NCBI GenBank assembly: GCA_025558095.1
Contig: JAIVFI010000043.1
Location: 62,001-126,000, forward strand
Length of the DNA stretch: 64,000 nt
Source of the DNA: Hyaloraphidium curvatum SAG 235-1
Lineage: Eukaryota > Fungi > Monoblepharomycota
Direction: 5' to 3'
Notes under the pieces: generated by a model
Database searches by the model: none
What the model was told of the DNA's origin: nothing
The model's input: only the letters and a program-made list of their open reading frames with translations
Translations under genes and position numbers: made by a program
Shown: positions 1 to 64,000 of the stretch, piece after piece
How the letters are laid out: each line of letters opens with the position of its first letter
Position numbering within the stretch: the first letter of the stretch is position 1

Positions 1-200
1 TCCGCGGGTTCGCGGGGCTGCTCCGCGCCGAGATCGGCCGGCGCGCACCGTGGAACACGGTCCCCTCCAACACCGGGGGCGGGCTGGCTAACTTCACCAA
101 CGTGCTGATGGCGCCTGGGAGCACGACAGCCGCGTTCCGGGGAGCGAGCGCGCTCGGATGTGGGTGGCTGCGCAAGGCAGCGTCCGTGGCGCGTTACTGA
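1..200 (+). CDS. 3' end of an unidentified CDS (partial)
   Basis: Frame 3 is open from the window edge to TGA at 198-200 with host-like GC3-rich codons; no recognisable motif. Confidence 0.3.
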   Translation, partial: RGFAGLLRAEIGRRAPWNTVPSNTGGGLANFTNVLMAPGSTTAAFRGASALGCGWLRKAASVARY

Positions 201-711
201 TCTCATCTTTTTTCAGTCTTGAGCGGCACCCTGGGCCCTGCCTACGTCACCAGGCAGGCCTTCACCACGGGTGGCGCGGCCGCGTTCGCAAGTGGGTGGC
301 TTCCTTCCCGATGATACGGAGTGATTCAGATGCTGATGTTCGCCCTCCTGCCAGCACGCTGCTTGGCCCCGGAGGGCACCATCTGCGCCTGCGACAATGC
401 ACAATCGAGCGCGTGCGCGGTGTCGGGGCTGCAATGCGTCTGTCGGTGATGGGGAACACGCAAAAGGGCTGTTGAAACACGCAGACAGCACCCTCAAGGA
501 GAATGTCTGTGTCTCGTGTCCAATGGACCCAAGAGCAGCTCGGATGCCGGCCAATCCAATCCTTACTTCCCTATCCGGCTGTCCGGTCATGCATGCGTCA
601 CTCGGCGCGACGCGGCCGACTGCGGCCGGGGCCTTGCGTGCGTCGGATGCGTCATTGCGGGCCCAAACAAACATTCAGGTTCCGACGCCACTCGCCCGCG
701 CCTACCCGTCG

Positions 712-1968
712 ATGGCCGCGGCAGACGCGTCCGGAAGCTCATCATTGGCGCCCGAACCGCCCACGGACGCCCTGCTCGCCGCCTTCCGCGCCGCGTTCCC
801 GCGCCACTCCTCCGCCCCGCTCGCCTTCTCCGCGCCGGGCGGCGTCGAGCTGTGCGGCGCCCACACGTACGAGCAGAAGGGCCGCGCAGTTGCCGTGGCG
901 GTGGACCCGCCGACGAGCCTGGTTTGCGCGCCCAGCGGGTCGCCGGTGTTCACGCTGGCGTCGCTGGGAGGGGAACGCGTCTCGGTGGACCTCGCCTCGC
1001 TGGAGCCCGTGGAGGCGGAGAAGGGCACCGTGGAGGCGCTCATTCGCGGCGTTGCCAGCGGACTGTCGCAAAAAGGTTACCGAACCGCTGGCCTGGACGC
1101 CGCCGTCGGCTCGGCAGAGCCCGTCGCCCCGGGCTTCCCTTCCTCTGCCTCCCTCGGCGTCGTCCTCTGCTGCGCCTTCCTGGGGGCGCTGAACGACCCA
1201 CCGCCAAATTCTATCCCGCCCATGACGCCCACGGACATCGCCATGGTCGCGCACCGCGCCGAAATGCTCTTTTTTGGCCGCCCGTGGGGCCCGGCGACCC
1301 ACCTTGCGTCGGCCCACGGCTCCGTTGTAGCCGTCGACTACTCCTTCTCTCCACCCAGGGCGGAAAAGGTCCCCATGGACCTCCCCTCCGCCGGCCTCTC
1401 CCTCCTCCTCGCCTCCCCCTCCCCTCCCTTCCACCCCTCGCCGGCGCTCCTCGCCGCCCTGCACCACGACATGTCCTCCATCGCGCGGTGGTGCTCCCTC
1501 GGCGAAGCAACGGCGCTGGGCGACTGCAACGGCGACGAGTTCCTCGACATGGTCCCGCAGCTGCGCCGGCACGGCGTGCCGGACGGGGCGGTGCTGAGGG
1601 CGCTGCACTTTTTCGAGGAATCCGCGCGCGCGGACGACATCGCCGCCGTGTTGCGGTCCCCCGCGCCCGGCTTTTCGGCCGTGCTGGATGCCGTGCTCGC
1701 GTCGGGGCGGTCGGCGGCCATGTACCTCCAGGCGCTGCACGAGGCGCCGGAGCACCAGCCTGCGGAGCTCGCGCTCGCAATCACGGAGCAGTTCCTGGCC
1801 TCTCGGGGGGCGAAGGGGGCCTGGAGGGCGGGGGAGGGGAGCACGGTGCTGGCAATCGTGCCCGGGGAGCTTGCCGGGGAGCTGCAGGAGGTGCTCGAGG
1901 AGGCATTCGGCCCGGGGTGCGCCGTCCGCGCTTCGGTTCGGGCTACCGGGGCAGGGAAGACGTCGTAG
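712..1968 (+). CDS. Galactokinase-like GHMP-family protein, intronless, catalytic motifs degenerate
   Basis: FSAPGGVELCGAHT (cf. APGRxExxGxHTD), GFPSSAS (cf. GxGLSSSA), AEMLFFGRPWG, LRALHFFEE, SGRSAAMYLQ; ATG at 712. Confidence 0.8.
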   Translation: MAAADASGSSSLAPEPPTDALLAAFRAAFPRHSSAPLAFSAPGGVELCGAHTYEQKGRAVAVAVDPPTSLVCAPSGSPVFTLASLGGERVSVDLASLEPVEAEKGTVEALIRGVASGLSQKGYRTAGLDAAVGSAEPVAPGFPSSASLGVVLCCAFLGALNDPPPNSIPPMTPTDIAMVAHRAEMLFFGRPWGPATHLASAHGSVVAVDYSFSPPRAEKVPMDLPSAGLSLLLASPSPPFHPSPALLAALHHDMSSIARWCSLGEATALGDCNGDEFLDMVPQLRRHGVPDGAVLRALHFFEESARADDIAAVLRSPAPGFSAVLDAVLASGRSAAMYLQALHEAPEHQPAELALAITEQFLASRGAKGAWRAGEGSTVLAIVPGELAGELQEVLEEAFGPGCAVRASVRATGAGKTS

Positions 1969-1986
1969 CAGCTTTGCCCGGCATGT

Positions 1987-3930
1987 TCATTCCGCCGCCA
2001 GCACATGGAACGGGTTGCTCGCCGGCGACGGCCGCGCCTTCCTCCCGGCCGCCCCCGCCTTCTTCGCCCCCTCCCGCTTCCCCTTCCTCGCCGTAGCCGC
2101 CCTGCCCACCGCCTCCCCGCCCGCGTAGTCGAACACCGCGTCCACGTCCCCGCCCAGCATCCCCACCGCCTCGTCGTACCTCCCGCGCAGGTCCTCCCCC
2201 GCCGCGAGCTCCCCCGCCAGCGCGGCGATCCCCGCCCCGCCCTTGGCCCTGCCCAGCGCGGCGAGCAGCGGCGCCGCGTCCCACTCCGCCAGCCTGTCCG
2301 CGGCGTCTGCCAGCCCCAGCGTGCGGAGGAGCACGGAGCACGAGGCGAGGAAGCACTGCAGGCACGCCGAGAGGTGCACGTTCCTCCGTGTCCATGCCGA
2401 CGCCGGTACCGGCGATGCGGTTCCGGGGGCGACGACGAGCGAGGCGAGCACGGCGAGCAGCTCGTGGTTGCCGAGCCTGGATGTGCGCGCGAGGGAGCGG
2501 GCGAAGGAGACGGAGAGGGCGGTGGGGAGGTCGACCGGCGAGGGGGAGAGGCGGGAGAGGAGGATGGATGTGAAGAGGGAGTGGGCGAGCTCGGTGGGGA
2601 GGCTCGTGAGGTCGCTGGCCCCACGGATGCCGAGGTCAGCTGCAAGCGAGACGAGTTCCGTGCGATCTGCCGGCGAAACAACTTCGCTGGCCATGGAGAC
2701 CACGTCGCGGAGGTACTCCGTCACCGGCTGCCCGCCGAGCAGCGCGTACGCGAAGCTCCGCACCCGCCGCCCCGGCTCCCACGAGCACCCCGAGCCGTGG
2801 TCCTCCAGCACGGGCGTGCAGAAGAACGACGCGGACCGGGCGATCTCGGCCACCTTGGGGTGCTGCCACGCGAACGGCGGGTCCGCGGGGAGCCGGTAGC
2901 TCCCGCTCGACAGCTCCAGGGTGTCCATGACGGGCGGCGGCAGGCCGCCGTTGGCGATGGTGATGGCGCCCAGCTGCTGCCGCTCCGTGGTCATCGTCCG
3001 GATGCGCAGGAACGCGGCGGCGTCCAGGATCCGCCGGTGCGAGGGCGACGCCGAACCCCTGGCGTCGGTGGCGGGGATCCGGACGGTCGAGGCAAAGTGG
3101 CCCGTCAGGTCGTTACCCACCAGGCCGGCAAACAGCGGCAGCGCGTCCTCGCGGAGGTCCAGCAGGGAGGCGAGGTAGCCCGGGGGAAAGACCTCGAGCT
3201 CAAGCTCGACGGCGCCGTCGCCAGCGCGAAGGGCCATCGATTCCAGGGAAGCGTAGGAGAAGGACGACGGGGTCATGGCGAGAAAGTCCGTATCGTTGGA
3301 GAGCACCACAGTGTCGGCATCCCCGTCGTCCGCCTGGGGCCAGAAGTTGCTCGCGACCCATGCCGCGGCGGCGTCCGCCTCATCCGCGGCAAAGACGATC
3401 CCGCCTGCCGGTCTGTCCCCGTGCGGTGCCAGCTGCGGGCCCAGCACCTGCATCCCGAAATCTGCCCGCAGCCTGCCGACGACCCGGTCGAACAGCAGCG
3501 GCGGCACCACGGCGCCGATGCCCGGGCGGTTGGGCACCGAGGGCAGGGACGAGACGGCGTCCCTCACGGTGCGCAGCTTGCCCGAGTCGCGGTCGAAGCG
3601 CGTCCGGTACTTTGCTTTCGGCAGCGTGCCGTCGAACACGACGACGAGGCGGCCGCCCGACACGTCGCGCAGCCGCCCGACGAAGGCGACGAAGGCGTCG
3701 AGGAAGGCCGCCAAGCAGCCGCCCGCGATCTCGAGCGCGGCCGGCGACTCCCGCGGCGCCGACACGACGGACTGCACGATGCGGTGGTGCACCGCCGCCC
3801 AGCCGTCGAGCACGATCCGCAGGTCGGGGTGCGGCGGGCCGTGTCCGGCATCCCCGGCGGCCCGCCGCCACTTCCGCAGCTGCGGCTTGCCGTGCTGCTT
3901 CAGGAAAGTTGCGAGCCCGGAAATGCCCAT
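1987..3930 (-). CDS. Asteroid/XPG-like PIN-domain protein
   Basis: N-terminal MGISGLATFL, IVLDG, VVFDG, EADAAAA and VLSNDTDF acidic motifs of the FEN1/XPG-like PIN fold; single exon. Confidence 0.8.
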   Translation of the reverse strand: MGISGLATFLKQHGKPQLRKWRRAAGDAGHGPPHPDLRIVLDGWAAVHHRIVQSVVSAPRESPAALEIAGGCLAAFLDAFVAFVGRLRDVSGGRLVVVFDGTLPKAKYRTRFDRDSGKLRTVRDAVSSLPSVPNRPGIGAVVPPLLFDRVVGRLRADFGMQVLGPQLAPHGDRPAGGIVFAADEADAAAAWVASNFWPQADDGDADTVVLSNDTDFLAMTPSSFSYASLESMALRAGDGAVELELEVFPPGYLASLLDLREDALPLFAGLVGNDLTGHFASTVRIPATDARGSASPSHRRILDAAAFLRIRTMTTERQQLGAITIANGGLPPPVMDTLELSSGSYRLPADPPFAWQHPKVAEIARSASFFCTPVLEDHGSGCSWEPGRRVRSFAYALLGGQPVTEYLRDVVSMASEVVSPADRTELVSLAADLGIRGASDLTSLPTELAHSLFTSILLSRLSPSPVDLPTALSVSFARSLARTSRLGNHELLAVLASLVVAPGTASPVPASAWTRRNVHLSACLQCFLASCSVLLRTLGLADAADRLAEWDAAPLLAALGRAKGGAGIAALAGELAAGEDLRGRYDEAVGMLGGDVDAVFDYAGGEAVGRAATARKGKREGAKKAGAAGRKARPSPASNPFHVLAAE

Positions 3931-4399
3931 CGCGGCACTCCCGCAAGGGCCCTGCCTGCCCGGGGCCGAAGTGCGAGCTTTGTTTACGTTGCCTCGTTCC
4001 GCCCGGCCCCTCGTTGCGGGATGCGAAGTCCAAGCCAAGGCCGGACAGGGAATTGCTGCCAGGCAACCTACTGGCAAGGGGAGCAGATAGAAAAGATCTG
4101 GTCATCGGCATCCAGAGCACGGTCGGCGTCGTCCAGCCAACAGCTTGTCCTACTTGTCCTCCGGACCCCATCACCGGCAGATGCATTGGAGCTGGCCTCA
4201 AAATTGGGGATACACTGCTTCAGGAACGTCTTCGGCCCGGAAATGCCATTGGTGGCACTCCAAAAGGGAGCCCTGGGGGTTTCGGCGGGACGGGGAAAAG
4301 GACGCTCTTCTCATTCCCCGCCCTGTTTGCTGACGAAACGCGTCCGTCACTTCCCCCTTCCCTCCATCTACAGCCCGAAAACTTCTCTTCTCGATTGCC

Positions 4400-5347
4400 A
4401 TGGTATTTGCCTCGCGATTCCCAGCCCTTCGACGCGTGCTGACCGGAATGCCCGCCGACGCGTCCCTTCAAACAGGCGACGTACAAAGTCCTGTACTTCC
4501 CGATCCGCGCCCGCGCCGAGGTCACCCGCCTCATCCTGACCTACGCCGGAGTGAGCCACGTTTGCATGCCGCCGTTGAGGACGGCCGCTGACGTCTCCGC
4601 CAGGCCAAGTGGGAGAACGTCCACCCGGAATGGCCAGCGGCCAAGGCGAGCACGCCCTACGGCCAGCTGCCCGTCCTGGAGGAGACGGACGCGCAGGGCA
4701 CGTTCGTTCTTGCCCAGTCCAAGAGCATTGAGCGCTACCTTGCGAGGAAGTTCGGTGGGCCACGATAATGTCTCCCGACCGGGACGCGAGGGAACTGACG
4801 CCCCGCGGACAGGGCTGCTGGGCAAGACGGAAAAGGAGACGGCGGTGCTGGACTCTATCGTCGAGTCCTGGACTGATTTCAACACGAAATGGGGCGAGTT
4901 TGCCTTTGCCAAGCCCGAGGCCAAGGTGCGCAGGCCACGCGTTCTCCCATTTCACTGGTATCTGATTCCGTTGTGCGCGCGCACGCGCAGGAGGAGGCCA
5001 AGGCCAAGTTCTCGGAGCAGTTCTGGCCCGGGTTCGCCAAGATCCACGAGGGGCTCCTGGAGAAGAACGGCGGCAACGGGCACTACCATGGCAGCTCGGT
5101 GGGCCTCGCGCACATCCACTGCTTCCACCCTCCGCTGATGAACTCCATTTTCCGCATCATCCAGGTCACCTGGCCCGACCTCGTCCTCCTGTACATGCTG
5201 GAGCGAGTCGAGGACGCCGTCCCGGAGCTGCTCTCCCCGTCCGCCACGCCGCAGCTGAGCAAGGCGCTGCAGACCATCCGGACGGACGAGAAGCTGAAGG
5301 CCTATGTGGAGAGCAAGGACCGCGTGCCGATCACCTTCAAGCGGTGA
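4400..5347 (+). CDS. Glutathione S-transferase (sigma-like), multi-exon
   Basis: ATG|GTATTT intron, then YKVLYFPIRARAEVTRLIL, TPYGQLPVL, AQSKSIERYLARK, VTWPDL; stop at 5345-5347. Confidence 0.85.
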
Positions 5348-5558
5348 TGTATTTGCCGGAAGTCGCGGCCAGTAGACGGATGTTCTCGCCTCTTTCGGAT
5401 TCGCAGCGATGGCTGCTGGATCTCGAGTTGTGTCCGGTGAGCTTGTTGACAGTTTGGGACGACCAGACGCCCATTCGCTTTGTGTGATGCGTCCTGTGCG
5501 CACAAGTGTCACCCGCGGGTGACTCACCTCGCCCCGCTCACCACACAATTCCAGCGAC

Positions 5559-8531
5559 ATGGCCTCCAGCGGCTACATCCGCTGGTTCTCCGAGCTCGCG
5601 CTGGGCGACGTCCCCCTCGTGGGCGGCAAGAACGCGTCCCTCGGCGAGCTGGTGCGCAACCTCGCGCCGCTCGGCGTCCGCGTCCCCGACGGCTTCGCGG
5701 TCACGGGCGACGCCTACCGGGACAACCTGACGGAAAACGACTGGCAAGAACTGCATTCCCTGCTGGACGGCATCTCCAAGGAGAACAAGACCTTCTTCGC
5801 GGTTCACGAGGTCGCCGCGCGGTGCCGCGACATTGTGCACCGCAGCTGCCTCTCCCCCGCCCTCGCGGACGAGATCCTCGCGGCCTACAGGGAACTCTGT
5901 GCCCGGTACGGCGGCAAGATATCGGTCGCCGTGCGGTCCTCGGCGACGGCGGAGGACCTCCCCGATGCCTCGTTCGCCGGGCAGCACGACAGCTTCCTCA
6001 ATGTCGACGGCGAAGAGGAGGTGCTCGAGGCCTACAGGAAGTGCTGCGCTAGCCTTTTCACCGAGAGGGCGATTTCGTACCGGCTCGACAAGGTGTGACT
6101 CAAGGGTGACACCGGGCGCGGCGGCTGCTGACCCCGCGGAACCAGGGGTTTGATCACTTCAAGGTACGCCTCAGCGTCGGCATAATGAAGATGGTGCGGT
6201 CCGACATCGGCTCCGCCGGGGTCATCTTCAGTGAGTCATCCATGTCCTGCTGTCACCTTGCGTCTCACTGATCGCACCCCTCGAACCGAGCTCTCGACAC
6301 CGAAACCGGCCACCCCGACGTCGTGTTCCTCACGGGATCCTACGGGCTCGGCGAGAACGTCGTCCAGGGCGCCGTCGACCCCGACGGTGACTCCTCTCCT
6401 CCACGCCTCCCCACCGCCTGCTGATCAACCCCCTTCCCTGCGCAGAGTGGTTCGTACACAAGCCCATCTACAAGCAGGGCTACCGCGCCGTCCTCAGCCG
6501 CCGCCTGGGGAGGAAGCAGCTCACCATGGTGTACTCGGACGGCGCCCCGGGGGAGGCGCCTGTGCGCAACACCGACACCCCCAAGGACAGGATGCGGAGG
6601 TTCTGCCTGACGGACGAGCAGGTGCTCGAGCTTGCGGGGTGCGCGGTCAAGATCGAGGACCATTACTCCGCGCTGAAGGGATCCTGGCAAGGTGTGATCT
6701 ATGTCGTTGCGAGATCCGGCCCCTGACTCACACCTTCCGGCAGCGATGGACATCGAATGGGCACTCGACGGTGACGATGGCCTCCTCTACATCGTCCAGG
6801 CGCGCCCCGAGACCGCGCACTCGGCCAAGGCCGCGCGCCGCGTGCTGACCAACTACCGCCTCGTCGGCAAGGCCAAGCCGCTGTCGCGGGGGCAGGCGGT
6901 GGGGACGGCTGTCGCGCAGGGGACGGCGAGGGTGGTGCGGGAGTTTGCGGAGCTGGCGAGGTTCAAGGAGGGGGAGATCCTGGTGGCTACGTCGACGACG
7001 CCAGACTGGTGCGTCTCGCCGGACGATCGGGGTTAGCTTGTCCATTGATGCCTTCCATCGCAGGGAGCCGATCATGAAGCGCGCCGCCGGCATCGTCACC
7101 GACCACGGCGGACGCACGTGCCACGCCGCCATCGTCGCGCGGGAGCTCGGGATCCCCGCGGTGATCGGGTGCGGCGACGCGACGGGGACGGTTCCCGACG
7201 GGGCCGAGGTGACGATCGACTGCTCCGGTGGGGAAACGGGGACGGTGATGCCGGGCAAGGTCGAGTTCCGGATCGACGAGTAGGCTTCGAATCACGCTCC
7301 GTGTATGGGCCTGACGGGTCACCTGACGTACCGTCCTTCCTTCAATCTCTTCCCAGGATCAACCTCGACGAGCTCGCCCGGCCCCGCACCAAAATTATGG
7401 TCAACCTCGGCAACCCCGAGCTTGCCTTCAAAACCTCGCTGGTCCCCAACGACGGCGTCGGCCTGGCCCGGATGGAGTTCATCATCAACGAGTACGTCAA
7501 GGTTCACCCGATGGCGCTGATACACCCGGAGCGCGTGGATGATCCCAAGGCGGTCGAGACGATCCGCGAGCTGACGGCCGAGTACGCGGACGGGGGGGAG
7601 TACATGGTGCAGAGGCTGAGCGAGGGGGTTGGGATGATCGCCGCGGCGTTCTACCCGAGGCCCGTTGTCGTGCGGCTTTCGGACTTCAAGACCAACGGTC
7701 AGTCCGCTGTGATCGAGGCATGTGATGGCGAGCTGATCTTGTCCATCGTCGCTGTAGAATACGCCTCCCTGATTGGCGGCAGGAACTTCGAGCCGCTCGA
7801 GGACAACCCCATGATCGGCTTCCGCGGCGCCTCACGCTACTACCACCCGGCGTACGAGGAGGGCTTCGCGCTCGAGTGCCGCGCGCTCAAGCGCGTGCGG
7901 GAGGCCATGGGTCTTCTCAATATGGTCGTGATGATCCCATTCTGCAGGACGTTGGGGGAGGCAAAGGGGGTCCAGGCGGTCATGGAGAAGAACGGGCTCA
8001 AGCGCGGGGAGAACGGGCTCGAAATCTACTGCATGGCCGAGATCCCCAACAACGGTGGGTATTGGGTGCTCGTTCCGATGCACCTCTCGCTGGAACGCGC
8101 CCCACCCAGTCATCCTCATCAACCAGTTTTCGGAGCTCTACGACGGCTTCTCCATCGGCTCCAACGATCTCACGCAGCTCACCCTTGGCGTCGACCGCGA
8201 CTCGTCCATCGTGCAGTCCTTCGACGAGCGGGACCCCGGGGTCAAGGAGATGATCCGGCAGGTCATCGAGGGGTGCAAGCGCAACGGGCGGCACAGCGGG
8301 ATCTGCGGGCAGGCGCCGAGCGACTACCCCGAGATGGCCGAGGTGGGTGCCCATGCGGCGCGTACCGTGGATGGAGGATCGCTGACGGCGGATGGCCAGT
8401 TCGTGGTCAGGGCCGGGATCGACTCGATGAGCCTGACGCCGGATTCGGTGATGAAGACGACGGTCGCGGTGCGCAAGCTGGAGGAGCGGATGGGGATGTG
8501 GGATCAGCCTGCCGCCGCCAACGGGGCCTGA
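5559..8531 (+). CDS. ppsA: Phosphoenolpyruvate synthase (pyruvate, water dikinase), about 9 introns
   Basis: [43 protein letters not shown] (phospho-His), [61 protein letters not shown]. Introns near 6093-6145, 6231-6290, 6387-6445, 6692-6743, 7009-7063, 7280-7357, 7698-7757, 8055-8109, 8343-8399. Confidence 0.95.
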
Positions 8532-8638
8532 TGACTCTCATGGCTAGTATCTAACTACCAATCTCTTGCACGTCTGCGCAGTTCATCCCGATCCAGCCCT
8601 CCGCCCAATGCCGATCGTCGTCATCCCGCTTTCCAGCG

Positions 8639-10256
8639 CTACCTGATCCACTTTCTGTACGCGTCGTTGTAGGTCACCATCACCACCTCCTCCCACACTC
8701 CTTCGACAGCCATCCACAGCGGCTCCGCGTCGACCTCGCCCCCGTCGGGCGGCTGCCGAAGCGTGGCGACGCTCGAAGGCGGCCTCTCCGGGTCCGATCG
8801 CACGACGAGGTCGACGCCTTCGTCCTCGTTCTCGCCGGCTGCAAAGTCCCTGAATGCCATGCGCGCGGGGTCCATGATCTTCGCGGGAAGCTGCAGCTCC
8901 ATCATCGCCCCCGGCCTGATAAACGCCTGGTAGATCGCGCGGAGCCTGCGCACCACCTCGTCCGTCTCCTCATCCGCGTCGAGAGCGCGGCGGAGCATTT
9001 CGACCTCCTCCATGAAGAACCCGTTCTCGACGCAGAGGCATCGGACGAGGTAGGCGCGGAAGGCGGGCCAGTCGGGGTCGGTGTCGAAGCGCCGGGAGAA
9101 GTCGACGAGGGAGGCGACGTCGAGGGCCCGGGATCTCGGGATCGGACCTTCCTCGACAACCTTTTCGTCCTCCTTGGGGATCCCGGCGCGGGTCAAGGAG
9201 GGCCCCCGATCGTAGGAACGACCGAGGTCTTCAATCACGGGTACGACCACAGAGACGATGTGGATGAGCACGAAGGAGGCGATCGGAAAGACGAACGACG
9301 TCATCTGCTGCGCTACGATTCCATCGTTAGATCGTCAGCTGGAACCCTTGAGATCGGGACGGACGGTGCTGAGCTCACCCAGAGGCTTGGTGGCCGCGAT
9401 CTGGAACCAAACGAGGTACAACACGAACCCGGCAACACCGCCGACCAGCACGACGAATGTTTCGGTACGGATTCCGTAGGTGTCCTTCCGGGTCTGGGTC
9501 AGCTTGAAAAGTAAGTACGGCAGAAGCACCACGAGGTAGACGCCGAGAACTGGTGATCGGAGACGGTGAGCCGACCAGCGGTCCGGACGCATGCCACCTT
9601 GAGCTATACGTACGAATGTAGAAGCCGTAGAGCTCCCAGCCGTTCGGGCAGAAGCCGTCCGGGTTCTCCGGCGTGGGCTGCACGCCGAACTGGGCGTTTC
9701 GGAAGCCAGCCCCCGAAGGCGAGATGGTCAGCACAATCAGCTGGTAGAGCGTGAAGAAGCCGATGCAGATGGTGGAGAGCTGGGCATCGGAAAGGTGGCC
9801 GCAGTGGAAGACACGGCGACGCCCCGCCGATGACTTGGAGTTGGCCGGGCCGAACGACACGAGCTTCGATCGTTCCTGCAGATCGCGTGAGATTCAACGT
9901 CACTCCTTCAGCCAGTGCGGACTCACTGCCTGGTCACGCGACTCTTCGATGAACCGCCATGCCCGCGCCGCGCTCGCAAAGAAAACTATGAACGCGCCCC
10001 AAGGGCAGAGCATGGTCACGAGAGGGCACGGGTAGCCCGAGTAGTACTCGTAGGCAGCATAAAGGAGCGCGACGAGGACGAAGGTGCCCGCTCCCAGAGC
10101 GCCGAGACACGTGAGGAAGAGGCGCCGCCTCCGAAGCGCGGACGACGGCGACGTCCGCGAGGCGCGCCAGGCATAGAGGGCGGTGGTCGCGAAAATGAAG
10201 GCAAAGCCAACGACGGCGAATGCCGTGTAAATCGCCGTGTACTGAGGGTAGGCCAT
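8639..10256 (-). CDS. Multi-pass membrane protein with C-terminal RGS domain (7TM-RGS-like)
   Basis: Several hydrophobic helices across exons, then FRAYLVRCLCVENGFFMEEV...IYQAFIRPGAMMELQLP, matching the RGS-box pattern. Confidence 0.75.
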
Positions 10257-10741
10257 CGTTCTTCAGTTGAAAGTGTGAATGGGGTGAATTGGAGGTCCGG
10301 GAAAGAGTCGATCAACTCTTGTGCACTTGCCGCTTGGACCTCGACGAACCTCACGCAGGAAATAGCATTGGATTGCATGCCATCGATCAGATGGTATCGA
10401 TCTTGTTCCTCCTTCTCGAAACATCGTCCGAGATGCAACTGTTCCGTTAGGAGCATCAATGATTCACTCGCAAAGCCTCCATGCAGGCCCAACCAAACGT
10501 CTAAACGGAGGATCAAAATGACTATCATAGGAAGCGTGGTGTGCAAGACAACTTCCAGGCCGAAAATAGAATGGGTGGCCGACGCGTCGGATCGTGCCAC
10601 AGGCTTTTCGTCGGCCGCGAACAAAACATGCCCCCCATTCGTGCCGGACCTGCTGGACCTTCTACGCCATTTTGACTCCCGTTCGACACGGCTCGTTAGC
10701 GCATCGTTGTCGCCTGGTGCTGAGTGGGGCCGGACGTCGAC

Positions 10742-13700
10742 ATGGGCCCCGTGGCAGCGCGAGCCGGCGCGGCGCTGTCATGGGTCGGTTTCGCTGACCC
10801 CGGGCTCCACTCGAGGGCGACGAAACTCAAGCCGGACTCTGGAGGTGCTTTGGACACCGCCAGCGTGCCAGACTCCGCAGGCGACGGCCCAGATCTTATG
10901 GCGAGCGCCCCTGGAGTCACCGATTTTGAGTCACCCGAACTCTCTCGCCTGACATTCGGCCCGGGCGTCGGTATCTGGACTGGCATGCTCTCTAGCTTGG
11001 AGCTCCCCGCTCCTCTTGAACGCTGCGTTCCGTGGGGCGCCGCGCTGCTCTCATCCCTCGTCCTGGCCCTCGTCTACGGTGCCCTCTGGGTCATCTGCTC
11101 CGGGTTCCGCACGTTTCAAAACACGTACACGGCGTTTTGGCCACCCACGGGCTTCGCAGGTTCGTTTCTTGAGTGCCCCTTCATCGTGTGGGATGATGTG
11201 GGACTGGAAGCTGACGTGCTTGTCTAGTTGGAGTCACGATCGCGATGGACTTCCGCATTCGTTGGGTTTTCCCTATCCTTGTCTTTGCCGTTGCTTTGCT
11301 CATGGTAAGCTCTGCAACACGGTCTGCGAGGTATGGCAATGGGAGCTGATCCGCCTGTGCTTCGGACTCAGAGGGTGTTCTACCTCGGCCGCCCGTCTGG
11401 TCCGTCGGCGGCATTCGCGGCCGACGTGGCGCTCGAAGTCTTCGGCATCAGCTTGACCACCATCGGCTTCGCTTCGCTGATTGCCAGGAGGCCAGGCGTG
11501 CGGATCGACCTCTCCAACGGCTGGCACGTGCTTTCCTTCGCTCTCGGGATGTCTTGGGCATGTGTCGCTGCGGCGATAAGGGTGACGATCATCACCGCCT
11601 ACACCTCTTGGCAATGGCCCGCGACCTGGGGAGATTCGTACCTGAACGTGCTCGACATTGCGACAGTCTGGTAGGCAAAGACGCTGCCGACTTGATGCAA
11701 TCAAGTGATTCTCCTGCAGCCTCGTCGCGCCCTTCGTCATCTCCGTGGTCAATCAGCGACCGACCTTCCGCGATATTGTCCGCCATCCGGTGGTCACGCT
11801 CGCCTATTTGGTCGACCTGGCTCTCATCGTCACGATCCCGCTAATCGCATACGCCATTCTCACGGGATACTCACTGTTTCCTTTCATGACGGGCCTCTAC
11901 GTCAGCTTTCCCTTGATCAGCGTCATGGCTCCCTTCGTCGGGGTGACTGGCGTCTCGTTCGGATGCCTTTTAAGCGGGTTGAGCGCGGGTGCGACCGCCG
12001 TCGGCCGCTGGAATGCCCTGCCCGAAGATCAGCGTCTGGCTGCGCAGTTCAACATCCGGGATCAAATGCTCTGGATCCAGCTGGTGAGGAAACCGCGCAA
12101 TGCGACAGACTCCGCGCGCGGTAACATTTCCGTCCAGTTCTGCACGATCCTTGTCTTCGCGTCCCTCTCCTTCGTCTCGGTGATCAAAGATCGTGACAGA
12201 GCACGGGAGCATGTCGAGCTTCAAGTGGAACAGAGGACCGAGGAACTTCGGCAGGCTCTCGCTCTCGTGGAGAAGGAACGGGCTCTCGCCCAGGTGGCCG
12301 CGAAGGATAAGGGAGACTTCCTCGACTTCCTGGCCCACGAACTTCGGGTAAGGATCTTTCGCTTCCATCTTTCGGCTCTCCTGAACGCGGCGCCTTGCAG
12401 AACCCCCTCCACGCGGTCGCCAACTTGTCTGAGACGTTGGTGGAGCATTCGGGTCTCTCGCCCGTCCTCTCGCCGTCGCTTCCTCCGCAATCTTTGCTTC
12501 CGCGATCCGAATTCAAGTTCATCGATGGCGGCCCGTTTCCGCGGCGGGCGGCACTCGGTTCCGACGCGTCTCCTTCCGCTTCCGACCAAGGTGCCGACAT
12601 TTCCTCGACGGCACGGGGAATCCAGCTCTGCACTTCCTACATGCTTTCCCTCGTGGAAGAGGTGATGGCCATGAGCAGTTTGGAGAATGGCTCCGAGCGC
12701 GTCCAGATGGCGCCGACGGATCTTCGCGAACTGTTCGGCAAGCTTTTGGCAGCGGTCTCGGCATCGGCCACGGGTTGCACGGGGTCGAGTTCCTTGGCAA
12801 TGTTGGCGACAGAGTTCCGGCTATAGCGGAAACGGATCTCGGCAAGATGCTTCGCGTTGTCAATGCTCTTGCCAACTGCTGGTGGGTTGCGGCGGCGGCT
12901 GGAATGATTCGAAAGCCGCTGACGTCTTCGAAGCCTGAGCAGGACCGTTCAAGGGGACAAGGTCGCACTCGAGATTGATTTTGAACCGTCCAGCAACGTG
13001 TCGAGGGCTTCGAATACTTCGCAGGAGGGCGCTGTTCTAGTGCAGCTCGGCGAACCTGATCTCGCGCGCGCCGCGAACGGCTTCCTTGTCGTCTCCTGCT
13101 CCAGTTCAAGGCTGCCCTCGGACATGAAAACCCTGGAGAACTTGTTCCATCCGTACTCGATCACAGCCGCCGTGGGCGCGTCGGAGTACTCTGGCTCCGG
13201 GCTCGGTGGGATTGCTTTCGTGGGCCGGTTTGTGACTAGCTAACCCTTGTACCTTCCAGGCCTCGCCATTGCGGATAGAATTTCTCGCCTCATGGGTGGC
13301 CAGGTCGCCGTCGAGCGCGTCGGGAGCCAAGCCGGACCCGAGGCGCAGGCGCCGGTGAAGCTCGTCTTTCGGCTCCCGATCAAGGTCGTAGAGGCCCGGC
13401 CTCCTGAGTCTGCGGCTGCGGCGACAACAATAACCGCTTTACCGTCGCCCATCGTGCTGAACGACGTTGGATCGAGTCTGGATTCTTTGCCCACGGGAAC
13501 CACGCCGTGGCCTCGCACTTCCTCCAACGTCAGCGGCGCATCTATTTCGACGTTGCCATCTGCCTCCGCATCCGTTCAGCCGGCGACTCGATCGCGTCGC
13601 AGGATGCTAGTGACGGACGACTCGCAGATGAACCGCAACATTCTGGTGCGCATCCTCAACAAGATCATTTCCGACTGGCGGCCTGAGCCTGGAGTGGAGT

Positions 13701-14268
13701 GGCCCGTGGAAGAGGCAGAGAATGGACAGGAAGCCGTGCGAAAGGTCGCCGAGCGAGTCAAGAGCGTGGAAGGCGGGCTGGACGAGATCGACGTCGAGGA
13801 CCGCTACGTTGTCTGCTTCATGGACGTGGTGAGCTTTCATGCCGCGGCGGTGCTCCTCCGCGGTCTCATGCGTTGCTTTTCCGTCGCACAGATCATGCCT
13901 GTCATGGATGGTGGGCATCCATTGGATCCTCTCCCGAAAGCTAACGACTTCCGGGCCCTCCGCAGGCTTGAAAGCCACGAGACGCATAACGTCCCTTACA
14001 GCCCCAGAGGAGGACGGATCGTCGGGTCGGCGACATCCGCCGGTGCCGGTGATAATCACGACTGCCAATCGCGTGACGGGCTCTCCGGAGGCGGAGGAGG
14101 TACGCGGCGGAATCTGGTCATCAACCGGATGGTGATGCTGACCGTGGATGCCTTCTCCAGGAATGGCGATCCGTGGGCGCGTGCGACGCGATCTCGAAGC
14201 CCTTCGGTCGAGACAAGATCGAGCTGCTCCTCAACGCGCACTGCTTCGGCGGCGCTAGGTCAGCCTGA
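10742..14268 (+). CDS. Membrane-bound hybrid histidine kinase (multi-TM sensor, HisKA, HATPase, receiver); start uncertain (10742 or 10986)
   Basis: H-box FLAHELR|NPLHAV, G2 box GSGLG|LAIADRISRLMGG, receiver VTDDSQMNR...EAENGQEAV...FMD..MPVMDG...SKPF; TGA at 14266-14268. Confidence 0.85.
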
Positions 14269-14427
14269 CTATGGTTATGGCTAGGACATGGACGCGGAGT
14301 GCTGCGGGTGTGTGCCAGTGGGCTCAGTAATGTAGTTGGATCGGTAACTGGTCAATCTATAATGCTCTACATCATGTAACGCGGAATGTCCAAAGTGGTC
14401 CAAGAGGCAGGTCCAACTCCAACGGCA

Positions 14428-16164
14428 TCAGTACTTCATGCAGTACATCTCATAGCGTTCCTGTCGAAGCGAACAATTGGGTTAGTTCCGCCCGCCATAG
14501 CACGCGCCAGTCGCACCTTGTCCGGCAGCTTCTGCACGTAGTCGGCAATGAACCGGTTCGTCGTCGAGAACACCCTGGCAAAGTCCCGTCCCATGGCTTC
14601 TTGCAGCACGGTGTCCTCCTTGAAGGCCGCGAGGGCCTCGTCCAGCGAACCTGGCGCAGGTGTTATCTTGTTCCGCCCCCGCACTTCGTCCGAGGCGTCG
14701 GCAGGATCCATGGTCGTCTCGGGCGGCAGCTCCAGCTTTCGCTCGATACCATCCATGCCGGCGGCGAGGATCATGGCGATGGCGAGGTAGGGATTCGAGG
14801 TGGAGTCGGGCAGCTGGAATGGATGCGCGCGTCGGACAAAGAGTTGCGGGAGACAGACCCAACAAAACATACCTTGAGCTCGATGTTCGAAAGCTTCCCT
14901 CCAGGGCAGCACACCCGGATCGCTGCTTCCTTGTTCTCGCGGCCCCAGCAGGAGTACACGCCCGCCCACATGTGGCTCTTGGCCCGAGCTGCGATCACGA
15001 AGAAGAGCGATGAGCACGGACCAGCGCAGCAAGTCTCCTTGTACCAACCATACGACATCTCTGTCGGTAGAATGACGGCACAGAGACCGGGCAAGTGCTC
15101 CAAGATGCCGGCCATGAAGTACTTGCCCATTTGCGAGATGCCGTACTCCTCCCGATCGTCCTCGAGAGAGTTCGATCCGGATGCGATATCTCGGAGCGAA
15201 AAGTGCTGTGGTGGAATGTCAAAAACCCGTCCGGTGATGCAAAACGAACCTCCACGGACCATGTGCCCGCCGTTGCCGATCTCCTTCTCTCCCAGGGGCT
15301 TCGGCGCCATAGTCGCCTTGTAGCCGTGCTCCATGGCGACCGCCTTGACCGCTTGGCGAGTGTAGACGATGTTGTCGGCCTGCTTCAGCGCTTCGTACGG
15401 GGCGAGGGAGAATTCCCACTGGATGTTGCCGCCCTCGTCGTGCCAGTTGTTGAGGTCGATGCCGGCGGCGCCCAGGGTCGAGCAGATGCTGTCCATGACC
15501 TTTGCAGGCTTGCCGAGGAGGCCGGTCATTTCCCCGCACTGCGTCTTGAGCCACATCGCCGGCATTCCAGTCTCCTGGAACTCGGTGAACATGTGGAACT
15601 CGAATTCGGGCCCGACGACCAGCTCCGCGTTGAACTTGTCGCGCAGGCGGCCGAGGTGCTTCTTCAGCAGTGAGCGCGGGCAGTACTCCCACGGAACCGA
15701 TGCATCCGTGTATAGATCCGCGGCGCACCAGTAGTTGGTCGGGTGGTACGGCAGCGGCTTCAGGGAGGAGAGGTCCGGCTTCCAGTTGACGGCGCCGACG
15801 CAGCCGAACGTGTCGGGAGGCAGTCCCGACGCCATGAGGTCCTGCGGCCCGATGATCATGTAGGCATACGGACACTGAGCTCCCTTGTCGGCGACGCTGG
15901 AGAAGAACCGCTTGGTGGGGAAGACATGGCCGCGCGCGATCCCGCTGGCAACGTGCGTTGGAGACGAGGGCGACAGGCCGAGCGGGGACGAGGAACTCAC
16001 GCGACGTTCATCATGCACACCCGAACTCCGACCACACCCTCCGTGACCGCACGTTTCCACAGGGAAGAGCGTTCCTGGGCCCCGTCCTCCTTGACGCCGC
16101 GCGCGGGCGGCTTGGTGTTGGCCTCCTCATCCCGCAGCGAGCCCAAGTCCGAAGCCGGAGACAT
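14428..16164 (-). CDS. Glutamine synthetase type I-like (GlnA/FluG-like) protein, multi-exon
   Basis: GPEFEF, WHDEGGNIQWE, MAPKP...GNGGH|HFS, WGRENKEAAIR, NIELK|LPDSTSNPYLA. Confidence 0.85.
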
Positions 16165-16681
16165 TGCGAGGGACCGCAAGTAGAATGTAAGTCTGAGCGG
16201 ATTCCCTGACACGCGGACGCGGAGATGGTGGAGGAGGACTCGTTATCTGCGCACCGATCCTGCGATCGGCCGCCCGGCCGCCCCGCCGCTCGCACAGCCA
16301 CTCGTCGAGGCGGCACGGAGCATTTACGCCAATGCCAGTTGGGAGGCAAGAGACGCTTTAAGCTTCTTGTTCATCTCGCACGAGTCTAACGTCGATGGAC
16401 CGGAAGCTCTTCTGGCGCAGGGACCAGCTTTGGCTGCATCACGACGAAGCAAAGGCCTGTACAGGCCGCAGTCCGAGTAAAAATGGTAGGTAGAGCGAGG
16501 GAATGAACTTGGAGACAACGTGATTTGCTTGGCATGACTTTTGCTCCGAGTTTCCTGGTCGAAGGGGCATGCTGAGGGGCGTCTCTGTCTCCGAAGTTGA
16601 CTTGCGCTCGATCGCGCGCGCTCACGCCACTGCCCCGCCTTCCGTTTTTTCGCGCACTCCCTGGGCCCCTCCGGACCGGAA

Positions 16682-17963
16682 ATGGCCGCCGTTTGGACCG
16701 AGCCCATTGCGGAGAAGCCGGCGTCGCTGGCCGGCGTGCTGCTCGGCATGGGCAACCCGCTCCTGGACATTTCGGCCGACGTGCCCGCGTCCCTGCTGGA
16801 GAAGTACGGGCTCGAGGCCAACTCGGCCATCCTGGCGGACCCCGAGAAGCACGCGCCGCTGTACCCCGAGCTGGTCTCGCAGTACAAGGCCGAGTTCGTG
16901 GCCGGCGGCGCCACGCAGAACGCGATCCGCGGCGCCCAGTGGATGCTGCCGAAGGGCTCGACTGTCTACATCGGGTCCGTGGGCAAGGACAAGTACGCGG
17001 AGGAGCTGAGGCACGCCGCCGAGAGCGACGGCGTCGTTGTCAAGTACTATGAGGTTGGTAGGCGGCCGGGCGGGGCGGTTGGAGGCCGGTGACTGGGAGG
17101 ACTCGGTTGCCTTCTTCGGAATGGCATTCTCTCTTTTGCGGCTCTGTTCCTGCCCTCTTTCCCACCGTTCGAGCCTTATCTTACCACCTTGCCCGCGATT
17201 CTCTCCAGGACGAGGCCCAAACCGGCACCTGCGCCGTGCTCCTGACGGACGGCGGCCGCAACCGCTCCCTCGTCGCCAACCTCTCGGCCGCCAACAACTA
17301 CAAGCTGGCCCACCTGGAATCCGAGGAGATCTGGAAGGGCTTCGTCGAGAAGGCCAAGTTCTACTACATCGAGGGCTACTTCTTCACCGTCTCGCCCGAA
17401 TCGATCCTGAAGCTGGCCAAGCACGCCGCCGAGGCGGGCAAGATCTTTGCCCAGAACCTCTCGGCCCCCTTCCTGCCGCAGTTCTTCACCGCGCCCATGG
17501 ACGAGGCCAGCCCGTACTGGGACATCATCTTTGGCAACGAGGCCGAGTTCGAGGCCTGGGGCGTCGCGCACAAGTACGAGGACCCCAAGGACCTCAAGAA
17601 GGTCGCGCTCGAGGTGTCGAAGCTGCCCAAGGTCTCTAAGAGGGACCGCATGGTGGTGATCACGCAGGGCGGGGACCCCGTGATCGTGGCGTACAAGGGC
17701 GAGGTCAAGGAGTACCCCATCATCAAGATCGACAAGGAGAAGATCCTGGACACCAACGGCGCCGGTACGTTCGTTCCATTGGCCGTCGGCGGCACGGGTT
17801 CTTACGCCGTCCTCCAGGCGACGCCTTTGTCGGCGGCTTCCTCTCGCGCCTCGTGCTCGGCGAGTCGGTCGACCGCTGCGTCGGCGCGGGCAACTACTGC
17901 GCCAACTGCGTGATCCAGCGCAACGGCGCCACCTACCCGCCGACGGCGCCCGAGTTCAAGTAG
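16682..17963 (+). CDS. ADK: Adenosine kinase (PfkB family)
   Basis: GMGNPLLDISA, AGGATQNAIR, TGTCAVL, NRSLVANLSAAN, NLSAPF, FGNEAE, DTNGAG|DAFVGGF. Confidence 0.93.
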
Positions 17964-19523
17964 GCCGGCACGGCCACGGACCCGGACCGCCTGCCGCGGG
18001 ATGCTCCGCGCCGACGGATGGCGCGGGGGCCCGGAGGCAGCCTATTCCCGCGCACGGATGGCGCCCTAGAACCCCGTCGGGGCAGTATCTGGATACCGCT
18101 TCCCAGTAATAGAGTAACCATTGTCTGACATTGGCGCAACGAAACGCGGAGTCCGCGCACATCGGATCGCAACCTATGCGAGCCGCCCCTGACTCCAACT
18201 GGGAACTGCAGCCGTGCCCACACCAGAGCGGGGCGGGAGAGGAAGGTTCGGGCTAGCGTTGAGCCCAGCGGGCCCCGAGCCGCTTTCGCCGCCGGCCGCG
18301 GGCGGCCGTCGGCGCGGCGCTTCGGGTGCTACTGCGCCCACGAACCGATAGCGAAAAAAAAGACCCTCCTGACTGACTGCATGAAGTTGCGCGGATTGGC
18401 CCACAAGCTCGAGAGTGAAAGGCGCCTGGTAGCTCGGCGATCCTGCACTTGGCGCCGAGCGGGCCCGGGCAGATGGGGGATCGAGCAACGAAAGAAGAAG
18501 CGCGGCAAGGGCATCGCAGCCACATCACATGCCTCGCGGAGGCGGCGAAAGGGGAACCTGGAGCGGTAACTGCCCGTGGGACTTAGAGGTTTCGCTGCAC
18601 TTGTGCCACGGCCGTTTCCGCCCCGCGGGAGGTCCAGGGGAGCTGCATTCGGGTCTGGAGGGGAGGTCCGGCCACCAATCGACATCCCCGGAAGTGCGAA
18701 ACGTGAAGAAAGGTGTGGGTAGACGATTTCTATCGATCGGAATCCGTTCCGCACTGCTTGAGAGATGTCCGATGGCCACGTAGGCGTGTTCCGCTCCTGC
18801 GTGGGTGGCTGTGGCGGACAGCTCCGAGCCCCTCCCCCGGGAGCCCCGCGCCCAAAACCCGTAGTCCAACGATACAAAACGGTTCCCATTCCCCCGGCCT
18901 GCAGTGCCCATTTGATGTTGTGCCCAGGATCTTGGATTTGAGGGCGGCAGATGCGCAACCGGCGCCACCGCATCCCCCTCTCCAATACTCCCGCCGCTGG
19001 CCCATGACCGCCGAAATCTAGCGCAGGGCATCTATCGGTAGCATTTTCTGATGCCGCAATGTCGCGATGTTGGATGGAGGACGTGGGATGTTCGTTCGGT
19101 TTGATTACCACGATTGGGGGGTGGACCCACCCGGCCGGGACTTGCCGCGCAGATAAGCACCTGCCCGACGACGAATCGCATAAAGAGCGACGTCAACCAC
19201 CACGCCAGGCCACCACTCGTCACCTCGCTTCGACACAGGTGAGCACCCGCGGCCTGAGCCCACGGCCTTCGCTGCGAGCGAGCGCCGGCAACGGCGCCCG
19301 ACGTCATGGCCGGCGCCGATGCCGATGCCGTTGCGCCGCCACCGGCCGCCCATCGCGGGGCGGCAGGCGCCCGGCGGGTCTCCAGCTGCGCGGCCGCCGC
19401 GACGCCGATCTCGGTGTCCCGGGCCCCGCGCGCCGCCGCCCGGTCACGCGCCCGCCCGCGCCGCCTGAACCCCGCTGATCCCCGCCCTCCCCCCCGCCGC
19501 ACGCAGCCGCCGTCGTCGCCACG

Positions 19524-21445
19524 ATGCTCGGGCAGCCCGCAGATGTGCAGCGCGCAGCGCTGGAGCTCGTGCACCAGCTCCTCAAGCGCCAGGATGAGAA
19601 CGCTACCGAGCCCACGCCAGACCAGGGCCCGGCCGCGCCGCCGGACACCTACCAGTCCGGCAACACCGGCTTCGTGCTCATGTGTGCGGTTAGTTTCGGC
19701 CGCAGAGCCTGCACGGGGCCTCCCCCGGCGGGCCTGGTCCGCCCGCTCCACGGATCACTGATCCTGATCCCCCTTCCCCAACCAGGCGCTCGTCTTCCTC
19801 ATGATCCCCGGCCTCGGCTACTTCTACTCGGGTCTCGCCCGGTCGAAGAACGCCCTCTCCCTCATCTTCATCTGCTACCTCTCCGTCACTGTCGTCGCCC
19901 TGCAGTGGTTCCTCTTCGGCTACTCGCTGTCGTTCGCCCCCTCGGGCAACGTCTTCATGGGCAACTGCGACTTCTGCCTGCTGCGCCAGGTCTGGTGGGA
20001 CGTCCCGTCGGGAGCCATCTCGTCCATCAGCTTCTGCTTGTTCCAGCTGATGTTCGCGTCGATCGTGAGTACCTTCTCCCATGGGCCGCACGATCAGCCT
20101 TGTGCTGGTCGACGGTGCGTTCTGGGCGACGCTGCCGCATGCCGGACTACACGCAGATCATCTGACTTCTTTTCCCACCCCCAGACGCCCGCCCTGATCT
20201 TCGGGTCGGCCGCCGAGCGCATCCGCGTCATCCCCTCGGCCGTCTTCATCTTCATCTGGGCGACCATCGTCTACGACCCCCTCGCCTTCTGGGCCTGGGG
20301 CCCCACCGGCTGGGCCAAGACCCTCGGCGTGCTCGACTTTGCCGGCGGCACCGTCGTGCACATCTCCTCGGGCTTCTCCTCGCTCGCCTACGCCTACGTC
20401 GTCGGCAAGCGCCACGGCGAGGGCCACGAGTTCAAGCCCCACTCCGTCTCGAACGTCGCCCTCGGCACCGGTGAGTTTGCGCGCTTCAGCGGCGCCGCGA
20501 TCCGCCTGATCGCTGATCACTGATCGCATGCATAACTTCCCCTCCCCACCCCAGCCATGCTCTGGTTCGGCTGGTTCGGCTTCAACGGCGGCTCCGCCCT
20601 CGCCTCCAACGACCGCGCCGCCATGGCCTGCCTCGTCACCCACCTGTCTGCCGCCGTCGCCGGCGGCGTCTGGTCGCTCCTCGACTTCATCCGCAAGAAG
20701 AAGTGGTCGCTCGTCGGCTACTGCTCCGGCGCCGTCGCCGGCCTCGTCGGCATCACCCCCGCCTCCGGCTTCGTGTCCCCGGCCTCGTCGCTCGCCATCG
20801 GCGCCCTGACCTCGCTCTGCTGCCACTTTGCCGTCGAGCTCAAGCACAAGCTCGGCTACGACGATGCCCTCGACTGCTTCGGTAGGCATTCCCGTGCACC
20901 ATTGCCCGGATCGGACATCATCTGACCCCTTTCCCCCTCCAGGCGTGCACGGCGTCGGCGGCTTCATCGGCTGCCTCCTCACCGGCATCTTTGCCGACTC
21001 GACCATCGCCACCCTCGACGGCGCCGTCATCCCCGGCGGCTGGCTCAACCAGAACTGGATCCAGTTCCCCATCCAGCTCGCCGGTGCCGCCGCCGGTGCC
21101 GCCTGGTCCTTCGTCATCTCCTTCATCCTCCTGTTCGCCATGAACAAGATCCCCGGGCTGCAGCTCCGCCTGCCCAAGGACGCCGAGCTGCTCGGCACCG
21201 ACCAGGCCGAGCACGGCGAGGACGCGTACGAGTACGTCAGCACGTGAGTCTCCACCCTCGCCATGCGCTGTGGTGCACCCGCCTGACCCTCCCCCTCCCC
21301 ATGCAGCCTCTCGCAGACCCAGGAATGGGGCTACTCCGGCTCCGCCTCGGCCGACAAGAAGGCCGCCCTCGCCGAGGTCCAGGCCGTGCCGCCCGCTGAG
21401 ATCGCGGAGACCAAGCCCGCGGTGACCGCCGAGCAGGCCGTGTAA
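19524..21445 (+). CDS. Ammonium transporter (Amt/Mep)
   Basis: MIPGLGYFYSG, FQLMFA, AAER, DFAGGTVVHISSG, LWFGWFGFNGGS, GLVGITP, DDALDCFG|VHGVGG. Confidence 0.95.
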
Positions 21446-21951
21446 GCCCCCAGCGGGCGGTATGGGGCCTTGTAGGCGCCCCCCGGGAGGCGGTAGAGAG
21501 ACCTGCTAGAAGGTAGAATGTGGACTCGTTTCATGTAGGGTTGGATTTGGAGCTGCACTTTTCTTTGAAGTCAGACTGTTGCGACGCCCATGCCCGACTT
21601 CCACGGACGGGTGTGACCCAACAGATGTGATGTTGCCTGGTCCGAAGCTCGTCGGGGTCGGCTGGTCCGAAGCTGGTCGGAAGATGTCGATCCTGTCGCC
21701 GACGTCGCTGATCAAGGGCCGAATGGATTATAGATCAGCTTCCGTGATTCCACTTCGGCAATAGCTGCGTGTTTGCCTCCGTTTCGAGCACTGTGATCAG
21801 TTTGGGAAGGGGTCGCGGCAGTGTTGTCGCGCCTTCCCCAAGCTGCACCGCCCGCCCGGCCCACACAACCGAGCGCCCCGCTCTCCATGCCTCCCTCTCC
21901 GCCGCGGGATCTCGCAAGCCTCTGATACTGCGCGCCGCCCGCCCCGCCGCC

Positions 21952-23115
21952 ATGTCCGGCGTCCCGCGCGTCACGCAGGCGGTCGCCATCAGCGCGTACT
22001 GTTTGAGCAGCCTGTTGATGCTGCTCACAAACAAGCACGTCCTGTCGGGCTACAAGTTCACGGCGTCGTTCCTGCTGCTCGCCGTGCAGTGCGGCGCGAC
22101 CGTCGGGCTGCTCGAGGCCTTTCGTGCCGGCGGGCTGCTGAGCCGGCGCGAGTTCCGCTGGGCAGAGGCAAAGGCGTGGAGCCCCGTCAGCCTGCTGCTC
22201 GTGGCCATGATCTACACCAGCACAATGGCGCTGGCGCATTTTTCCGTGGGTTCCAACCGCCCCGCCGCGCCGGCCGCCCTCACGCCACCCCCTGGTCTCG
22301 CCGGGACCCCGGCCCCACAGATACCCCTCTTCACCGTCATGAAGCACTTCACGATCATCGCGATCGCCTTCTCGGAGCGCTTCTTCCTCAACGGCGCGCC
22401 CGTGACGCCGCTGGTCATGGTCTCGTTCGTCCTCATGATCGTCTCGGCCATCGTCGCCGGCTGGGGCGACCTGCGGATAAAGACGGGCGCCGAGGACCGC
22501 TGGAAAGCCTACGCGTGGATGTTTGCCAACTGCGTCGCCTCGGCCGCCTACTCGGTTGGCATGCGCGGCGCCATGCTGCACACGCACTTCAAGGACTTTG
22601 ACGTCGTGTTCTACAACAACCTCCTCGCCCTCCCCCTCCTCCTCATCCTCTCCTTCGTCTTCGAACCCACCGCCTGGACCGAGCAGCGGTTCTCGGCGCT
22701 GCCCCCTTCCTCCTTCAGCCCGCAGACGCTGGGCTGGCTCGTCCTCGTGACGGGCATCGTGAGCTTCGCCATCAGCTACACGACCTCGTGGTCCGTGCGC
22801 AGCGTGGGGAGCACGTCGACCTCCGTGGCCGGCGCGCTGAACAAACTGCCCGTCGCGGTCACGGGCATGCTTGTTTTCGGGGACCCGGTGACGGTCACGT
22901 CCGTCGGAGGCGTCCTGCTCGGTGGGCCCCGCGCCTCCTGCCCCGCGGCCGCATGCTCATTGTTCCCCGCAGCTTTCTTCGGCGGGCTGCTCTACACCCA
23001 CGCCAAGACGCGGGAAAAAGCCGCGCCGCCGGCTCTGGACGTCGAGAAGGCGGAGAAGGAAGCCAAGAAGCCTCTGATGGAGGAGGAAGCGGAGAAGCAG
23101 TCGGCCAATCCCTAG
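21952..23115 (+). CDS. GDP-mannose transporter (VRG4-like nucleotide-sugar transporter)
   Basis: NKHVLS, FYNNLL and the GALNKLP GDP-sugar motif; two apparent in-frame introns (~22248-22320, ~22923-22972). Confidence 0.85.
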   Translation: MSGVPRVTQAVAISAYCLSSLLMLLTNKHVLSGYKFTASFLLLAVQCGATVGLLEAFRAGGLLSRREFRWAEAKAWSPVSLLLVAMIYTSTMALAHFSVGSNRPAAPAALTPPPGLAGTPAPQIPLFTVMKHFTIIAIAFSERFFLNGAPVTPLVMVSFVLMIVSAIVAGWGDLRIKTGAEDRWKAYAWMFANCVASAAYSVGMRGAMLHTHFKDFDVVFYNNLLALPLLLILSFVFEPTAWTEQRFSALPPSSFSPQTLGWLVLVTGIVSFAISYTTSWSVRSVGSTSTSVAGALNKLPVAVTGMLVFGDPVTVTSVGGVLLGGPRASCPAAACSLFPAAFFGGLLYTHAKTREKAAPPALDVEKAEKEAKKPLMEEEAEKQSANP

Positions 23116-23277
23116 ATGTGCTTTACCATGTGGCATGCCATAGAGCTCTGAATGCTCTTTTGCTCGATCGTAGGGCCCTCCGTGGCTTCGGGGAGACTCC
23201 TGACTGTGGTGCGTACCAGCGGCGGCTCATCAAAACACCCGACCCCTCCCCTTCCGTCCCTCCCCTCCGCAGCCGCG

Positions 23278-24714
23278 ATGTCGTCCTTGGCATCCTCCGG
23301 GCGAATGGACCCCCTCGAGCCGTCCACGTACCGGCACCAGTACACGTGGCTCAACGGGATCCGCTTCCGTGGGGCCGCCCGCGGGAGACGCGCCGCGGAG
23401 GGCCGCTCACGCGCCCGACCCGCGCAGACTACGTCGACGAGGGCGAAAAGAACGACAAGCTGATGATTTTCTTCCACGGATACCCGGACGTGGGTGTTTT
23501 GGAAGGCGCTGCCGCCCTGGGAGCTGGGAACCGACCCCCTCCCCGCTCCGGCTCGACGGCAGTTCTGGTACGGCTGGCGCTACCAGGTGCCGCACTTCGT
23601 GAAGCTCGGGTACCGCGTCATCGTGCCCGACCTGCGCGGCTACAACGAGACGCTGAACCCCTACGTGGGCCACGACGGGCCGGACGTGGACGCCAACCTC
23701 GCGCCCTTCACACTGGAGGGGCTGTCGTCGGACATGTGCGGGCTGCTGGACCAGCTGGGGTACGCGGGGAAGAAGGTGGTCGTCGTGGGGCACGATTGGT
23801 GGGTTGTTCGGGGCGGATCGATGTTGGAACGGAGTCTGATCCGCGGTGCCGGGGTACAGGGGCGGGTGGTTCGCCTGGCGCTTCGTCCAGAGGCACCCCG
23901 AGCGCGTCCGTGCCGTTGCCGTCCTCTGCACAGCGTACACGGCACCAAACAAGAGCTACGTTAGCACCGAGAAGCTCGCCCAGATGTGGGTTCTGCCGGC
24001 TGTCCGCCCCCGGTTGCCCCACCGCTCACCGACGACGGCATCCAGCTACCCCAACTGGATGTACCAGGTCTTCTTCAACTCCCCCGGCGCCGAAGCCCAG
24101 CTCCTCTCCTCCATCAAGCTGTACTTCACCCTCACCCTCCGGGGCGCGGCCGACTTCTCGACGGTCCCGGCGGAGCTGCGGACGCAGCTCTACACCCGCG
24201 ACCGGTGGGCGCTGGCGGGCAAAACGCCGGAGGAGGTCGGGATCAAGAGGGGCACGATGGTGACGGAGAAGGAGCTGGAGGAGTACGTCAAGGCGTACAC
24301 GAGGGGCGGGTTCAACGGCGGCCTCAACTGGTTCGTTATCCGGCCAACGCGGCGACGATGTTGCTGATTCTCCGCATCGTGCCGAACAGGTACCGAGTGC
24401 GCCACCTGAACCACGACCAGGAGGTCAAGCTGAACCCCGTCATCGACCAGTTCCCGGCCCTGATGGTCACCGCCGGCAAGGATCCCGCGCTGAGTACGTC
24501 GTACGCCGCAGCTCTAGTCCTGTCGCCGCTGACGCTGCTCCCCGCAGGCCCTGCCATGGCCCGCAAGATGCACCAGTTCATTCCGAACCTTCGGATGGAG
24601 CACATCGAGGAGGGCGGCCACTGGCTGCAGGTGGAGCACCACGCGACCATCAACTCGATGATCGAGAAGTGGCTCAAGGAGGTGGTCGAGGCGCCGGGGA
24701 AGGGGAAGCTGTGA
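23278..24714 (+). CDS. Epoxide hydrolase-like alpha/beta hydrolase, multi-exon
   Basis: FFHGYPD, WYGWRYQ, PDLRGYN, GHDW|GG, GGLNW|YR, GHWLQVE. Confidence 0.88.
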
Positions 24715-25089
24715 AGGTTGTGTTGCGTATTTGGAAAGATGTTGATTGGCGTCGAAGTTCTGCTTCTTGCGAGATCGCTCCGCCCGTCAGACGTCCCCCA
24801 ACTCAGCTCCCGTCCACCATTCCAAAATGCTCCCCAATCCGGCCTTCGTCCTCACGCTCCACCCTACAACTTGTGACGGTGCTCGTGTGGCCTACGACCC
24901 GGCACAGGGAAGCCACCGGATCCTGGAGACCCGCAGGCGGCGGTGCCCCGAATCTCCCCATCCGGCAGCTGCGGCGCTCAGGTTCGCCGCCCAGGGGGTC
25001 GCAGCGGACTTGGGTGCCTGCCCTCAGGATCCCATTGGTGCGTGGATATGCTGGAAGGGCAGAAAAGAGGGCGTCTGAACCCGATGACG

Positions 25090-25803
25090 TGGCGCGGAGA
25101 TCCTGGTCCCGTTCGAGGTCGGTGACGCGGGCATCGAAACGGACTCGGGTCCTCTCGGGGTGAACTTGGGCGGAAAAAGGATCCTGAGCAAGCGGGAGCT
25201 CGTCGACATCCTGGGCTTCGGGACAGGATCGTGGACGTCGCCTCGCTCCACGCGGCGGACGCCGTAGGCGAGCTGACGGCGCGCCAGGAAGCTCCCGGCA
25301 CGGGGACGATACTCGTCGTCCGCATCTCGAGCTACGTGGCTTCGTCGCTCATCTCCGATGGGCGCGTGGTGGGCGGGCCGCGCGGGCTTGCCGGGGCCCA
25401 GTTCTTCGACGACCACGCGGGGACCGTGGAGACCATGCTGGCGATGCCCAGCAAAGTTCCAGCTGGAGAGTAGTGAGTCTGGGAGGGAAGAGCTTGATTC
25501 TTTTGATCTCAATGGGAATCTAGTACCCGGCGCCTCCAGCGCCTTTTGCAGATCGGGGACTCGTTGGCCGACTACGACGCCATTGTGATATCCGGGGAGA
25601 TCTGCGACCAGCACAACGAGAAGTGGCTCCGCGCTGCCATCAGGGGTCTCGGATTGCGCTGCCAGTCGGTGTCGTTCGCACGCCGGCGAGGGGCGTCGAT
25701 GCTGGTCGGAGGGGCGGTCCTCGCGAAGGAGTGCAAGGAGAGATCGGCAATTCTCAAAAAAGAAGAAGATAAAGGTGTAGGAAACTTCAATGTGGCTGCT
25801 TGA
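25090..25803 (+). pseudogene. Degenerate ROK-family-like fragment
   Basis: ILVVRISSYVASSLISDGRVVGGPRGLAG, DAIVISGEI and ASMLVGGAVLA resemble ROK motifs; apparent frameshift near 25225 and no clear start. Confidence 0.35.
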
Positions 25804-25949
25804 ATACATATGAAGCTTCTTCAATGGAGATGTTGGGCTCCTCGGCCCGTGGTCGGTCGTGTGCTTTTGGACGCGCTCTTGGACACGCTCCAAATCTGGT
25901 TCTCGTAACGTCGGATCGCGTTCCCGCCGGTGACCACGCTGGGGGCGGC

Positions 25950-26843
25950 ATGAGCTATAGCGGCCCGTTGCCCGACCACGGGCGCTTCGGCTATTCGGCG
26001 ATCACCGACCGCAGCGACTACACGTGGCCCGGCGGCGCGCGGCTGGCGGTGTACATCGGCTTGAACCTCGAGCACTTCGCGTTCGGCGAGGGCCTGGGCG
26101 CGTCCATCGGCCCGCAATCGCCGCAGCCCGACGTGCTGAACGCGTCGTGGCGCGAGTACGGCAGCCGTGTCGGCGCGTGGCGCTGCCTCGAGCTGTTCGA
26201 TCAGCTCGCTCTGCCGGTGGCCGCGATCGTCAACACCTCGATGCTGGACCACGCGCCGGACCTGGTTCGCGCGCACGTGGCGCGCGGCGACGAGCTGGTC
26301 GGCCACGGCCACACCAACTCGGAGCGCCAGGGGACGATGGACGAGCCCGCCGAGCGCGCGCTGATCGAGGCGTGCCGCGACCGCCTGGCCGCCTTCGCGG
26401 GCACGCCGCCGCTGGGCTGGCTGTCGCCGTGGATCAGCGAGAGCCGCGTCACGCCCGACCTGCTGGAAGAGGCCGGCTACGCGTACACGCTGAACTGGTG
26501 CCACGACGACCAGCCGCTGCCCATGGCTACGCGCAGCGGCCGGCCGCTGTGGGCGGTGCCGTACCCGCAGGAGGTGAACGACATCCCGATGATCGTCGCC
26601 CGCAAACTCGAGGGCCCGGCGTTCGCCGACCTGGTGATCGACCACTTCGACGAGATGCTATCGCAGAGCGCGCGCCAGCCGCTGGTGATGGGCATCGCGC
26701 TGCACCCGTACCTGGTGGGCCAGCCGCACAGGCTGAAGCACCTGCGGCGCGCGCTGCAGCACATCGTCGCGCGGCGTAGCGAGCTGTGGATCACAACGCC
26801 CGGCGCCATCTACCGGCATGCGTCGGCGCTGCATCGGGGGTAG
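25950..26843 (+). CDS. Polysaccharide deacetylase family (CE4, PuuE-like), intronless
   Basis: WPGGARLAVYIGLNLEHF, WREYGSRVG, GHG, GWLSPW, DDQP, PYPQEVND, IALHPYLVGQPHR. Confidence 0.88.
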   Translation: MSYSGPLPDHGRFGYSAITDRSDYTWPGGARLAVYIGLNLEHFAFGEGLGASIGPQSPQPDVLNASWREYGSRVGAWRCLELFDQLALPVAAIVNTSMLDHAPDLVRAHVARGDELVGHGHTNSERQGTMDEPAERALIEACRDRLAAFAGTPPLGWLSPWISESRVTPDLLEEAGYAYTLNWCHDDQPLPMATRSGRPLWAVPYPQEVNDIPMIVARKLEGPAFADLVIDHFDEMLSQSARQPLVMGIALHPYLVGQPHRLKHLRRALQHIVARRSELWITTPGAIYRHASALHRG

Positions 26844-27056
26844 CTGCAGCGCAGCGATCTTGCACTGCTCAGCGCGGTCGTTCCGGCCATCGCGGGTTGG
26901 AAGCGACAATCCGGATGTAGAATCTTGAGTAGATGGGCGATAGTTAGAAATTTGGCGAGGGGGTGGCCAGTTGCTCCCAACGATGACTGGACGCCCCTCC
27001 CACTCGAGCAGAGTCGACAACAGCAAGCTACTCGCGGTCGATCGCCCGCAGCCGCA

Positions 27057-27905
27057 ATGGAGGCTTCTACGGAAGAGTGCTCTCTGCTCCCCACGGAAAT
27101 ACTTGGCGAAATCATGGAGAAGCTCGAAGCCGCCGGCCTCAAGAAGACGCTCCTCGAAATCGCCCTCGCGTCCCGCTCGTACTTCGCCATCGGCGAGAAG
27201 CTGCTTTTCCGCACGATCTGGGTGACGCCTGGAAACGCGGTTGCGGTGGAACGAGTCTCCAGGGCGCGCAAGGGCATGTTCAGCGACTTTGCCAATGCTT
27301 TCGCGTGGAGAGGAGAGTTCGGCGACTTCCACGTCAGCTCGTCGGCCCTGGGCGCACTAATGCCAGCATGGGAGCTTCTCTGGGCCCTGAAGCCTCTGCG
27401 CTTGACTGGACTCGACCATGGCGGCTCTAATGCGGTCATCGAGACCCTCTTCCAGGGACAACACGGACCTACGCTGCCGGTGGTCGATCTGAGCGAGCCC
27501 TCTGCCATGGATCTCTTCGAACGGCTCCTGCACTACCGTCGCAAAGCCCATTTCCCCGGACACGACCTTCTGAAGACGCCGGAGCAGATCATGAACTACA
27601 TGGCGGACGTCGGCAACAAGCGAATCATCGATCTTCTCATCGTCCGGCGCCCCAAATACACCCCGCAGGAGCTGGAGCATCCGCAGATACTATTGGAGAA
27701 CATCAAGGGTTACCTGAAGACCCTCAAGGATCCCCACGTGGCGACCGACTCGCTCATCCTGGAGCTCGCGTACATGCTCCGCACCGTCAAGTACCCGCTG
27801 GGGCTCGCCAAGGTCGGAAGGATCGTGGTCCGCGAGATCGACGCGGGAGGCCCCGGGCAGCGAGAGCTCTGGAGCGGGTTGCCGAACGTGACGATCGTGG
27901 ATTAG
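27057..27905 (+). CDS. Hypothetical protein with F-box-like N-terminus
   Basis: LLPTEILGEIMEKL...LALASR pattern; single open frame. Confidence 0.55.
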   Translation: MEASTEECSLLPTEILGEIMEKLEAAGLKKTLLEIALASRSYFAIGEKLLFRTIWVTPGNAVAVERVSRARKGMFSDFANAFAWRGEFGDFHVSSSALGALMPAWELLWALKPLRLTGLDHGGSNAVIETLFQGQHGPTLPVVDLSEPSAMDLFERLLHYRRKAHFPGHDLLKTPEQIMNYMADVGNKRIIDLLIVRRPKYTPQELEHPQILLENIKGYLKTLKDPHVATDSLILELAYMLRTVKYPLGLAKVGRIVVREIDAGGPGQRELWSGLPNVTIVD

Positions 27906-27971
27906 CGCAAGTGGACGTCAAGGAGAATCAGTTGCATGAGCAGGAGGAGTGGATAGCAAGGGTCCCCTTCG

Positions 27972-29318
27972 TCATCCCTCCATCATCCTCGTCGGTCGTT
28001 TCCACCCCGTTACTACCTTCTGCCGACCCGAGACTGCGTCCTCATCCGGCTTTTCTGGCCCCACGTCGACCTCCACCTTCGGGTCGGCATCAGCGACATC
28101 TTCGTCGCCCTCGCCCTCCTTCCCCGGCTCCGGCGGGGGATAAACGATGTTCCTGACCTCCGTCTCGCCCCTGACAATGCTGCCCGCGATCCGGAGCGTC
28201 GTCTCGAACTGGTGGTAGATGGAAACGAGGTGCCCGTAGCAGAACCGGAGCGCGTTCTTGCGCAGGACCAAGTGGTCGCCGCGGAGGTAGCGCTCCGTGA
28301 GGATCTCCACGAGCCTGTCCAGGTCGGCCTCGGCCACCTGGATCCCGTAGGTCCGGAAGTCGATCATCTGCTCGAACGGCGTGACGTAGCCGTCGGCGAG
28401 GAGCACCGGCACGCCGCCCGAGCACACCGCCTCGGTGAAGCGGTACGAAAACTCGGCGTCCCCGCGCGGCGCGAGGACAAAGGCCGAGGACGAGAGCAGG
28501 TTGTCGAAATTGTAGCTCGGATCCCACGAGTCCACGATGATGACCCCCTGGGTCTCGTTGTGGAGCTCCAACATTCGCTTCCTCAAAGGGTATGCCTTTG
28601 TGTTGCCCTTGAAGCTGGCAAAGTACGTGTAGAGCGGATCGCGGAAAGCGTTGCGGTCGCCCTCCTTCCGCGTCCGTGCCCGGCGAAGCGAGTGAAACTG
28701 CGGCATTCGCTCGAACCTCGTCCACCTCTCCTGGAAGGGAGGCGGGAGCGAAATCGACGACTGAGGCTTGTAGCGGGTGGTCTTCATGTTGATATGGGCG
28801 TAGATGAGCGGGTGCTTCCCGTTATAAACTGCGTCGTCGAGGTCCTCCCACGGCGCGCTGTCGAGCATGAGGACACGCAGCTGCTTCCCGTTCCTCCCGG
28901 TCATCCCGCGGAGCGACCCCAGCGCGGCTTCGATGGCCTCGCTGCGGCAGATCTTCTCCTCCTTGCCGGCGACGCCGTTGCCCCTCCAGCCCGTGTTGAA
29001 CGGCCAGTTGGTCTCATAGGACAAGTATCCAGGGAACACGGCGACATCCGCCCGCGACGGGTCCGCGACGCGCGCGGGGTGGTTCTCGAAGAAAACGTAC
29101 GACGCCCCGCCGTAGACCGTGAAGGCGCAGTTCCGAAGCTTTGGAAATCGCGCGGGGAGGCCCTCCAGCTCGACCAGGTAGAACGGCGGCGCGTCTTTTG
29201 GGTCGACTTTCCGCAGCGCGCCGCGGGGCGCGCGGAACGCGGCAAAGGCGACGAGCGCCAGCGCCGCCAGGCAGATCAACCGCAGGCGGCCGCGCGACCA
29301 GTAGACGCGGGCGACCAT
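27972..29318 (-). CDS. Exostosin-family glycosyltransferase (GT47), type II membrane protein
   Basis: N-terminal TM; ASFKG, SAFVLAPRGD..SYRFTEAVCSGGVPVLLAD...PF. Confidence 0.88.
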   Translation of the reverse strand: MVARVYWSRGRLRLICLAALALVAFAAFRAPRGALRKVDPKDAPPFYLVELEGLPARFPKLRNCAFTVYGGASYVFFENHPARVADPSRADVAVFPGYLSYETNWPFNTGWRGNGVAGKEEKICRSEAIEAALGSLRGMTGRNGKQLRVLMLDSAPWEDLDDAVYNGKHPLIYAHINMKTTRYKPQSSISLPPPFQERWTRFERMPQFHSLRRARTRKEGDRNAFRDPLYTYFASFKGNTKAYPLRKRMLELHNETQGVIIVDSWDPSYNFDNLLSSSAFVLAPRGDAEFSYRFTEAVCSGGVPVLLADGYVTPFEQMIDFRTYGIQVAEADLDRLVEILTERYLRGDHLVLRKNALRFCYGHLVSIYHQFETTLRIAGSIVRGETEVRNIVYPPPEPGKEGEGDEDVADADPKVEVDVGPEKPDEDAVSGRQKVVTGWKRPTRMMEG

Positions 29319-29830
29319 CTTCCCTGCGCCCGCGTGAGCTGGTTGGCATGTTAGCGAGTGACCGTGGTCCCTGTCCGACTGTCCGCTCTCCGCCCGCAAT
29401 CGCGTGGACCGGACCTAGGAACCATCGTCGTCGGCGACCTTTACACGACAGGCTGTTGCTAACAGATTTCAGTGGAGAACTCTGACCTAATGCGGCGTCC
29501 GATCCTCTTGTTTCGGGGCCGATATGGCATTCCACGAGGGACGTCGTGTAGCTTTCGGAAGCTCGATCCTTCGCGCATGTCGGTTATCAAATGAGGCGCA
29601 TTTCGGTCCATGGACACTCTGAAGCTTGATTCGAGCTCGAAGCATCGCGACCATGTGCCGGCAAGAGGGTTGGGAGACGGCAGCCAAGCCCCGCAGTTCT
29701 CGCGCCTGTGCTGTGTCGCTTATCGGCCACCTGCCCCCGAATACACCCCGTACGTCCTCAGGCGGTCGGGCGCCGTGCGGCTTCCCCGCTGACCCGCAAC
29801 GCCAGCTCCACCGTCCGCCCGGCACCCGCG

Positions 29831-30839
29831 ATGGCCGCGGGCAGCACCATGACGCCCAGCCCGGGCAACCTCTTTGCCGGCACCATCCTGTCAAACGGTC
29901 CCTTCGTCTGGAACATGGAGGAGGACTGGAACCTCTCCGTCTATTCCGGGGACGATCTGCTCACCCCGCTCGCGCGCCTGGCGCTCAAGGGCCGCGCCGC
30001 GCCTGGCACCCGCGAACTGCGGTTCATGGAGTTTACCCCAGAGGGGTTTGAATTCCACGCCGACAACGGGCGTGGGGACATCGAGCTGGCGCTCGAGGCC
30101 GCATTTTCTTCGGGTCCGGTGGACAGGATCGAGATGGACGAGAAGGGGAAGGTGACCTTCTACTCTGGAGACAAGCCGGTGTACACGCTCGAGGGGAAGG
30201 ACGCTGCAGAGGTCGAGGACGGGTTCTTCCGCTTCACCGGTAGGATTCCTGTGCCATATGTGCCGGTGATTGAGCTGATCAAGCGCAGCTCATAAGCCCA
30301 GCAAACCCAAGGCAGCCGCACCCCCGGCACCGGTGGCCGACGGCAGCAGCGTGACTCCCAAGCCCGGCAACCTCTTCACCGGCACTATCGTTTTCAATGG
30401 CAATTTCGTCTTTAACGTGGAGGAGGATTGGAACCTCTCCGTCTATTCTGGCGACGATCTGCTCAGCCCGCTCGCGCGGCTGGCGCTCAAGGCCCGCGCA
30501 GCGCCGGGGACGAGGGAGCTGAGGTTCATGGAGTTCGTTCCCGAGGGGTTCAAGTTCCATGCCGACGATGGGTGCGGGGACATTGAGCTTGCGCTCGAGG
30601 CGGCATTTTTGGGGGGCCCGGTGGACAGGATCGAAATGGACGCAGAGGGCAAAGTCACGTTCGTTTCCGGAGACAAGGTCGTGTACACGCTGGAGGGAGA
30701 GGACGCTGGAGCGGCCGACGATCGGTTCTTCCGCTTCACAGGTAGGTTCCACGTCAGCCTCATGCCGTTGATAGCGCTGATCTGAGTAGCCCACAAGCCC
30801 AGTAAGAACAAGCATGGGGCAGTGCACGACAGGCATTGA
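29831..30839 (+). CDS. Two-domain protein with tandem divergent bulb-type (GNA-like) lectin repeats; possible upstream exon from 29610
   Basis: The two similar ORFs join in frame through intron 30240-30288; an equivalent intron ends at 30789; EEDWNLSVY resembles QxDxNxVxY. Confidence 0.6.
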
Positions 30840-31110
30840 TTGAGGGTGATCGGCCGTAGAGGGATGTGTGGAAGCGGTGCATGAGGTCGGTGAGACGAAA
30901 GGATGATGAGAGGTCCTGTACCTGGACGGCCCAGTCAGAAAGCATATTGTCTTTTTGGACGATTACCAAGGAATGAGCTTCTGATCGCTCGTATAGCAGT
31001 CGCTCTGCTCCGTCGATGGTACCATTATGGATCGGAAAATCGGCGTTTCCTTGTTCGAAGCCCCGACTCGCGCTGTATCCCAGGCGCGAACACGCCGCAC
31101 ATTCGCAAAG

Positions 31111-33704
31111 ATGCCGCGTGTTCTGCACGTCGCAGTCGCGGCGTTGGCGGCGCTTGCGCTCTCCGGGGCTCAAGCGGGCCTGGCGCCGCCCCATGACGAG
31201 ATGGTCGACACTCGTACTGTGGATCCCGCCCAGTGGTTCCAGAATGCCGAGAACGAGGTGCTGGCCTGGTGGAACGCGCTCACGACGAACGCATCATCCG
31301 TTACTCCGGATGGCCGGCTGCTTGCGCGTCAGATCCAGCAGTTTCTCGCCGAAGCGGGACCCTCGACCTCGGCTTCCGGAGCCGGCGACAAGGCGGCGAG
31401 CGCGACCACGAAGGGCGACGTGAACAAGCCCCGGCCCAACTTTGTCATTGTCCTCGTCGACGACATGGACCTCATGATGGGATCGCTTGACGTGCTGCCC
31501 AAGATCCGGAAGGTGCTCCGCGAGGAAGGTACTGTACACGGCCGGGAGCCCTCGAGCTGCTCGACGTGCTAACTTTTGTCAAGGTACCGAGTTCCGGAAC
31601 CACTTCGTCACCTGCTCGGTCTGCTGCCCGTCGAGGATGAGCCTGCTCACCGGGATGTTCGCGCACTCGACCAACTTCACCGACGTCGTGGCACCCGGAG
31701 GCGGGTGGGAGCGGATGTTTAAGCTCGTGAGTGAACTTCTCCTCCAGCTGCACTGACCAGCAATGACCATGAGTTTGACGGCTTCCGCTCAGGGCCTTAC
31801 CGACATCTCGCTGCCCAAGTACCTGAACGACGCGGGCTATACCACGGCCTTCTTTGGCAAGCTCGTGAACCAGTACCTTCCGCGCAACTTCCAGCTCGTC
31901 CCGCCCGGCTGGGACCTGTTCGACTCGCTCGTGAACCCATGGATGTACAACTTCTACCAGACGGTCATGGCCAAGAACGGCGACACCATCAAGGTCAGCC
32001 AAAACGGGGTTAACGGGTTTCCATGTAGATCTGACCGCCTTTGTTTGCTGCAGTTCTACCCGAAGAAGCACCAGTCGGACATCATCACCTCCAAGGCTAC
32101 GACGGCGATCCGTGACGCGGCCCGCATGAAGAAGCTCAAGAAGGACGAGGGCGTCGACAAGCCTTTCTTCCTCTACGTCGCGCCTACCATGCCGCACACC
32201 GAAACCCGCTTTAAGGCCACGGGCGAGTTCCCCGACCCGCCCATCCCCTTCACCCCGCAGCAGTTCCTCCGCCTCCTGATCGGCAACATGGGCGACACGG
32301 GCGGCTTCAGCGGCCCCGGCATGTCGGACCAAGGGGGCAACCCGATGGACGGCCGCCTCCTCGTGCCCGGCGTCGTCATCCAGACAACCGAGGTGATCCC
32401 CGCCGAGCGGCACCGGCACCTCTTCCCGGACTCCAGGGTGCCGCGGGACCCGAACTTCAACCCGGACGTACAGGACAAGCCCGGGTGGATCGGCAAGCTG
32501 CCCAAGTTGAACCAGACGCGGATCGACAGGATGGACCACTGGTACCGCCAGCGGCTCAGGGGCCTCATGTCGGTCGACGATATGGTCGGGGACATTGTCG
32601 ACACCCTGCAGCAGACCGGGGAGCTCGACAACACCTACATTCTTTGTGCGTGGGCCGATGTGCTTCCCTCATTCCCATCTGACGCGGCCGCGCTGCATTG
32701 TCAGTCACGTCCGACAACGGCTGGCACCTCGGCCTGCACCGCCTCGGCGGCGGCAAGCTCACCCCCTACGAGCACGACATCCGCGTTCCCATGCTCGTAC
32801 GCGGCCCGGGCGTCCCCAAGAACCACGTGTCCAAGGACGTCACCACGCACACGGACATCGCCCCTACGCTGCTCAAGCTGGCCGGCATCCCGCTGCCGGA
32901 CCACTTCGACGGCGCGCCGATGCCGCTGCACGGGGAGGCCAAGGACGGGGAGAAGCTCGAGGCGTTCGGCGTCGAGTACTGGATCGGCCTTTTGGACGAG
33001 GAGGCGTCGAGCACGGTGAACGACAACAACTACAAGTCGGTCCGCTACATTGTGAGCCTCATCCGCCGAACTCCGGACGGAATGCTAACTTGCCCGCCAT
33101 CCAAGTCGAAATCCGGCCGCAACTATCTGTACACGGTCCGCTGCGAGGGCCACGAGCGCGAACTCTACGTATGTCCTCTTTTTCCTTCTCCGATCGCCCA
33201 CCCTCATTTGCTCCCCGAACAGGACCTCTCCAAAGACCCCTACGAGCTCCGCAACGCCGTCCGCGATCCTGCCTACGCCACCCTCGTGGACCGCCTTGAC
33301 GCCCTCCTTCAAGTGCTCCGCGGCTGCGCCGGCAAGACGTGCCGCGAGCCGTGGCTGAGGTACCACCCCGACGGCTCGGTCAGGTCCCTGGACGACGCGA
33401 TGGACGCCAAGCATGACGGGATATACAGGGCGCTGCCGAAGGTGACGTTCAGGGAGTGCAAGTGGGTTCCGTTCCGCGCAACGGCGGGGGATGACAGCTG
33501 ACGGTGCCGGCCAGCTGGATCCACGACCTCTACCGCGAGGGCCTCTCGGACGAGCCCGGCGCCACGGTGCGCCTCCCAGACAAGCCCGTCAGGCCGGCAC
33601 AGCCCAGGACGGCGGCGGACCTGGCTGCTGCAGGGTGGACCGACGCGCCGGTGGAGAAGGACGGGCTGGATTTGAGGATGCCCAAGGCCAGGGCCAGGAT
33701 GTGA
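31111..33704 (+). CDS. Secreted sulfatase (N-acetylglucosamine-6-sulfatase/arylsulfatase-like), multi-exon
   Basis: Signal peptide, PNFVIVLVDD, CCPSR (CxPxR), GYTTAFFGK, SDNGWHLG, PYEHDIRVP, DPYEL. Confidence 0.92.
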
Positions 33705-33809
33705 TGCCCGCGGAGGGGGCGTGGACGCCCGAGGGGTATGCTATTGGAAGAACGGCGCAAGATTGCCCCTCACTACATACATTATGCCCACGATCATTGC
33801 CAAAGATGA

Positions 33810-35011
33810 CTACTTGCGGCCAAAGAATCTGTTGACCGGGGCGAGCAGCCGCGTTACCAGCGGCTCCTGCGTGCCGTGGCTCGCCAGCGCGCCCTTGGTC
33901 GAGTAGTCCGCGAGCGTCTCGGCGGGGAAGGTGCCCGTCGCGTAGGTGCGGTAGAGGTCTGGATCGAAGGACGATCAGCGACTTCCCCGGCGGAACAGTG
34001 CCCGAATACCCACAGTCCACGATCCGGAACCAAAGCCCGCTCTCGAACCCCGTGTTGGGGTCCCGCAGGTACAGTCCCCAGCCGCCCGGCGCCGCGTGCT
34101 CCGTCCCCCAGGGGGTCGGCTTCCACACGTGCTTCATCTCGAGCGAGCACAGCGCCTCGCGGACCATCGCCGAGCCGGGGTTGGCCGTCGACGCCCAGAG
34201 CTCCAGCGGCCTCGCCGGTTCCTTCGAGGGGCAGCGCAGGATGCCGGTCTCGATGCCCTGGAACGAGAGGAGGCGGACGAGCGTCGGCAGGCCGAAGGCA
34301 AGGAAGCGGTTGCGCAGGGTGAGGGCGAACGGGCGGGCGGGCTCGGCGGGGCCGTAGTGCGCGTAGAGGTACTTGATGATGTCTTCGGATTCGTAGAGCT
34401 TGGTGGAGGTGTTGGGGTCGACCAGGAAGGGGAACTGGGCACGGCCCCCGAGTTCCATGACCGTGGGGCGGTAGCGGGAGTCGGAGGAGACTGCGGACGG
34501 GCGGAGCACGCGTGTGAGGTGGTCGAGGAAGCAGTGGCGAGCTCGAATGATCACGCACCGACGCCGTACTGCTTGATCGTCAGGCGGGGGGTTGGGTAGA
34601 CCTCCACTTCGAGGTCAAGGGCCGAGATTGCCTCGCGGACCTGATCCCGGGCAGAGAACGCGTCAGGCGGGGCCAAACGGGATCGTAGCCCAACGAGCAG
34701 TCACCCACGTTGCGGCAGAAGGGGCAGCCCGCCCACTCGTACAGCTGAAGCCGTTTCGCAGGCCTCCTCCTCCCCTCCTTGCCGACGACCGCGATACCGC
34801 CCGAACCAAAGCGTGCGAGCACGTACAGCGTGGCGCTGGCCCAGTTCGCGCCCAGGAACAGCGACAAGTACTTTATTAGCGCGAAGAGGGCCTTGGCGCT
34901 GGTGAAGGGGCCGCGTGGAACGAGGCCGGCCGGGGGCTCGGCGCGCTGGGGAATGATGACCGGCCCGGCCTCGAGGTCCGCGGCGGCGGCAGCGGCGGGA
35001 GCGGCAGACAT
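33810..35011 (-). CDS. Tandem GST-N/glutaredoxin-like domain protein
   Basis: LYEWAGCPFCRNVRE, GGRAQFPFLVDPNT...YESEDIIKYL, and a degenerate second repeat (VREALCSLE...DPNTG). Confidence 0.8.
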
Positions 35012-35386
35012 CGCGATGCGGGCTGGCTGCCAGGCACTGCGGGGCCAAACGCGTCGCGATGGTCGAGCTCGTCGGCGGCGGTGTGTTTGGCGATTCGATC
35101 GCTGTTGACATGTGAAACCCCCGATCGGTCTCGACGACGCGTGCCCCCCCGGGCAGGTCGCTGGTCCAGGTCGAGTCCGTCTCGCCTCGTCTGGCGACCA
35201 TCCATCCTAGCGCGACTGAACCTAGCGAACTCTCGTCGAGCGAGTTCGCGGCCTGAGAAACCGATGCCTCGAGGCCCGATCGGATCCAGGGTCATCCGCA
35301 AAACTCCGACCTTGCGGACGCGGACGGATATAAAAGGCGGTCGACGGAACTGATTCCTGCTTCCACCTTTGCCCGCTGTCTCCGAA

Positions 35387-37231
35387 ATGGCATCGCAGGA
35401 TCCGCCCAGCGACGGCCCTCCCGCCGAGGCGCCCGGGCCCGGGTCTCTGCCGAGGTTGTCTGCCGTGCTTTCGGGGGTTCGCGCGGCCTCTCTGCTCGCG
35501 CGGCCCATCACCGACAGCGTGTGGAGCTGGCAGAAGTGGGGCACGCAGCTGGGCTTCGGCATCGCCCGGGCCGCGACGGGGGCGCTGCCGGGGGCGCACG
35601 AGGTGCTCGGCGCTGCAGAGGGGGCGGCGCTGACGGGCATTGCCGCCGTCGGGGCGGTCGTCGGCGCGTCGCTGGACGCCTCGGCCGCCGCGCTGGGGCT
35701 GGCGAACGCCGCGCTGCCCATGAGCGACGACGAGCGGCGGGCGGCGGCGCTGGGGCCGGTGGGCCTGGTCGAGCGGTTCCTCGAGCTGCTCAACAGCGAC
35801 GACGTCAGCTTGACCGGCGAGGACGGGTCGCCCGAGGGCGCCGTGAAGACCGTGGCCAAGCTGTGGGCGTGGGGCCGGATCGTGCACCACTCCGAGGCCG
35901 CGTGGAGGGACATGGTCATCATGGACGGGCTCGCGGCGCCGCTGGCGGACTTTTCCCAGTCGGCGACGGGCGGGCCGGGCGCGGACCCGGTGCCTGCCGG
36001 CGAGCCCGCCCCTGTCACGATGCCGTCGTCGGTCCAGGTCACTTCGGCGCCGGCCGGGACGGAGGACTACGACGTGGTCGCCGGGACCATTGCCGAAAAG
36101 GAGCCCGTTGCTGATCACGCCGGCGGTTTGAACGCCCCGACGGACGTGTTTGATCTGCTTGCGTCGTCTGACCCGAAGCACCTGCCGGCCCAGCTCAAGG
36201 AGCTCCACCGGCTGTCGCGCCTCTGCACGGGCTCTTACGGCGAGGTTCTGGCACGGTTTCTGGGGCTAACGGGCGGCACCAAGGCGCTCCCGGGCACCCG
36301 ACCCGCCGCGCAAGCTCCGGAGGCGCCGGCAGAAGCCATCCACCCCTCACACGCCTACCTCGCCCAAGCGGCCGACATCTCCCACTCTGACATCCTCCAT
36401 TCGACCCACACCATCCTCCCCGGCCGCTCCCTGCTGGGCACGTACCACCCTCTCCTCTTCCTCCTCCGCGACCCCGCCCGCCGCGCCCTGACCGTCGTCT
36501 TCCGCGGCACCCTCGAGGCGCCGGACGTGCTGGTGGACCTCGCGGCGTCGGCGGCTGATTTTGGGGCCGGCACCGCGCACGGCGCCATGCTCGACGCCGC
36601 GATGCACCTCGCGCGCCCTTCGTCGCCCTTCCTCGCGGCCGTCCGCGCGGCACTCGAGCCCGGGTGGGGCATCATCCTTGCCGGGCACTCGCTCGGCGCC
36701 GCGCTGGCCTCGCTCCTCGCCCTCCTGCTGCCCCCCCTGTTCCCGGGCGTACGCGTCTTCGCCGTCGCCCTGGCACCGCCGTGCGTCGTCTCGGTCGACG
36801 TGCCGGCCGCCAACGTGCTATCTTTGGTGCTCGAAGACGATCTCGTGCCGCGGCTGTCGCACTCGGCCGTCCGCGAATCCAAGCTCGCCCTCAACGGCCT
36901 CCGCATCGACCTCGCCGACCTCGCCCTCCGCGACGCCCGCGTCACCAACCTCCCCGGGACGGCGCTGGACGCCGACCGCACGTACTTCCTCGCCGCCCGC
37001 CTCGCGGCCCTCCGCGCGGCCTTTGGCTCGTCCTATCCGCCCGTCGAACGGGCCACCCTCCGCCCCGCCGGGCGCGTGTGGTGGATCAGGGGGAGGGAGG
37101 TGCTCCTCGCGCGCGACGCGAGGGCGCTGGGGGGGCTGGCGCTAAGCGCCGGGGGGGTGGCGAGACACATGCCCGACAGGTACGAGCGGAGGTTGGGGGT
37201 GCTGGAGGCGCTAGCGGGGGCGGGGAACTAG
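35387..37231 (+). CDS. Lipase class 3 family protein
   Basis: VFRGT, AHGAM, AGHSLGA (GxSxG), DDLVPRL, terminal HMP. Confidence 0.85.
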   Translation: MASQDPPSDGPPAEAPGPGSLPRLSAVLSGVRAASLLARPITDSVWSWQKWGTQLGFGIARAATGALPGAHEVLGAAEGAALTGIAAVGAVVGASLDASAAALGLANAALPMSDDERRAAALGPVGLVERFLELLNSDDVSLTGEDGSPEGAVKTVAKLWAWGRIVHHSEAAWRDMVIMDGLAAPLADFSQSATGGPGADPVPAGEPAPVTMPSSVQVTSAPAGTEDYDVVAGTIAEKEPVADHAGGLNAPTDVFDLLASSDPKHLPAQLKELHRLSRLCTGSYGEVLARFLGLTGGTKALPGTRPAAQAPEAPAEAIHPSHAYLAQAADISHSDILHSTHTILPGRSLLGTYHPLLFLLRDPARRALTVVFRGTLEAPDVLVDLAASAADFGAGTAHGAMLDAAMHLARPSSPFLAAVRAALEPGWGIILAGHSLGAALASLLALLLPPLFPGVRVFAVALAPPCVVSVDVPAANVLSLVLEDDLVPRLSHSAVRESKLALNGLRIDLADLALRDARVTNLPGTALDADRTYFLAARLAALRAAFGSSYPPVERATLRPAGRVWWIRGREVLLARDARALGGLALSAGGVARHMPDRYERRLGVLEALAGAGN

Positions 37232-37473
37232 GGAGGCGGGAACGGACGGATGGATCGGACGGAGGAGCTGCGAAACAGGACCGTGCGCAATGTCTGCCAC
37301 CAGCATGGAAATATACTTACAATCGAAACATCACTCCGCTGGTCTGCGTCCAGGAACCATGTCCGTGCGGGGAATGGGCCCCCCGAGATTCGAGGAGGCG
37401 CTCCGGGCGGCCGCTGGCTCACTCGTCGCTTTCCCCGTCCGACTCGACTCACCTCGCGCACAACTTCCCCGCG

Positions 37474-38568
37474 ATGTCCACCAACGGCAACGCCCTCGGG
37501 CTCGCGGTCCCGCTCGGCGTCGGCACGATGATGTGGGGCGACACGCCGCTGGACGCCCGCATCGCGGGGATTCTGGACGCGAGCGTGCTCGACTCGCTGG
37601 TCGCCGAAGCCACCGCGGCGAACATTACCCTATTCGACACCGCCGAGGGCTACGGCGGCGGGACGAGCGAGAAGCGGCTCGGCGACGCTGTGGCGAGGGC
37701 GTCCAAGGTGCCTGCGGCGTCGTTGCTGCTGTCGACAAAGTTCCTCCCTACGCTCTGGAGGTGGACTCCGTGGGCCGTGGCGCGGGCCGCGAGGGGCAGC
37801 TGCGAGCGCCTCGGGATCAAGCAATGCCCGCTGTACTTTATTCACTCCCCCGTGCACCCCATGCCGGTCGAGGTGTGGATCCGCGGGGTGTCGTTGGCGG
37901 TGGAGGAGGGCACGGTCAGGGACCTCGGCCTGAGCAACTTCAACGCGCGGCAGGTGGAGCGCGCCGTCGCCGAGGCCAAGCGGCTGGGCAACGTCCGCAT
38001 CGCTGCAAACCAGTTGATGTGCAACCTGCTCGTCTCCAACTCCCCGGAGCTGAAGGAGACCATCAGAGTGTGCAGGGAGCACGGGATCGCCGTCGTTGCG
38101 TACTCCCCGCTGGGCCAGGGGCTGCTGTGCGACGGGCTCACGGAGGAAAAGGCGGCCAACACGCGGCTGCTGACCATGACGGGCCTGACCTACCCCGATC
38201 TGGCCAACCTCCGCGGGGTGGTGGCGGAGATAGCCGCGGCCCACGGCAAGAAGATGGCTCACGTCGCGCTGCGCTACCTGATCCAGCAGGGCCACGTCCC
38301 GCTTGTTGGCATGCGCCGGATCGAGCACCTCCGCGAGGCGCTGGGCGCGGTCGGGTGGGAGCTCACCGCGGACGAGATGGCCAGGCTGGACGCCGCTGCG
38401 CTGGGCAGGCACACGTTCGAGAAGCCGCGGTGGAGGAGGTCGCTCTTCGTCGTGTTCATCTCGCTGCTGATGGTGGCGTACAAGGCGAGCTCGCTGTGGG
38501 CGGCGGCGAGGGAGCGGCTGAGCTGGTCGTACTGGTTCCCGGCAAAGGCGGACAAGAAGGAGCGTTGA
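37474..38568 (+). CDS. Aldo/keto reductase with a hydrophobic C-terminal tail
   Basis: LGVGTMMWG, FDTAEGYG, TKF, LYFIHSP, GLSNF, AYSPLGQG. Confidence 0.9.
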   Translation: MSTNGNALGLAVPLGVGTMMWGDTPLDARIAGILDASVLDSLVAEATAANITLFDTAEGYGGGTSEKRLGDAVARASKVPAASLLLSTKFLPTLWRWTPWAVARAARGSCERLGIKQCPLYFIHSPVHPMPVEVWIRGVSLAVEEGTVRDLGLSNFNARQVERAVAEAKRLGNVRIAANQLMCNLLVSNSPELKETIRVCREHGIAVVAYSPLGQGLLCDGLTEEKAANTRLLTMTGLTYPDLANLRGVVAEIAAAHGKKMAHVALRYLIQQGHVPLVGMRRIEHLREALGAVGWELTADEMARLDAAALGRHTFEKPRWRRSLFVVFISLLMVAYKASSLWAAARERLSWSYWFPAKADKKER

Positions 38569-38887
38569 TGGGCGGGAGATTTTGAGGACGGCTTGGATCT
38601 CTTCTCGGACATTCGAGCCCGGAGAGCTCACTGGTTCGAGGACGAGCTGGGCTCTTCTCGCGCGAGCCGGATCGTGCAGATTGTAGTCATTTGATACATC
38701 TTGATAGGGCCGGAATGGATCTCGTTTGTCCGTAAGGCACTGATCGGAGTCGGTCGTTGCGGGGAAGCTTGGCCGCCGGCTCGGCTGACTCGGCTTCTCT
38801 GCGACCGAGTCGACCGAGGACCGCCCGCCCGCGCCCCAGAACCCTCGTTCCGCACCCGGAACGTGTCCGCAGCGTAGTCCGGACACG

Positions 38888-41064
38888 ATGCCTTCGTACA
38901 CCGCTGCGGAGGTCGCGGGCCACGCGTCGGAGAAGGATGCCTGGATCATCATCCGCGGCAAGGTTTACGATGTGACCTCCTTCCTGGAAAAGCACCCGGG
39001 GGGCAAGAAGATCCTGCTCAAGGTGGCAGGGCAGGATGCTTCGACCCAGTTTGCCCAGTTTCATGATGTGCGGGCCCCGACGTCTCTGTGCGGGAGGCAT
39101 TTCTGACACCGACCTGTTCTCGGACCGCCAGGTGGAGAAGGTCCTCGCCCAGTACTCGAGGCTGGAGGTCGGCACCGTCGTCTCGGCGCTCTCTGAGATC
39201 GCCAAGAAGGAGGATTCGGGCAAGGTCGGCAAGGGCAAGCTGTACACCGGGGACAACGAGGTGTACGGGGAGATGCTGCCGTTCGCCGACCCCATGTGGA
39301 TGCAGGACTGGTCGGTTCCTGCTTTTCGGTATCGTCGGCACCCTTACTGACGGGTCTGACCTCGATGGACACCCCTTGGCTTTCTTTGGACACCGACATC
39401 CGCGGCGCAACAGGTACTCGCCCTACTACAACAAGTCGCACTTCGAACTCGCGCGCCACCTTCGTCCCCTGATCGACGAGCACCTCGCGCCCCACGTCGA
39501 GGAGTGGGAGGAGAAGGGCTGGGTCCCGGACGAGGTCTACGCCAAGTGGGGCGAGCTCGGCCTCCTGGCTTTCGAGCAGGCGCCGGAGGTCTATGAGCAC
39601 CTGCCCAAGAACTTCCCGCGGCTCCCCGTGTTCCAGAAGGACGATCAGATAGACAAGTTTCACAAGCTCGTCAGGTACGTTGAAGTGGCTGTTTGCGTGA
39701 ACTGGTCTCCCAATTGGCCATTCCAGCGGCTACGAGTACGCCCGCCTCGGCGCCGCCGGCATCAGCCAGGCCATCTTCGTCGGCATCCACATCGCCACGC
39801 CGCCGATCATCCACTTCGGCTCCCCCGAAATGAAGGCCAGGGTGCTGCCCGAGATCTTTGGCGGCAAGCACCGCTGCTGCCTCGCCATCACCGAGCCGAC
39901 GTCGGGCAGCGACGTCGCCAACACGTCGACGACGGCCACGCTGAGCGAGGACGGCAAGCACTTCATCGTCAACGGCACTAAGAAGTGGTGGGTTTCGTCG
40001 CCTTGTTCCTTGGCTGGCTCAGTCTCACTGAGGCTTTTACAGGATCACGAACGGCATCTACGCCGAGTACTTCTCCACTCTCGTGAGGACTGGCGGCCCC
40101 GGAGCCGGCGGTCTTTCGATGCTGCTCATCGAGCGCAAGTTCGGCGGCGTCAACACCCGCCGCATGATGGTGCAGGGCACCTGGTCGGCCGGCACGACCT
40201 TCGTGGTACGTCTCCCAAGCTCGGCATAGTTCCGCAATCTCTGATTCGTGCTTTTTGCTCAGGAATTCCAAGATGTCAAGGTCCCCGTCACGAACCTCAT
40301 CGGACCCCTCAACCAGGGCTTTATGGTGTTGATGCGGAACTTCAACAGGTGCGTTTGCGAAGCTTGGCAGAGCGCGGCATTGCATTGCCTGATTCATCGT
40401 TGTGTTTCCAGCGAGCGTATCGGCTCCATTTCGGGAGCCATCTTTGCCGCTCGCGTCGCCTACTCCGAATCGCTGAAGTACGCCCACAAGCGCAAGACCT
40501 TCGGCAAGTACTTGATTGAGCACCCCGTCATCCGCGCCAAGCTCGCCAACAGTGCGTATCGCCGCCGCGCCCGACTTTTGGCACGTTCTTATGGGACCTC
40601 GGTCTTTCAGTGGCACGCCAGATCGAGTCGGCCCAGGCATGGATCGAGCTCCTTGTCTAGTACGTTCCCATCGCTCTGGACGCTCCCCAGGCACTCACCG
40701 CCCTTCCAGCCAAACCCAGATGTTCAAGGACTATGTGCAAATGAACGACAGGATCGGCGCCGTCACCGCCCTCGCCAAGGGCCACGGCTCCCAGGTCTGC
40801 GAGTTCGTGCTCCGCGAGGCGAGCCAGATCTTCGGAGGCCTCTCGTACACGCGCGGCGGTGTCGGCGGCAAGGTCGAGCGGCTGTACCGCGAGGGTGGGT
40901 GTGACGTCGGTCCCGCTTGGATGGTGTGCTCATCCTCCGACCTCCCTCTACCAGTCCGGCAGTTCGCCATCCCCGCTGGCAGCGAAGAGGTAATGCTAGA
41001 CTTCAGTATCCGCGACGGCCTCAAGAAGGCCAGGATGATGGGCGCGCCCCTGCCGTCGATCTAG
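38888..41064 (+). CDS. Cytochrome b5 - acyl-CoA dehydrogenase fusion, multi-exon
   Basis: KVYDVT..LEKHPGG (b5), [18 protein letters not shown]|ITNG, QIFGG, GSEEVM. Confidence 0.92.
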
Positions 41065-41290
41065 GGAGGGCTTGGAGGGCTCGGTTCCTTTGGCGGACGA
41101 GTTTGTCAATGTGCATTGCCACAAGGTCAAATTCCATTCTTTGCTGCACCGATTGCGGCTGTTCAGAGGAAGCTTGCTTCGTTATCGGATCCTTTGTCGA
41201 CGAATCTGGCGGACTCGGTCCGTTGGCAGATGGTTTGTCAATGTGCAAGCCGAAAACAATTCCATTTCTTTGGTACACCACTCTGGATGT

Positions 41291-43940
41291 TCAGAAGAAG
41301 TTTGCCTCGAAATCAGATCCATCGTCCACAGATTCGTCGTCCGCCTGCTGCGGATTCGACGGCCCCGGCTCCGGCGCCGCCGCGGAGCTCCGGCGCCGAA
41401 ACGACGCCTTGTACTCTTCCCACCGCCTCGCAAACACACCCCCGACGGCCCGCACTCGCGACTCGATCTCTGCACGACCCACGATCAGCTCTGCTTGCTT
41501 TGCGGCCCGGCGGAGTAGGTGCTTAAACATCTCCGCGCGGCCCTGGTCGTCGAACCGGCGAAGGCACTCGAGCACCGTCGAATCGTCCACCGTGACCTTT
41601 TGACGGAGGAATGTGCGCGCCGCCAGGTCCGCCTGCGCCCGGATGCAGGCCCGAAGGGTCGAACTCTTGCCCGAAGCACGAGGCTGCAGTTCGATCAGGC
41701 GCACCAGGGCGGGTTCGTTGGCGGGCGGTCGGGCGCCGGGATCGATGAGCTCGCTGCTGAATTCGACCTGGACACCCTTGGCGTGCAGGTTGGCGACCTC
41801 CTGAACGATGAGTCATTAAGGCGGTGAGACGACGAGTAGAACCGGCGGCGTCCCCGCTACGAACCTCGACGTCGTTGCGCAGCACCGCCTGCGTCATGTC
41901 AAACTTGGCCACCCTGCTCGCCGTGCCCAGCGTCTCGATGCTTCCCATGTGGGCCCTGAAGAGCGAGCGCCAGGCCGGGTTGTTGTTGCGGTCGAACATG
42001 TCGCTCAACATGTCCAGCCCCCTCGGGTCGTCCCACAGCGCCGCGTTGTGCCGCACCAGGATCTCCACCGAGGCGACGAGCTCGGCTTCGGGGTTGAGAC
42101 CAGCGCCGGTGCGGGCGGGGAAGCGCCACGACGGGACGACGGCCTTGAGGACCTCGTCGAGGGTGTCGGGGGAGAGAGGCAGGAGCTCCAGCAGCTCGGG
42201 GAGGAAGGACCGTGTTGCAGGGGCCTTGAGGACGGCGGCGAGCTGGGATGTTGAGAGGAGGGTGCCGGTGCCGATCAGGTCCCGGGCCTTTGATTGGTCG
42301 TTGGCGAGGATGGACGCCAAGAGCTCCATTGACTGCAGGCAGAGTGAGCATTTCCCAACGCCGCAGTAGCTCCCGGCCTGCGTACTCTGTTTGCGCTCGT
42401 CGTGCAGTAGCTGCGAATGAGGTTGAAGCATGCCGCTTGCTCCTGGCACAGGTCGAGGCACTGGTGCAGTAGCTTTTGCCCCGGTTGGCTATCCCATCCC
42501 TGCCGATCCTGCACGTGCTCCAGGATAAGCCTGAGGGTGACCAGCTGCCCGTTGGCCGCGGCCGTCACCACGGCCTCGCAACTCGACCTCGGAGGCGTCA
42601 GCGGTCCCACGGCACGGTGCTGGTGTCCGTACGGCGACGGTACGCCGTGCTTCCGATACAGAGTGTTGAGGATCCGGCCGACGGCACACGGTTGCTGGGG
42701 CGGCTGCGGCACCAGGCGCGAGCCCAGGACGTACTCCACGGCGCGGGTTCCGTTCTCCACAGCCACGTTCCAACCCCCAGTTTCCTCCTCGGAAAGCGTA
42801 ATCCAGGTCTCCATGGCGTTCCAGAACCATCCCTTCGTGATCTGACTCGTGACCGTCGGGGCGCCGAGCTGCAGCAGCCAGCGCACGGCTCGCTCGTTGC
42901 CCGCCGCAGCTGACTGCACCAGGAGCGCATGGGCGGCGTTGGTGCCAGGGACGTAGCTGTCGTAGCGAAGGTCCGACGCCGGTTCGATGCGGAAGGTCGG
43001 GTCGAAGGTGGGTTCCTGGAGTCGGCCGACGTTGTTGGACAGCGAGACGGTGAAGAGGGCCTGCGAGAGCGAGGAGCGGCCGGAAGAGGTGTGCTCGATG
43101 GGCAAGTGGTACTTGCGGATGAGGGTCCGAAGGGCGGTGATGACCGAGTCCTATGTGAATGTAAGCAAAGCTCATCGGAACAGCCGACAACCAACTCACG
43201 TTCGGATCCGCCCAACCGCCCTTGACCCCTTCACGCACGAGCTCCTCGCATCCTTCAGGAACACGGCCCCAGCACACGAGGAGGCGAAAGAGCTCAGAGT
43301 CCGTCAGCGAGGCCCCAGTCCCATAGGGAAAAGAAGCGCGGTCCCTGAACTGCAGCGGCGGACCGGGGTACAGCTCCGCCTGGTGCGCCATGACGATAGG
43401 GAGCAGATCCGTGCGCGACGCGATCCAAAGCCGGCGCTGCAACCTCTGGAGCTGGTATCTGGAACAAAAGGGCGATGATTAGTTGCCGTTGCCAGGGCTC
43501 CCTTCCCGGACTCGCCTGGGAATGGGTTCGCCGCACGACCTGAGCCGCGAAAACACGGCCGTCAGGACCTCGGGCGTGACGAGCCGCAACCAGTCGCCCA
43601 TGCCGTCCCCGATCTCCGCCTTTCCGAAGGTGCCGACGAAGAACTCGACGCGGGTCGACGTTGACTTTGCCAGCACATGGACCATCTTGCAAGACTGGAA
43701 AAACGTGGCAGGGCTGCACCTCGGGTGATGCCTGGAAGCACGTGGGCCGAGGTATCCCGCGAGCGCGGCCAGCAGCTCGGGTGGCAGCAGCCGGAGCAGC
43801 GACGACTCGTGTTGCGCGTCAACCCCGCTCAGGGCGACTTCCCCGAGCACGGGCCCGGCCAGGAACGCCGAGCACGGCGCGACGCCCTGTGATGGCAACT
43901 CTCCGCCGTCCTCATTATCGAAGAACAAATCGTCGTCCAT
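41291..43940 (-). CDS. F-box-like/ankyrin-repeat-like protein, multi-exon
   Basis: LLPPELLAALAGYL near the N-terminus; AAAGNERAVRWLLQLGA and AAANGQLVTLRLIL ankyrin-like units; exon structure approximate. Confidence 0.55.
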
Positions 43941-44104
43941 CGTGGCGTCTGTGGAGATGCCCTTGCAGTCGGCCTGCCTGACTCTGAGAGGTCATCAAAC
44001 TGCTGTTTCCGGATCCAGACAATCCCCCGTTTCCGGCGATTCCGTGTCTCCATTATCTCGAAAGTGATTTATCGAAGCATCTTCCGAGGCCAGCCGTGGT
44101 TGCG

Positions 44105-44932
44105 ATGGCCGAGAAGCGCACCGGGACGGCCCGTGACGCGTCGACCGAGGCCAAGGTCGAAGAGCACTACACACGCCGGGATTCCCCTTTGGAAGCGGCC
44201 GTTCTCGATGCAGTCGGTGGGGACGTCAAGTCGCACGACGATCTCGCGCAGGTGGACGAGTTTCATTATGGTGGCAGGACTGCAACGGTCGCCCTGGCCG
44301 ACCTGATGCAGCTGAGGCCCGGTATTAAGATCCTGGACGTGGGGTCGGGAATCGGGGGGCCGGCACGCTACTTTGCCAGCCGCGGATGTGATGTCACGGG
44401 TGTGGACCTCACCGAGGACTTTGTGGCGACAGCGACCAGCCTGACCGCGCGGGTCGGGCTGGAGGACCGCGCCCGCTTCGTCAGGGCGAGCGCCCTCGAG
44501 ATGCCCTTTGCCGACGGATCGTTCGAGGGCGCGTACATGATCCACGTCGGCATGAACATCGGCGACAAGGGCGCCCTGTTCCGCGAGGTCAGGCGTGTGC
44601 TCGCGCCAAACTCGACGTTTGTCATCTTCGACATCATGCGCACCAAGGACGGGGACCTGACCTTCCCCGTCCCGTGGGCTTCCGTGCCGGAAGCCAGCTT
44701 CGTGACCCCAGCGGCCGAGTACCGCCGCGCCCTCGTCGAGGCCGGGTTTGACGTGGTCGAGGACAAGCCCCGAACGGACTTCAACCAGGCCCCTCAGCCT
44801 GGTGTCAAGGTGCCTCCGAGCGTGCTAGTCACCCTGGAGCGGCGAGTCAACCTGATGAGCAATATGAAACGGGGCCTCGTAGTGCCGACGATGATGATTG
44901 CGAGGGCGGTGAGGATGCTCCCTGGACTGTAA
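44105..44932 (+). CDS. Class I SAM-dependent methyltransferase, intronless
   Basis: DEFHYGG, ILDVGSGIGGPAR, GVDLT, MPFADGSF, RRVLAP. Confidence 0.88.
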   Translation: MAEKRTGTARDASTEAKVEEHYTRRDSPLEAAVLDAVGGDVKSHDDLAQVDEFHYGGRTATVALADLMQLRPGIKILDVGSGIGGPARYFASRGCDVTGVDLTEDFVATATSLTARVGLEDRARFVRASALEMPFADGSFEGAYMIHVGMNIGDKGALFREVRRVLAPNSTFVIFDIMRTKDGDLTFPVPWASVPEASFVTPAAEYRRALVEAGFDVVEDKPRTDFNQAPQPGVKVPPSVLVTLERRVNLMSNMKRGLVVPTMMIARAVRMLPGL

Positions 44933-45030
44933 GCAGCTGTGCGAAACGGAATGAAAAGAGTATCTATGTGATGAAGACTTCAAGCTATCTAGATCGTCGC
45001 ACCGTCATGTCGGGTTCAGGAGGCAGGCCT

Positions 45031-47602
45031 TCAGGCAGCCTGCGATCCGCCCTGCACGACCTGCTTGACCTGGCCGACGACCTCGCGGGTGTCCTGCCTC
45101 CCCTTGTCGAACTCGCTTTTGGCCTCCTGCGTCGAGAGCCCGGTGGTGCCCTGGCCAGCCGCGCCCGCTCCGATCTGGCCCTCAGCGCGAACCCCGGCAG
45201 ATCCTCCCGTGCCCCCGATCTGGCCTCCAGCTCCGATCTGGCCCCCGGCTCCGATCTGGCCCTGGCCCCCGGCGCGAACCCCGGCAGATCCTCCGACTTC
45301 GACGCCGACCTGGCCGCCGACCTGGCCTCCGACCTGAGCAGAGCGGTTGCCCGGCGCCGACGTCGTTCCCTGCTGGTAGCCCTGCTCGGCGGTGCCCCTG
45401 CCCTGCTCGTAGGCCTGCGACGCCGTCTCCTGGGCGCGTCCGGCAGCCTGGCGACCCTGCTCGACGCCCCGCTCGGCGGTGCTCCTGGCGGACTCGTAGG
45501 CCTGCGAGGCGGTCTCCTGCGCGCGGCCCGCAGCCTCGCGACCGGTCTCGATCCCGCGCTCGGCGGTGCTCCTCGCGGTGTCGTACGCCTGCTGCGCCGT
45601 CTCGCGTCCCGTCTCGATCGCACCCGTCACGGTCTCCTTGGAGGTCTCGTACGCCTGCAACGCGGTCTCCCGGGCACGGGCCGCGGCTTCCGAGGTGGCC
45701 TGCACGGCGGGCTGCACCAGGTTCTCGTTCAGCGCGGTGCCGATCTGCTGCGCGCGCTCGGTGGTGCTCTCCACGGCGGCTTCGACGGTCCCGACGGCGC
45801 GGCTGCCGAGCTCCTGGGCCGAGCGGGCGGCCTGCTCGGCGGTCTGGACGGCGGCCGAGGGCAGGTTCTGGATGGTCTCGGAGACGGCGGAGACGCCGCG
45901 CTGCGTGGTCTCGGCGATCCCGGAGGCGAGTTCCGAAGCGGATTCTCCGATCGCTGCGGGGTGCATAAAGTTAGCTGATGCGTCATCGAGAGTGCATCGC
46001 AAACACCAACAGCGTTCGGCGAGCCGGTCCTCGGGGACGGCGGGCTTGCCGGTGGCCAGCTCCTTGACGACCTCGACGCCGGCGACGGCGACCTGCCGGG
46101 CGTCTTCGCCGACCTTGCTCACGACCTGGGCGGCCTTGGAGAGGGCTTCCTGTCCGACCTGGCGGGCCTGGCCGACGACGCTCGAGACGGTCGACGCGGC
46201 GGAGGAGAGAACGGAGCCGGCGGTGCTGGCGGCGCTCTCGGCGGTCTCGTAGGTGGCGCGGGCGGCCTGCTGAGCCCCCTGGGCGGCGGTGCTGGCGGCC
46301 TGCTGACCGATCTCGACAGCGGTGCCCGCGGCCTGCTGTCCGAGCTCGACGGCACCCGACGCGACGCGCTGGGCACCCTGGGCGGCCTGGCTCCCGAGCT
46401 CGACGGCGGTGCTTGCGGCCTGCTGGGCGCCCTGGGCGACGGTGCTCGCGGCCTGGCTGCCGTTCTCGAGGGCTCTGGATCCGGCCTGTTGCACGCCGCT
46501 CGCGGCCATCTGCGCGCCCGTGGCGGCTGTCTCGAGGCCGACCTCGCCTGCTTCGTAGACGCGGCCGGCATTGCGGGCGGCGGTGTCCATGGCGGCTTGC
46601 GTGACGTTGGTCGCGGTGGCGGCGGCAGTGCCGGCGGCGCGTGCTCCGGTCTCGAGGGCCTGCGAAGCGATCGATCCCGTGGCCTGGAAAAGCGAAAGGC
46701 GTCAGATGATGCGAAGGCGTGATCGTGACGAGCGAATCACCTGGGCGGCACGGCTCCCGACCTCGGCGGCGGTCCCGGCGGCGCGACCGGCAACGTCAGC
46801 GGCGGCCTGCATGCCCTGCTGCCCCATCTCGGCCCCGCGCTCCATGGCCTGCTGGCCGGTCTGCACGGCGGAGCTGGCGGCCTCCCTGCCGGCCTGCATG
46901 GCCGAGCTTGCGGCCTGGCTGCCGGTCTGCATGGCGGAACCGATGGCTTCCCTCCTGGTCTGCAAGAAAAGCCTGATCAGATCATCGTTCAGAAGGCCCA
47001 ACGAAGATCACGCACCTCGGCCGCACGTCCAGCAGTCTGCTCCGCTTGGCCCATCATTCCTTGGCCGACCTCCTGACCGCGCTGATGACATGCGAAACCA
47101 TCAGTGATCTGGCACGACTCGGAACCCATTGCCCCGGAAATCACCTGCGCGACGTTGCTGGCCGACTCGCTGATCTGGCTGCCCATTCCCTGCCCAGGCT
47201 GACGAGAGATCTGGCCTCCCTGTCCGCCCCCGAGGGAGCCGGACGCCTGCGCGAGGGCGGAAACAACAAAGTCAGCGAAAGCTCGGCTCGGGCCCCGCAG
47301 CGCCGAAGGCGCACCTGCATGCTTCCGCCGACCGCGACGTCGCCCGAGAATCCTGTCGAGGTGCCGCTCCCGCCCACCGAAGCGCTTCCCGAGAGCCCGC
47401 CGGCGGCCCCGGTTCCGCCTGCCGCGCCCTGGCCCCGCGTGCCCGCCGAGCGCTCCATCGCGTCGATGCCGGGCGAGTCGGTGCCGCGCGGCACGGGGAT
47501 GCCGGGGACGGGCGGCTGCGCGAGGCCCTTGTCGAGCGTCGAGTACTCGACCCGGATGACCTCCTCGGGCTGCGGCGTGGGGATGTGCCTGCTGTCGGAC
47601 AT
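45031..47602 (-). CDS. LEA/apolipoprotein-like repeat protein (A/Q/G/T/E-rich), multi-exon
   Basis: 11/22-residue amphipathic repeats (e.g. TAQQAYDTARSTAERGIETGRE) and a GGQIG-type tail; almost no W, C or F. Confidence 0.6.
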
Positions 47603-48014
47603 GGCGCTTGAAGGTGCGTAGACGCTCTGAGGGGTGGCAGGCAGTTCGCGAGGTTTGCTAGTGATGGCGGGGCGGGGAGTTCGGCCGCTTTTGTTGTTGG
47701 GGTGCCGGGTGAAGCCGTGACGGAGAAGCCTCCGACCGCTTGCGTGTCACCTGACCACGTGCAAACGGCGGCAATCGGCTGCCGAACCCATCCATCCCTC
47801 CCACCAACTCGCCATTCGGAAATGCAAGGTGGTAATGACATTCATGAATCAGCTCACGCGCGGCCGGAATTGGCCACTTGCCAGCCGGCAGCGCGGATGC
47901 CGAGGAACGACGAATTCGAAGTCTTACGATCTAATAGACACCTCGAGGCACACGGGTAATCTAGAAGGAAGAGCAGCTGTCCAGGGAAGAGAGGAAAGAG
48001 ATAGATACGGTCGC

Positions 48015-48732
48015 TCAGAGCTTGGCAGCGGGACCAGCGGCCTGCAGAATCTGGGAGAGCTGTGGAAGGTGAAAAAGAAGCGTCAGCGATGATGAAACAA
48101 GGCCAGACATCCAGAACGATGGAGAATCCCGGATGGAACTGCCCACCTTCATCGCCAGCATGATGTTGCCTTCGACGTTGAGTGCTCCCATCATGAAGGC
48201 CTTCTGGGCGTCCAGCTTGCCCGAAGCGAGGTCGACCATGTCCACGTCCTTAATCTGAGCAGGCAGATGATGTTGTTCGACGCCAGGAGATAGCCGAAGA
48301 CGTCGGATGACCGGGTCAGAGGGCGACGACACAGCAAGACAAGGGAGGAGGTCGGAACACAGCGTCAGACCCGGTTCCCGCGCAAAATTTCCACCTCCCG
48401 AAGAGTCTTCGAGTCCGAAAACATGTCACAGCAGTCTTCCGCGGCACCCCGGAGCCAACTGGGGCCTGAATGCCTTCCCCGCCCCGAGACTCCGTCTCCT
48501 CCCCCGACAAACACCGCACCTGAATGGTCACGTCCGCGTCCGGCGCATCGCCCTCGACCACCTTGCCCTCCTTCTTGAGGTCGATGTAGTACTTCTTGAC
48601 GTCGCTCTTGTTCTTGATTTCGAACAGGAACACGCCCTTGGTCTTCTCGACCTGCTTCGCGCGCTCCTCCGCCGACAGGCCCGCCATGAACGCCCCGATG
48701 CGCTTGAAAACTTCGTCGGAAGCAAAAGACAT
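48015..48732 (-). CDS. Sterol carrier protein 2 (SCP2) domain protein, 3 exons
   Basis: YYIDLK...ADVTIQ|IKDVD...GKLDAQKAFMMGALNVEGNIMLAMK|L; ends AKL (PTS1-like). Confidence 0.88.
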
Positions 48733-49149
48733 GGTTGCCGGTGTCTTCTTCGGGGACGGAGGGGAGGGGCGGAGTCGAGCTGTGGAGCTACAAGACCGTC
48801 ACGTGCTCGCCGCGCGCCAACCCGGGAGACTGTCCCGGTTACGCTCGTTTAGGTAGCTCATTTCACCTGCTTCCCCACGACATCCTTGCCTACTTTTGAA
48901 GGGTCCGCCGTGGACGACGAGGATATTCTCGCAGCACTGCGCGAGGAAGCCAAAACAGACGGAACGGCCGCGCCGGTCAAGCAGACGAAGCGGCGGCACG
49001 TGGTCAGACCGCTCACGATGATAGGAGCTGTGGCTTTTCGATGAGCAAGAACCACCTTAGTTAGACAATAGTAGTCAGACAGTAGTTAATAGGTGACTCA
49101 GACGAAGGTGTAGGCTTGGTGGCGGAAAAGGAATCATCACGATCTGTAT

Positions 49150-49760
49150 CACAGGCGCTGAGCGCCCCCCAACCCCGATACATCACGTCACGCCATATAC
49201 ATTGAATTCGGGGAAGAGGGGAGGGGTTAGATGTCCGCCGAGCTGCGGGGTACAGGCTTCCTTGAACCTGTTCATAAGCTGTTGGCAACCCAGTACGCGC
49301 CCCCGCTGAACAACGGCGCGCAGACGGCCGGTCTGGCGGGCCATGAGACCATCGACATCCCAGTCTTTGCCGTCGGATTTGGTGCGCGGGGAAGAGATCT
49401 CTCGAGACCAAACACGAAGCTGTTCGTCCGCCGCGTCGTGCAGGCGGCCGAAGGTCGAGACCGCAAACCAAACGAGGTTGTGCACGGGGGGATCGGGAAC
49501 GTAGAACTGGTTGGCAAGGGCCGTCGCCCTTCTTCTGAACAGCGCGGCACAGGAGCGAGGTCTCGTTGCGGGAGTCCGTCGAGCGCGAGGCCGTGACGCT
49601 GGGGGTAACAACGGTGACGTCGACGAGGTCAGAACGAGCGCCCACGCGGCGGATGACGATGTCGGTCGAGGTTTTCCCGATGTCCAGGGCTCGTGCAAGT
49701 GTGGTGTCTTTGGGCACGAACCCATTCTCGAGGTAACCACGATGACGACGGTCGACGACC
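49150..49760 (-). mobile_element. CRE-like RLE non-LTR retrotransposon, 3' part (endonuclease region, frameshifted)
   Basis: TDIVI...LVDVTVVTP...KK / FAVSTFGRL, a PD-(D/E)xK-type region; continuous with 60427-60806 once the Gypsy element is removed. Confidence 0.75.
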
Positions 49761-50236
49761 TGCGACGGTCCGGGTCGGAACCGGGCCTGAAGCTCTAACC
49801 CGGCGCGCGAATCCCGCTCGGCTCTTCGGGTCGGATAGGCCCTGAATATGAATAAGCGAACAGCGCTGAAGATACTTGACTGTAGCCGGGGGAAAGAGGT
49901 TACGGGATGTCTCCCGGGGTGCGTCCCAAGGGCTCTCAGAACGAGGATCCGGCCGGGCGGGGTTCCGCACGGTGGTCGAACGACACGGAGAGCACGTAGA
50001 GTCAACTGGCGATCAAGATTGTACTGTTACATGTCCCGCTCTTTATATATCCCAGGAGGGTGGCTGTGCCGAGTCACTTGCGAGTCGCTCGCGAGTCGCT
50101 CGCGAGTGACTCGCGAGTCACTCGCGAGTCGATCGCGAGTCGATCACGAGTCGATCGCGAGGACCGACGCCTCCACGCCTCCGAACCGAAAATGAAAATA
50201 CCCTTGTCCGAATGTCAGACGTCCTGTACCTTCGCA
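49761..50236 (-). repeat. 3' LTR (476 bp)
   Basis: No differences from 59951-60426 on base-by-base reading. Confidence 0.97.
50042..50161 (-). promoter_or_regulatory. LTR U3 module: eight 11-bp palindromic units followed by TATA (copy at 60232-60351)
   Basis: (GAGTSRMTCGC)x8 at 50071-50161; ATATATAAAG on the minus strand about 20 bp downstream. Confidence 0.7.
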
Positions 50237-50257
50237 CGCCCCCACCCAAAAGAAGGC
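50237..50257 (-). other. 3' polypurine tract with upstream U-tract
   Basis: Minus strand CCTTCTTTTGGGTGGGGGCG directly abuts the 3' LTR TG. Confidence 0.8.
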
Positions 50258-50378
50258 GCCGCCCTCGGCGCCACGAAATCGAAGATCCTCCGCGGAGTGA
50301 CGTCATGCTTGCAGTAGAAGATGTTGAAGGCCGAGGTGGAGACAACAGATGTTGGAGAGTGTAGGGCCGAAGGGTGGC

Positions 50379-51644
50379 TTAGGCGTCCTCAAAGTCGACG
50401 TCGGCGTCCGCCTCGTCGTCGCTCGGCGGCGGGGCGCGGAGCCGGCGGGTAAAGCCGAGAGCGAAGGCGGCATGCACGGCTGAGCCGTCCGCGGCCGAGG
50501 GGGTGTAGACCGGGGGCATGGTCGACTTGTAGGGAGCGGCCGGGATGTCGTCGTACAGGGCGGCCAAGAGGCCGTCGTCCTGCGAGACGATGGAGGAGGC
50601 GTCGCTGCTGGACACGCTCTCGGGGCGAGGAGCTGGAGGTTGCATATCCCCAGCCTCATCGTCGGAGGTGACGAGGTCCTCGTCCTTGACGCGGCCGACC
50701 GGCGTGGAGGTGACCACGGCGGGCGTCGTTTGCCCCGCCAGGGGAGCCACTTGATTGCCGAGGAAGCGACGCAGGAGGGCCCGTTGCTCGTCGGCGGTCT
50801 TGGTGAAGTGCTCGCGCTGCGCGTTCAGGCCGGCCGTGAGGAGCGTGGTGTGGTCTTGAGCTGAAAGCATGAGCTGCTTGTGCTGCTCCGACCCAAATCG
50901 CTGCAGATGGGCCGCCAGGACGCTCTTGAGGTCGGCCGCAAACTCCGCCATGGGGCCATTGTTGTGACGGGCGAGATTGGTCTCGACGACGGTCTCGATG
51001 GTGGTTTCGAGGTTGGTCCCGGTCTGAGCAACCAGCCCGGCGAGGGAAGAGCCGAACTCCCTCAACTCCTCGATGGTAGCTTCGTCCACCAGGAGAATGC
51101 CGTTGAAGTTCTGACGTTGAGCCTCGAGCACCAACGCAAGCCGGTCGAGCTGCGTCTCGATGGCACCGAGACGAGCGTCGTCGGTCCGGCGCAAGGCGGT
51201 GACGGCGAACTCAAGTTCGCGGTGGCGGCCACTGAGGACCACCTGGAGCTCGTCACGCTGCTGGCGGATCTGGGCGTCCAGGCGGGCCTCTTGCTGCTCG
51301 AGCGTCGCCGTTACGCGGTCAAGAGCGTGCTGCTCCAGGTTGCCGACATTGACGAGGGTGTTGAGCACCGGGTGGAGTGCGTCGAGGGCTGCGCGGATGG
51401 GCATGACCGCGGAGAAGGCGGCCTGCTCGACCTTGTGCAAGTGGGCCGTCGTCTGGGAGTGTCTGACGTCGAGGTCGGCCCGGAGGTCGTCCAGCCGGGT
51501 CGAGAGGGAGGCAAGCGCCGACCGATAGTCCGGGGGTACGACGCCAGGCAACGCAGCGACGGGCGCAGTCGCCGGCGGCGGCGCCGTGGCCACATGCGGC
51601 CGGCGGGGCCGCAGGTTGTGGCCGGCAGTCGTGGGGGTCGCCAT
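50379..51644 (-). CDS. Retrotransposon accessory ORF (421 aa, coiled-coil, acidic tail)
   Basis: Intact ATG-TAA ORF between pol and the 3' LTR; long heptad-like helical core; no signal peptide or TM segment. Confidence 0.75.
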   Translation of the reverse strand: MATPTTAGHNLRPRRPHVATAPPPATAPVAALPGVVPPDYRSALASLSTRLDDLRADLDVRHSQTTAHLHKVEQAAFSAVMPIRAALDALHPVLNTLVNVGNLEQHALDRVTATLEQQEARLDAQIRQQRDELQVVLSGRHRELEFAVTALRRTDDARLGAIETQLDRLALVLEAQRQNFNGILLVDEATIEELREFGSSLAGLVAQTGTNLETTIETVVETNLARHNNGPMAEFAADLKSVLAAHLQRFGSEQHKQLMLSAQDHTTLLTAGLNAQREHFTKTADEQRALLRRFLGNQVAPLAGQTTPAVVTSTPVGRVKDEDLVTSDDEAGDMQPPAPRPESVSSSDASSIVSQDDGLLAALYDDIPAAPYKSTMPPVYTPSAADGSAVHAAFALGFTRRLRAPPPSDDEADADVDFEDA

Positions 51645-51713
51645 GGGAGACGGTAGCGGCGAGGTCGACGTTGGGTGCGTAGTCCGCGGCCGCGGCCTCC
51701 TGTGGTCCGCCGC

Positions 51714-51883
51714 TTATATGGTGCGAAGCGCAGGCAACTCGCGAGTGCATCGCAAGTCGCTCGCGAGTGACTTGCGAGCGACTCGCGAGTGACTCGCGAG
51801 TGACTCGCGAGTCACTTGCGAGTCAACCGCGAGCCAACCGCGAGTCAACCGCGAGTCAACTGCGAGTCGAGTCGACCGCGAGT
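51714..51883. promoter_or_regulatory. Putative internal (bidirectional) promoter: about 13 11-bp ACTCGCGAGT-type units plus TATA
   Basis: Array at 51735-51883 with the same unit as the LTR array; CATATAAG on the minus strand at 51713-51720, about 70 bp before the accessory ORF ATG. Confidence 0.65.
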
Positions 51884-52023
51884 TCGCCCGCACACCGGGT
51901 CACCAGTCCCCGCCACGGGGGACGGGGCGCGAGCGAGGGCCGTACGCCATTGCGTCGACGAAAGCGCTCGCGGGGGATCGCGACGTAGGGTCCAGAAGAG
52001 CTGGGGGGATCTCCGCGCCTGTC

Positions 52024-53009
52024 ATGAGTGCGGAGCTGCCGAACGTCGTCCCGCCGAGTTCGTGGTTCGAGGTTCGGTTGCCGACCTTCGACGTCCTGCT
52101 GTGCACCAAGGTAAGAGCGTAGCGGCGTGGTCCTCGAACGGGAGCTCAGCGCCGCGCCAGGAGGACGACGTGGTCGACTGCTTCCTGCAACTGGTGCGTC
52201 TGGCCGCCATGCGCGGGATGTTGCCGCTGGCCGAAGAGGCTGGGAACGTCGTTGTCGAGGTCCGAGTGCTCCGTCGGCTCGTCGCCGAGCTGCGCGAGGC
52301 CGGCGGGACCGCCAAGCTGCGCGAGGCTGGCGGGGCCAGAGGCAACGACCCGATCGCGGCCGCGGCCGCAACCCGGACCTCCGGCGTCTTCCTGCCGGCG
52401 ATGTCGTCGAAGGGTGCGCCTTCCGTCGGCGAGGGCGAGTCGGCGGCGGACTCGAGGGAGGAGCTCGAGGCGGCCGACGAAGTCCCCGTGCTGTCAGTCA
52501 CGCTTCATGCGCCCTCTTGGGAGCTGGACCACTTAGGCGACTTCGAGGCCGCCACTGAACAAGGGAGCGCCTTCCAGACGGCCCAAACGGCAACTTCAGG
52601 TAAAGACGAGGGGCATGTGGTGCAGCGCGGGGAGGCCCGGGAGCAGATTGCGCAGGTGAACGGCTCGACGGGAGTACGCCCCACAAGCGCTGATCGTCAC
52701 TGAATGTGCCAGATGAAGAAGTCGTCGCCGGTCTGGGGCTTGAAGGCGGAACGGGTGACGAAGAAGGTCCCTGATGCCGTGCCGGCAGGCTCCTTCCTCC
52801 GATGGAAGATTGCCGGAACGTACGCCGGCGAACTGTACCGGAGCCCCACCAAGGGCGAAGTGGCGGTATGCTCGTTCCCGTGGTGCCATCTGGTAAAGCA
52901 CAAGGCTAAGGGCCTCCTGGGCAATCTGAACACGCATTTTCAGTCCGGGTATCACAAGTTGGCGTTCGAGGGGGTCGAGGATAGGCTCGAGGTAGTACGT
53001 CGGGTTTGA
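52024..53009 (+). CDS. Antisense, spliced gene within the retrotransposon; about 298 aa with a C-terminal BED-type zinc finger
   Basis: Exons 52024-52110, 52161-52673, 52713-53009. Introns AAG|GTAAGA..CAG (50 nt) and GGA|GTACGC..GCTGAT..CAG (39 nt), both phase 0. SSPVW...CSFPWC...GNLNTHFQSGYH. Confidence 0.65.
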
Positions 53010-53079
53010 GTCAGTGAAAAGCCGGGGATCGGAGCACAGAGATGGTAGTGCTGTGACCGGATAGACGTCGTTGGTGTTA

Positions 53080-56000
53080 CTAGCGACGCCGAGTCCGCAT
53101 GCGCCTGGGGAGACCCGTCGGGAGCTGGAGACCAACGCGATCGGCATAGGCGCGGACGATCCCTATGGCGCCGTGCAACATGTCCAGAGGGAGCTTGGTC
53201 GTGCGAGCGAAGCCCCGCCACTTGACCTCGAACTTGAGTCCGTGACCCTGGCCCTCGTGGCCGACGATGTCCTCGACGGTGTACTCCTGCTCGTTCCCAA
53301 GCGCGTTCTCGACCTCGATTTCCTCTTCGAACTCGTTCACCGGTTCCGAGAGATCGAGCTCTTCACCGGCGGCGAGCTCCGGGGCGCGTGCGTTCCACGA
53401 GCGCGCGTTGAAGGTGGCCGACTCCCAAGGCTTGTAGCGCGCCAGCCGGTCCACATGCACAGTGGTGACGTGGTCGGTCTCGTAGACGTGTCTACACTTC
53501 CAGGTGAGCTCGGTGTGGCCTGACTCCTCGATGCGGTAGGGCCCAAGATAACGAGAGACGAACTTGCCCGGCTCGCCCTTGCGCGGTCGTTCTGGTCCCC
53601 AGATGAGCACGAGGTCGCCGGGGCGGAAGGTAATCGGAAGCCGGGTAGCGTTGGCCTTGGCGTTCCGAGTCTCCGCCGCTGCGGCCATCTTCTCGGCCAC
53701 CAGGTCGTAGGCCGCACGAAGCTGCGCCACGAGCTCCACGACGTAGGTCCGCCGGCGCTCATCCTCTGTCTTCTTGTCCTCCTCGTCGCTGGCCCGCAGG
53801 TGCACTGGCTCGCGAATCTCGGTCTCGTCGTAAAGTAGGTCGAGCGGAATACGAGCATCCCGACCATGCATCAGAAAGAACGGAGTTTCGCCGGTCGTCG
53901 CGTGGATGGAGGTCCGGAAGGCAAAGATGACCCCCACGATGTCCTCGTCCCATGTCTGGTAGTTCTTGGAGACCGCTGCGCTCAGGGCGTCGATGATCCA
54001 CCGGTTCGGGCGCTCCGCGAGGGAAGCCCTGGGATGCCCAACCGTGACCAGGCCCCGGTTGATGCCGAGTAGCTTGAGCAGGTACTCCATGTAATGGTTG
54101 TCCAGGTTCGAGGCGTTGTCGTGGTGAATCCGCTTCGGAAGACCGTGCTCGAGAATCCATCGCGTATAGAGCAGCTTCGCCGTCGTCGGCCCAGAGAGGT
54201 CCGGAGTCGGATACGCCGCGACCCATTTAGTGAACGGATCGTAGACGACGAGAAGGTACTTGTTGCCGCGGGGCGTGGCCGGATTGATCTCGCCGATGTA
54301 GTCGATGTAGATGTCCTCGTTGGGACCTGTGAGAGGAACCGATTTCAGTAAGCCCTGGTTCGATACCGAAGGCATCTTCCGGGTCATGCATGTAAGGCAG
54401 GCTCGCGTCCAGCGGCGAACGTCGTGCGCCATGCCGACCCAATATACGCGGCGCCGCAGATTGCTGTACGCCCGGTGTCGCCCGACGTGCCCGCTCAGGG
54501 GATCGTCGTGCGCACGTTGCAGGTAGGCCTCCCTCAGCTCGTGCGGTATCACGAGCTGGGTGACCGGGATACGACGGGTACCAGTCGCGAGTACATCGCG
54601 CCGGCAGAGCACGCCGTCCGTAGCGAGGAAGTACTGCTCGCCGTACTTCTTGCAGAATTTGGCCAGATTCACGTTGGGAGGGAGCTCCCCGTCTCGCACG
54701 AAGCGGATCAGCGCGCTGGTCTCGACGTCGGCTTCTTGCACTTTGCGCAGGGCATCCCGGGATCTGACGTCGGCAAGGTCAATAGCACTGATGCCCCCGA
54801 CATCGGGTAGCACCTCAAGCAGTGCCGGATGAAGGAACGCCAGGTCTCGCTCAGGCACGTCTGCCGGGTCGACCTGTGCGTTCGTCGTTGGGATCGGCAG
54901 GAGGATCTGCGTCTCCGGTGCCGCAGCCTCGGGCAGGGTCCCCGGATCGCTCCACAGGGTTCCCTCCACTGCGGCAACCGTGGCCGGGAACTCCGTGCCA
55001 GACAGCACTCGCTCCATTGATTCACAATTGACTGAGGAACCCGCAGTAGCTCGTCCCGAGTCTGACTCGGTGACTGGGGTTGACGAAGAACGGGAAGTCT
55101 GACCGAGATCACTCCCGGAGAGGAATCCGGGCGCCCGTCCCCCCCCAGAAAAAGAAGAAAAAGGCAAGGGGTCGGGAGGGTTTGGGGGCCAAAAGGCAGG
55201 GATGTCCAAGATTTCCTCGGGGTCGCCCATAGGCACGTCCTCGTCGGGCGACGGCGCCACGAGCTGACGAGACAGGAAGTCGGCGTTGGAGTTCGCTTTG
55301 CCCGAGCGATGGATGATCTGGAACCTGAAGTCCGAGAGCCGGAGGATCCAGCGCTGTAGGCGGCCCGGCTTGGAGGTCTCCAAGAGCCATTTGAGGGCGC
55401 TATGGTCGGTGACCACCTCAAACTCGTCCCCGATCAAATACGCCCAGAAATGCTCGCATGCCCAAACAACGGCCAGGGCTTCGCGCTCCCGAGTGTCCCA
55501 CTTGCGCTCGTTCGGCTGCAGAGCGCGGCTGGCGTAGGCGATGACGTACTCCTTGCCATCGGAGTCCCGCTGGCTGAGCACCGCGCCGAGGCCGATATCG
55601 CTGGCATCCGTGAACAAGACGAAGCGCTTGGAAAAGTCGGGGCGACGGAGCACGGGCGCCGACGTAAGCCGTTCCTTTAGCATACGGAAGGCGGCCTCGC
55701 ATGCGTCGTCCCAGGCCCGAGAGACCGAGACGCCGTCCTGCGTCAGGCGGGTGAGCGGGCTGGCAATGTTGGCGTAGCCGGCAATGAAGGGGCGATAGTA
55801 GTTGGAGAGGCCGAGAAACGATTGGAGCTCCTTCTTGGTCGTTGGGCGGGGGAACTGGTCCACCGCGCGGGTCTTCTCGGGGTCGACCTTGAGGCCGTCG
55901 GCGGTGACGTAATGCCCGAGGTATTTGACCTCGCGGCGGAAGAACTTGCATTTGGCCAGCTTCAGAGTCATCCCGGCCTCGCGCAGTCGGTCAAAGAGGA

Positions 56001-58137
56001 GCTCCAGGTGCACGAGGTGCTCGTCGACCGTCTGCGAGAAGATAATGATGTCGTCGATGAAGACCACCAAGCAGTACCACTGGAGGCCGGCGAGGAGCTC
56101 GTCCATGATCCGAGCAAAGGTTGCAGGAGCGTTGGTAAAGCCCATGGCCATCCGCTCCCACTGGTAGAGACCGCGGTGCGTCGTGAAGGCCGTCTTTTCC
56201 TTGTCCTCGTCGGCCACCTCCACGTGCCAAAAGCCGGAGCGGATGTCGCAAACGCTCCACACCTTGGCCGCGCTGAGGAGAGCGAGAGTGTCGCTTGGGT
56301 TCTTCATCGGGTAGACGTCGCGCTTGGTGGCGGCGTTGAGCTTCCGGTAATCGATCACCAGGCGCCATTCGCCCGAGCCGTGCCCTTTTGGCACCATGAT
56401 GCAGGGCGTGGCCCAGGGGCTTCGCGAGGGGACGACTACGCCCTGCACGAGCAGGTCGTCGATGATCTTGTCCATTTCCCCGCGAAGCCGGAACGGGGTC
56501 CGGTACGGCATCTGGTGGATCGGCTTGAGGTCGCCCGTGTCGATCCGGAAGCGATGGTTGCGCAGCTTGCCGATCCAAGGACCAAACACGTCCCGGTAGC
56601 GGTCGCAGAGCTTATGGAAACGAGGTTTGTCCCCCTCGCTCAGGATCGTTTGGTCCATCTTGAGCTCGATAGCCTCGACCGGAGGAGGCTCCACGCCGGG
56701 AGGCTGAGGTGGTCCAATCGATCCCGGCGAGGGCACCGCGAACAGATCGATGGTCTCCTCGACCGTGAGCGTGGATTCGGCCGGTTCGGTGTGGGGCAGC
56801 TCGGGCTCCAGCATCGAGATCTGCGCGGGAGCCAGATACGTGGGCGGTTCCGGAGCGAGAAATCCAGGAATCCGCACGCGGAAGCGGCCGAGGTGGGTGC
56901 CCGGGCCGATCGTGACCGGTGTCGTCCCGTAGTTGCGGATGAGAATCGGCAGCCGACCGTCTCTGTCGGGCGTCGCCGACGGGATGATGAAGAGGCGATC
57001 GAACGGCGAAGTGTTCGGCGTCTCGATGACCCCTGTCAAGTCCATCTCCACGACGGTCGCCAAGGGAGTCGTCGGGGCCAGCTCAGCGGTGATCGAGACG
57101 TCCTCGTTGGGGTAGACCGTGATGGAGGTGGTTGAATGGAGCGGGGCGACCAGGTGTGATCCGAAGAGCGGTCGCGCAACAATGTGCATTGGCACGACGA
57201 CCCCCTCCGGATCGTCCTTGAAATAGAGGACCGGCGTCTCCCAGTCCATCTGAACGCGTAGGGCGGAGAGCCAAGGGGTGCCGAGGATCACGTCGTCCAT
57301 GAGACCGTCCATGATGGCGACGTCCATGACGCAGTGTTGATTCCCGACCAGGATGTCCATCTTAGCAACTCCGCGGACCCACATGGTTCCGCCGGCCGCG
57401 GCCGTGCTGAGGGTGCCGAGTGTCCATGGTTTGATCGGTGGCGACGGGTGGATCCGGCAGAAGAAGGACGACCGAACCGCCACCACTGAGGCACCGGAGT
57501 CGACGAGGGCCGCGGGGGTATTCACGCCGTTGACCCATGCCGAAACGCGTGCCGCCTGATAGTGGAACTGCACTTGCGAAGTCCACGTCCAGCGATCCGG
57601 CGGAGGGGCGACCGGAGCAGGTGGCCGCGGGCGAGGCCGAGGGCCAGGCAGCGGTGGTCGTGCGTAGGCGGAAGGAGGAGGGGGCCTTTCGAAAGGTCCG
57701 GGAACGGCGCGGACGGTCGGGCCCTCGTGCATAGGTGCATCCGCTGATCCCGCGTCCGCATCCTGTGCCGCCGGTTCACCGTTTCCCACGACCTCGACCG
57801 AGCCGGGCGACGCCGAATCCGCTGCCGGCGGCGGGGCCAGGGTCTCGTCGATCGGCATGAGCGCCTCCCGCTGCTGACGAACGGCGGCCTGTCGAGCTGC
57901 CTCCGCCTCGAGGAAGAGGATGTACTCCGTGCCCCCGAAGGGCCAATGATGAACGTGGTCCTCCGCCGTCGGTTCATCGGTCGCGGAATCCGACAACTCC
58001 GGCGATCCGCCAGGAGATGAAGGGTCCGTGCCGTCCGGCAGCGGGGAAGTTCCAGGAAGAGGTTCCACATGTGGTTCAAGAGCTTGGATCTCTGCCCCCC
58101 TATGGCCGTGCGGCACTGAGGGCAAAGCTAGTTTTTT
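53080..58137 (-). CDS. pol: Pol polyprotein: PR, RT, RNase H, integrase, chromodomain (via -1 frameshift)
   Basis: LVDSGAS; WRLVIDYRKLN, MGFTNAP, FIDD; TDAS, EREALA, TDH; HHCC and D-D-E; EYTVEDIVGH...FEVKWRGF. Confidence 0.96.
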   Translation of the reverse strand, partial: KKLALPSVPHGHRGAEIQALEPHVEPLPGTSPLPDGTDPSSPGGSPELSDSATDEPTAEDHVHHWPFGGTEYILFLEAEAARQAAVRQQREALMPIDETLAPPPAADSASPGSVEVVGNGEPAAQDADAGSADAPMHEGPTVRAVPGPFERPPPPSAYARPPLPGPRPRPRPPAPVAPPPDRWTWTSQVQFHYQAARVSAWVNGVNTPAALVDSGASVVAVRSSFFCRIHPSPPIKPWTLGTLSTAAAGGTMWVRGVAKMDILVGNQHCVMDVAIMDGLMDDVILGTPWLSALRVQMDWETPVLYFKDDPEGVVVPMHIVARPLFGSHLVAPLHSTTSITVYPNEDVSITAELAPTTPLATVVEMDLTGVIETPNTSPFDRLFIIPSATPDRDGRLPILIRNYGTTPVTIGPGTHLGRFRVRIPGFLAPEPPTYLAPAQISMLEPELPHTEPAESTLTVEETIDLFAVPSPGSIGPPQPPGVEPPPVEAIELKMDQTILSEGDKPRFHKLCDRYRDVFGPWIGKLRNHRFRIDTGDLKPIHQMPYRTPFRLRGEMDKIIDDLLVQGVVVPSRSPWATPCIMVPKGHGSGEWRLVIDYRKLNAATKRDVYPMKNPSDTLALLSAAKVWSVCDIRSGFWHVEVADEDKEKTAFTTHRGLYQWERMAMGFTNAPATFARIMDELLAGLQWYCLVVFIDDIIIFSQTVDEHLVHLELLFDRLREAGMTLKLAKCKFFRREVKYLGHYVTADGLKVDPEKTRAVDQFPRPTTKKELQSFLGLSNYYRPFIAGYANIASPLTRLTQDGVSVSRAWDDACEAAFRMLKERLTSAPVLRRPDFSKRFVLFTDASDIGLGAVLSQRDSDGKEYVIAYASRALQPNERKWDTREREALAVVWACEHFWAYLIGDEFEVVTDHSALKWLLETSKPGRLQRWILRLSDFRFQIIHRSGKANSNADFLSRQLVAPSPDEDVPMGDPEEILDIPAFWPPNPPDPLPFSSFSGGGRAPGFLSGSDLGQTSRSSSTPVTESDSGRATAGSSVNCESMERVLSGTEFPATVAAVEGTLWSDPGTLPEAAAPETQILLPIPTTNAQVDPADVPERDLAFLHPALLEVLPDVGGISAIDLADVRSRDALRKVQEADVETSALIRFVRDGELPPNVNLAKFCKKYGEQYFLATDGVLCRRDVLATGTRRIPVTQLVIPHELREAYLQRAHDDPLSGHVGRHRAYSNLRRRVYWVGMAHDVRRWTRACLTCMTRKMPSVSNQGLLKSVPLTGPNEDIYIDYIGEINPATPRGNKYLLVVYDPFTKWVAAYPTPDLSGPTTAKLLYTRWILEHGLPKRIHHDNASNLDNHYMEYLLKLLGINRGLVTVGHPRASLAERPNRWIIDALSAAVSKNYQTWDEDIVGVIFAFRTSIHATTGETPFFLMHGRDARIPLDLLYDETEIREPVHLRASDEEDKKTEDERRRTYVVELVAQLRAAYDLVAEKMAAAAETRNAKANATRLPITFRPGDLVLIWGPERPRKGEPGKFVSRYLGPYRIEESGHTELTWKCRHVYETDHVTTVHVDRLARYKPWESATFNARSWNARAPELAAGEELDLSEPVNEFEEEIEVENALGNEQEYTVEDIVGHEGQGHGLKFEVKWRGFARTTKLPLDMLHGAIGIVRAYADRVGLQLPTGLPRRMRTRRR
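58090..58137 (-). promoter_or_regulatory. -1 ribosomal frameshift signal
   Basis: A AAA AAC heptamer immediately before the gag TAG, followed by a 10-bp stem CTTTGCCCTC/GGGGGCAGAG. Confidence 0.8.
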
Positions 58138-59783
58138 GGCATCGAAGGGGTGTTGCCGAGGCGAGACTTCCAGTTGAGTGGGCGGCGGTTGGCATTCTTC
58201 TCCAACTCCCAGCACTCGTCCTGAGCATGCCCATCCATGCCACAGAGATGGCAGTGGCGAGGCTGGAAGCGCTTCTGGTCGCGGTACTCCGAGGTGAAGG
58301 GCCGGCGATCCTGGCGCTCCTGCTGCTGGCGGGGCCGATCGATCGGAGGAGGCCTCGCGGGGGGGTTCGACCTGGTCTCCGCGGCCTGAACCTGATGGCG
58401 AGGCGACGGCAGCAGCTTGGTGATGAGCTCCTTGATCTCGACGAGGTCGCTGTTCGGCCCCGAAGGCGGCAACGGCTGGCTCCGACGAGACTGGAAGGGG
58501 ACGAAACGGCGCGGAGGCCGGAACGCAGACTCCCCCGGCGGTCCACCGGTGGGCCTGCGCTCTCCCTTAGGCTCCAGCAGCTTTGTGAGAGCCTGCGTAT
58601 GAGCCAGCAGCACTTCCGTCGTCGCCTTGTCGGTCGCCTTGGAGGAGCCCGAAGACGAGTGCTGGCCGACCAGAGCCGGAATCTCCGAAATCGAGTTCTG
58701 GCCCAGGAAACGGATGTCGCGCGGCTGCGCAGGGCCCGATGCTTGCATGACGGTGCGCATCTTCTCGATGACCTTGGTGACGGAAGTGCGGTTGATGAGG
58801 TGATCCCCGAGGAGCTCCAGCGCCTTCCCGCGTAGCTCCGGGCGCAGTCCGTAGAGCAGGTTCTGGCCGTACACGCTGTCTTGCACTTCCCTGGTAGGAA
58901 GCTGATCGCCGCAGTGCGAGAGGAAACGCGTCTCGGCCAGGGATACGCGGGCAACGAAGGCGTCGAGGGTCTCATCGTTGGTCATCTGAATCGTGTTGTA
59001 GTGCCGGCGATAATGCATCGATGCGTCGCGGGGCTCGAAGTGGTAGCGTAGCCAGGCAAGCACATCGTTCTGGGTCACCGGAGGATAGGTGGCCGTCGCG
59101 GGATAGTCCGGAGGGCGGTTCTGCGGCGTGATGTTGTGCCACATTGCGCGCGGCAGAGGCCCAAGGAAGACCGGGAAGACCTTGACGAGGTTGTTGATGG
59201 AGCCGAACGCCGTGAGAACCGTAGTGAGGTCGCGGAAGAAGTCTTCCGGGTCCTGCGTAGCGGGATCGAAGGGCTGAACAGAAGCAGGCAGCAGCTGAGC
59301 CGGGAGCTTGGCGGCTCCGCCCTGGCGATCCGCCTGGGGGAGGCCGGTGCTTCCATCGTTCGGCGGCTGAGCGCCAACGATGGCCCGTACGGCGTCGACG
59401 AACTGCTGCGGCTGGAGACCAGCGGCGGCAGCGTTGACAGCCGGGGCTTGCTCGCTCCGCTGACCCTGCTGCTGTGCGGCGAGCTGCTGGAGCTGCTGCG
59501 CTGCAAGCTGCTCGGCGGCGGCTTGCTGTTGAACTTGGGCAGCTGGCAACTGCTGAGCGGTCTGTTGCGCCACGAGCTGAGCGGCAAGCTGATCGGCGAC
59601 GGCTTGCTGGGCGGCTTGCTGGGCGGCGAGTTGGGCGACGTCGTTGGCGGCGGCGCCGACTTGCTGGATCGCGGCCTGCGCAGCTTGGATAATCGCCTGG
59701 GCCTGCGGGTTGTTCTGCAAATCGTTAGCTTCCTGAGGCTGCTGAACCTCCTGCTGAGGGGCGGCTTCTTGAACGGGGTCCAT
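58128..59783 (-). CDS. gag: Gag with Q/A-rich N-terminus and CCHC zinc knuckle
   Basis: First ATG at 59783 (MDPVQ); QMTNDETLDAF capsid-like motif; CHLCGMDGHAQDEC. Confidence 0.9.
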   Translation of the reverse strand: MDPVQEAAPQQEVQQPQEANDLQNNPQAQAIIQAAQAAIQQVGAAANDVAQLAAQQAAQQAVADQLAAQLVAQQTAQQLPAAQVQQQAAAEQLAAQQLQQLAAQQQGQRSEQAPAVNAAAAGLQPQQFVDAVRAIVGAQPPNDGSTGLPQADRQGGAAKLPAQLLPASVQPFDPATQDPEDFFRDLTTVLTAFGSINNLVKVFPVFLGPLPRAMWHNITPQNRPPDYPATATYPPVTQNDVLAWLRYHFEPRDASMHYRRHYNTIQMTNDETLDAFVARVSLAETRFLSHCGDQLPTREVQDSVYGQNLLYGLRPELRGKALELLGDHLINRTSVTKVIEKMRTVMQASGPAQPRDIRFLGQNSISEIPALVGQHSSSGSSKATDKATTEVLLAHTQALTKLLEPKGERRPTGGPPGESAFRPPRRFVPFQSRRSQPLPPSGPNSDLVEIKELITKLLPSPRHQVQAAETRSNPPARPPPIDRPRQQQERQDRRPFTSEYRDQKRFQPRHCHLCGMDGHAQDECWELEKNANRRPLNWKSRLGNTPSMPKN

Positions 59784-59931
59784 GTTTGGCGAAGGGGAAT
59801 GAACTTGGTTGACGGAATACGGTTGACAGAAAAGAGTGGCAGTCGACAAGCGCCGGTGCCAGGCGAAGTTGTTTTTGGATTATCGAAGTCGAAACTGAAG
59901 TCGAACGAGGTGTCGAAGACCCGAGAGCAGG

Positions 59932-59949
59932 ATCACGGAGGTCGGACCA
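59932..59949 (-). other. Primer binding site, probably tRNA-Tyr
   Basis: TGGTCCGACCT starts 1 nt after the 5' LTR and is complementary to a tRNA 3' end AGGUCGGA-CCA, as in plant-type tRNA-Tyr(GUA). Confidence 0.65.
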
Positions 59950-59950
59950 G

Positions 59951-60426
59951 TGCGACGGTCCGGGTCGGAACCGGGCCTGAAGCTCTAACCCGGCGCGCGA
60001 ATCCCGCTCGGCTCTTCGGGTCGGATAGGCCCTGAATATGAATAAGCGAACAGCGCTGAAGATACTTGACTGTAGCCGGGGGAAAGAGGTTACGGGATGT
60101 CTCCCGGGGTGCGTCCCAAGGGCTCTCAGAACGAGGATCCGGCCGGGCGGGGTTCCGCACGGTGGTCGAACGACACGGAGAGCACGTAGAGTCAACTGGC
60201 GATCAAGATTGTACTGTTACATGTCCCGCTCTTTATATATCCCAGGAGGGTGGCTGTGCCGAGTCACTTGCGAGTCGCTCGCGAGTCGCTCGCGAGTGAC
60301 TCGCGAGTCACTCGCGAGTCGATCGCGAGTCGATCACGAGTCGATCGCGAGGACCGACGCCTCCACGCCTCCGAACCGAAAATGAAAATACCCTTGTCCG
60401 AATGTCAGACGTCCTGTACCTTCGCA
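59951..60426 (-). repeat. 5' LTR (476 bp)
   Basis: Identical to 49761-50236. Confidence 0.97.
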
Positions 60427-60806
60427 GACCACGCCACGGGAGGCGAGCTTGTCCTTGAGCTCATCCGCCAACGCAGATTCAAGCGCGTTGTGCCGCGCAA
60501 CCTTGCCCATTATCGGGCACGTGAAGGCGTGCAGGAAGTCGGCTCCCCGCGGCGCAAGGATGCGTGTGACCTGCCTGCCACTGCCGTCATCGACAGTGCA
60601 CCCGAGCGGGCAGAGCATCTGCGATGGTAGGGCCGAGAGCCAAGGGGCAGGGAGACCGAGGTCGGTACAGATGTTCAGCTGCAACGCCTCGTCGTCCAGG
60701 CCGAATCATCACGCTTTCCGTTGAATTTTGGCTTTCCACCAACTGGCGGGCAGGCGACGATGGTCCGGTGGGTTTGGAGCTCAGGGCCCAGCTTGCCCCG
60801 CCGTCT
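60427..60806 (-). mobile_element. CRE-like RLE non-LTR retrotransposon, upstream part (CCHC and RHN region), 5'-truncated
   Basis: GASWAL..P, DLGLP, CPLGC...HAFTC...RHNAL; the empty site reads KLASRGVV-VDRRHRGYL in frame. Confidence 0.75.
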
Positions 60807-61036
60807 AATCCGACGGCAAAGACTGGGATGTCGATGGTCTCATGGCCCGCCAGACCGGCCGTCTGCGCGCCGTTGTTCAGCCGGGGCGCGTACTGGGCTG
60901 CCAACAGCTTATGAACAGGTTCAAGGAGGCCTGTACCCGGCAGCTCGGCGGACATCTAACCCCTCCCCTCTTCCCCGAATTCAATGTATATGGCGTGACG
61001 TGATGTACCGGGGTCGGGGGGCTCAGCGCCTGTGAT
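60807..61036 (+). repeat. Inverted copy of the 3'-terminal ~230 bp of the CRE-like element
   Basis: Reverse complement of 49148-49379 with about 6 substitutions and a 2-nt indel. Confidence 0.9.
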
Positions 61037-61081
61037 GGAGATCTGATAGAGATCTGATCGCGGCAGTCCGATTGCCAAGCT

Positions 61082-63379
61082 GAACGCGTGGCTGGCGGCC
61101 TTCCCCGACCACGTCGTCATGAAGGTCGACTCTAGGAACGCCTTCAATACGCTGCGCCGCCTCTTCGCGCGCGAGGTGGTCCGCCAGGTGCCTCAGCTTA
61201 TCCCGTACTACAACCTCGTTTACTCGCGCCCTTCCCACGCCTACTTCCGCGACCGGCGCTCGGCGGAGCTCCTTTTCCGGATCACCATGTACGAGGGCAA
61301 CATCCAGGGCGACCCGCTGTCGTCTGCCATCTTCTCCTGCGCCATGAGCCGCATGCTGCGGCCCATCCGCTCTGGGCACCCCGACTGCCTCATCCTTGGG
61401 TACCTCGACGACCTCACCGTGGTCGGGCCGCTGGACTCGGTCATGGCCGTCCTGGGAGAGGTGCGTGACGGCCTTGCTTCCCTCGGCATGACCCACCGCC
61501 CGGACAAGAGCTACCTGCTTTCGCTCTCGACGAACCCGGCCGTGCTGGAGCGGGTGCGCGCGGCCGGTGCGGCCCACAACATCCGCGTCGCTGGCTTCCC
61601 GCCTCACGAGGCCGACCCCGAGGTGCATGCCACGGCGTCGGCCCCGGGCTCGCCTGACTTCGCTCGCTCGTGCGGCCTCAAGGTGGTAGGTGCCCCGGTC
61701 GGCACCCCTGCCTATGTGGAGTCGTTCCTCGCGGCCAAGATCGACTCCATTGCCGCTCTTCTCGATGAAATCGAGCGCGCCGCGCTCGGCTACGCCATGC
61801 CGGCCGACATCCCCTCCCTCCAGGGCCTGTACTCCCTCCTCCGTCTCTGTGTGACCCAGCTCTTCTCGTTTTGGCTCCGCATTCTCCCCCCCTCGGTTAC
61901 CCAACCCTTTGCTCGACGTCTTGACAACGCGCTTTTCACCACCTTCTTGCGCTTGCTGGGAGATCGGGCCGAGGATCTGGATCCGCTGTCGGTGGAGGGT
62001 CGGACTGTGCAGGAGCAGGTATTCTTGGGTCTGCACTACTCGGGGATGGGGCTTCTGTCATCGGAGAAGGTGGCCTCGGCGGCTTACCTGTCTTCACTCA
62101 ACCTCACGGCGGGCCCCTTGGACGCCATGCTTGGTCTTCGAACCTCGGCCCGGGGTGTGGGCGTGGAGCACGTGCGGGAACTGGTTCCCGTCATCGAGGC
62201 CCTCCGCCCCGCCTTTGAGCGTGTCGAGGATGACACGGCCGCAGCGTACGCCGAGGCTGCGCGTGCTGGGCAACCGGTGGGCGCCGCGCCCGCCCGCCGT
62301 ACGCTCCCTGCGGACGCCAGTTTCTTCGCTCAGCCGGTCTGGCACGGCCTGCAGAGCGACCTTACGCGTCTCGAGGACCAGCGCCGCCTCGCGGCTCTGA
62401 TTGCCTTGCAACCCGACACTTCCGCTGGTCTGGAGCGCCGCAAGCGGCTCGTCCAGGCGCAGGACGGCCTGTCGGCTTTCCTGACTGCCTCTCCCGCGCT
62501 GCTTGCCAACCACATTCGCAACAACTTTTTCCGCTTACTTGTACGCTTCCGGCTTTGCCTCCCGCTCCTGCACGAGGCCGACTACCCTGGTCTTTCCTTG
62601 CCCTGCCGGCGGGGCTGCAAGCGATCGGCCATGTCGCTGACGGGGGAGCACGCGTTCTCGGGCTGCTATGGCCGGGATCTCTTCAGTCCTGGTCACGACG
62701 ACATTTGCGCGGCCATCCGCGCGGCGCTTCGCTCCATCCCGCTCCTCCGCGTGCACCCCATGCCGCCAAACCTCCTTGCGCATGGCTACGAGACTGTCAC
62801 CCCGCCCACGCCTGCGGATGCTGGCCGCCTTGGCGACATTCTCATCACGCACCGCGAAACCCGGAAACGGTGGTTGCTCGAGATCAAGACCCTCACCTCT
62901 ATGGCCCATTTGCACACGGGCCTGGTCTTCTCGGTCCCGGGCCACGCAGTCGAACGGCGGGTCGAGGCCGCCAGGAAGGACTACTCCCGTTTCGTCTTCA
63001 ACGCCAACTTCTACCCTCTGATCGTGCTTGCTTTTGATTCGTACAGCGCTGTCTCTGCCACTTTCTCGCGCTTCTCCTCGGAGATGGGGCGCATCCAGTA
63101 TCCCGGGATCGTCGGCCGCGATGGGCAGCCCGTGGACCTCGATGGCCTTTACTCTCGTTTTGTGCGGCGCTTCCGCGAACGGATCGCGGTGGCCTGGGCT
63201 CTTGGCGTCGCGGCCCAACTCCAACACTGGCTTCAGCTGTGCACCGAAGCCGCCGCTGTCAACGCTCCGGCCCCCGGGCCGGTCGCTTTTGGTTTGAATG
63301 TAGATGAGGAGCTGATTCTTGGGGCGTAGGGGGATTTCTAAGTGTACGGTGGCATTGCTAGCTCCTCATTACATATAGG
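61082..63379 (+). mobile_element. Second CRE-like non-LTR retrotransposon, 5'-truncated, 14-bp TSD
   Basis: TSD CCGATTGCCAAGCT at 61068-61081 and 63380-63393. Confidence 0.88.
61119..63329 (+). CDS. RT (N-terminally truncated), CCHC, restriction-like endonuclease ORF
   Basis: DSRNAFN, GNIQGDPLS, YLDD, VVGAPVG, SGMGL, CRRGC...HAFSGC...GHD, GDILI...LEIK. Confidence 0.9.
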   Translation: MKVDSRNAFNTLRRLFAREVVRQVPQLIPYYNLVYSRPSHAYFRDRRSAELLFRITMYEGNIQGDPLSSAIFSCAMSRMLRPIRSGHPDCLILGYLDDLTVVGPLDSVMAVLGEVRDGLASLGMTHRPDKSYLLSLSTNPAVLERVRAAGAAHNIRVAGFPPHEADPEVHATASAPGSPDFARSCGLKVVGAPVGTPAYVESFLAAKIDSIAALLDEIERAALGYAMPADIPSLQGLYSLLRLCVTQLFSFWLRILPPSVTQPFARRLDNALFTTFLRLLGDRAEDLDPLSVEGRTVQEQVFLGLHYSGMGLLSSEKVASAAYLSSLNLTAGPLDAMLGLRTSARGVGVEHVRELVPVIEALRPAFERVEDDTAAAYAEAARAGQPVGAAPARRTLPADASFFAQPVWHGLQSDLTRLEDQRRLAALIALQPDTSAGLERRKRLVQAQDGLSAFLTASPALLANHIRNNFFRLLVRFRLCLPLLHEADYPGLSLPCRRGCKRSAMSLTGEHAFSGCYGRDLFSPGHDDICAAIRAALRSIPLLRVHPMPPNLLAHGYETVTPPTPADAGRLGDILITHRETRKRWLLEIKTLTSMAHLHTGLVFSVPGHAVERRVEAARKDYSRFVFNANFYPLIVLAFDSYSAVSATFSRFSSEMGRIQYPGIVGRDGQPVDLDGLYSRFVRRFRERIAVAWALGVAAQLQHWLQLCTEAAAVNAPAPGPVAFGLNVDEELILGA

Positions 63380-63471
63380 CCGATTGCCAAGCTAGCCGGC
63401 GGTACTCACTTCACGTTCCAACGGCGTTTCTACGTGTAGTACGCGATCCAGCCCCTCCCTTCGAGGGCCCG

Positions 63472-64000
63472 ATGCAGGCCGCGGAGGCGGAGCCGGCGCC
63501 GCCCGGTGCCGGCAAGCCGCCCGCGCGCGCCGGGTTCTTTGCGCGCGCGGACGTCTCGGCGGCGTTCCCGCTGCCGCCGCCGCCGCCCGGGCCGTGGGAC
63601 CGCCGCGCCGCCGCGCCGCCGCCGGAGCCGTGCACGCCGGGCACCGTGCTGGCGGCCCTCGCGCCGCACCGCGCCCTGCGCATGCTCGCGGCGAGCCACC
63701 TGGCGCTGTGGCTGCTGCCGATCACGCTGCCCCTGCGCTATGCGGTCGCGGGCGTGGTGGCCGCCGCTTTCGGCGCGTCCATGCTGGCGTTCGGAGCGGA
63801 CGCGTTCGGACCGTCGCAACTCGTCGGCGGCTACGTGCTGGTGGCGGTTTACTGTGTCGCCTTCCCATTCGTGTGGTTCGTGGGCCAGGTCGCGCTGATA
63901 CGCCAGCGGCTGCGGCTGCGGCACCCGAAGAACTTTCCAACCTGGGTTGCAGCCGCGCGCGAAAGGCTGGCGGGGGTCTTTCACCCGTGGAGCCGGCGCA
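63472..64000 (+). CDS. Hypothetical membrane protein (5' part; runs off the window)
   Basis: Open from ATG 63472 to the window end with 2-3 hydrophobic segments (LWLLPITLPL, YVLVAVYCVAFPFVWFVG). Confidence 0.55.
   Translation, partial: MQAAEAEPAPPGAGKPPARAGFFARADVSAAFPLPPPPPGPWDRRAAAPPPEPCTPGTVLAALAPHRALRMLAASHLALWLLPITLPLRYAVAGVVAAAFGASMLAFGADAFGPSQLVGGYVLVAVYCVAFPFVWFVGQVALIRQRLRLRHPKNFPTWVAAARERLAGVFHPWSRR

Follow-up and report, generated by a model that had tools for sequence, protein, structure and literature searches.

A 'complex' Ty3/Gypsy element of the fungus Hyaloraphidium curvatum with matching tandem arrays in its LTRs and at a putative internal promoter

Does a fungal LTR retrotransposon carry its own regulatory genes, and with them the DNA sites on which their products might act? 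Regulatory accessory genes are textbook knowledge for complex retroviruses and are merely suspected for the plant Retand elements, and to our knowledge the LTR elements of fungi are seen as simple gag-pol units. The question was raised by a stretch of 64,000 nucleotides of the genome of Hyaloraphidium curvatum (the window in the following), for which an initial annotation had proposed a Gypsy element with the same short repeats in its LTRs and in its interior, and with a divergent spliced gene for a zinc-finger protein beside the internal repeats.

The window contains a Ty3/Gypsy chromovirus-like element of 10,666 bp on the minus strand, extending from position 49761 to 60426. Features of this copy, which belongs to a family termed A here, are collected in Table 1. 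The two LTRs are 100% identical in the LTR alignment, and both are flanked by the target-site duplication GACC at 49757–49760 and 60427–60430. Within the pol product, Pfam placed Asp_protease_2 at residues 224–315, RVT_1 at 609–769, RT_RNaseH at 860–963, Integrase_H2C2 at 1223–1281 and rve at 1297–1395, and this order of protease, RT, RNase H and integrase is the one expected of Ty3/Gypsy elements. A weak match to the chromodomain (PF00385, residues 1645–1670) had an E-value of 0.022 and, with 15.1 bits, stayed below the cut-off of 25.1 bits. The limits of U3 and R in the 3' LTR were deduced from the position of the TATA box, and the polypurine tract was read directly. The element is a 'complex' Ty3/Gypsy chromovirus-like element and a young copy. 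A contig at position 49760 was considered as an 'empty site', indicative of an insertion polymorphism, and was rejected as such evidence because the flank itself is repetitive, with 11 or more copies.

Table 1. Coordinates of the family A element and its features in the window.
Feature	Position	Strand	Description
5' LTR	59951–60426	-	476 bp, TG..CA ends; boundaries from alignment
U3 array, 5' LTR	60260–60351		8.4 units of 11 bp; sense-strand core ACTCGCG
LTR TATA boxes	60232–60239 and 50042–50049	-	TATATAAA; about 20 nt downstream of each U3 array
Putative primer-binding site	59932–59949	-	sense strand TGGTCCGACCTCCGTG; one base past the 5' LTR; placed without a tRNA match
gag-position ORF	58128–59849	-	without Pfam match
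pol	53080–58215	-	protease, RT, RNase H, integrase, weak chromodomain match
Antisense exon 3	52713–53009	+	98 aa and stop; basic, pI 9.9; CCHH finger codons 52869–52955
Antisense intron 2	52656–52712	+	57 nt, GTGAAC..CAG; skipped in RNA contigs
Antisense exon 2	52161–52655	+	165 aa; acidic, pI 4.6; contains a 27-nt tandem duplication
Antisense intron 1	52111–52160	+	50 nt, GTAAGA..CAG; skipped in RNA contigs
Antisense exon 1	52024–52110	+	29 aa; its ATG is the sole one between array and intron 1
Internal array	51737–51883		12–13 units of 11 bp; core and orientation as in U3
Internal TATA-like box	51713–51719	-	ATATAAG; 17 nt past the array, 75 nt before the ATG at 51644
Sense accessory ORF	50379–51644	-	421 aa; basic N-terminal tip, helical centre, acidic C-terminus with PPxY
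Polypurine tract	50237–50256	-	sense strand TTTTGGGTGGGGGCG; adjoins the 3' LTR
U3 array, 3' LTR	50070–50161		8.4 units of 11 bp; identical to the 5' LTR array
3' LTR	49761–50236	-	476 bp; U3 about 50236–50016, R-U5 about 50015–49761

The arrays were called with Tandem Repeats Finder, and its internal call (51737–51868) was extended to 51883. The internal array is one unit longer here than in most other copies and in the RNA contig. The repeat had been described as an 11-bp palindromic unit. Its 11-bp period was found as described, but the full palindrome is present only in the central units, and what is invariant in the unit is a core of fixed orientation, reading ACTCGCG on the element's sense strand. 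Allowing at most one mismatch, ACTCGCGAGT was found 18 times in the window versus 3.5 times expected, a count that 0 of 100 shuffles reached. As 16 of these 18 matches fall inside the three arrays, the claim that within the window the array is restricted to the LTR U3s and the internal site was upheld. Genome-wide, a two-unit array pattern yielded 400 matches versus 0 for the control; each of the 100 matches listed coincides with a known LTR or internal array, apart from a few additional arrays on C11. A TATA box on the minus strand about 20 bp after each array had also been noted, and distances of 17–20 nt were found. Such boxes are very rare in this GC-rich 64-kb window, with TATAWA present 4 times per strand and ATATAAG a single time. 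The orientation of the core relative to the TATA box is the same in U3 and in the internal array. The cis elements of U3 hence recur inside the element in core, period and orientation and with a TATA box following, and the internal array together with its box looks like a second LTR-type promoter.

On its far side the internal array faces a divergent antisense gene, and its location between this spliced gene and the sense ORF of 421 aa, as proposed by the initial annotation, was borne out by contigs of one public RNA run, which prove both introns. These are plus-strand GT..AG introns, their joints are present in the RNA-derived contigs and in 0 genomic copies, and the spliced path alone was found at both of them, neither intron being covered by any contig. 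The run was available in the form of contigs, from which strand and expression level cannot be read. Contig depths were also considered as a sign of a subgenomic RNA and were not usable, with low depth over R-U5. Splicing of intron 2 takes out an in-frame stop codon (52701–52703), and the three exons join in frame (29+165+98 aa), with the basic CCHH finger at the end. The antisense gene is transcribed and is spliced at two introns into one frame of 292 aa. One of the contigs (RNA contig 2) runs unbroken from U3 via the array into exon 1, so that the start of the antisense RNA might lie further upstream, at the 3' LTR for instance.

A sister family, B (L031/L032 on contig C1), has the same layout. 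Its gag-pol is 84–99% identical to that of family A, and the identity falls to 40–55% exactly from the pol stop codon onward. In B an array and a TATA box are found in U3 and again internally, where they lie 80 nt ahead of an ORF of 420 aa, and the antisense gene consists of three exons with intron 2 at a position homologous to that in A. The core of the B arrays is ACGGCG in both U3 and the interior, versus ACTCGCG in A; in A the counts are 34 for its own core and 3 for the B core, and in B they are 16 for its own core and 2 for that of A. In each family, U3 and internal arrays share one core, and this core differs between the families. The sense ORFs of A and B are about 30% identical and the finger proteins 43–45%, with the CCHH residues conserved and with an acidic exon 2 and a basic exon 3 in A and B alike. 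As U3 array, internal array, finger protein and sense ORF all differ in B, arrays and accessory genes change as one module. The co-variation of array unit and finger gene among related elements, named as a check in the initial annotation, was thus observed for two families, in which cores and proteins changed jointly (n=2). It suggests, without proving it, self-regulation of the element.

Identities between A and B at the three codon positions were 0.47/0.62/0.43, with position 2 best conserved, and 20 of 42 identical residues were encoded by different codons. Together with the kept frame and exon plan this indicates selection on the antisense protein, and both accessory genes are under protein-level constraint in the sister family. 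As the identity within gag-pol is patchy, B may have arisen by recombination and have an older 3' module, and the joint divergence would then be explained by linkage. Family C, which is more distantly related, has an array of 11-bp period in U3 and none internally. At the equivalent location it contains an antisense ORF with a CCHH-like pattern, of which no other copies were found. The similarity of this ORF to the A and B fingers was not significant (z 1.05 and 0.31), and family C was dropped as a third data point for the co-variation on this ground.

What kind of proteins are encoded by the two accessory genes? The description of the finger as BED-like was not supported: no Pfam match was obtained for A or B at E-values up to 10, and the finger has C-x4-C instead of C-x2-C. 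The spacing in A is C-x4-C-x16-H-x5-H, and A and B share the pattern C-x4-C-x16/18-H-x5-H as well as upstream Trp residues. The distance from Cys to His is closer to BED than to classical C2H2 fingers, whereas the Cys pair does not fit BED. The neighbours of the finger in a protein language model include zf-BED clusters, a lead only, and a profile scan (E up to 10) found zf-BED (PF02892) absent from the whole genome. Using the same limit, Pfam searches gave nothing meaningful for the three antisense exons, searched one by one, for the B protein P0002 and for the ORFs of family C. An exhaustive phmmer search with exon 3 in 1.84 billion proteins hit nothing but the paralogue in B and a single bacterial repeat protein, a spurious match. 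In word-seeded searches the B protein P0002 and the ORF of 421 aa each retrieved themselves alone, a metagenome scan with an A+B profile yielded no relative, a PDB profile search of the finger gave noise only, and an A+B HMM detected no additional paralogues in the own genome. Two AlphaFold models of exon 3 reached pLDDT values of 40 and 45.5, and both are unreliable; in the two-sequence model (mean pLDDT 45.5) both Cys lie in a hairpin and His75 lies in a helix. The ORF of 421 aa was also considered as an envelope protein, which was ruled out, as no hydrophobic or membrane segment was found.

Taken as a whole, the region behind pol can be read as a promoter cassette with element-specific control, and we consider the chances of this reading to be even. 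The internal array and its TATA box would probably start a 3'-coterminal subgenomic mRNA for the protein of 421 aa. The same array may also serve the divergent, TATA-less antisense gene, the ATG of which is located 140–175 nt from the far edge of the array, and we lean slightly toward this view. With clearly more reserve, we propose that one accessory protein could bind the arrays and link both promoters by a feedback specific to the family, which might either activate or act against silencing. The antisense protein, with its acidic middle and basic C-terminal CCHH finger, would be the first choice for such a binder. Similarly tentative is the idea that LTR retrotransposons of this early-diverging fungus might carry exchangeable 'specificity modules', each made up of an element-encoded, sequence-specific factor and of matching arrays both in the LTR and at a bidirectional promoter inside the element.

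For the arrays, a host factor is nearly as good an explanation. They could be enhancers for host transcription factors, with a different host factor for each family, and the internal copy would merely express the accessory genes, whose roles would lie elsewhere, for instance in nucleic-acid chaperoning, targeting, particle assembly (PPxY) or countering of host defence. Many retroelements have tandem enhancer repeats in U3 to which host factors bind, the U3 array of family C exists without an internal array or a demonstrable finger homologue, and the Pfam and profile searches assigned neither the antisense nor the 421-aa protein to a DNA-binding family. However, this explanation would need a simultaneous switch at both promoters between families of nearly the same gag-pol, alongside which the accessory proteins diverged to 30–45% identity. 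It also has to account for a two-unit pattern that is confined to arrays of this element among the 100 matches listed, and for an antisense protein with an activator-like layout of acidic part and basic finger in both families. We take it for a serious rival, although for the arrangement as a whole it strikes us as somewhat doubtful.

Two further explanations place the function in RNA. The antisense transcript might act mainly as RNA, by duplex formation or RNA interference, with the open frame being secondary. Ty1 antisense RNAs damp their element, the transcript here overlaps about 1.1 kb of the 3' part of the genomic RNA, and the contigs keep only the spliced path at both introns. Against this stand a reading frame preserved through both splice junctions, the exon plan and intron 2 position that B retains despite the divergence of the protein, the best conservation at codon position 2 and the different codons for about half of the identical residues, and we regard a mainly RNA-based role as improbable; an RNA role and a protein role of the antisense gene do not exclude each other. 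The arrays themselves could act at the level of RNA or cDNA, in dimerisation, packaging or strand transfer, and the TATA boxes would then be incidental. Folding of the A arrays is indeed much stronger than that of shuffled sequences (z -7.6 and -4.6), and the internal and U3 arrays of one RNA could pair. The self-complementarity of the B and C arrays, however, is not unusual (z 0.13, -1.75 and -1.3), so that across the families the location before a TATA box is conserved and the hairpin potential is not. All five arrays (5/5) precede a TATA-like box by about 10–20 nt, although such boxes are very rare in the window, and the genomic RNA does not include the 5' LTR copy of the U3 array. This explanation appears highly unlikely to us.

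The system is compact, with two proteins, two promoters and an 11-bp motif, and the sister family represents a natural 'swap' that predicts cross-specificity. If the factor is encoded by the element, the retrotransposon would control its expression level or evade silencing independently of host factors. New families might then arise via a change of the recognition module with the replication machinery retained, and orthogonal protein-DNA pairs could be obtained. With true specificity modules, sister families of near-same gag-pol would be regulated or protected from silencing independently of each other, comparable to heteroimmune phages differing in repressor and operators. Should the arrays instead depend on a host factor, they would still provide strong and portable promoter elements for a lineage of fungi that has received little study.

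Parts of this arrangement resemble known systems. In foamy viruses an internal promoter within env shares cis elements with the LTR U3, and Tas is encoded in sense. The likeness lies in a second promoter, putative in our case, that is internal, precedes the accessory genes at the 3' end and has cis elements of U3; through such shared elements one factor can drive both promoters. In contrast to these vertebrate retroviruses with their env promoter and sense Tas, we deal with a fungal Ty3/Gypsy element that lacks env, in which U3 and interior have an 11-bp tandem array in common and the candidate binder is encoded by a spliced antisense gene. HBZ of HTLV-1 is a spliced antisense bZIP gene transcribed from the 3' LTR, and the U3 of this virus contains 21-bp repeats. 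Both systems have a spliced antisense gene between structural genes and 3' LTR and tandem elements in U3. However, HBZ is a bZIP protein expressed from the 3' LTR, and the antisense protein here has an unclassified CCHH finger, a nearby array copy of its own and no Pfam family in common with HBZ. The Ty1 internal transcript Ty1i encodes the restriction factor p22, a truncated Gag from within gag. It offers a fungal LTR retrotransposon with self-regulation via an internally initiated transcript, but p22 is no separate accessory gene, and Ty1 has neither a shared enhancer array nor an antisense coding gene.

The plant Retand elements of the Tat lineage possess a long region between pol and 3' LTR with antisense ORFs predicted to be DNA-binding, and often family-specific tandem repeat arrays for which a regulatory role was proposed, as far as the passages on these features describe them (PMC11963269). 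An antisense putative DNA binder and tandem repeats between pol and 3' LTR are thus shared with the element described here. Differences are that Retand are plant non-chromovirus elements and that their ORFs carry TRP28 (PF04195), which, like any other Pfam family, was not present in the antisense ORF. The passages of the Retand paper retrieved by keyword mention no LTR-matching repeats, no repeats before a TATA box and no spliced antisense gene (PMC11963269). The initial annotation knew of no precedent in fungal LTR elements, and no such cassette is described in the keyword passages of a fungal survey or in the other literature searched; the general design, however, is known from Retand, so that the claim has to be limited to fungal elements. 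In the Arabidopsis VANDAL elements, an element-encoded protein, VANC, acts on short tandem-repeat motifs in the non-coding parts of its own family, and from one related family to the next both VANC and its motifs are markedly different (PMC5735166). VANDAL elements are DNA transposons without sequence relationship to the element of H. curvatum, and for VANC binding and loss of methylation were demonstrated. The divergence of core and protein between A and B looks the same, with tandem target motifs differing between related families along with the protein, in two families. If the reading of specificity modules is true, this would be the first self-recognition circuit of its type known from fungal retroelements, and retrotransposons would have their own equivalent of VANC and Tas.

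The repeat arrays and the two accessory genes belong to a Ty3/Gypsy chromovirus-like element, named family A, whose features are summarized in the table. The chromodomain match in its pol ORF was sub-threshold. Family A is very young, since the full 2.8-kb 3' region was found in at least 10 copies with 99-100% identity in the 31.9-Mb assembly, accompanied by shorter truncated matches. The 421-aa sense ORF is identical to an NCBI hypothetical protein of Hyaloraphidium curvatum across 80% of the ORF length. The copy in the window is nested in another repeat family (49300-49760 and beyond 60427). At least 11 copies of its left flank, 98-99% identical, are present in the genome, which explains why a contig of run X1, the sole public run holding this DNA and kept as contigs, joins both flanks without the element. 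On contig C11 (502000-535000, L012-L014) three A copies lie approximately 11,078 bp apart and have a common 2,039-bp deletion (window 52242-54280), by which the pol end and the greater part of the antisense gene were lost, with the array and the 421-aa ORF retained. Additional arrays of TCGCGAGTCGA units were found approximately 1.7 kb further along each of these repeats, and run X1 also contains the 2,039-bp-deleted form.

Features of the family A element in the window
Feature	Position	Strand	Remarks
LTR retrotransposon	49761-60426 (10,666 bp)	minus	finding sits in the 3' part of the element
LTRs	49761-50236, 59951-60426		476 bp each, 100% identical; TG start, CA end, GACC flanks
U3 arrays	50070-50161, 60260-60351		11-bp units, 8.4 each
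Internal array	51737-51883		11-bp units, 12-13
Antisense gene exons	52024-52110, 52161-52655, 52713-53009	plus	in frame, 29+165+98 codons
pol ORF	53080-58215	minus	protease, reverse transcriptase, RNase H, integrase zinc-binding and core domains
gag-position ORF	58128-59849		upstream of the pol ORF
Polypurine tract	adjoins the 3' LTR		read directly
Putative primer-binding site	after the 5' LTR		begins TGG; read directly

The arrays noted in each U3 and internally by the initial annotation were confirmed. Allowing up to one mismatch, the array 10-mer occurred 18 times in the window versus 3.5 times expected, nearly always inside the arrays. Genome-wide, a two-unit array pattern yielded 400 matches versus 0 for the control, and all of the 100 matches listed were located at A-family array positions or in a few extra arrays of C11. 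The unit had been described as palindromic, which holds in full for the central units only; common to all units is the oriented core ACTCGCG on the element sense strand, pointing in the same orientation toward the TATA box in the U3 and the internal array. TATA boxes had been placed about 20 bp past the arrays, and were indeed found as TATATAAA 20 nt after the U3 array and as ATATAAG 17 nt after the internal array, 75 nt before the ATG of the 421-aa ORF. Such boxes are very rare in the window, as at 65% G+C TATAWA occurs four times per strand, with all four minus-strand matches representing the two LTR boxes, and ATATAAG a single time. At 51780 the internal array is one 11-bp unit longer than in most genomic copies and in the RNA contig, hence the unit number is polymorphic among copies.

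The divergent antisense spliced gene proved to be real. The X1 contigs leave out 52111-52160 (50 nt) and 52656-52712 (57 nt), which are plus-strand GT..AG gaps. The second intron contains the only stop codon that separates the gene's two long open stretches, and splicing removes it. As sense RNA cannot lose antisense-strand introns and no copy without these stretches was found among the genome copies of the 3' region, plus-strand spliced RNA was demonstrated. No X1 contig extended over either intron, so spliced RNA was roughly as abundant as unspliced RNA or more so. Depths in these contigs, which carry neither strand nor end information, were 846 for U3, 611 for the 421-aa ORF, array and exon 1, 198 for exons 2-3 and 131-188 for pol. 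Summed contig depth over R-U5 (49849-50047) was only 10.8, with coverage ending approximately at the LTR TATA box. This dip may be an assembler artefact, or most RNA of the 3' part may not be LTR-initiated genomic RNA. Exon 2 contains an in-frame 27-nt tandem duplication (52283-52334), repeating the peptide AKLREAGG.

A paralogue of exon 3 with 45% identity was found on contig C1 as the annotated 274-aa protein P0002 in a sister element, family B (L031/L032, plus strand). Comparing A and B, gag-pol DNA identity is 84-99%, shifting between these values in blocks, which suggests recombination between the families. Exactly at the pol stop codon identity drops to 40-55%, and it remains that low across the accessory region and the greater part of the LTR. 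The layout is nevertheless the same. In B, three exons (23+131+120 aa) make up the antisense gene, separated by GT..AG introns of 90 nt and 51 nt, of which the second lies at the position homologous to that in A. The internal B array is followed by TATAAAG and the U3 array by TATATAAAA; a sense ORF of 420 aa starts approximately 80 nt after the internal array and its box. The B units of 9-11 bp carry an identical core, ACGGCG, in the U3 and internal arrays. The A core was counted 34 times in A versus 2 times in B, the B core 16 times in B versus 3 times in A. The B 5' LTR (C1:231587-231855 and 245772-245939) is split by an insertion of approximately 13.9 kb, which is accompanied by an 8-bp duplication and lies 8 nt after a TCTGAGA word, and approximately 450 bp at the pol ORF start, before the protease (window 57363-57963), are missing from B.

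Judged by sequence comparison, the accessory proteins of A and B are under constraint. Codon position 2 is best kept (0.62 versus 0.47 and 0.43), and 20 of the 42 identical residues are encoded by different codons. Both finger proteins retain the pattern C-x4-C-x16/18-H-x5-H, with an acidic exon 2 (pI about 4.5) and a basic exon 3 (pI 9.4-9.9). Both sense ORFs show the basic motif LRPRRxHVA in their N-terminal part and PPxY within an acidic block in their C-terminal part; their helical centres diverged (about 30% identity overall); a membrane segment was found in neither. The finger had been called BED-like, but an assignment to zf-BED was not supported: Pfam gave no match for A, B or C at E up to 10, the A exons being searched one by one, a BED profile had no match in the whole genome, and a profile search of solved structures returned only noise. 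Language-model neighbours of the A and B fingers include BED-finger clusters, and in a low-confidence model both cysteines lie in a hairpin, with the first histidine in a helix; these two points are leads rather than tests. In the data at hand, the finger family seems confined to Hyaloraphidium curvatum.

In the more distant family C (contig C27), the pol C-terminus is 70% identical in protein and the LTRs are 98.5% identical to each other. Its U3 holds an 11-bp array of CTGATCCCGAT units followed by a TATA-like box. The gap between pol and the 3' LTR is only about 770 bp and has no internal array; it contains (L042:1653-2304 = C27:449653-450304) a compact head-to-head pair, namely an antisense ORF of 118 aa showing a CCHH-like pattern (C-x3-C...H-x4-H) and a 99-aa sense ORF with an acidic end rich in Pro/Tyr, their start codons overlapping in one CATG. 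The antisense ORF is a positional analogue only, as its similarity to the A/B finger was not significant. In a fourth, degenerate family (L043:1400-2300 = C2:652400-653300), whose pol C-terminus contains stop codons and is 68% identical, a remnant showing a Cys...Cys...His...His pattern lies on the antisense strand directly after pol, and no tandem array was found in the 9 kb examined. The 11-bp U3 array looks ancestral to the lineage, the internal copy being part of an enlarged A/B cassette. The array of the adjacent 3' LTR may at first have served the antisense gene, as the 3' LTR does for HBZ in HTLV-1; with growth of the sense ORF, another copy of the array would have kept an array beside the antisense gene and given the sense ORF its own TATA box.

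A promoter cassette is the best-supported reading of these data. Array plus TATA box would form an LTR-type promoter, present a second time within the element, where it would fire the sense accessory mRNA and probably serve the divergent antisense gene too. It is likely that the internal array and TATA box act as a promoter. An action of the arrays at the RNA level is unlikely, since only A shows strong self-complementarity (z -7.6 and -4.6), not B or C, whereas every one of the five arrays keeps its position ahead of a TATA box. That the antisense transcript acts purely as RNA is unlikely, as this does not agree with the conservation at the protein level, although an RNA role may exist alongside one of the protein.

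U3 and internal arrays match within A and within B and differ between these families, as do the accessory proteins. Between near-identical backbones, this points to one trans factor on both promoters, and as proteins and arrays changed together, an element-encoded factor would be the simplest explanation, the prime candidate being the antisense protein, which combines an acidic region with a basic finger. We put forward only tentatively that the array binder is encoded by the element itself. Co-variation of array and finger, proposed as a check in the initial annotation, was observed between two families, A and B, where cores and accessory proteins both changed. The main rival is a host factor acting on the arrays. 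In its favor, family C has an array without the cassette, tandem U3 enhancers recognized by host proteins are widespread, and family B could be a recombinant whose 3' module as a whole is simply older; a host factor appears possible, if somewhat doubtful. The system is of value because A and B form a natural swap that permits a sharp and cheap experimental test.

No description of a comparable cassette was found in the parts of the literature on fungal LTR elements that were covered. Functionally, the layout has parallels in four known systems: foamy virus, with its internal promoter and Tas; HTLV-1, with HBZ and U3 repeats; VANDAL/VANC, where the targets are tandem repeats which differ between related families (PMC5735166); and plant Retand elements. 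The A/B element belongs to none of these families. Among the publications covered, Retand is the closest retrotransposon case, with antisense ORFs that putatively bind DNA and with tandem repeats in the stretch from pol to the 3' LTR (PMC11963269).

Follow-up and report, generated by a model that had tools for sequence, protein, structure and literature searches.

The classic spliced antisense gene of a retrovirus is HBZ of HTLV-1, which starts in the 3' LTR and encodes a bZIP protein. In plants, antisense additional ORFs lie between pol and the 3' LTR of Ty3/gypsy elements such as maize Grande (gene23), rice RIRE2, and Silene Retand, and ORFs with a TRP28 domain are among them (PMC11963269, PMC7264820). 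Tandem arrays are often found in the same region, a DNA-binding regulatory role is suspected for the products, and a promoter of its own has been reported for the antisense ORF of Grande (PMC7264820, PMC11963269). The word "intron" occurs 0 times in each of these two papers, and the plant review asks that antisense spliced transcripts be looked for (PMC7264820). Citing Romerio 2023, PMC11963269 presents HTLV-1 HBZ and HTLV-2 APH-2 as the model of a spliced antisense mRNA whose product is a nuclear regulator of the element's transcription. Antisense spliced transcripts are also described for TART, a telomeric non-LTR element of Drosophila (PMC1636488). Antisense accessory genes of such elements have so far been described mainly in plants and retroviruses; in the open-access literature, we found no fungal antisense case and none with a BED or C2H2 finger.

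The window analyzed here, the whole stretch of 64,000 nucleotides, has a GC content of 60 to 73% (about 65%) and comes from the genome assembly of the early-diverging fungus Hyaloraphidium curvatum (31.9 Mb, 55 contigs). It holds a Ty3/gypsy LTR retrotransposon. This element and its copies are referred to as family A, and a sister element on another contig is referred to as family B. The main features are as follows.

49761-60426, minus strand: Ty3/gypsy LTR retrotransposon, host of the antisense gene
49761-50236, minus strand: 3' LTR, 476 bp, TG..CA ends, with a TATA-like box (50042-50050) and a U3 motif array inside
59951-60426, minus strand: 5' LTR, 476 bp, partner of 49761-50236
59849 to 58128, minus strand: presumed gag ORF in the gag position, 573 aa, 90% identical to family B gag
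58215 to 53080, minus strand: pol, 1,711 aa, stop at 53080-53082, with protease, RT, RNase H, integrase, and a weak chromodomain match (Pfam)
51644 to 50379, minus strand: ORF421 (50379..51644), a 421-aa accessory ORF in the sense orientation that occupies the env position
Contig C1, about 245772-255532: family B element, sister of family A

The LTRs at 49761-50236 and 59951-60426 are 100% identical, and the 4-bp sequence GACC is duplicated on either side of the element. The Pfam scores of pol were above the cut-offs for the RT, RNase H, and integrase zinc-binding models, the integrase core (rve) was just under its cut-off (27.7 bits versus 32.6), and the chromodomain match was subthreshold (E = 0.022; 15 bits versus a Pfam cut-off of 25). 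The host element is probably a chromovirus. No Pfam match was found for the ORF in the gag position (58128-59849). A putative primer-binding site at 59930-59950 on the minus strand adjoins the 5' LTR (sense-strand sequence TGGTCCGACCTCC), and the 3' LTR is bordered by a purine-rich tract, GGGTGGGGGCG (50237-50250).

The 2.8 kb that separates pol from the 3' LTR contains ORF421 in the sense orientation and the antisense gene. ORF421 belongs to no Pfam family; its middle is rich in Ala, Leu, Gln, and Arg, and its C-terminus is acidic. Conservation in family B is limited to this C-terminus (51% identity over about 74 aa; E = 2e-9), and the GC content of ORF421 at the three codon positions is 0.73/0.47/0.84.

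The surroundings of the element are themselves repetitive. Its flanks form an inverted repeat of about 260 bp with 94% identity (49136-49394 and 60792-61047), which is adjoined by an ORF with a reverse transcriptase domain (RVT_1) at 61119-63329, placing the LTR element inside or beside a non-LTR retroelement. Further away, an ORF of 519 aa without a Pfam family (45031-46590, minus strand) overlies 33-nt and 87-nt direct repeats (45368-46935); the repeats are rich in GGCCTGCTG and represent repetitive host or repeat sequence.

The antisense gene is on the plus strand, and its parts are listed below; residues of the finger region are given in exon 3 numbering throughout.

52024..52110, plus strand: exon 1, 29 codons; the ATG at 52024 is the first ATG past the internal repeat array
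52111..52160, plus strand: intron 1, 50 nt, GTAAGA..CAG, phase 0, seen as a joint in an X1 contig, with a homologous GTAAGC donor in family B
52161..52655, plus strand: exon 2, 165 codons; its N-terminal segment is helix-like and conserved and is followed by an Ala- and acid-rich region
52656..52712, plus strand: intron 2, 57 nt, GTGAAC..CAG, phase 0, seen as a joint in an X1 contig, with a CTGAT branch-like site and an in-frame TGA at 52701-52703
52713..53009, plus strand: exon 3, 98 codons and the stop (53007-53009)
52803..52955, plus strand: zinc-finger region with W31, C53-x4-C58, and H75-x5-H81

One public run, X1, contains the stretch. Its contigs are unstranded and are labeled 'RNA?', and their RNA nature is deduced from the joints that they contain. 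One joint connects 52110 to 52161 (mapped from 52108 to 52159, with the cut at +2), and another connects 52655 to 52713 (mapped from 52652 to 52710, skipping 57 nt, with the cut at +3; donor GCGCAG/GTGAAC); both have GT..AG ends. Apart from the joints, the X1 contigs over the gene showed 0 differing letters from the window. Since the full genomic copies all run colinear with the window, these two joints are RNA products and not DNA variants, and the GT..AG polarity of the joints indicates that splicing took place on the plus strand, that is, in an antisense transcript. No unspliced form at either intron was found among the X1 contigs, and the spliced contigs fully accounted for the depth bins. 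One X1 contig is colinear from about the LTR edge into exon 2 and is uninformative on where the plus-strand RNA starts.

These joints bear on what the earlier note had read from the letters of this region. It had proposed a gene with introns on the antisense strand of an LTR retrotransposon, in agreement with both the joints and the annotation of the element, and its junction for intron 1 (52111-52160; 52110^52161) coincides exactly with the RNA joint. Its two phase-0 GT-AG introns and three exons also stand; however, the predicted product is 292 aa (29 + 165 + 98) instead of 298 aa. The difference lies in the second junction, given as 52673^52713: the acceptor at 52712/52713 was placed correctly, but the RNA joint puts the donor at 52655/52656, 18 nt upstream, in place of 52673/52674. 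As had been claimed, intron 2 removes an in-frame TGA (52701-52703 lies inside 52656-52712), the C-terminus reads SSPVW...C-x4-C...NLNTH-x5-H, and the stop codon is convergent with that of pol (53007-53009 and 53080-53082, 70 nt apart).

A genome-wide comparison of the region 51900-53079 gave 12 full copies that were 100% or nearly 100% identical, in addition to truncated copies. The near-identity of the 12 full copies indicates that the element family is very young. The antisense gene is intact in 12 of these 12 copies, all of which are colinear with the window and retain both introns. This retention is what the earlier note had expected from introns that are antisense to the genomic RNA. Because retrotransposition is established to run through the sense RNA, such introns would not be spliced from the template that is reverse transcribed and would therefore persist. 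The same near-identity makes dN/dS or frame disruption across copies uninformative within family A.

Deletion derivatives of the element were also found. In three copies on contig C11, about 11.08 kb apart, position 52243 is joined to ~54277-54281, with the loss of most of the antisense gene and the 3' end of pol; a third X1 joint, from 52241 to 54281, is a DNA deletion variant that corresponds to these copies. One copy on contig C2 has 52697 joined to 56096, and one older copy on contig C22 (about 96% identity) has 50598 joined to 52924. Elsewhere in the element, the X1 contig over ORF421 showed a word depth about three times that of the pol contigs.

Splicing of an antisense RNA does not require a protein product, and LTR elements that are regulated by antisense RNAs are well known (PMC12786077, PMC7264820). 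The spliced RNA could thus be a noncoding regulator, acting via double-stranded RNA or by interfering with the sense RNA, as Ty1 antisense RNAs do, with an ORF that is incidental in GC-rich DNA. Long chance ORFs are indeed common in this window of 65% GC, and ORF length alone is therefore no evidence of coding. We consequently relied on the RNA joints, conservation across families, and GC content by codon position as the deciding evidence for a gene. The GC contents at the first, second, and third codon positions were 0.55/0.45/0.86 for exon 1, 0.77/0.50/0.82 for exon 2, and 0.59/0.44/0.78 for exon 3, compared with reference values of 0.66/0.47/0.78 for pol and 0.57/0.49/0.79 for the host glutamine synthetase ORF. 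The three exons thus show a pattern like those of pol, gag, ORF421, and glutamine synthetase (GC3 of 0.78 to 0.86 and GC2 of 0.44 to 0.50), and this pattern is absent from both introns and from the opposite-strand ORF.

Conservation was examined by a six-frame test, in which the family A 3' region was cut into pieces, translated in all frames, and searched against its counterpart in family B. The best score was that of the exon 3 frame (67 bits; E = 1.4e-18), and the C-terminus of ORF421 was second. A minus-strand ORF over exon 3 (52596-53147) was rejected as a shadow frame, with 31 versus 67 bits across families and a GC3 of 0.62. Between families A and B, the identity of exon 3 by codon position was 0.47/0.62/0.43, with dN lower than dS. 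In the antisense gene, dN is about 0.7 and dS is saturated (>1), so that the ratios of 0.4 to 0.7 are only indicative. Several observations argue against a noncoding RNA and make that explanation quite improbable: protein conservation is seen only in the proposed frame, in a region whose DNA cannot be aligned; the CCHH residues do not vary; all three exons have a gene-like GC3; and in both families the in-frame stop falls inside an intron. Altogether, we consider it likely that the three-exon gene is a genuine, expressed, protein-coding antisense accessory gene of an active Ty3/gypsy element, probably a chromovirus, in H. curvatum.

The comparison with family B also bears on the history of the gene. 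The gag-pol DNA of the two families is 91 to 96% identical up to the pol stop, beyond which alignment is limited to the LTR and to 200 bp of about 70% identity at the end of ORF421. The antisense proteins are 43% identical in exon 3 and 32% identical in exon 2, and both intron positions are common to the two families. Intron 2 of family B has the same position, a length of 54 nt, and the ends GTGAGA..CAG, and again contains an in-frame TGA. The family B protein is annotated as a 'hypothetical protein' of H. curvatum (KAI9034073.1, here P0001); its gene model uses the 54-nt intron 2 and places the intron 1 acceptor more distally than the site homologous to the RNA-supported acceptor of family A. 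W8, W31, C53, C58, H75, and H81 are invariant between the families, as is an HK.AFEGV tail. For pol, dS was about 0.4 to 0.47 and dN was 0.02 to 0.04. Given that dS exceeds 1 in the antisense gene, the 3' module is far older than the divergence of gag-pol. The A and B elements are mosaics that have long preserved this module intact. Family B is represented by a degenerate copy, with one in-frame stop in the aligned part of pol and a 5' LTR that matched over 168 nt only, and it is without a 444-nt pol segment of family A (window 57469-57912).

Transduction is a known source of additional ORFs (PMC7264820), and the introns suggest a cellular origin at some past time. The gene could accordingly be a passenger, a transduced host gene that has kept its introns and has no role for the element. 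However, no paralogue was found outside families A and B in the 31.9-Mb genome, and every full copy carries the gene, as does the deeply diverged module of the second family, which has the same layout. Such a pattern marks conserved additional ORFs and not sporadic transductions (PMC7264820, PMC11963269), and we regard a passenger as highly improbable. By the definition of an aORF-3R (PMC7264820), namely an antisense ORF between pol and the 3' LTR that is present in all or most copies, 52024-53009 on the plus strand is one, with its occurrence in 12 of 12 full copies and in family B. The likeness to the plant antisense ORFs thus extends to the position, the orientation, the presence in all or most active copies, and the tandem arrays. 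In contrast, the plant ORFs belong to non-chromovirus lineages, and their products have TRP28 or no known domain instead of a CCHH finger; the antisense product of H. curvatum showed no match to TRP28 (PF04195), as with every Pfam family. The case in this early-diverging fungus further differs in that spliced introns are seen and an internal array duplicates the apparent LTR enhancer. With TART it shares introns on the antisense strand of a retroelement (PMC1636488), although TART is a non-LTR element.

Homologues were sought with the family A exons queried separately, and P0001 served for the full-length view. No homologue of exon 2 was found beyond family B. With HMMER, an exon 3 profile searched against 1.84 billion representatives matched only P0001 of family B and gave weak multistretch matches. 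Matches to bacterial Ig-repeat proteins were discarded as repeat noise, and two plant zf-met-repeat proteins (P0003 and P0005) were matched in the His helix only. A metagenome scan yielded 175 pattern matches, 0 of which were confirmed, and a sequence search of the PDB gave nothing significant.

The conserved residues of exon 3 follow the pattern W-x21-C-x4-C-x16/18-H-x5-H, with C-x4-C in both families and an invariant H-x5-H. The zf-BED signature is C-x2-C ... H-x3-5-H. BED fingers (PF02892), as in DREF, BEAF-32, ZBED1, and hAT transposases, resemble the present motif in the aromatic residue upstream of the Cys pair, the long Cys-to-His loop (16 to 18 residues), H-x5-H, and the 'NL..H' start of the helix. 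They differ in having C-x2-C where C-x4-C is found here, and no HMM match was obtained at any threshold tried. In Pfam searches, exon 3 of both families was without a match even at E ≤ 10, zf-BED included, and a six-frame search of the whole genome with PF02892 was blank. AlphaFold2 models had a pLDDT of 45.5 for exon 3 (two-row alignment) and 31 for P0001 (single sequence), values too low for a fold search; the low-confidence model of exon 3 shows a hairpin with the two Cys residues followed by a helix with H75. By language-model features, zf-BED clusters were nearest for family A (21 of 30 matches; score, 0.92; 170 to 173 shared features) and also, more weakly, for family B (0.81).

The label "BED-type" given by the earlier note is therefore not demonstrable, considering the lack of a Pfam match, the C-x4-C pair in place of C-x2-C, and the poor structure models. 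Its caveat that the distance from W to the first Cys (about 45 aa) is unusually long is true of W8, which is 45 residues before C53, but the second conserved Trp, W31, is only 22 residues before C53 and so lies within the range of about 15 to 22 residues at which BED fingers have an aromatic. The safest name for the predicted domain is a CCHH finger of the C2H2 class, conserved and spaced much like a BED finger, with family membership unproven.

A real protein might instead carry a finger of the U1-like, zf-met, or JAZ type that binds RNA or double-stranded RNA and not DNA arrays, and it might, for example, shield the sense-antisense duplex from RNA silencing or handle the RNA of the element. 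Convergent transcription of the element must yield complementary RNAs, the H-x5-H spacing is typical of the zf-met class, and the only database matches outside the genome were the plant proteins P0003 and P0005. In addition, hhalign aligned the His helix with a zf-met finger at 85% (NLNTHFQSGYHKLAFEG against NMNSHLQGRKHKAAYEA). That alignment, however, covers only 21 columns and leaves the Cys half unaligned. The zf-met finger has the form C-x2-C-x12-H-x5-H, with 12 residues between the Cys pair and the first His, whereas 16 to 18 are found here. Exon 3 had no match to the zf-met and U1-like families of Pfam (PF12874 and PF12171), and its language-model neighbors were zf-BED and zf-C2H2_12, not zf-met. 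On balance, we think an RNA-binding finger of this type unlikely.

The region also contains short tandem repeats.

50070..50170: U3 array of the 3' LTR, 11-bp period, palindromic core ACTCGCGAGT; the same array is at 60260-60360 in the 5' LTR
51735..51885: internal array, again of 11-bp ACTCGCGAGT repeats, with ORF421 (minus strand) and the antisense gene (plus strand) diverging on its two sides
51714..51719, minus strand: TATA-like box (minus-strand sequence, ATATAA); in the sense direction, it closely follows the internal array and precedes the ORF421 ATG by about 70 nt

The LTR and the internal region have a similar layout in the sense direction, an array followed by a TATA-like box; in the LTR, the U3 array is upstream of the box at 50042-50050. 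On the other side, 139 nt separates the edge of the internal array from the first plus-strand ATG (52024). A dimer of the ACTCGCGAGT motif occurred 49 times in the genome, compared with 0 times for the reversed control, and the positions that were checked were copies of the family A element. Family B has GACGCCGT(C/T) arrays in its LTR and internal region with the same layout, including the sense-side TATA-like box. The U3 array of family B was also found at five further loci (C1:231675, C1:522173, C3:155586, C15:541966, and C22:167944), which are probably solo or interrupted LTRs.

This arrangement suggests that the internal array at 51735-51885 is a candidate bidirectional promoter that copies the LTR enhancer of the family itself. 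The internal copy would allow divergent transcription of the antisense gene, and the TATA-bearing side of the same array would drive the sense ORF421. An internal promoter is more likely than the 3' LTR as the start of the plus-strand RNA, in contrast to HBZ, from which the H. curvatum protein also differs in being a zinc finger without sequence relation to it. For copy-number-dependent bidirectional transcription in vertebrates, a palindromic TCTCGCGAGA element is sufficient (PMC6192621); its core, CTCGCGAG, is shared with the family A motif, and the likeness is an analogy only.

A finger protein of the C2H2 class with BED-like spacing could act as a nucleic-acid-binding regulator. Its most likely targets would be the family-specific arrays of the LTR U3 and of the internal promoter, through which it would tune the element's own transcription. 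Under this proposal, the element would encode its own sequence-specific transcription factor for the palindromic 11-bp arrays of its LTR enhancer and internal bidirectional promoter. The resulting autoregulatory loop, as a transactivator or as a copy-number brake, would coevolve as a swappable 3' module of protein and arrays between elements with nearly identical gag-pol. Both the arrays and the finger protein vary from one family to the other, which fits a self-encoded regulator; with two families only, this covariation is only suggestive, and a host factor acting on the arrays is equally possible. We therefore put the autoregulatory loop forward tentatively, as a possibility that we currently hold to be rather doubtful.

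Antisense genes of plant LTR elements are known but their functions are unknown, and H. curvatum provides a compact fungal case. The gene is annotated only in the single-copy family B version (KAI9034073.1), and the case shows that such genes escape gene finders in which repeats are masked. Its useful properties are splicing that is seen directly, a recognizable motif of metal-binding and nucleic-acid-binding type, and a young, multicopy element. In addition, two natural versions are available, each with its own protein and its own repeat motif, and the idea of a self-encoded regulator would thereby be testable by binding and reporter swaps.
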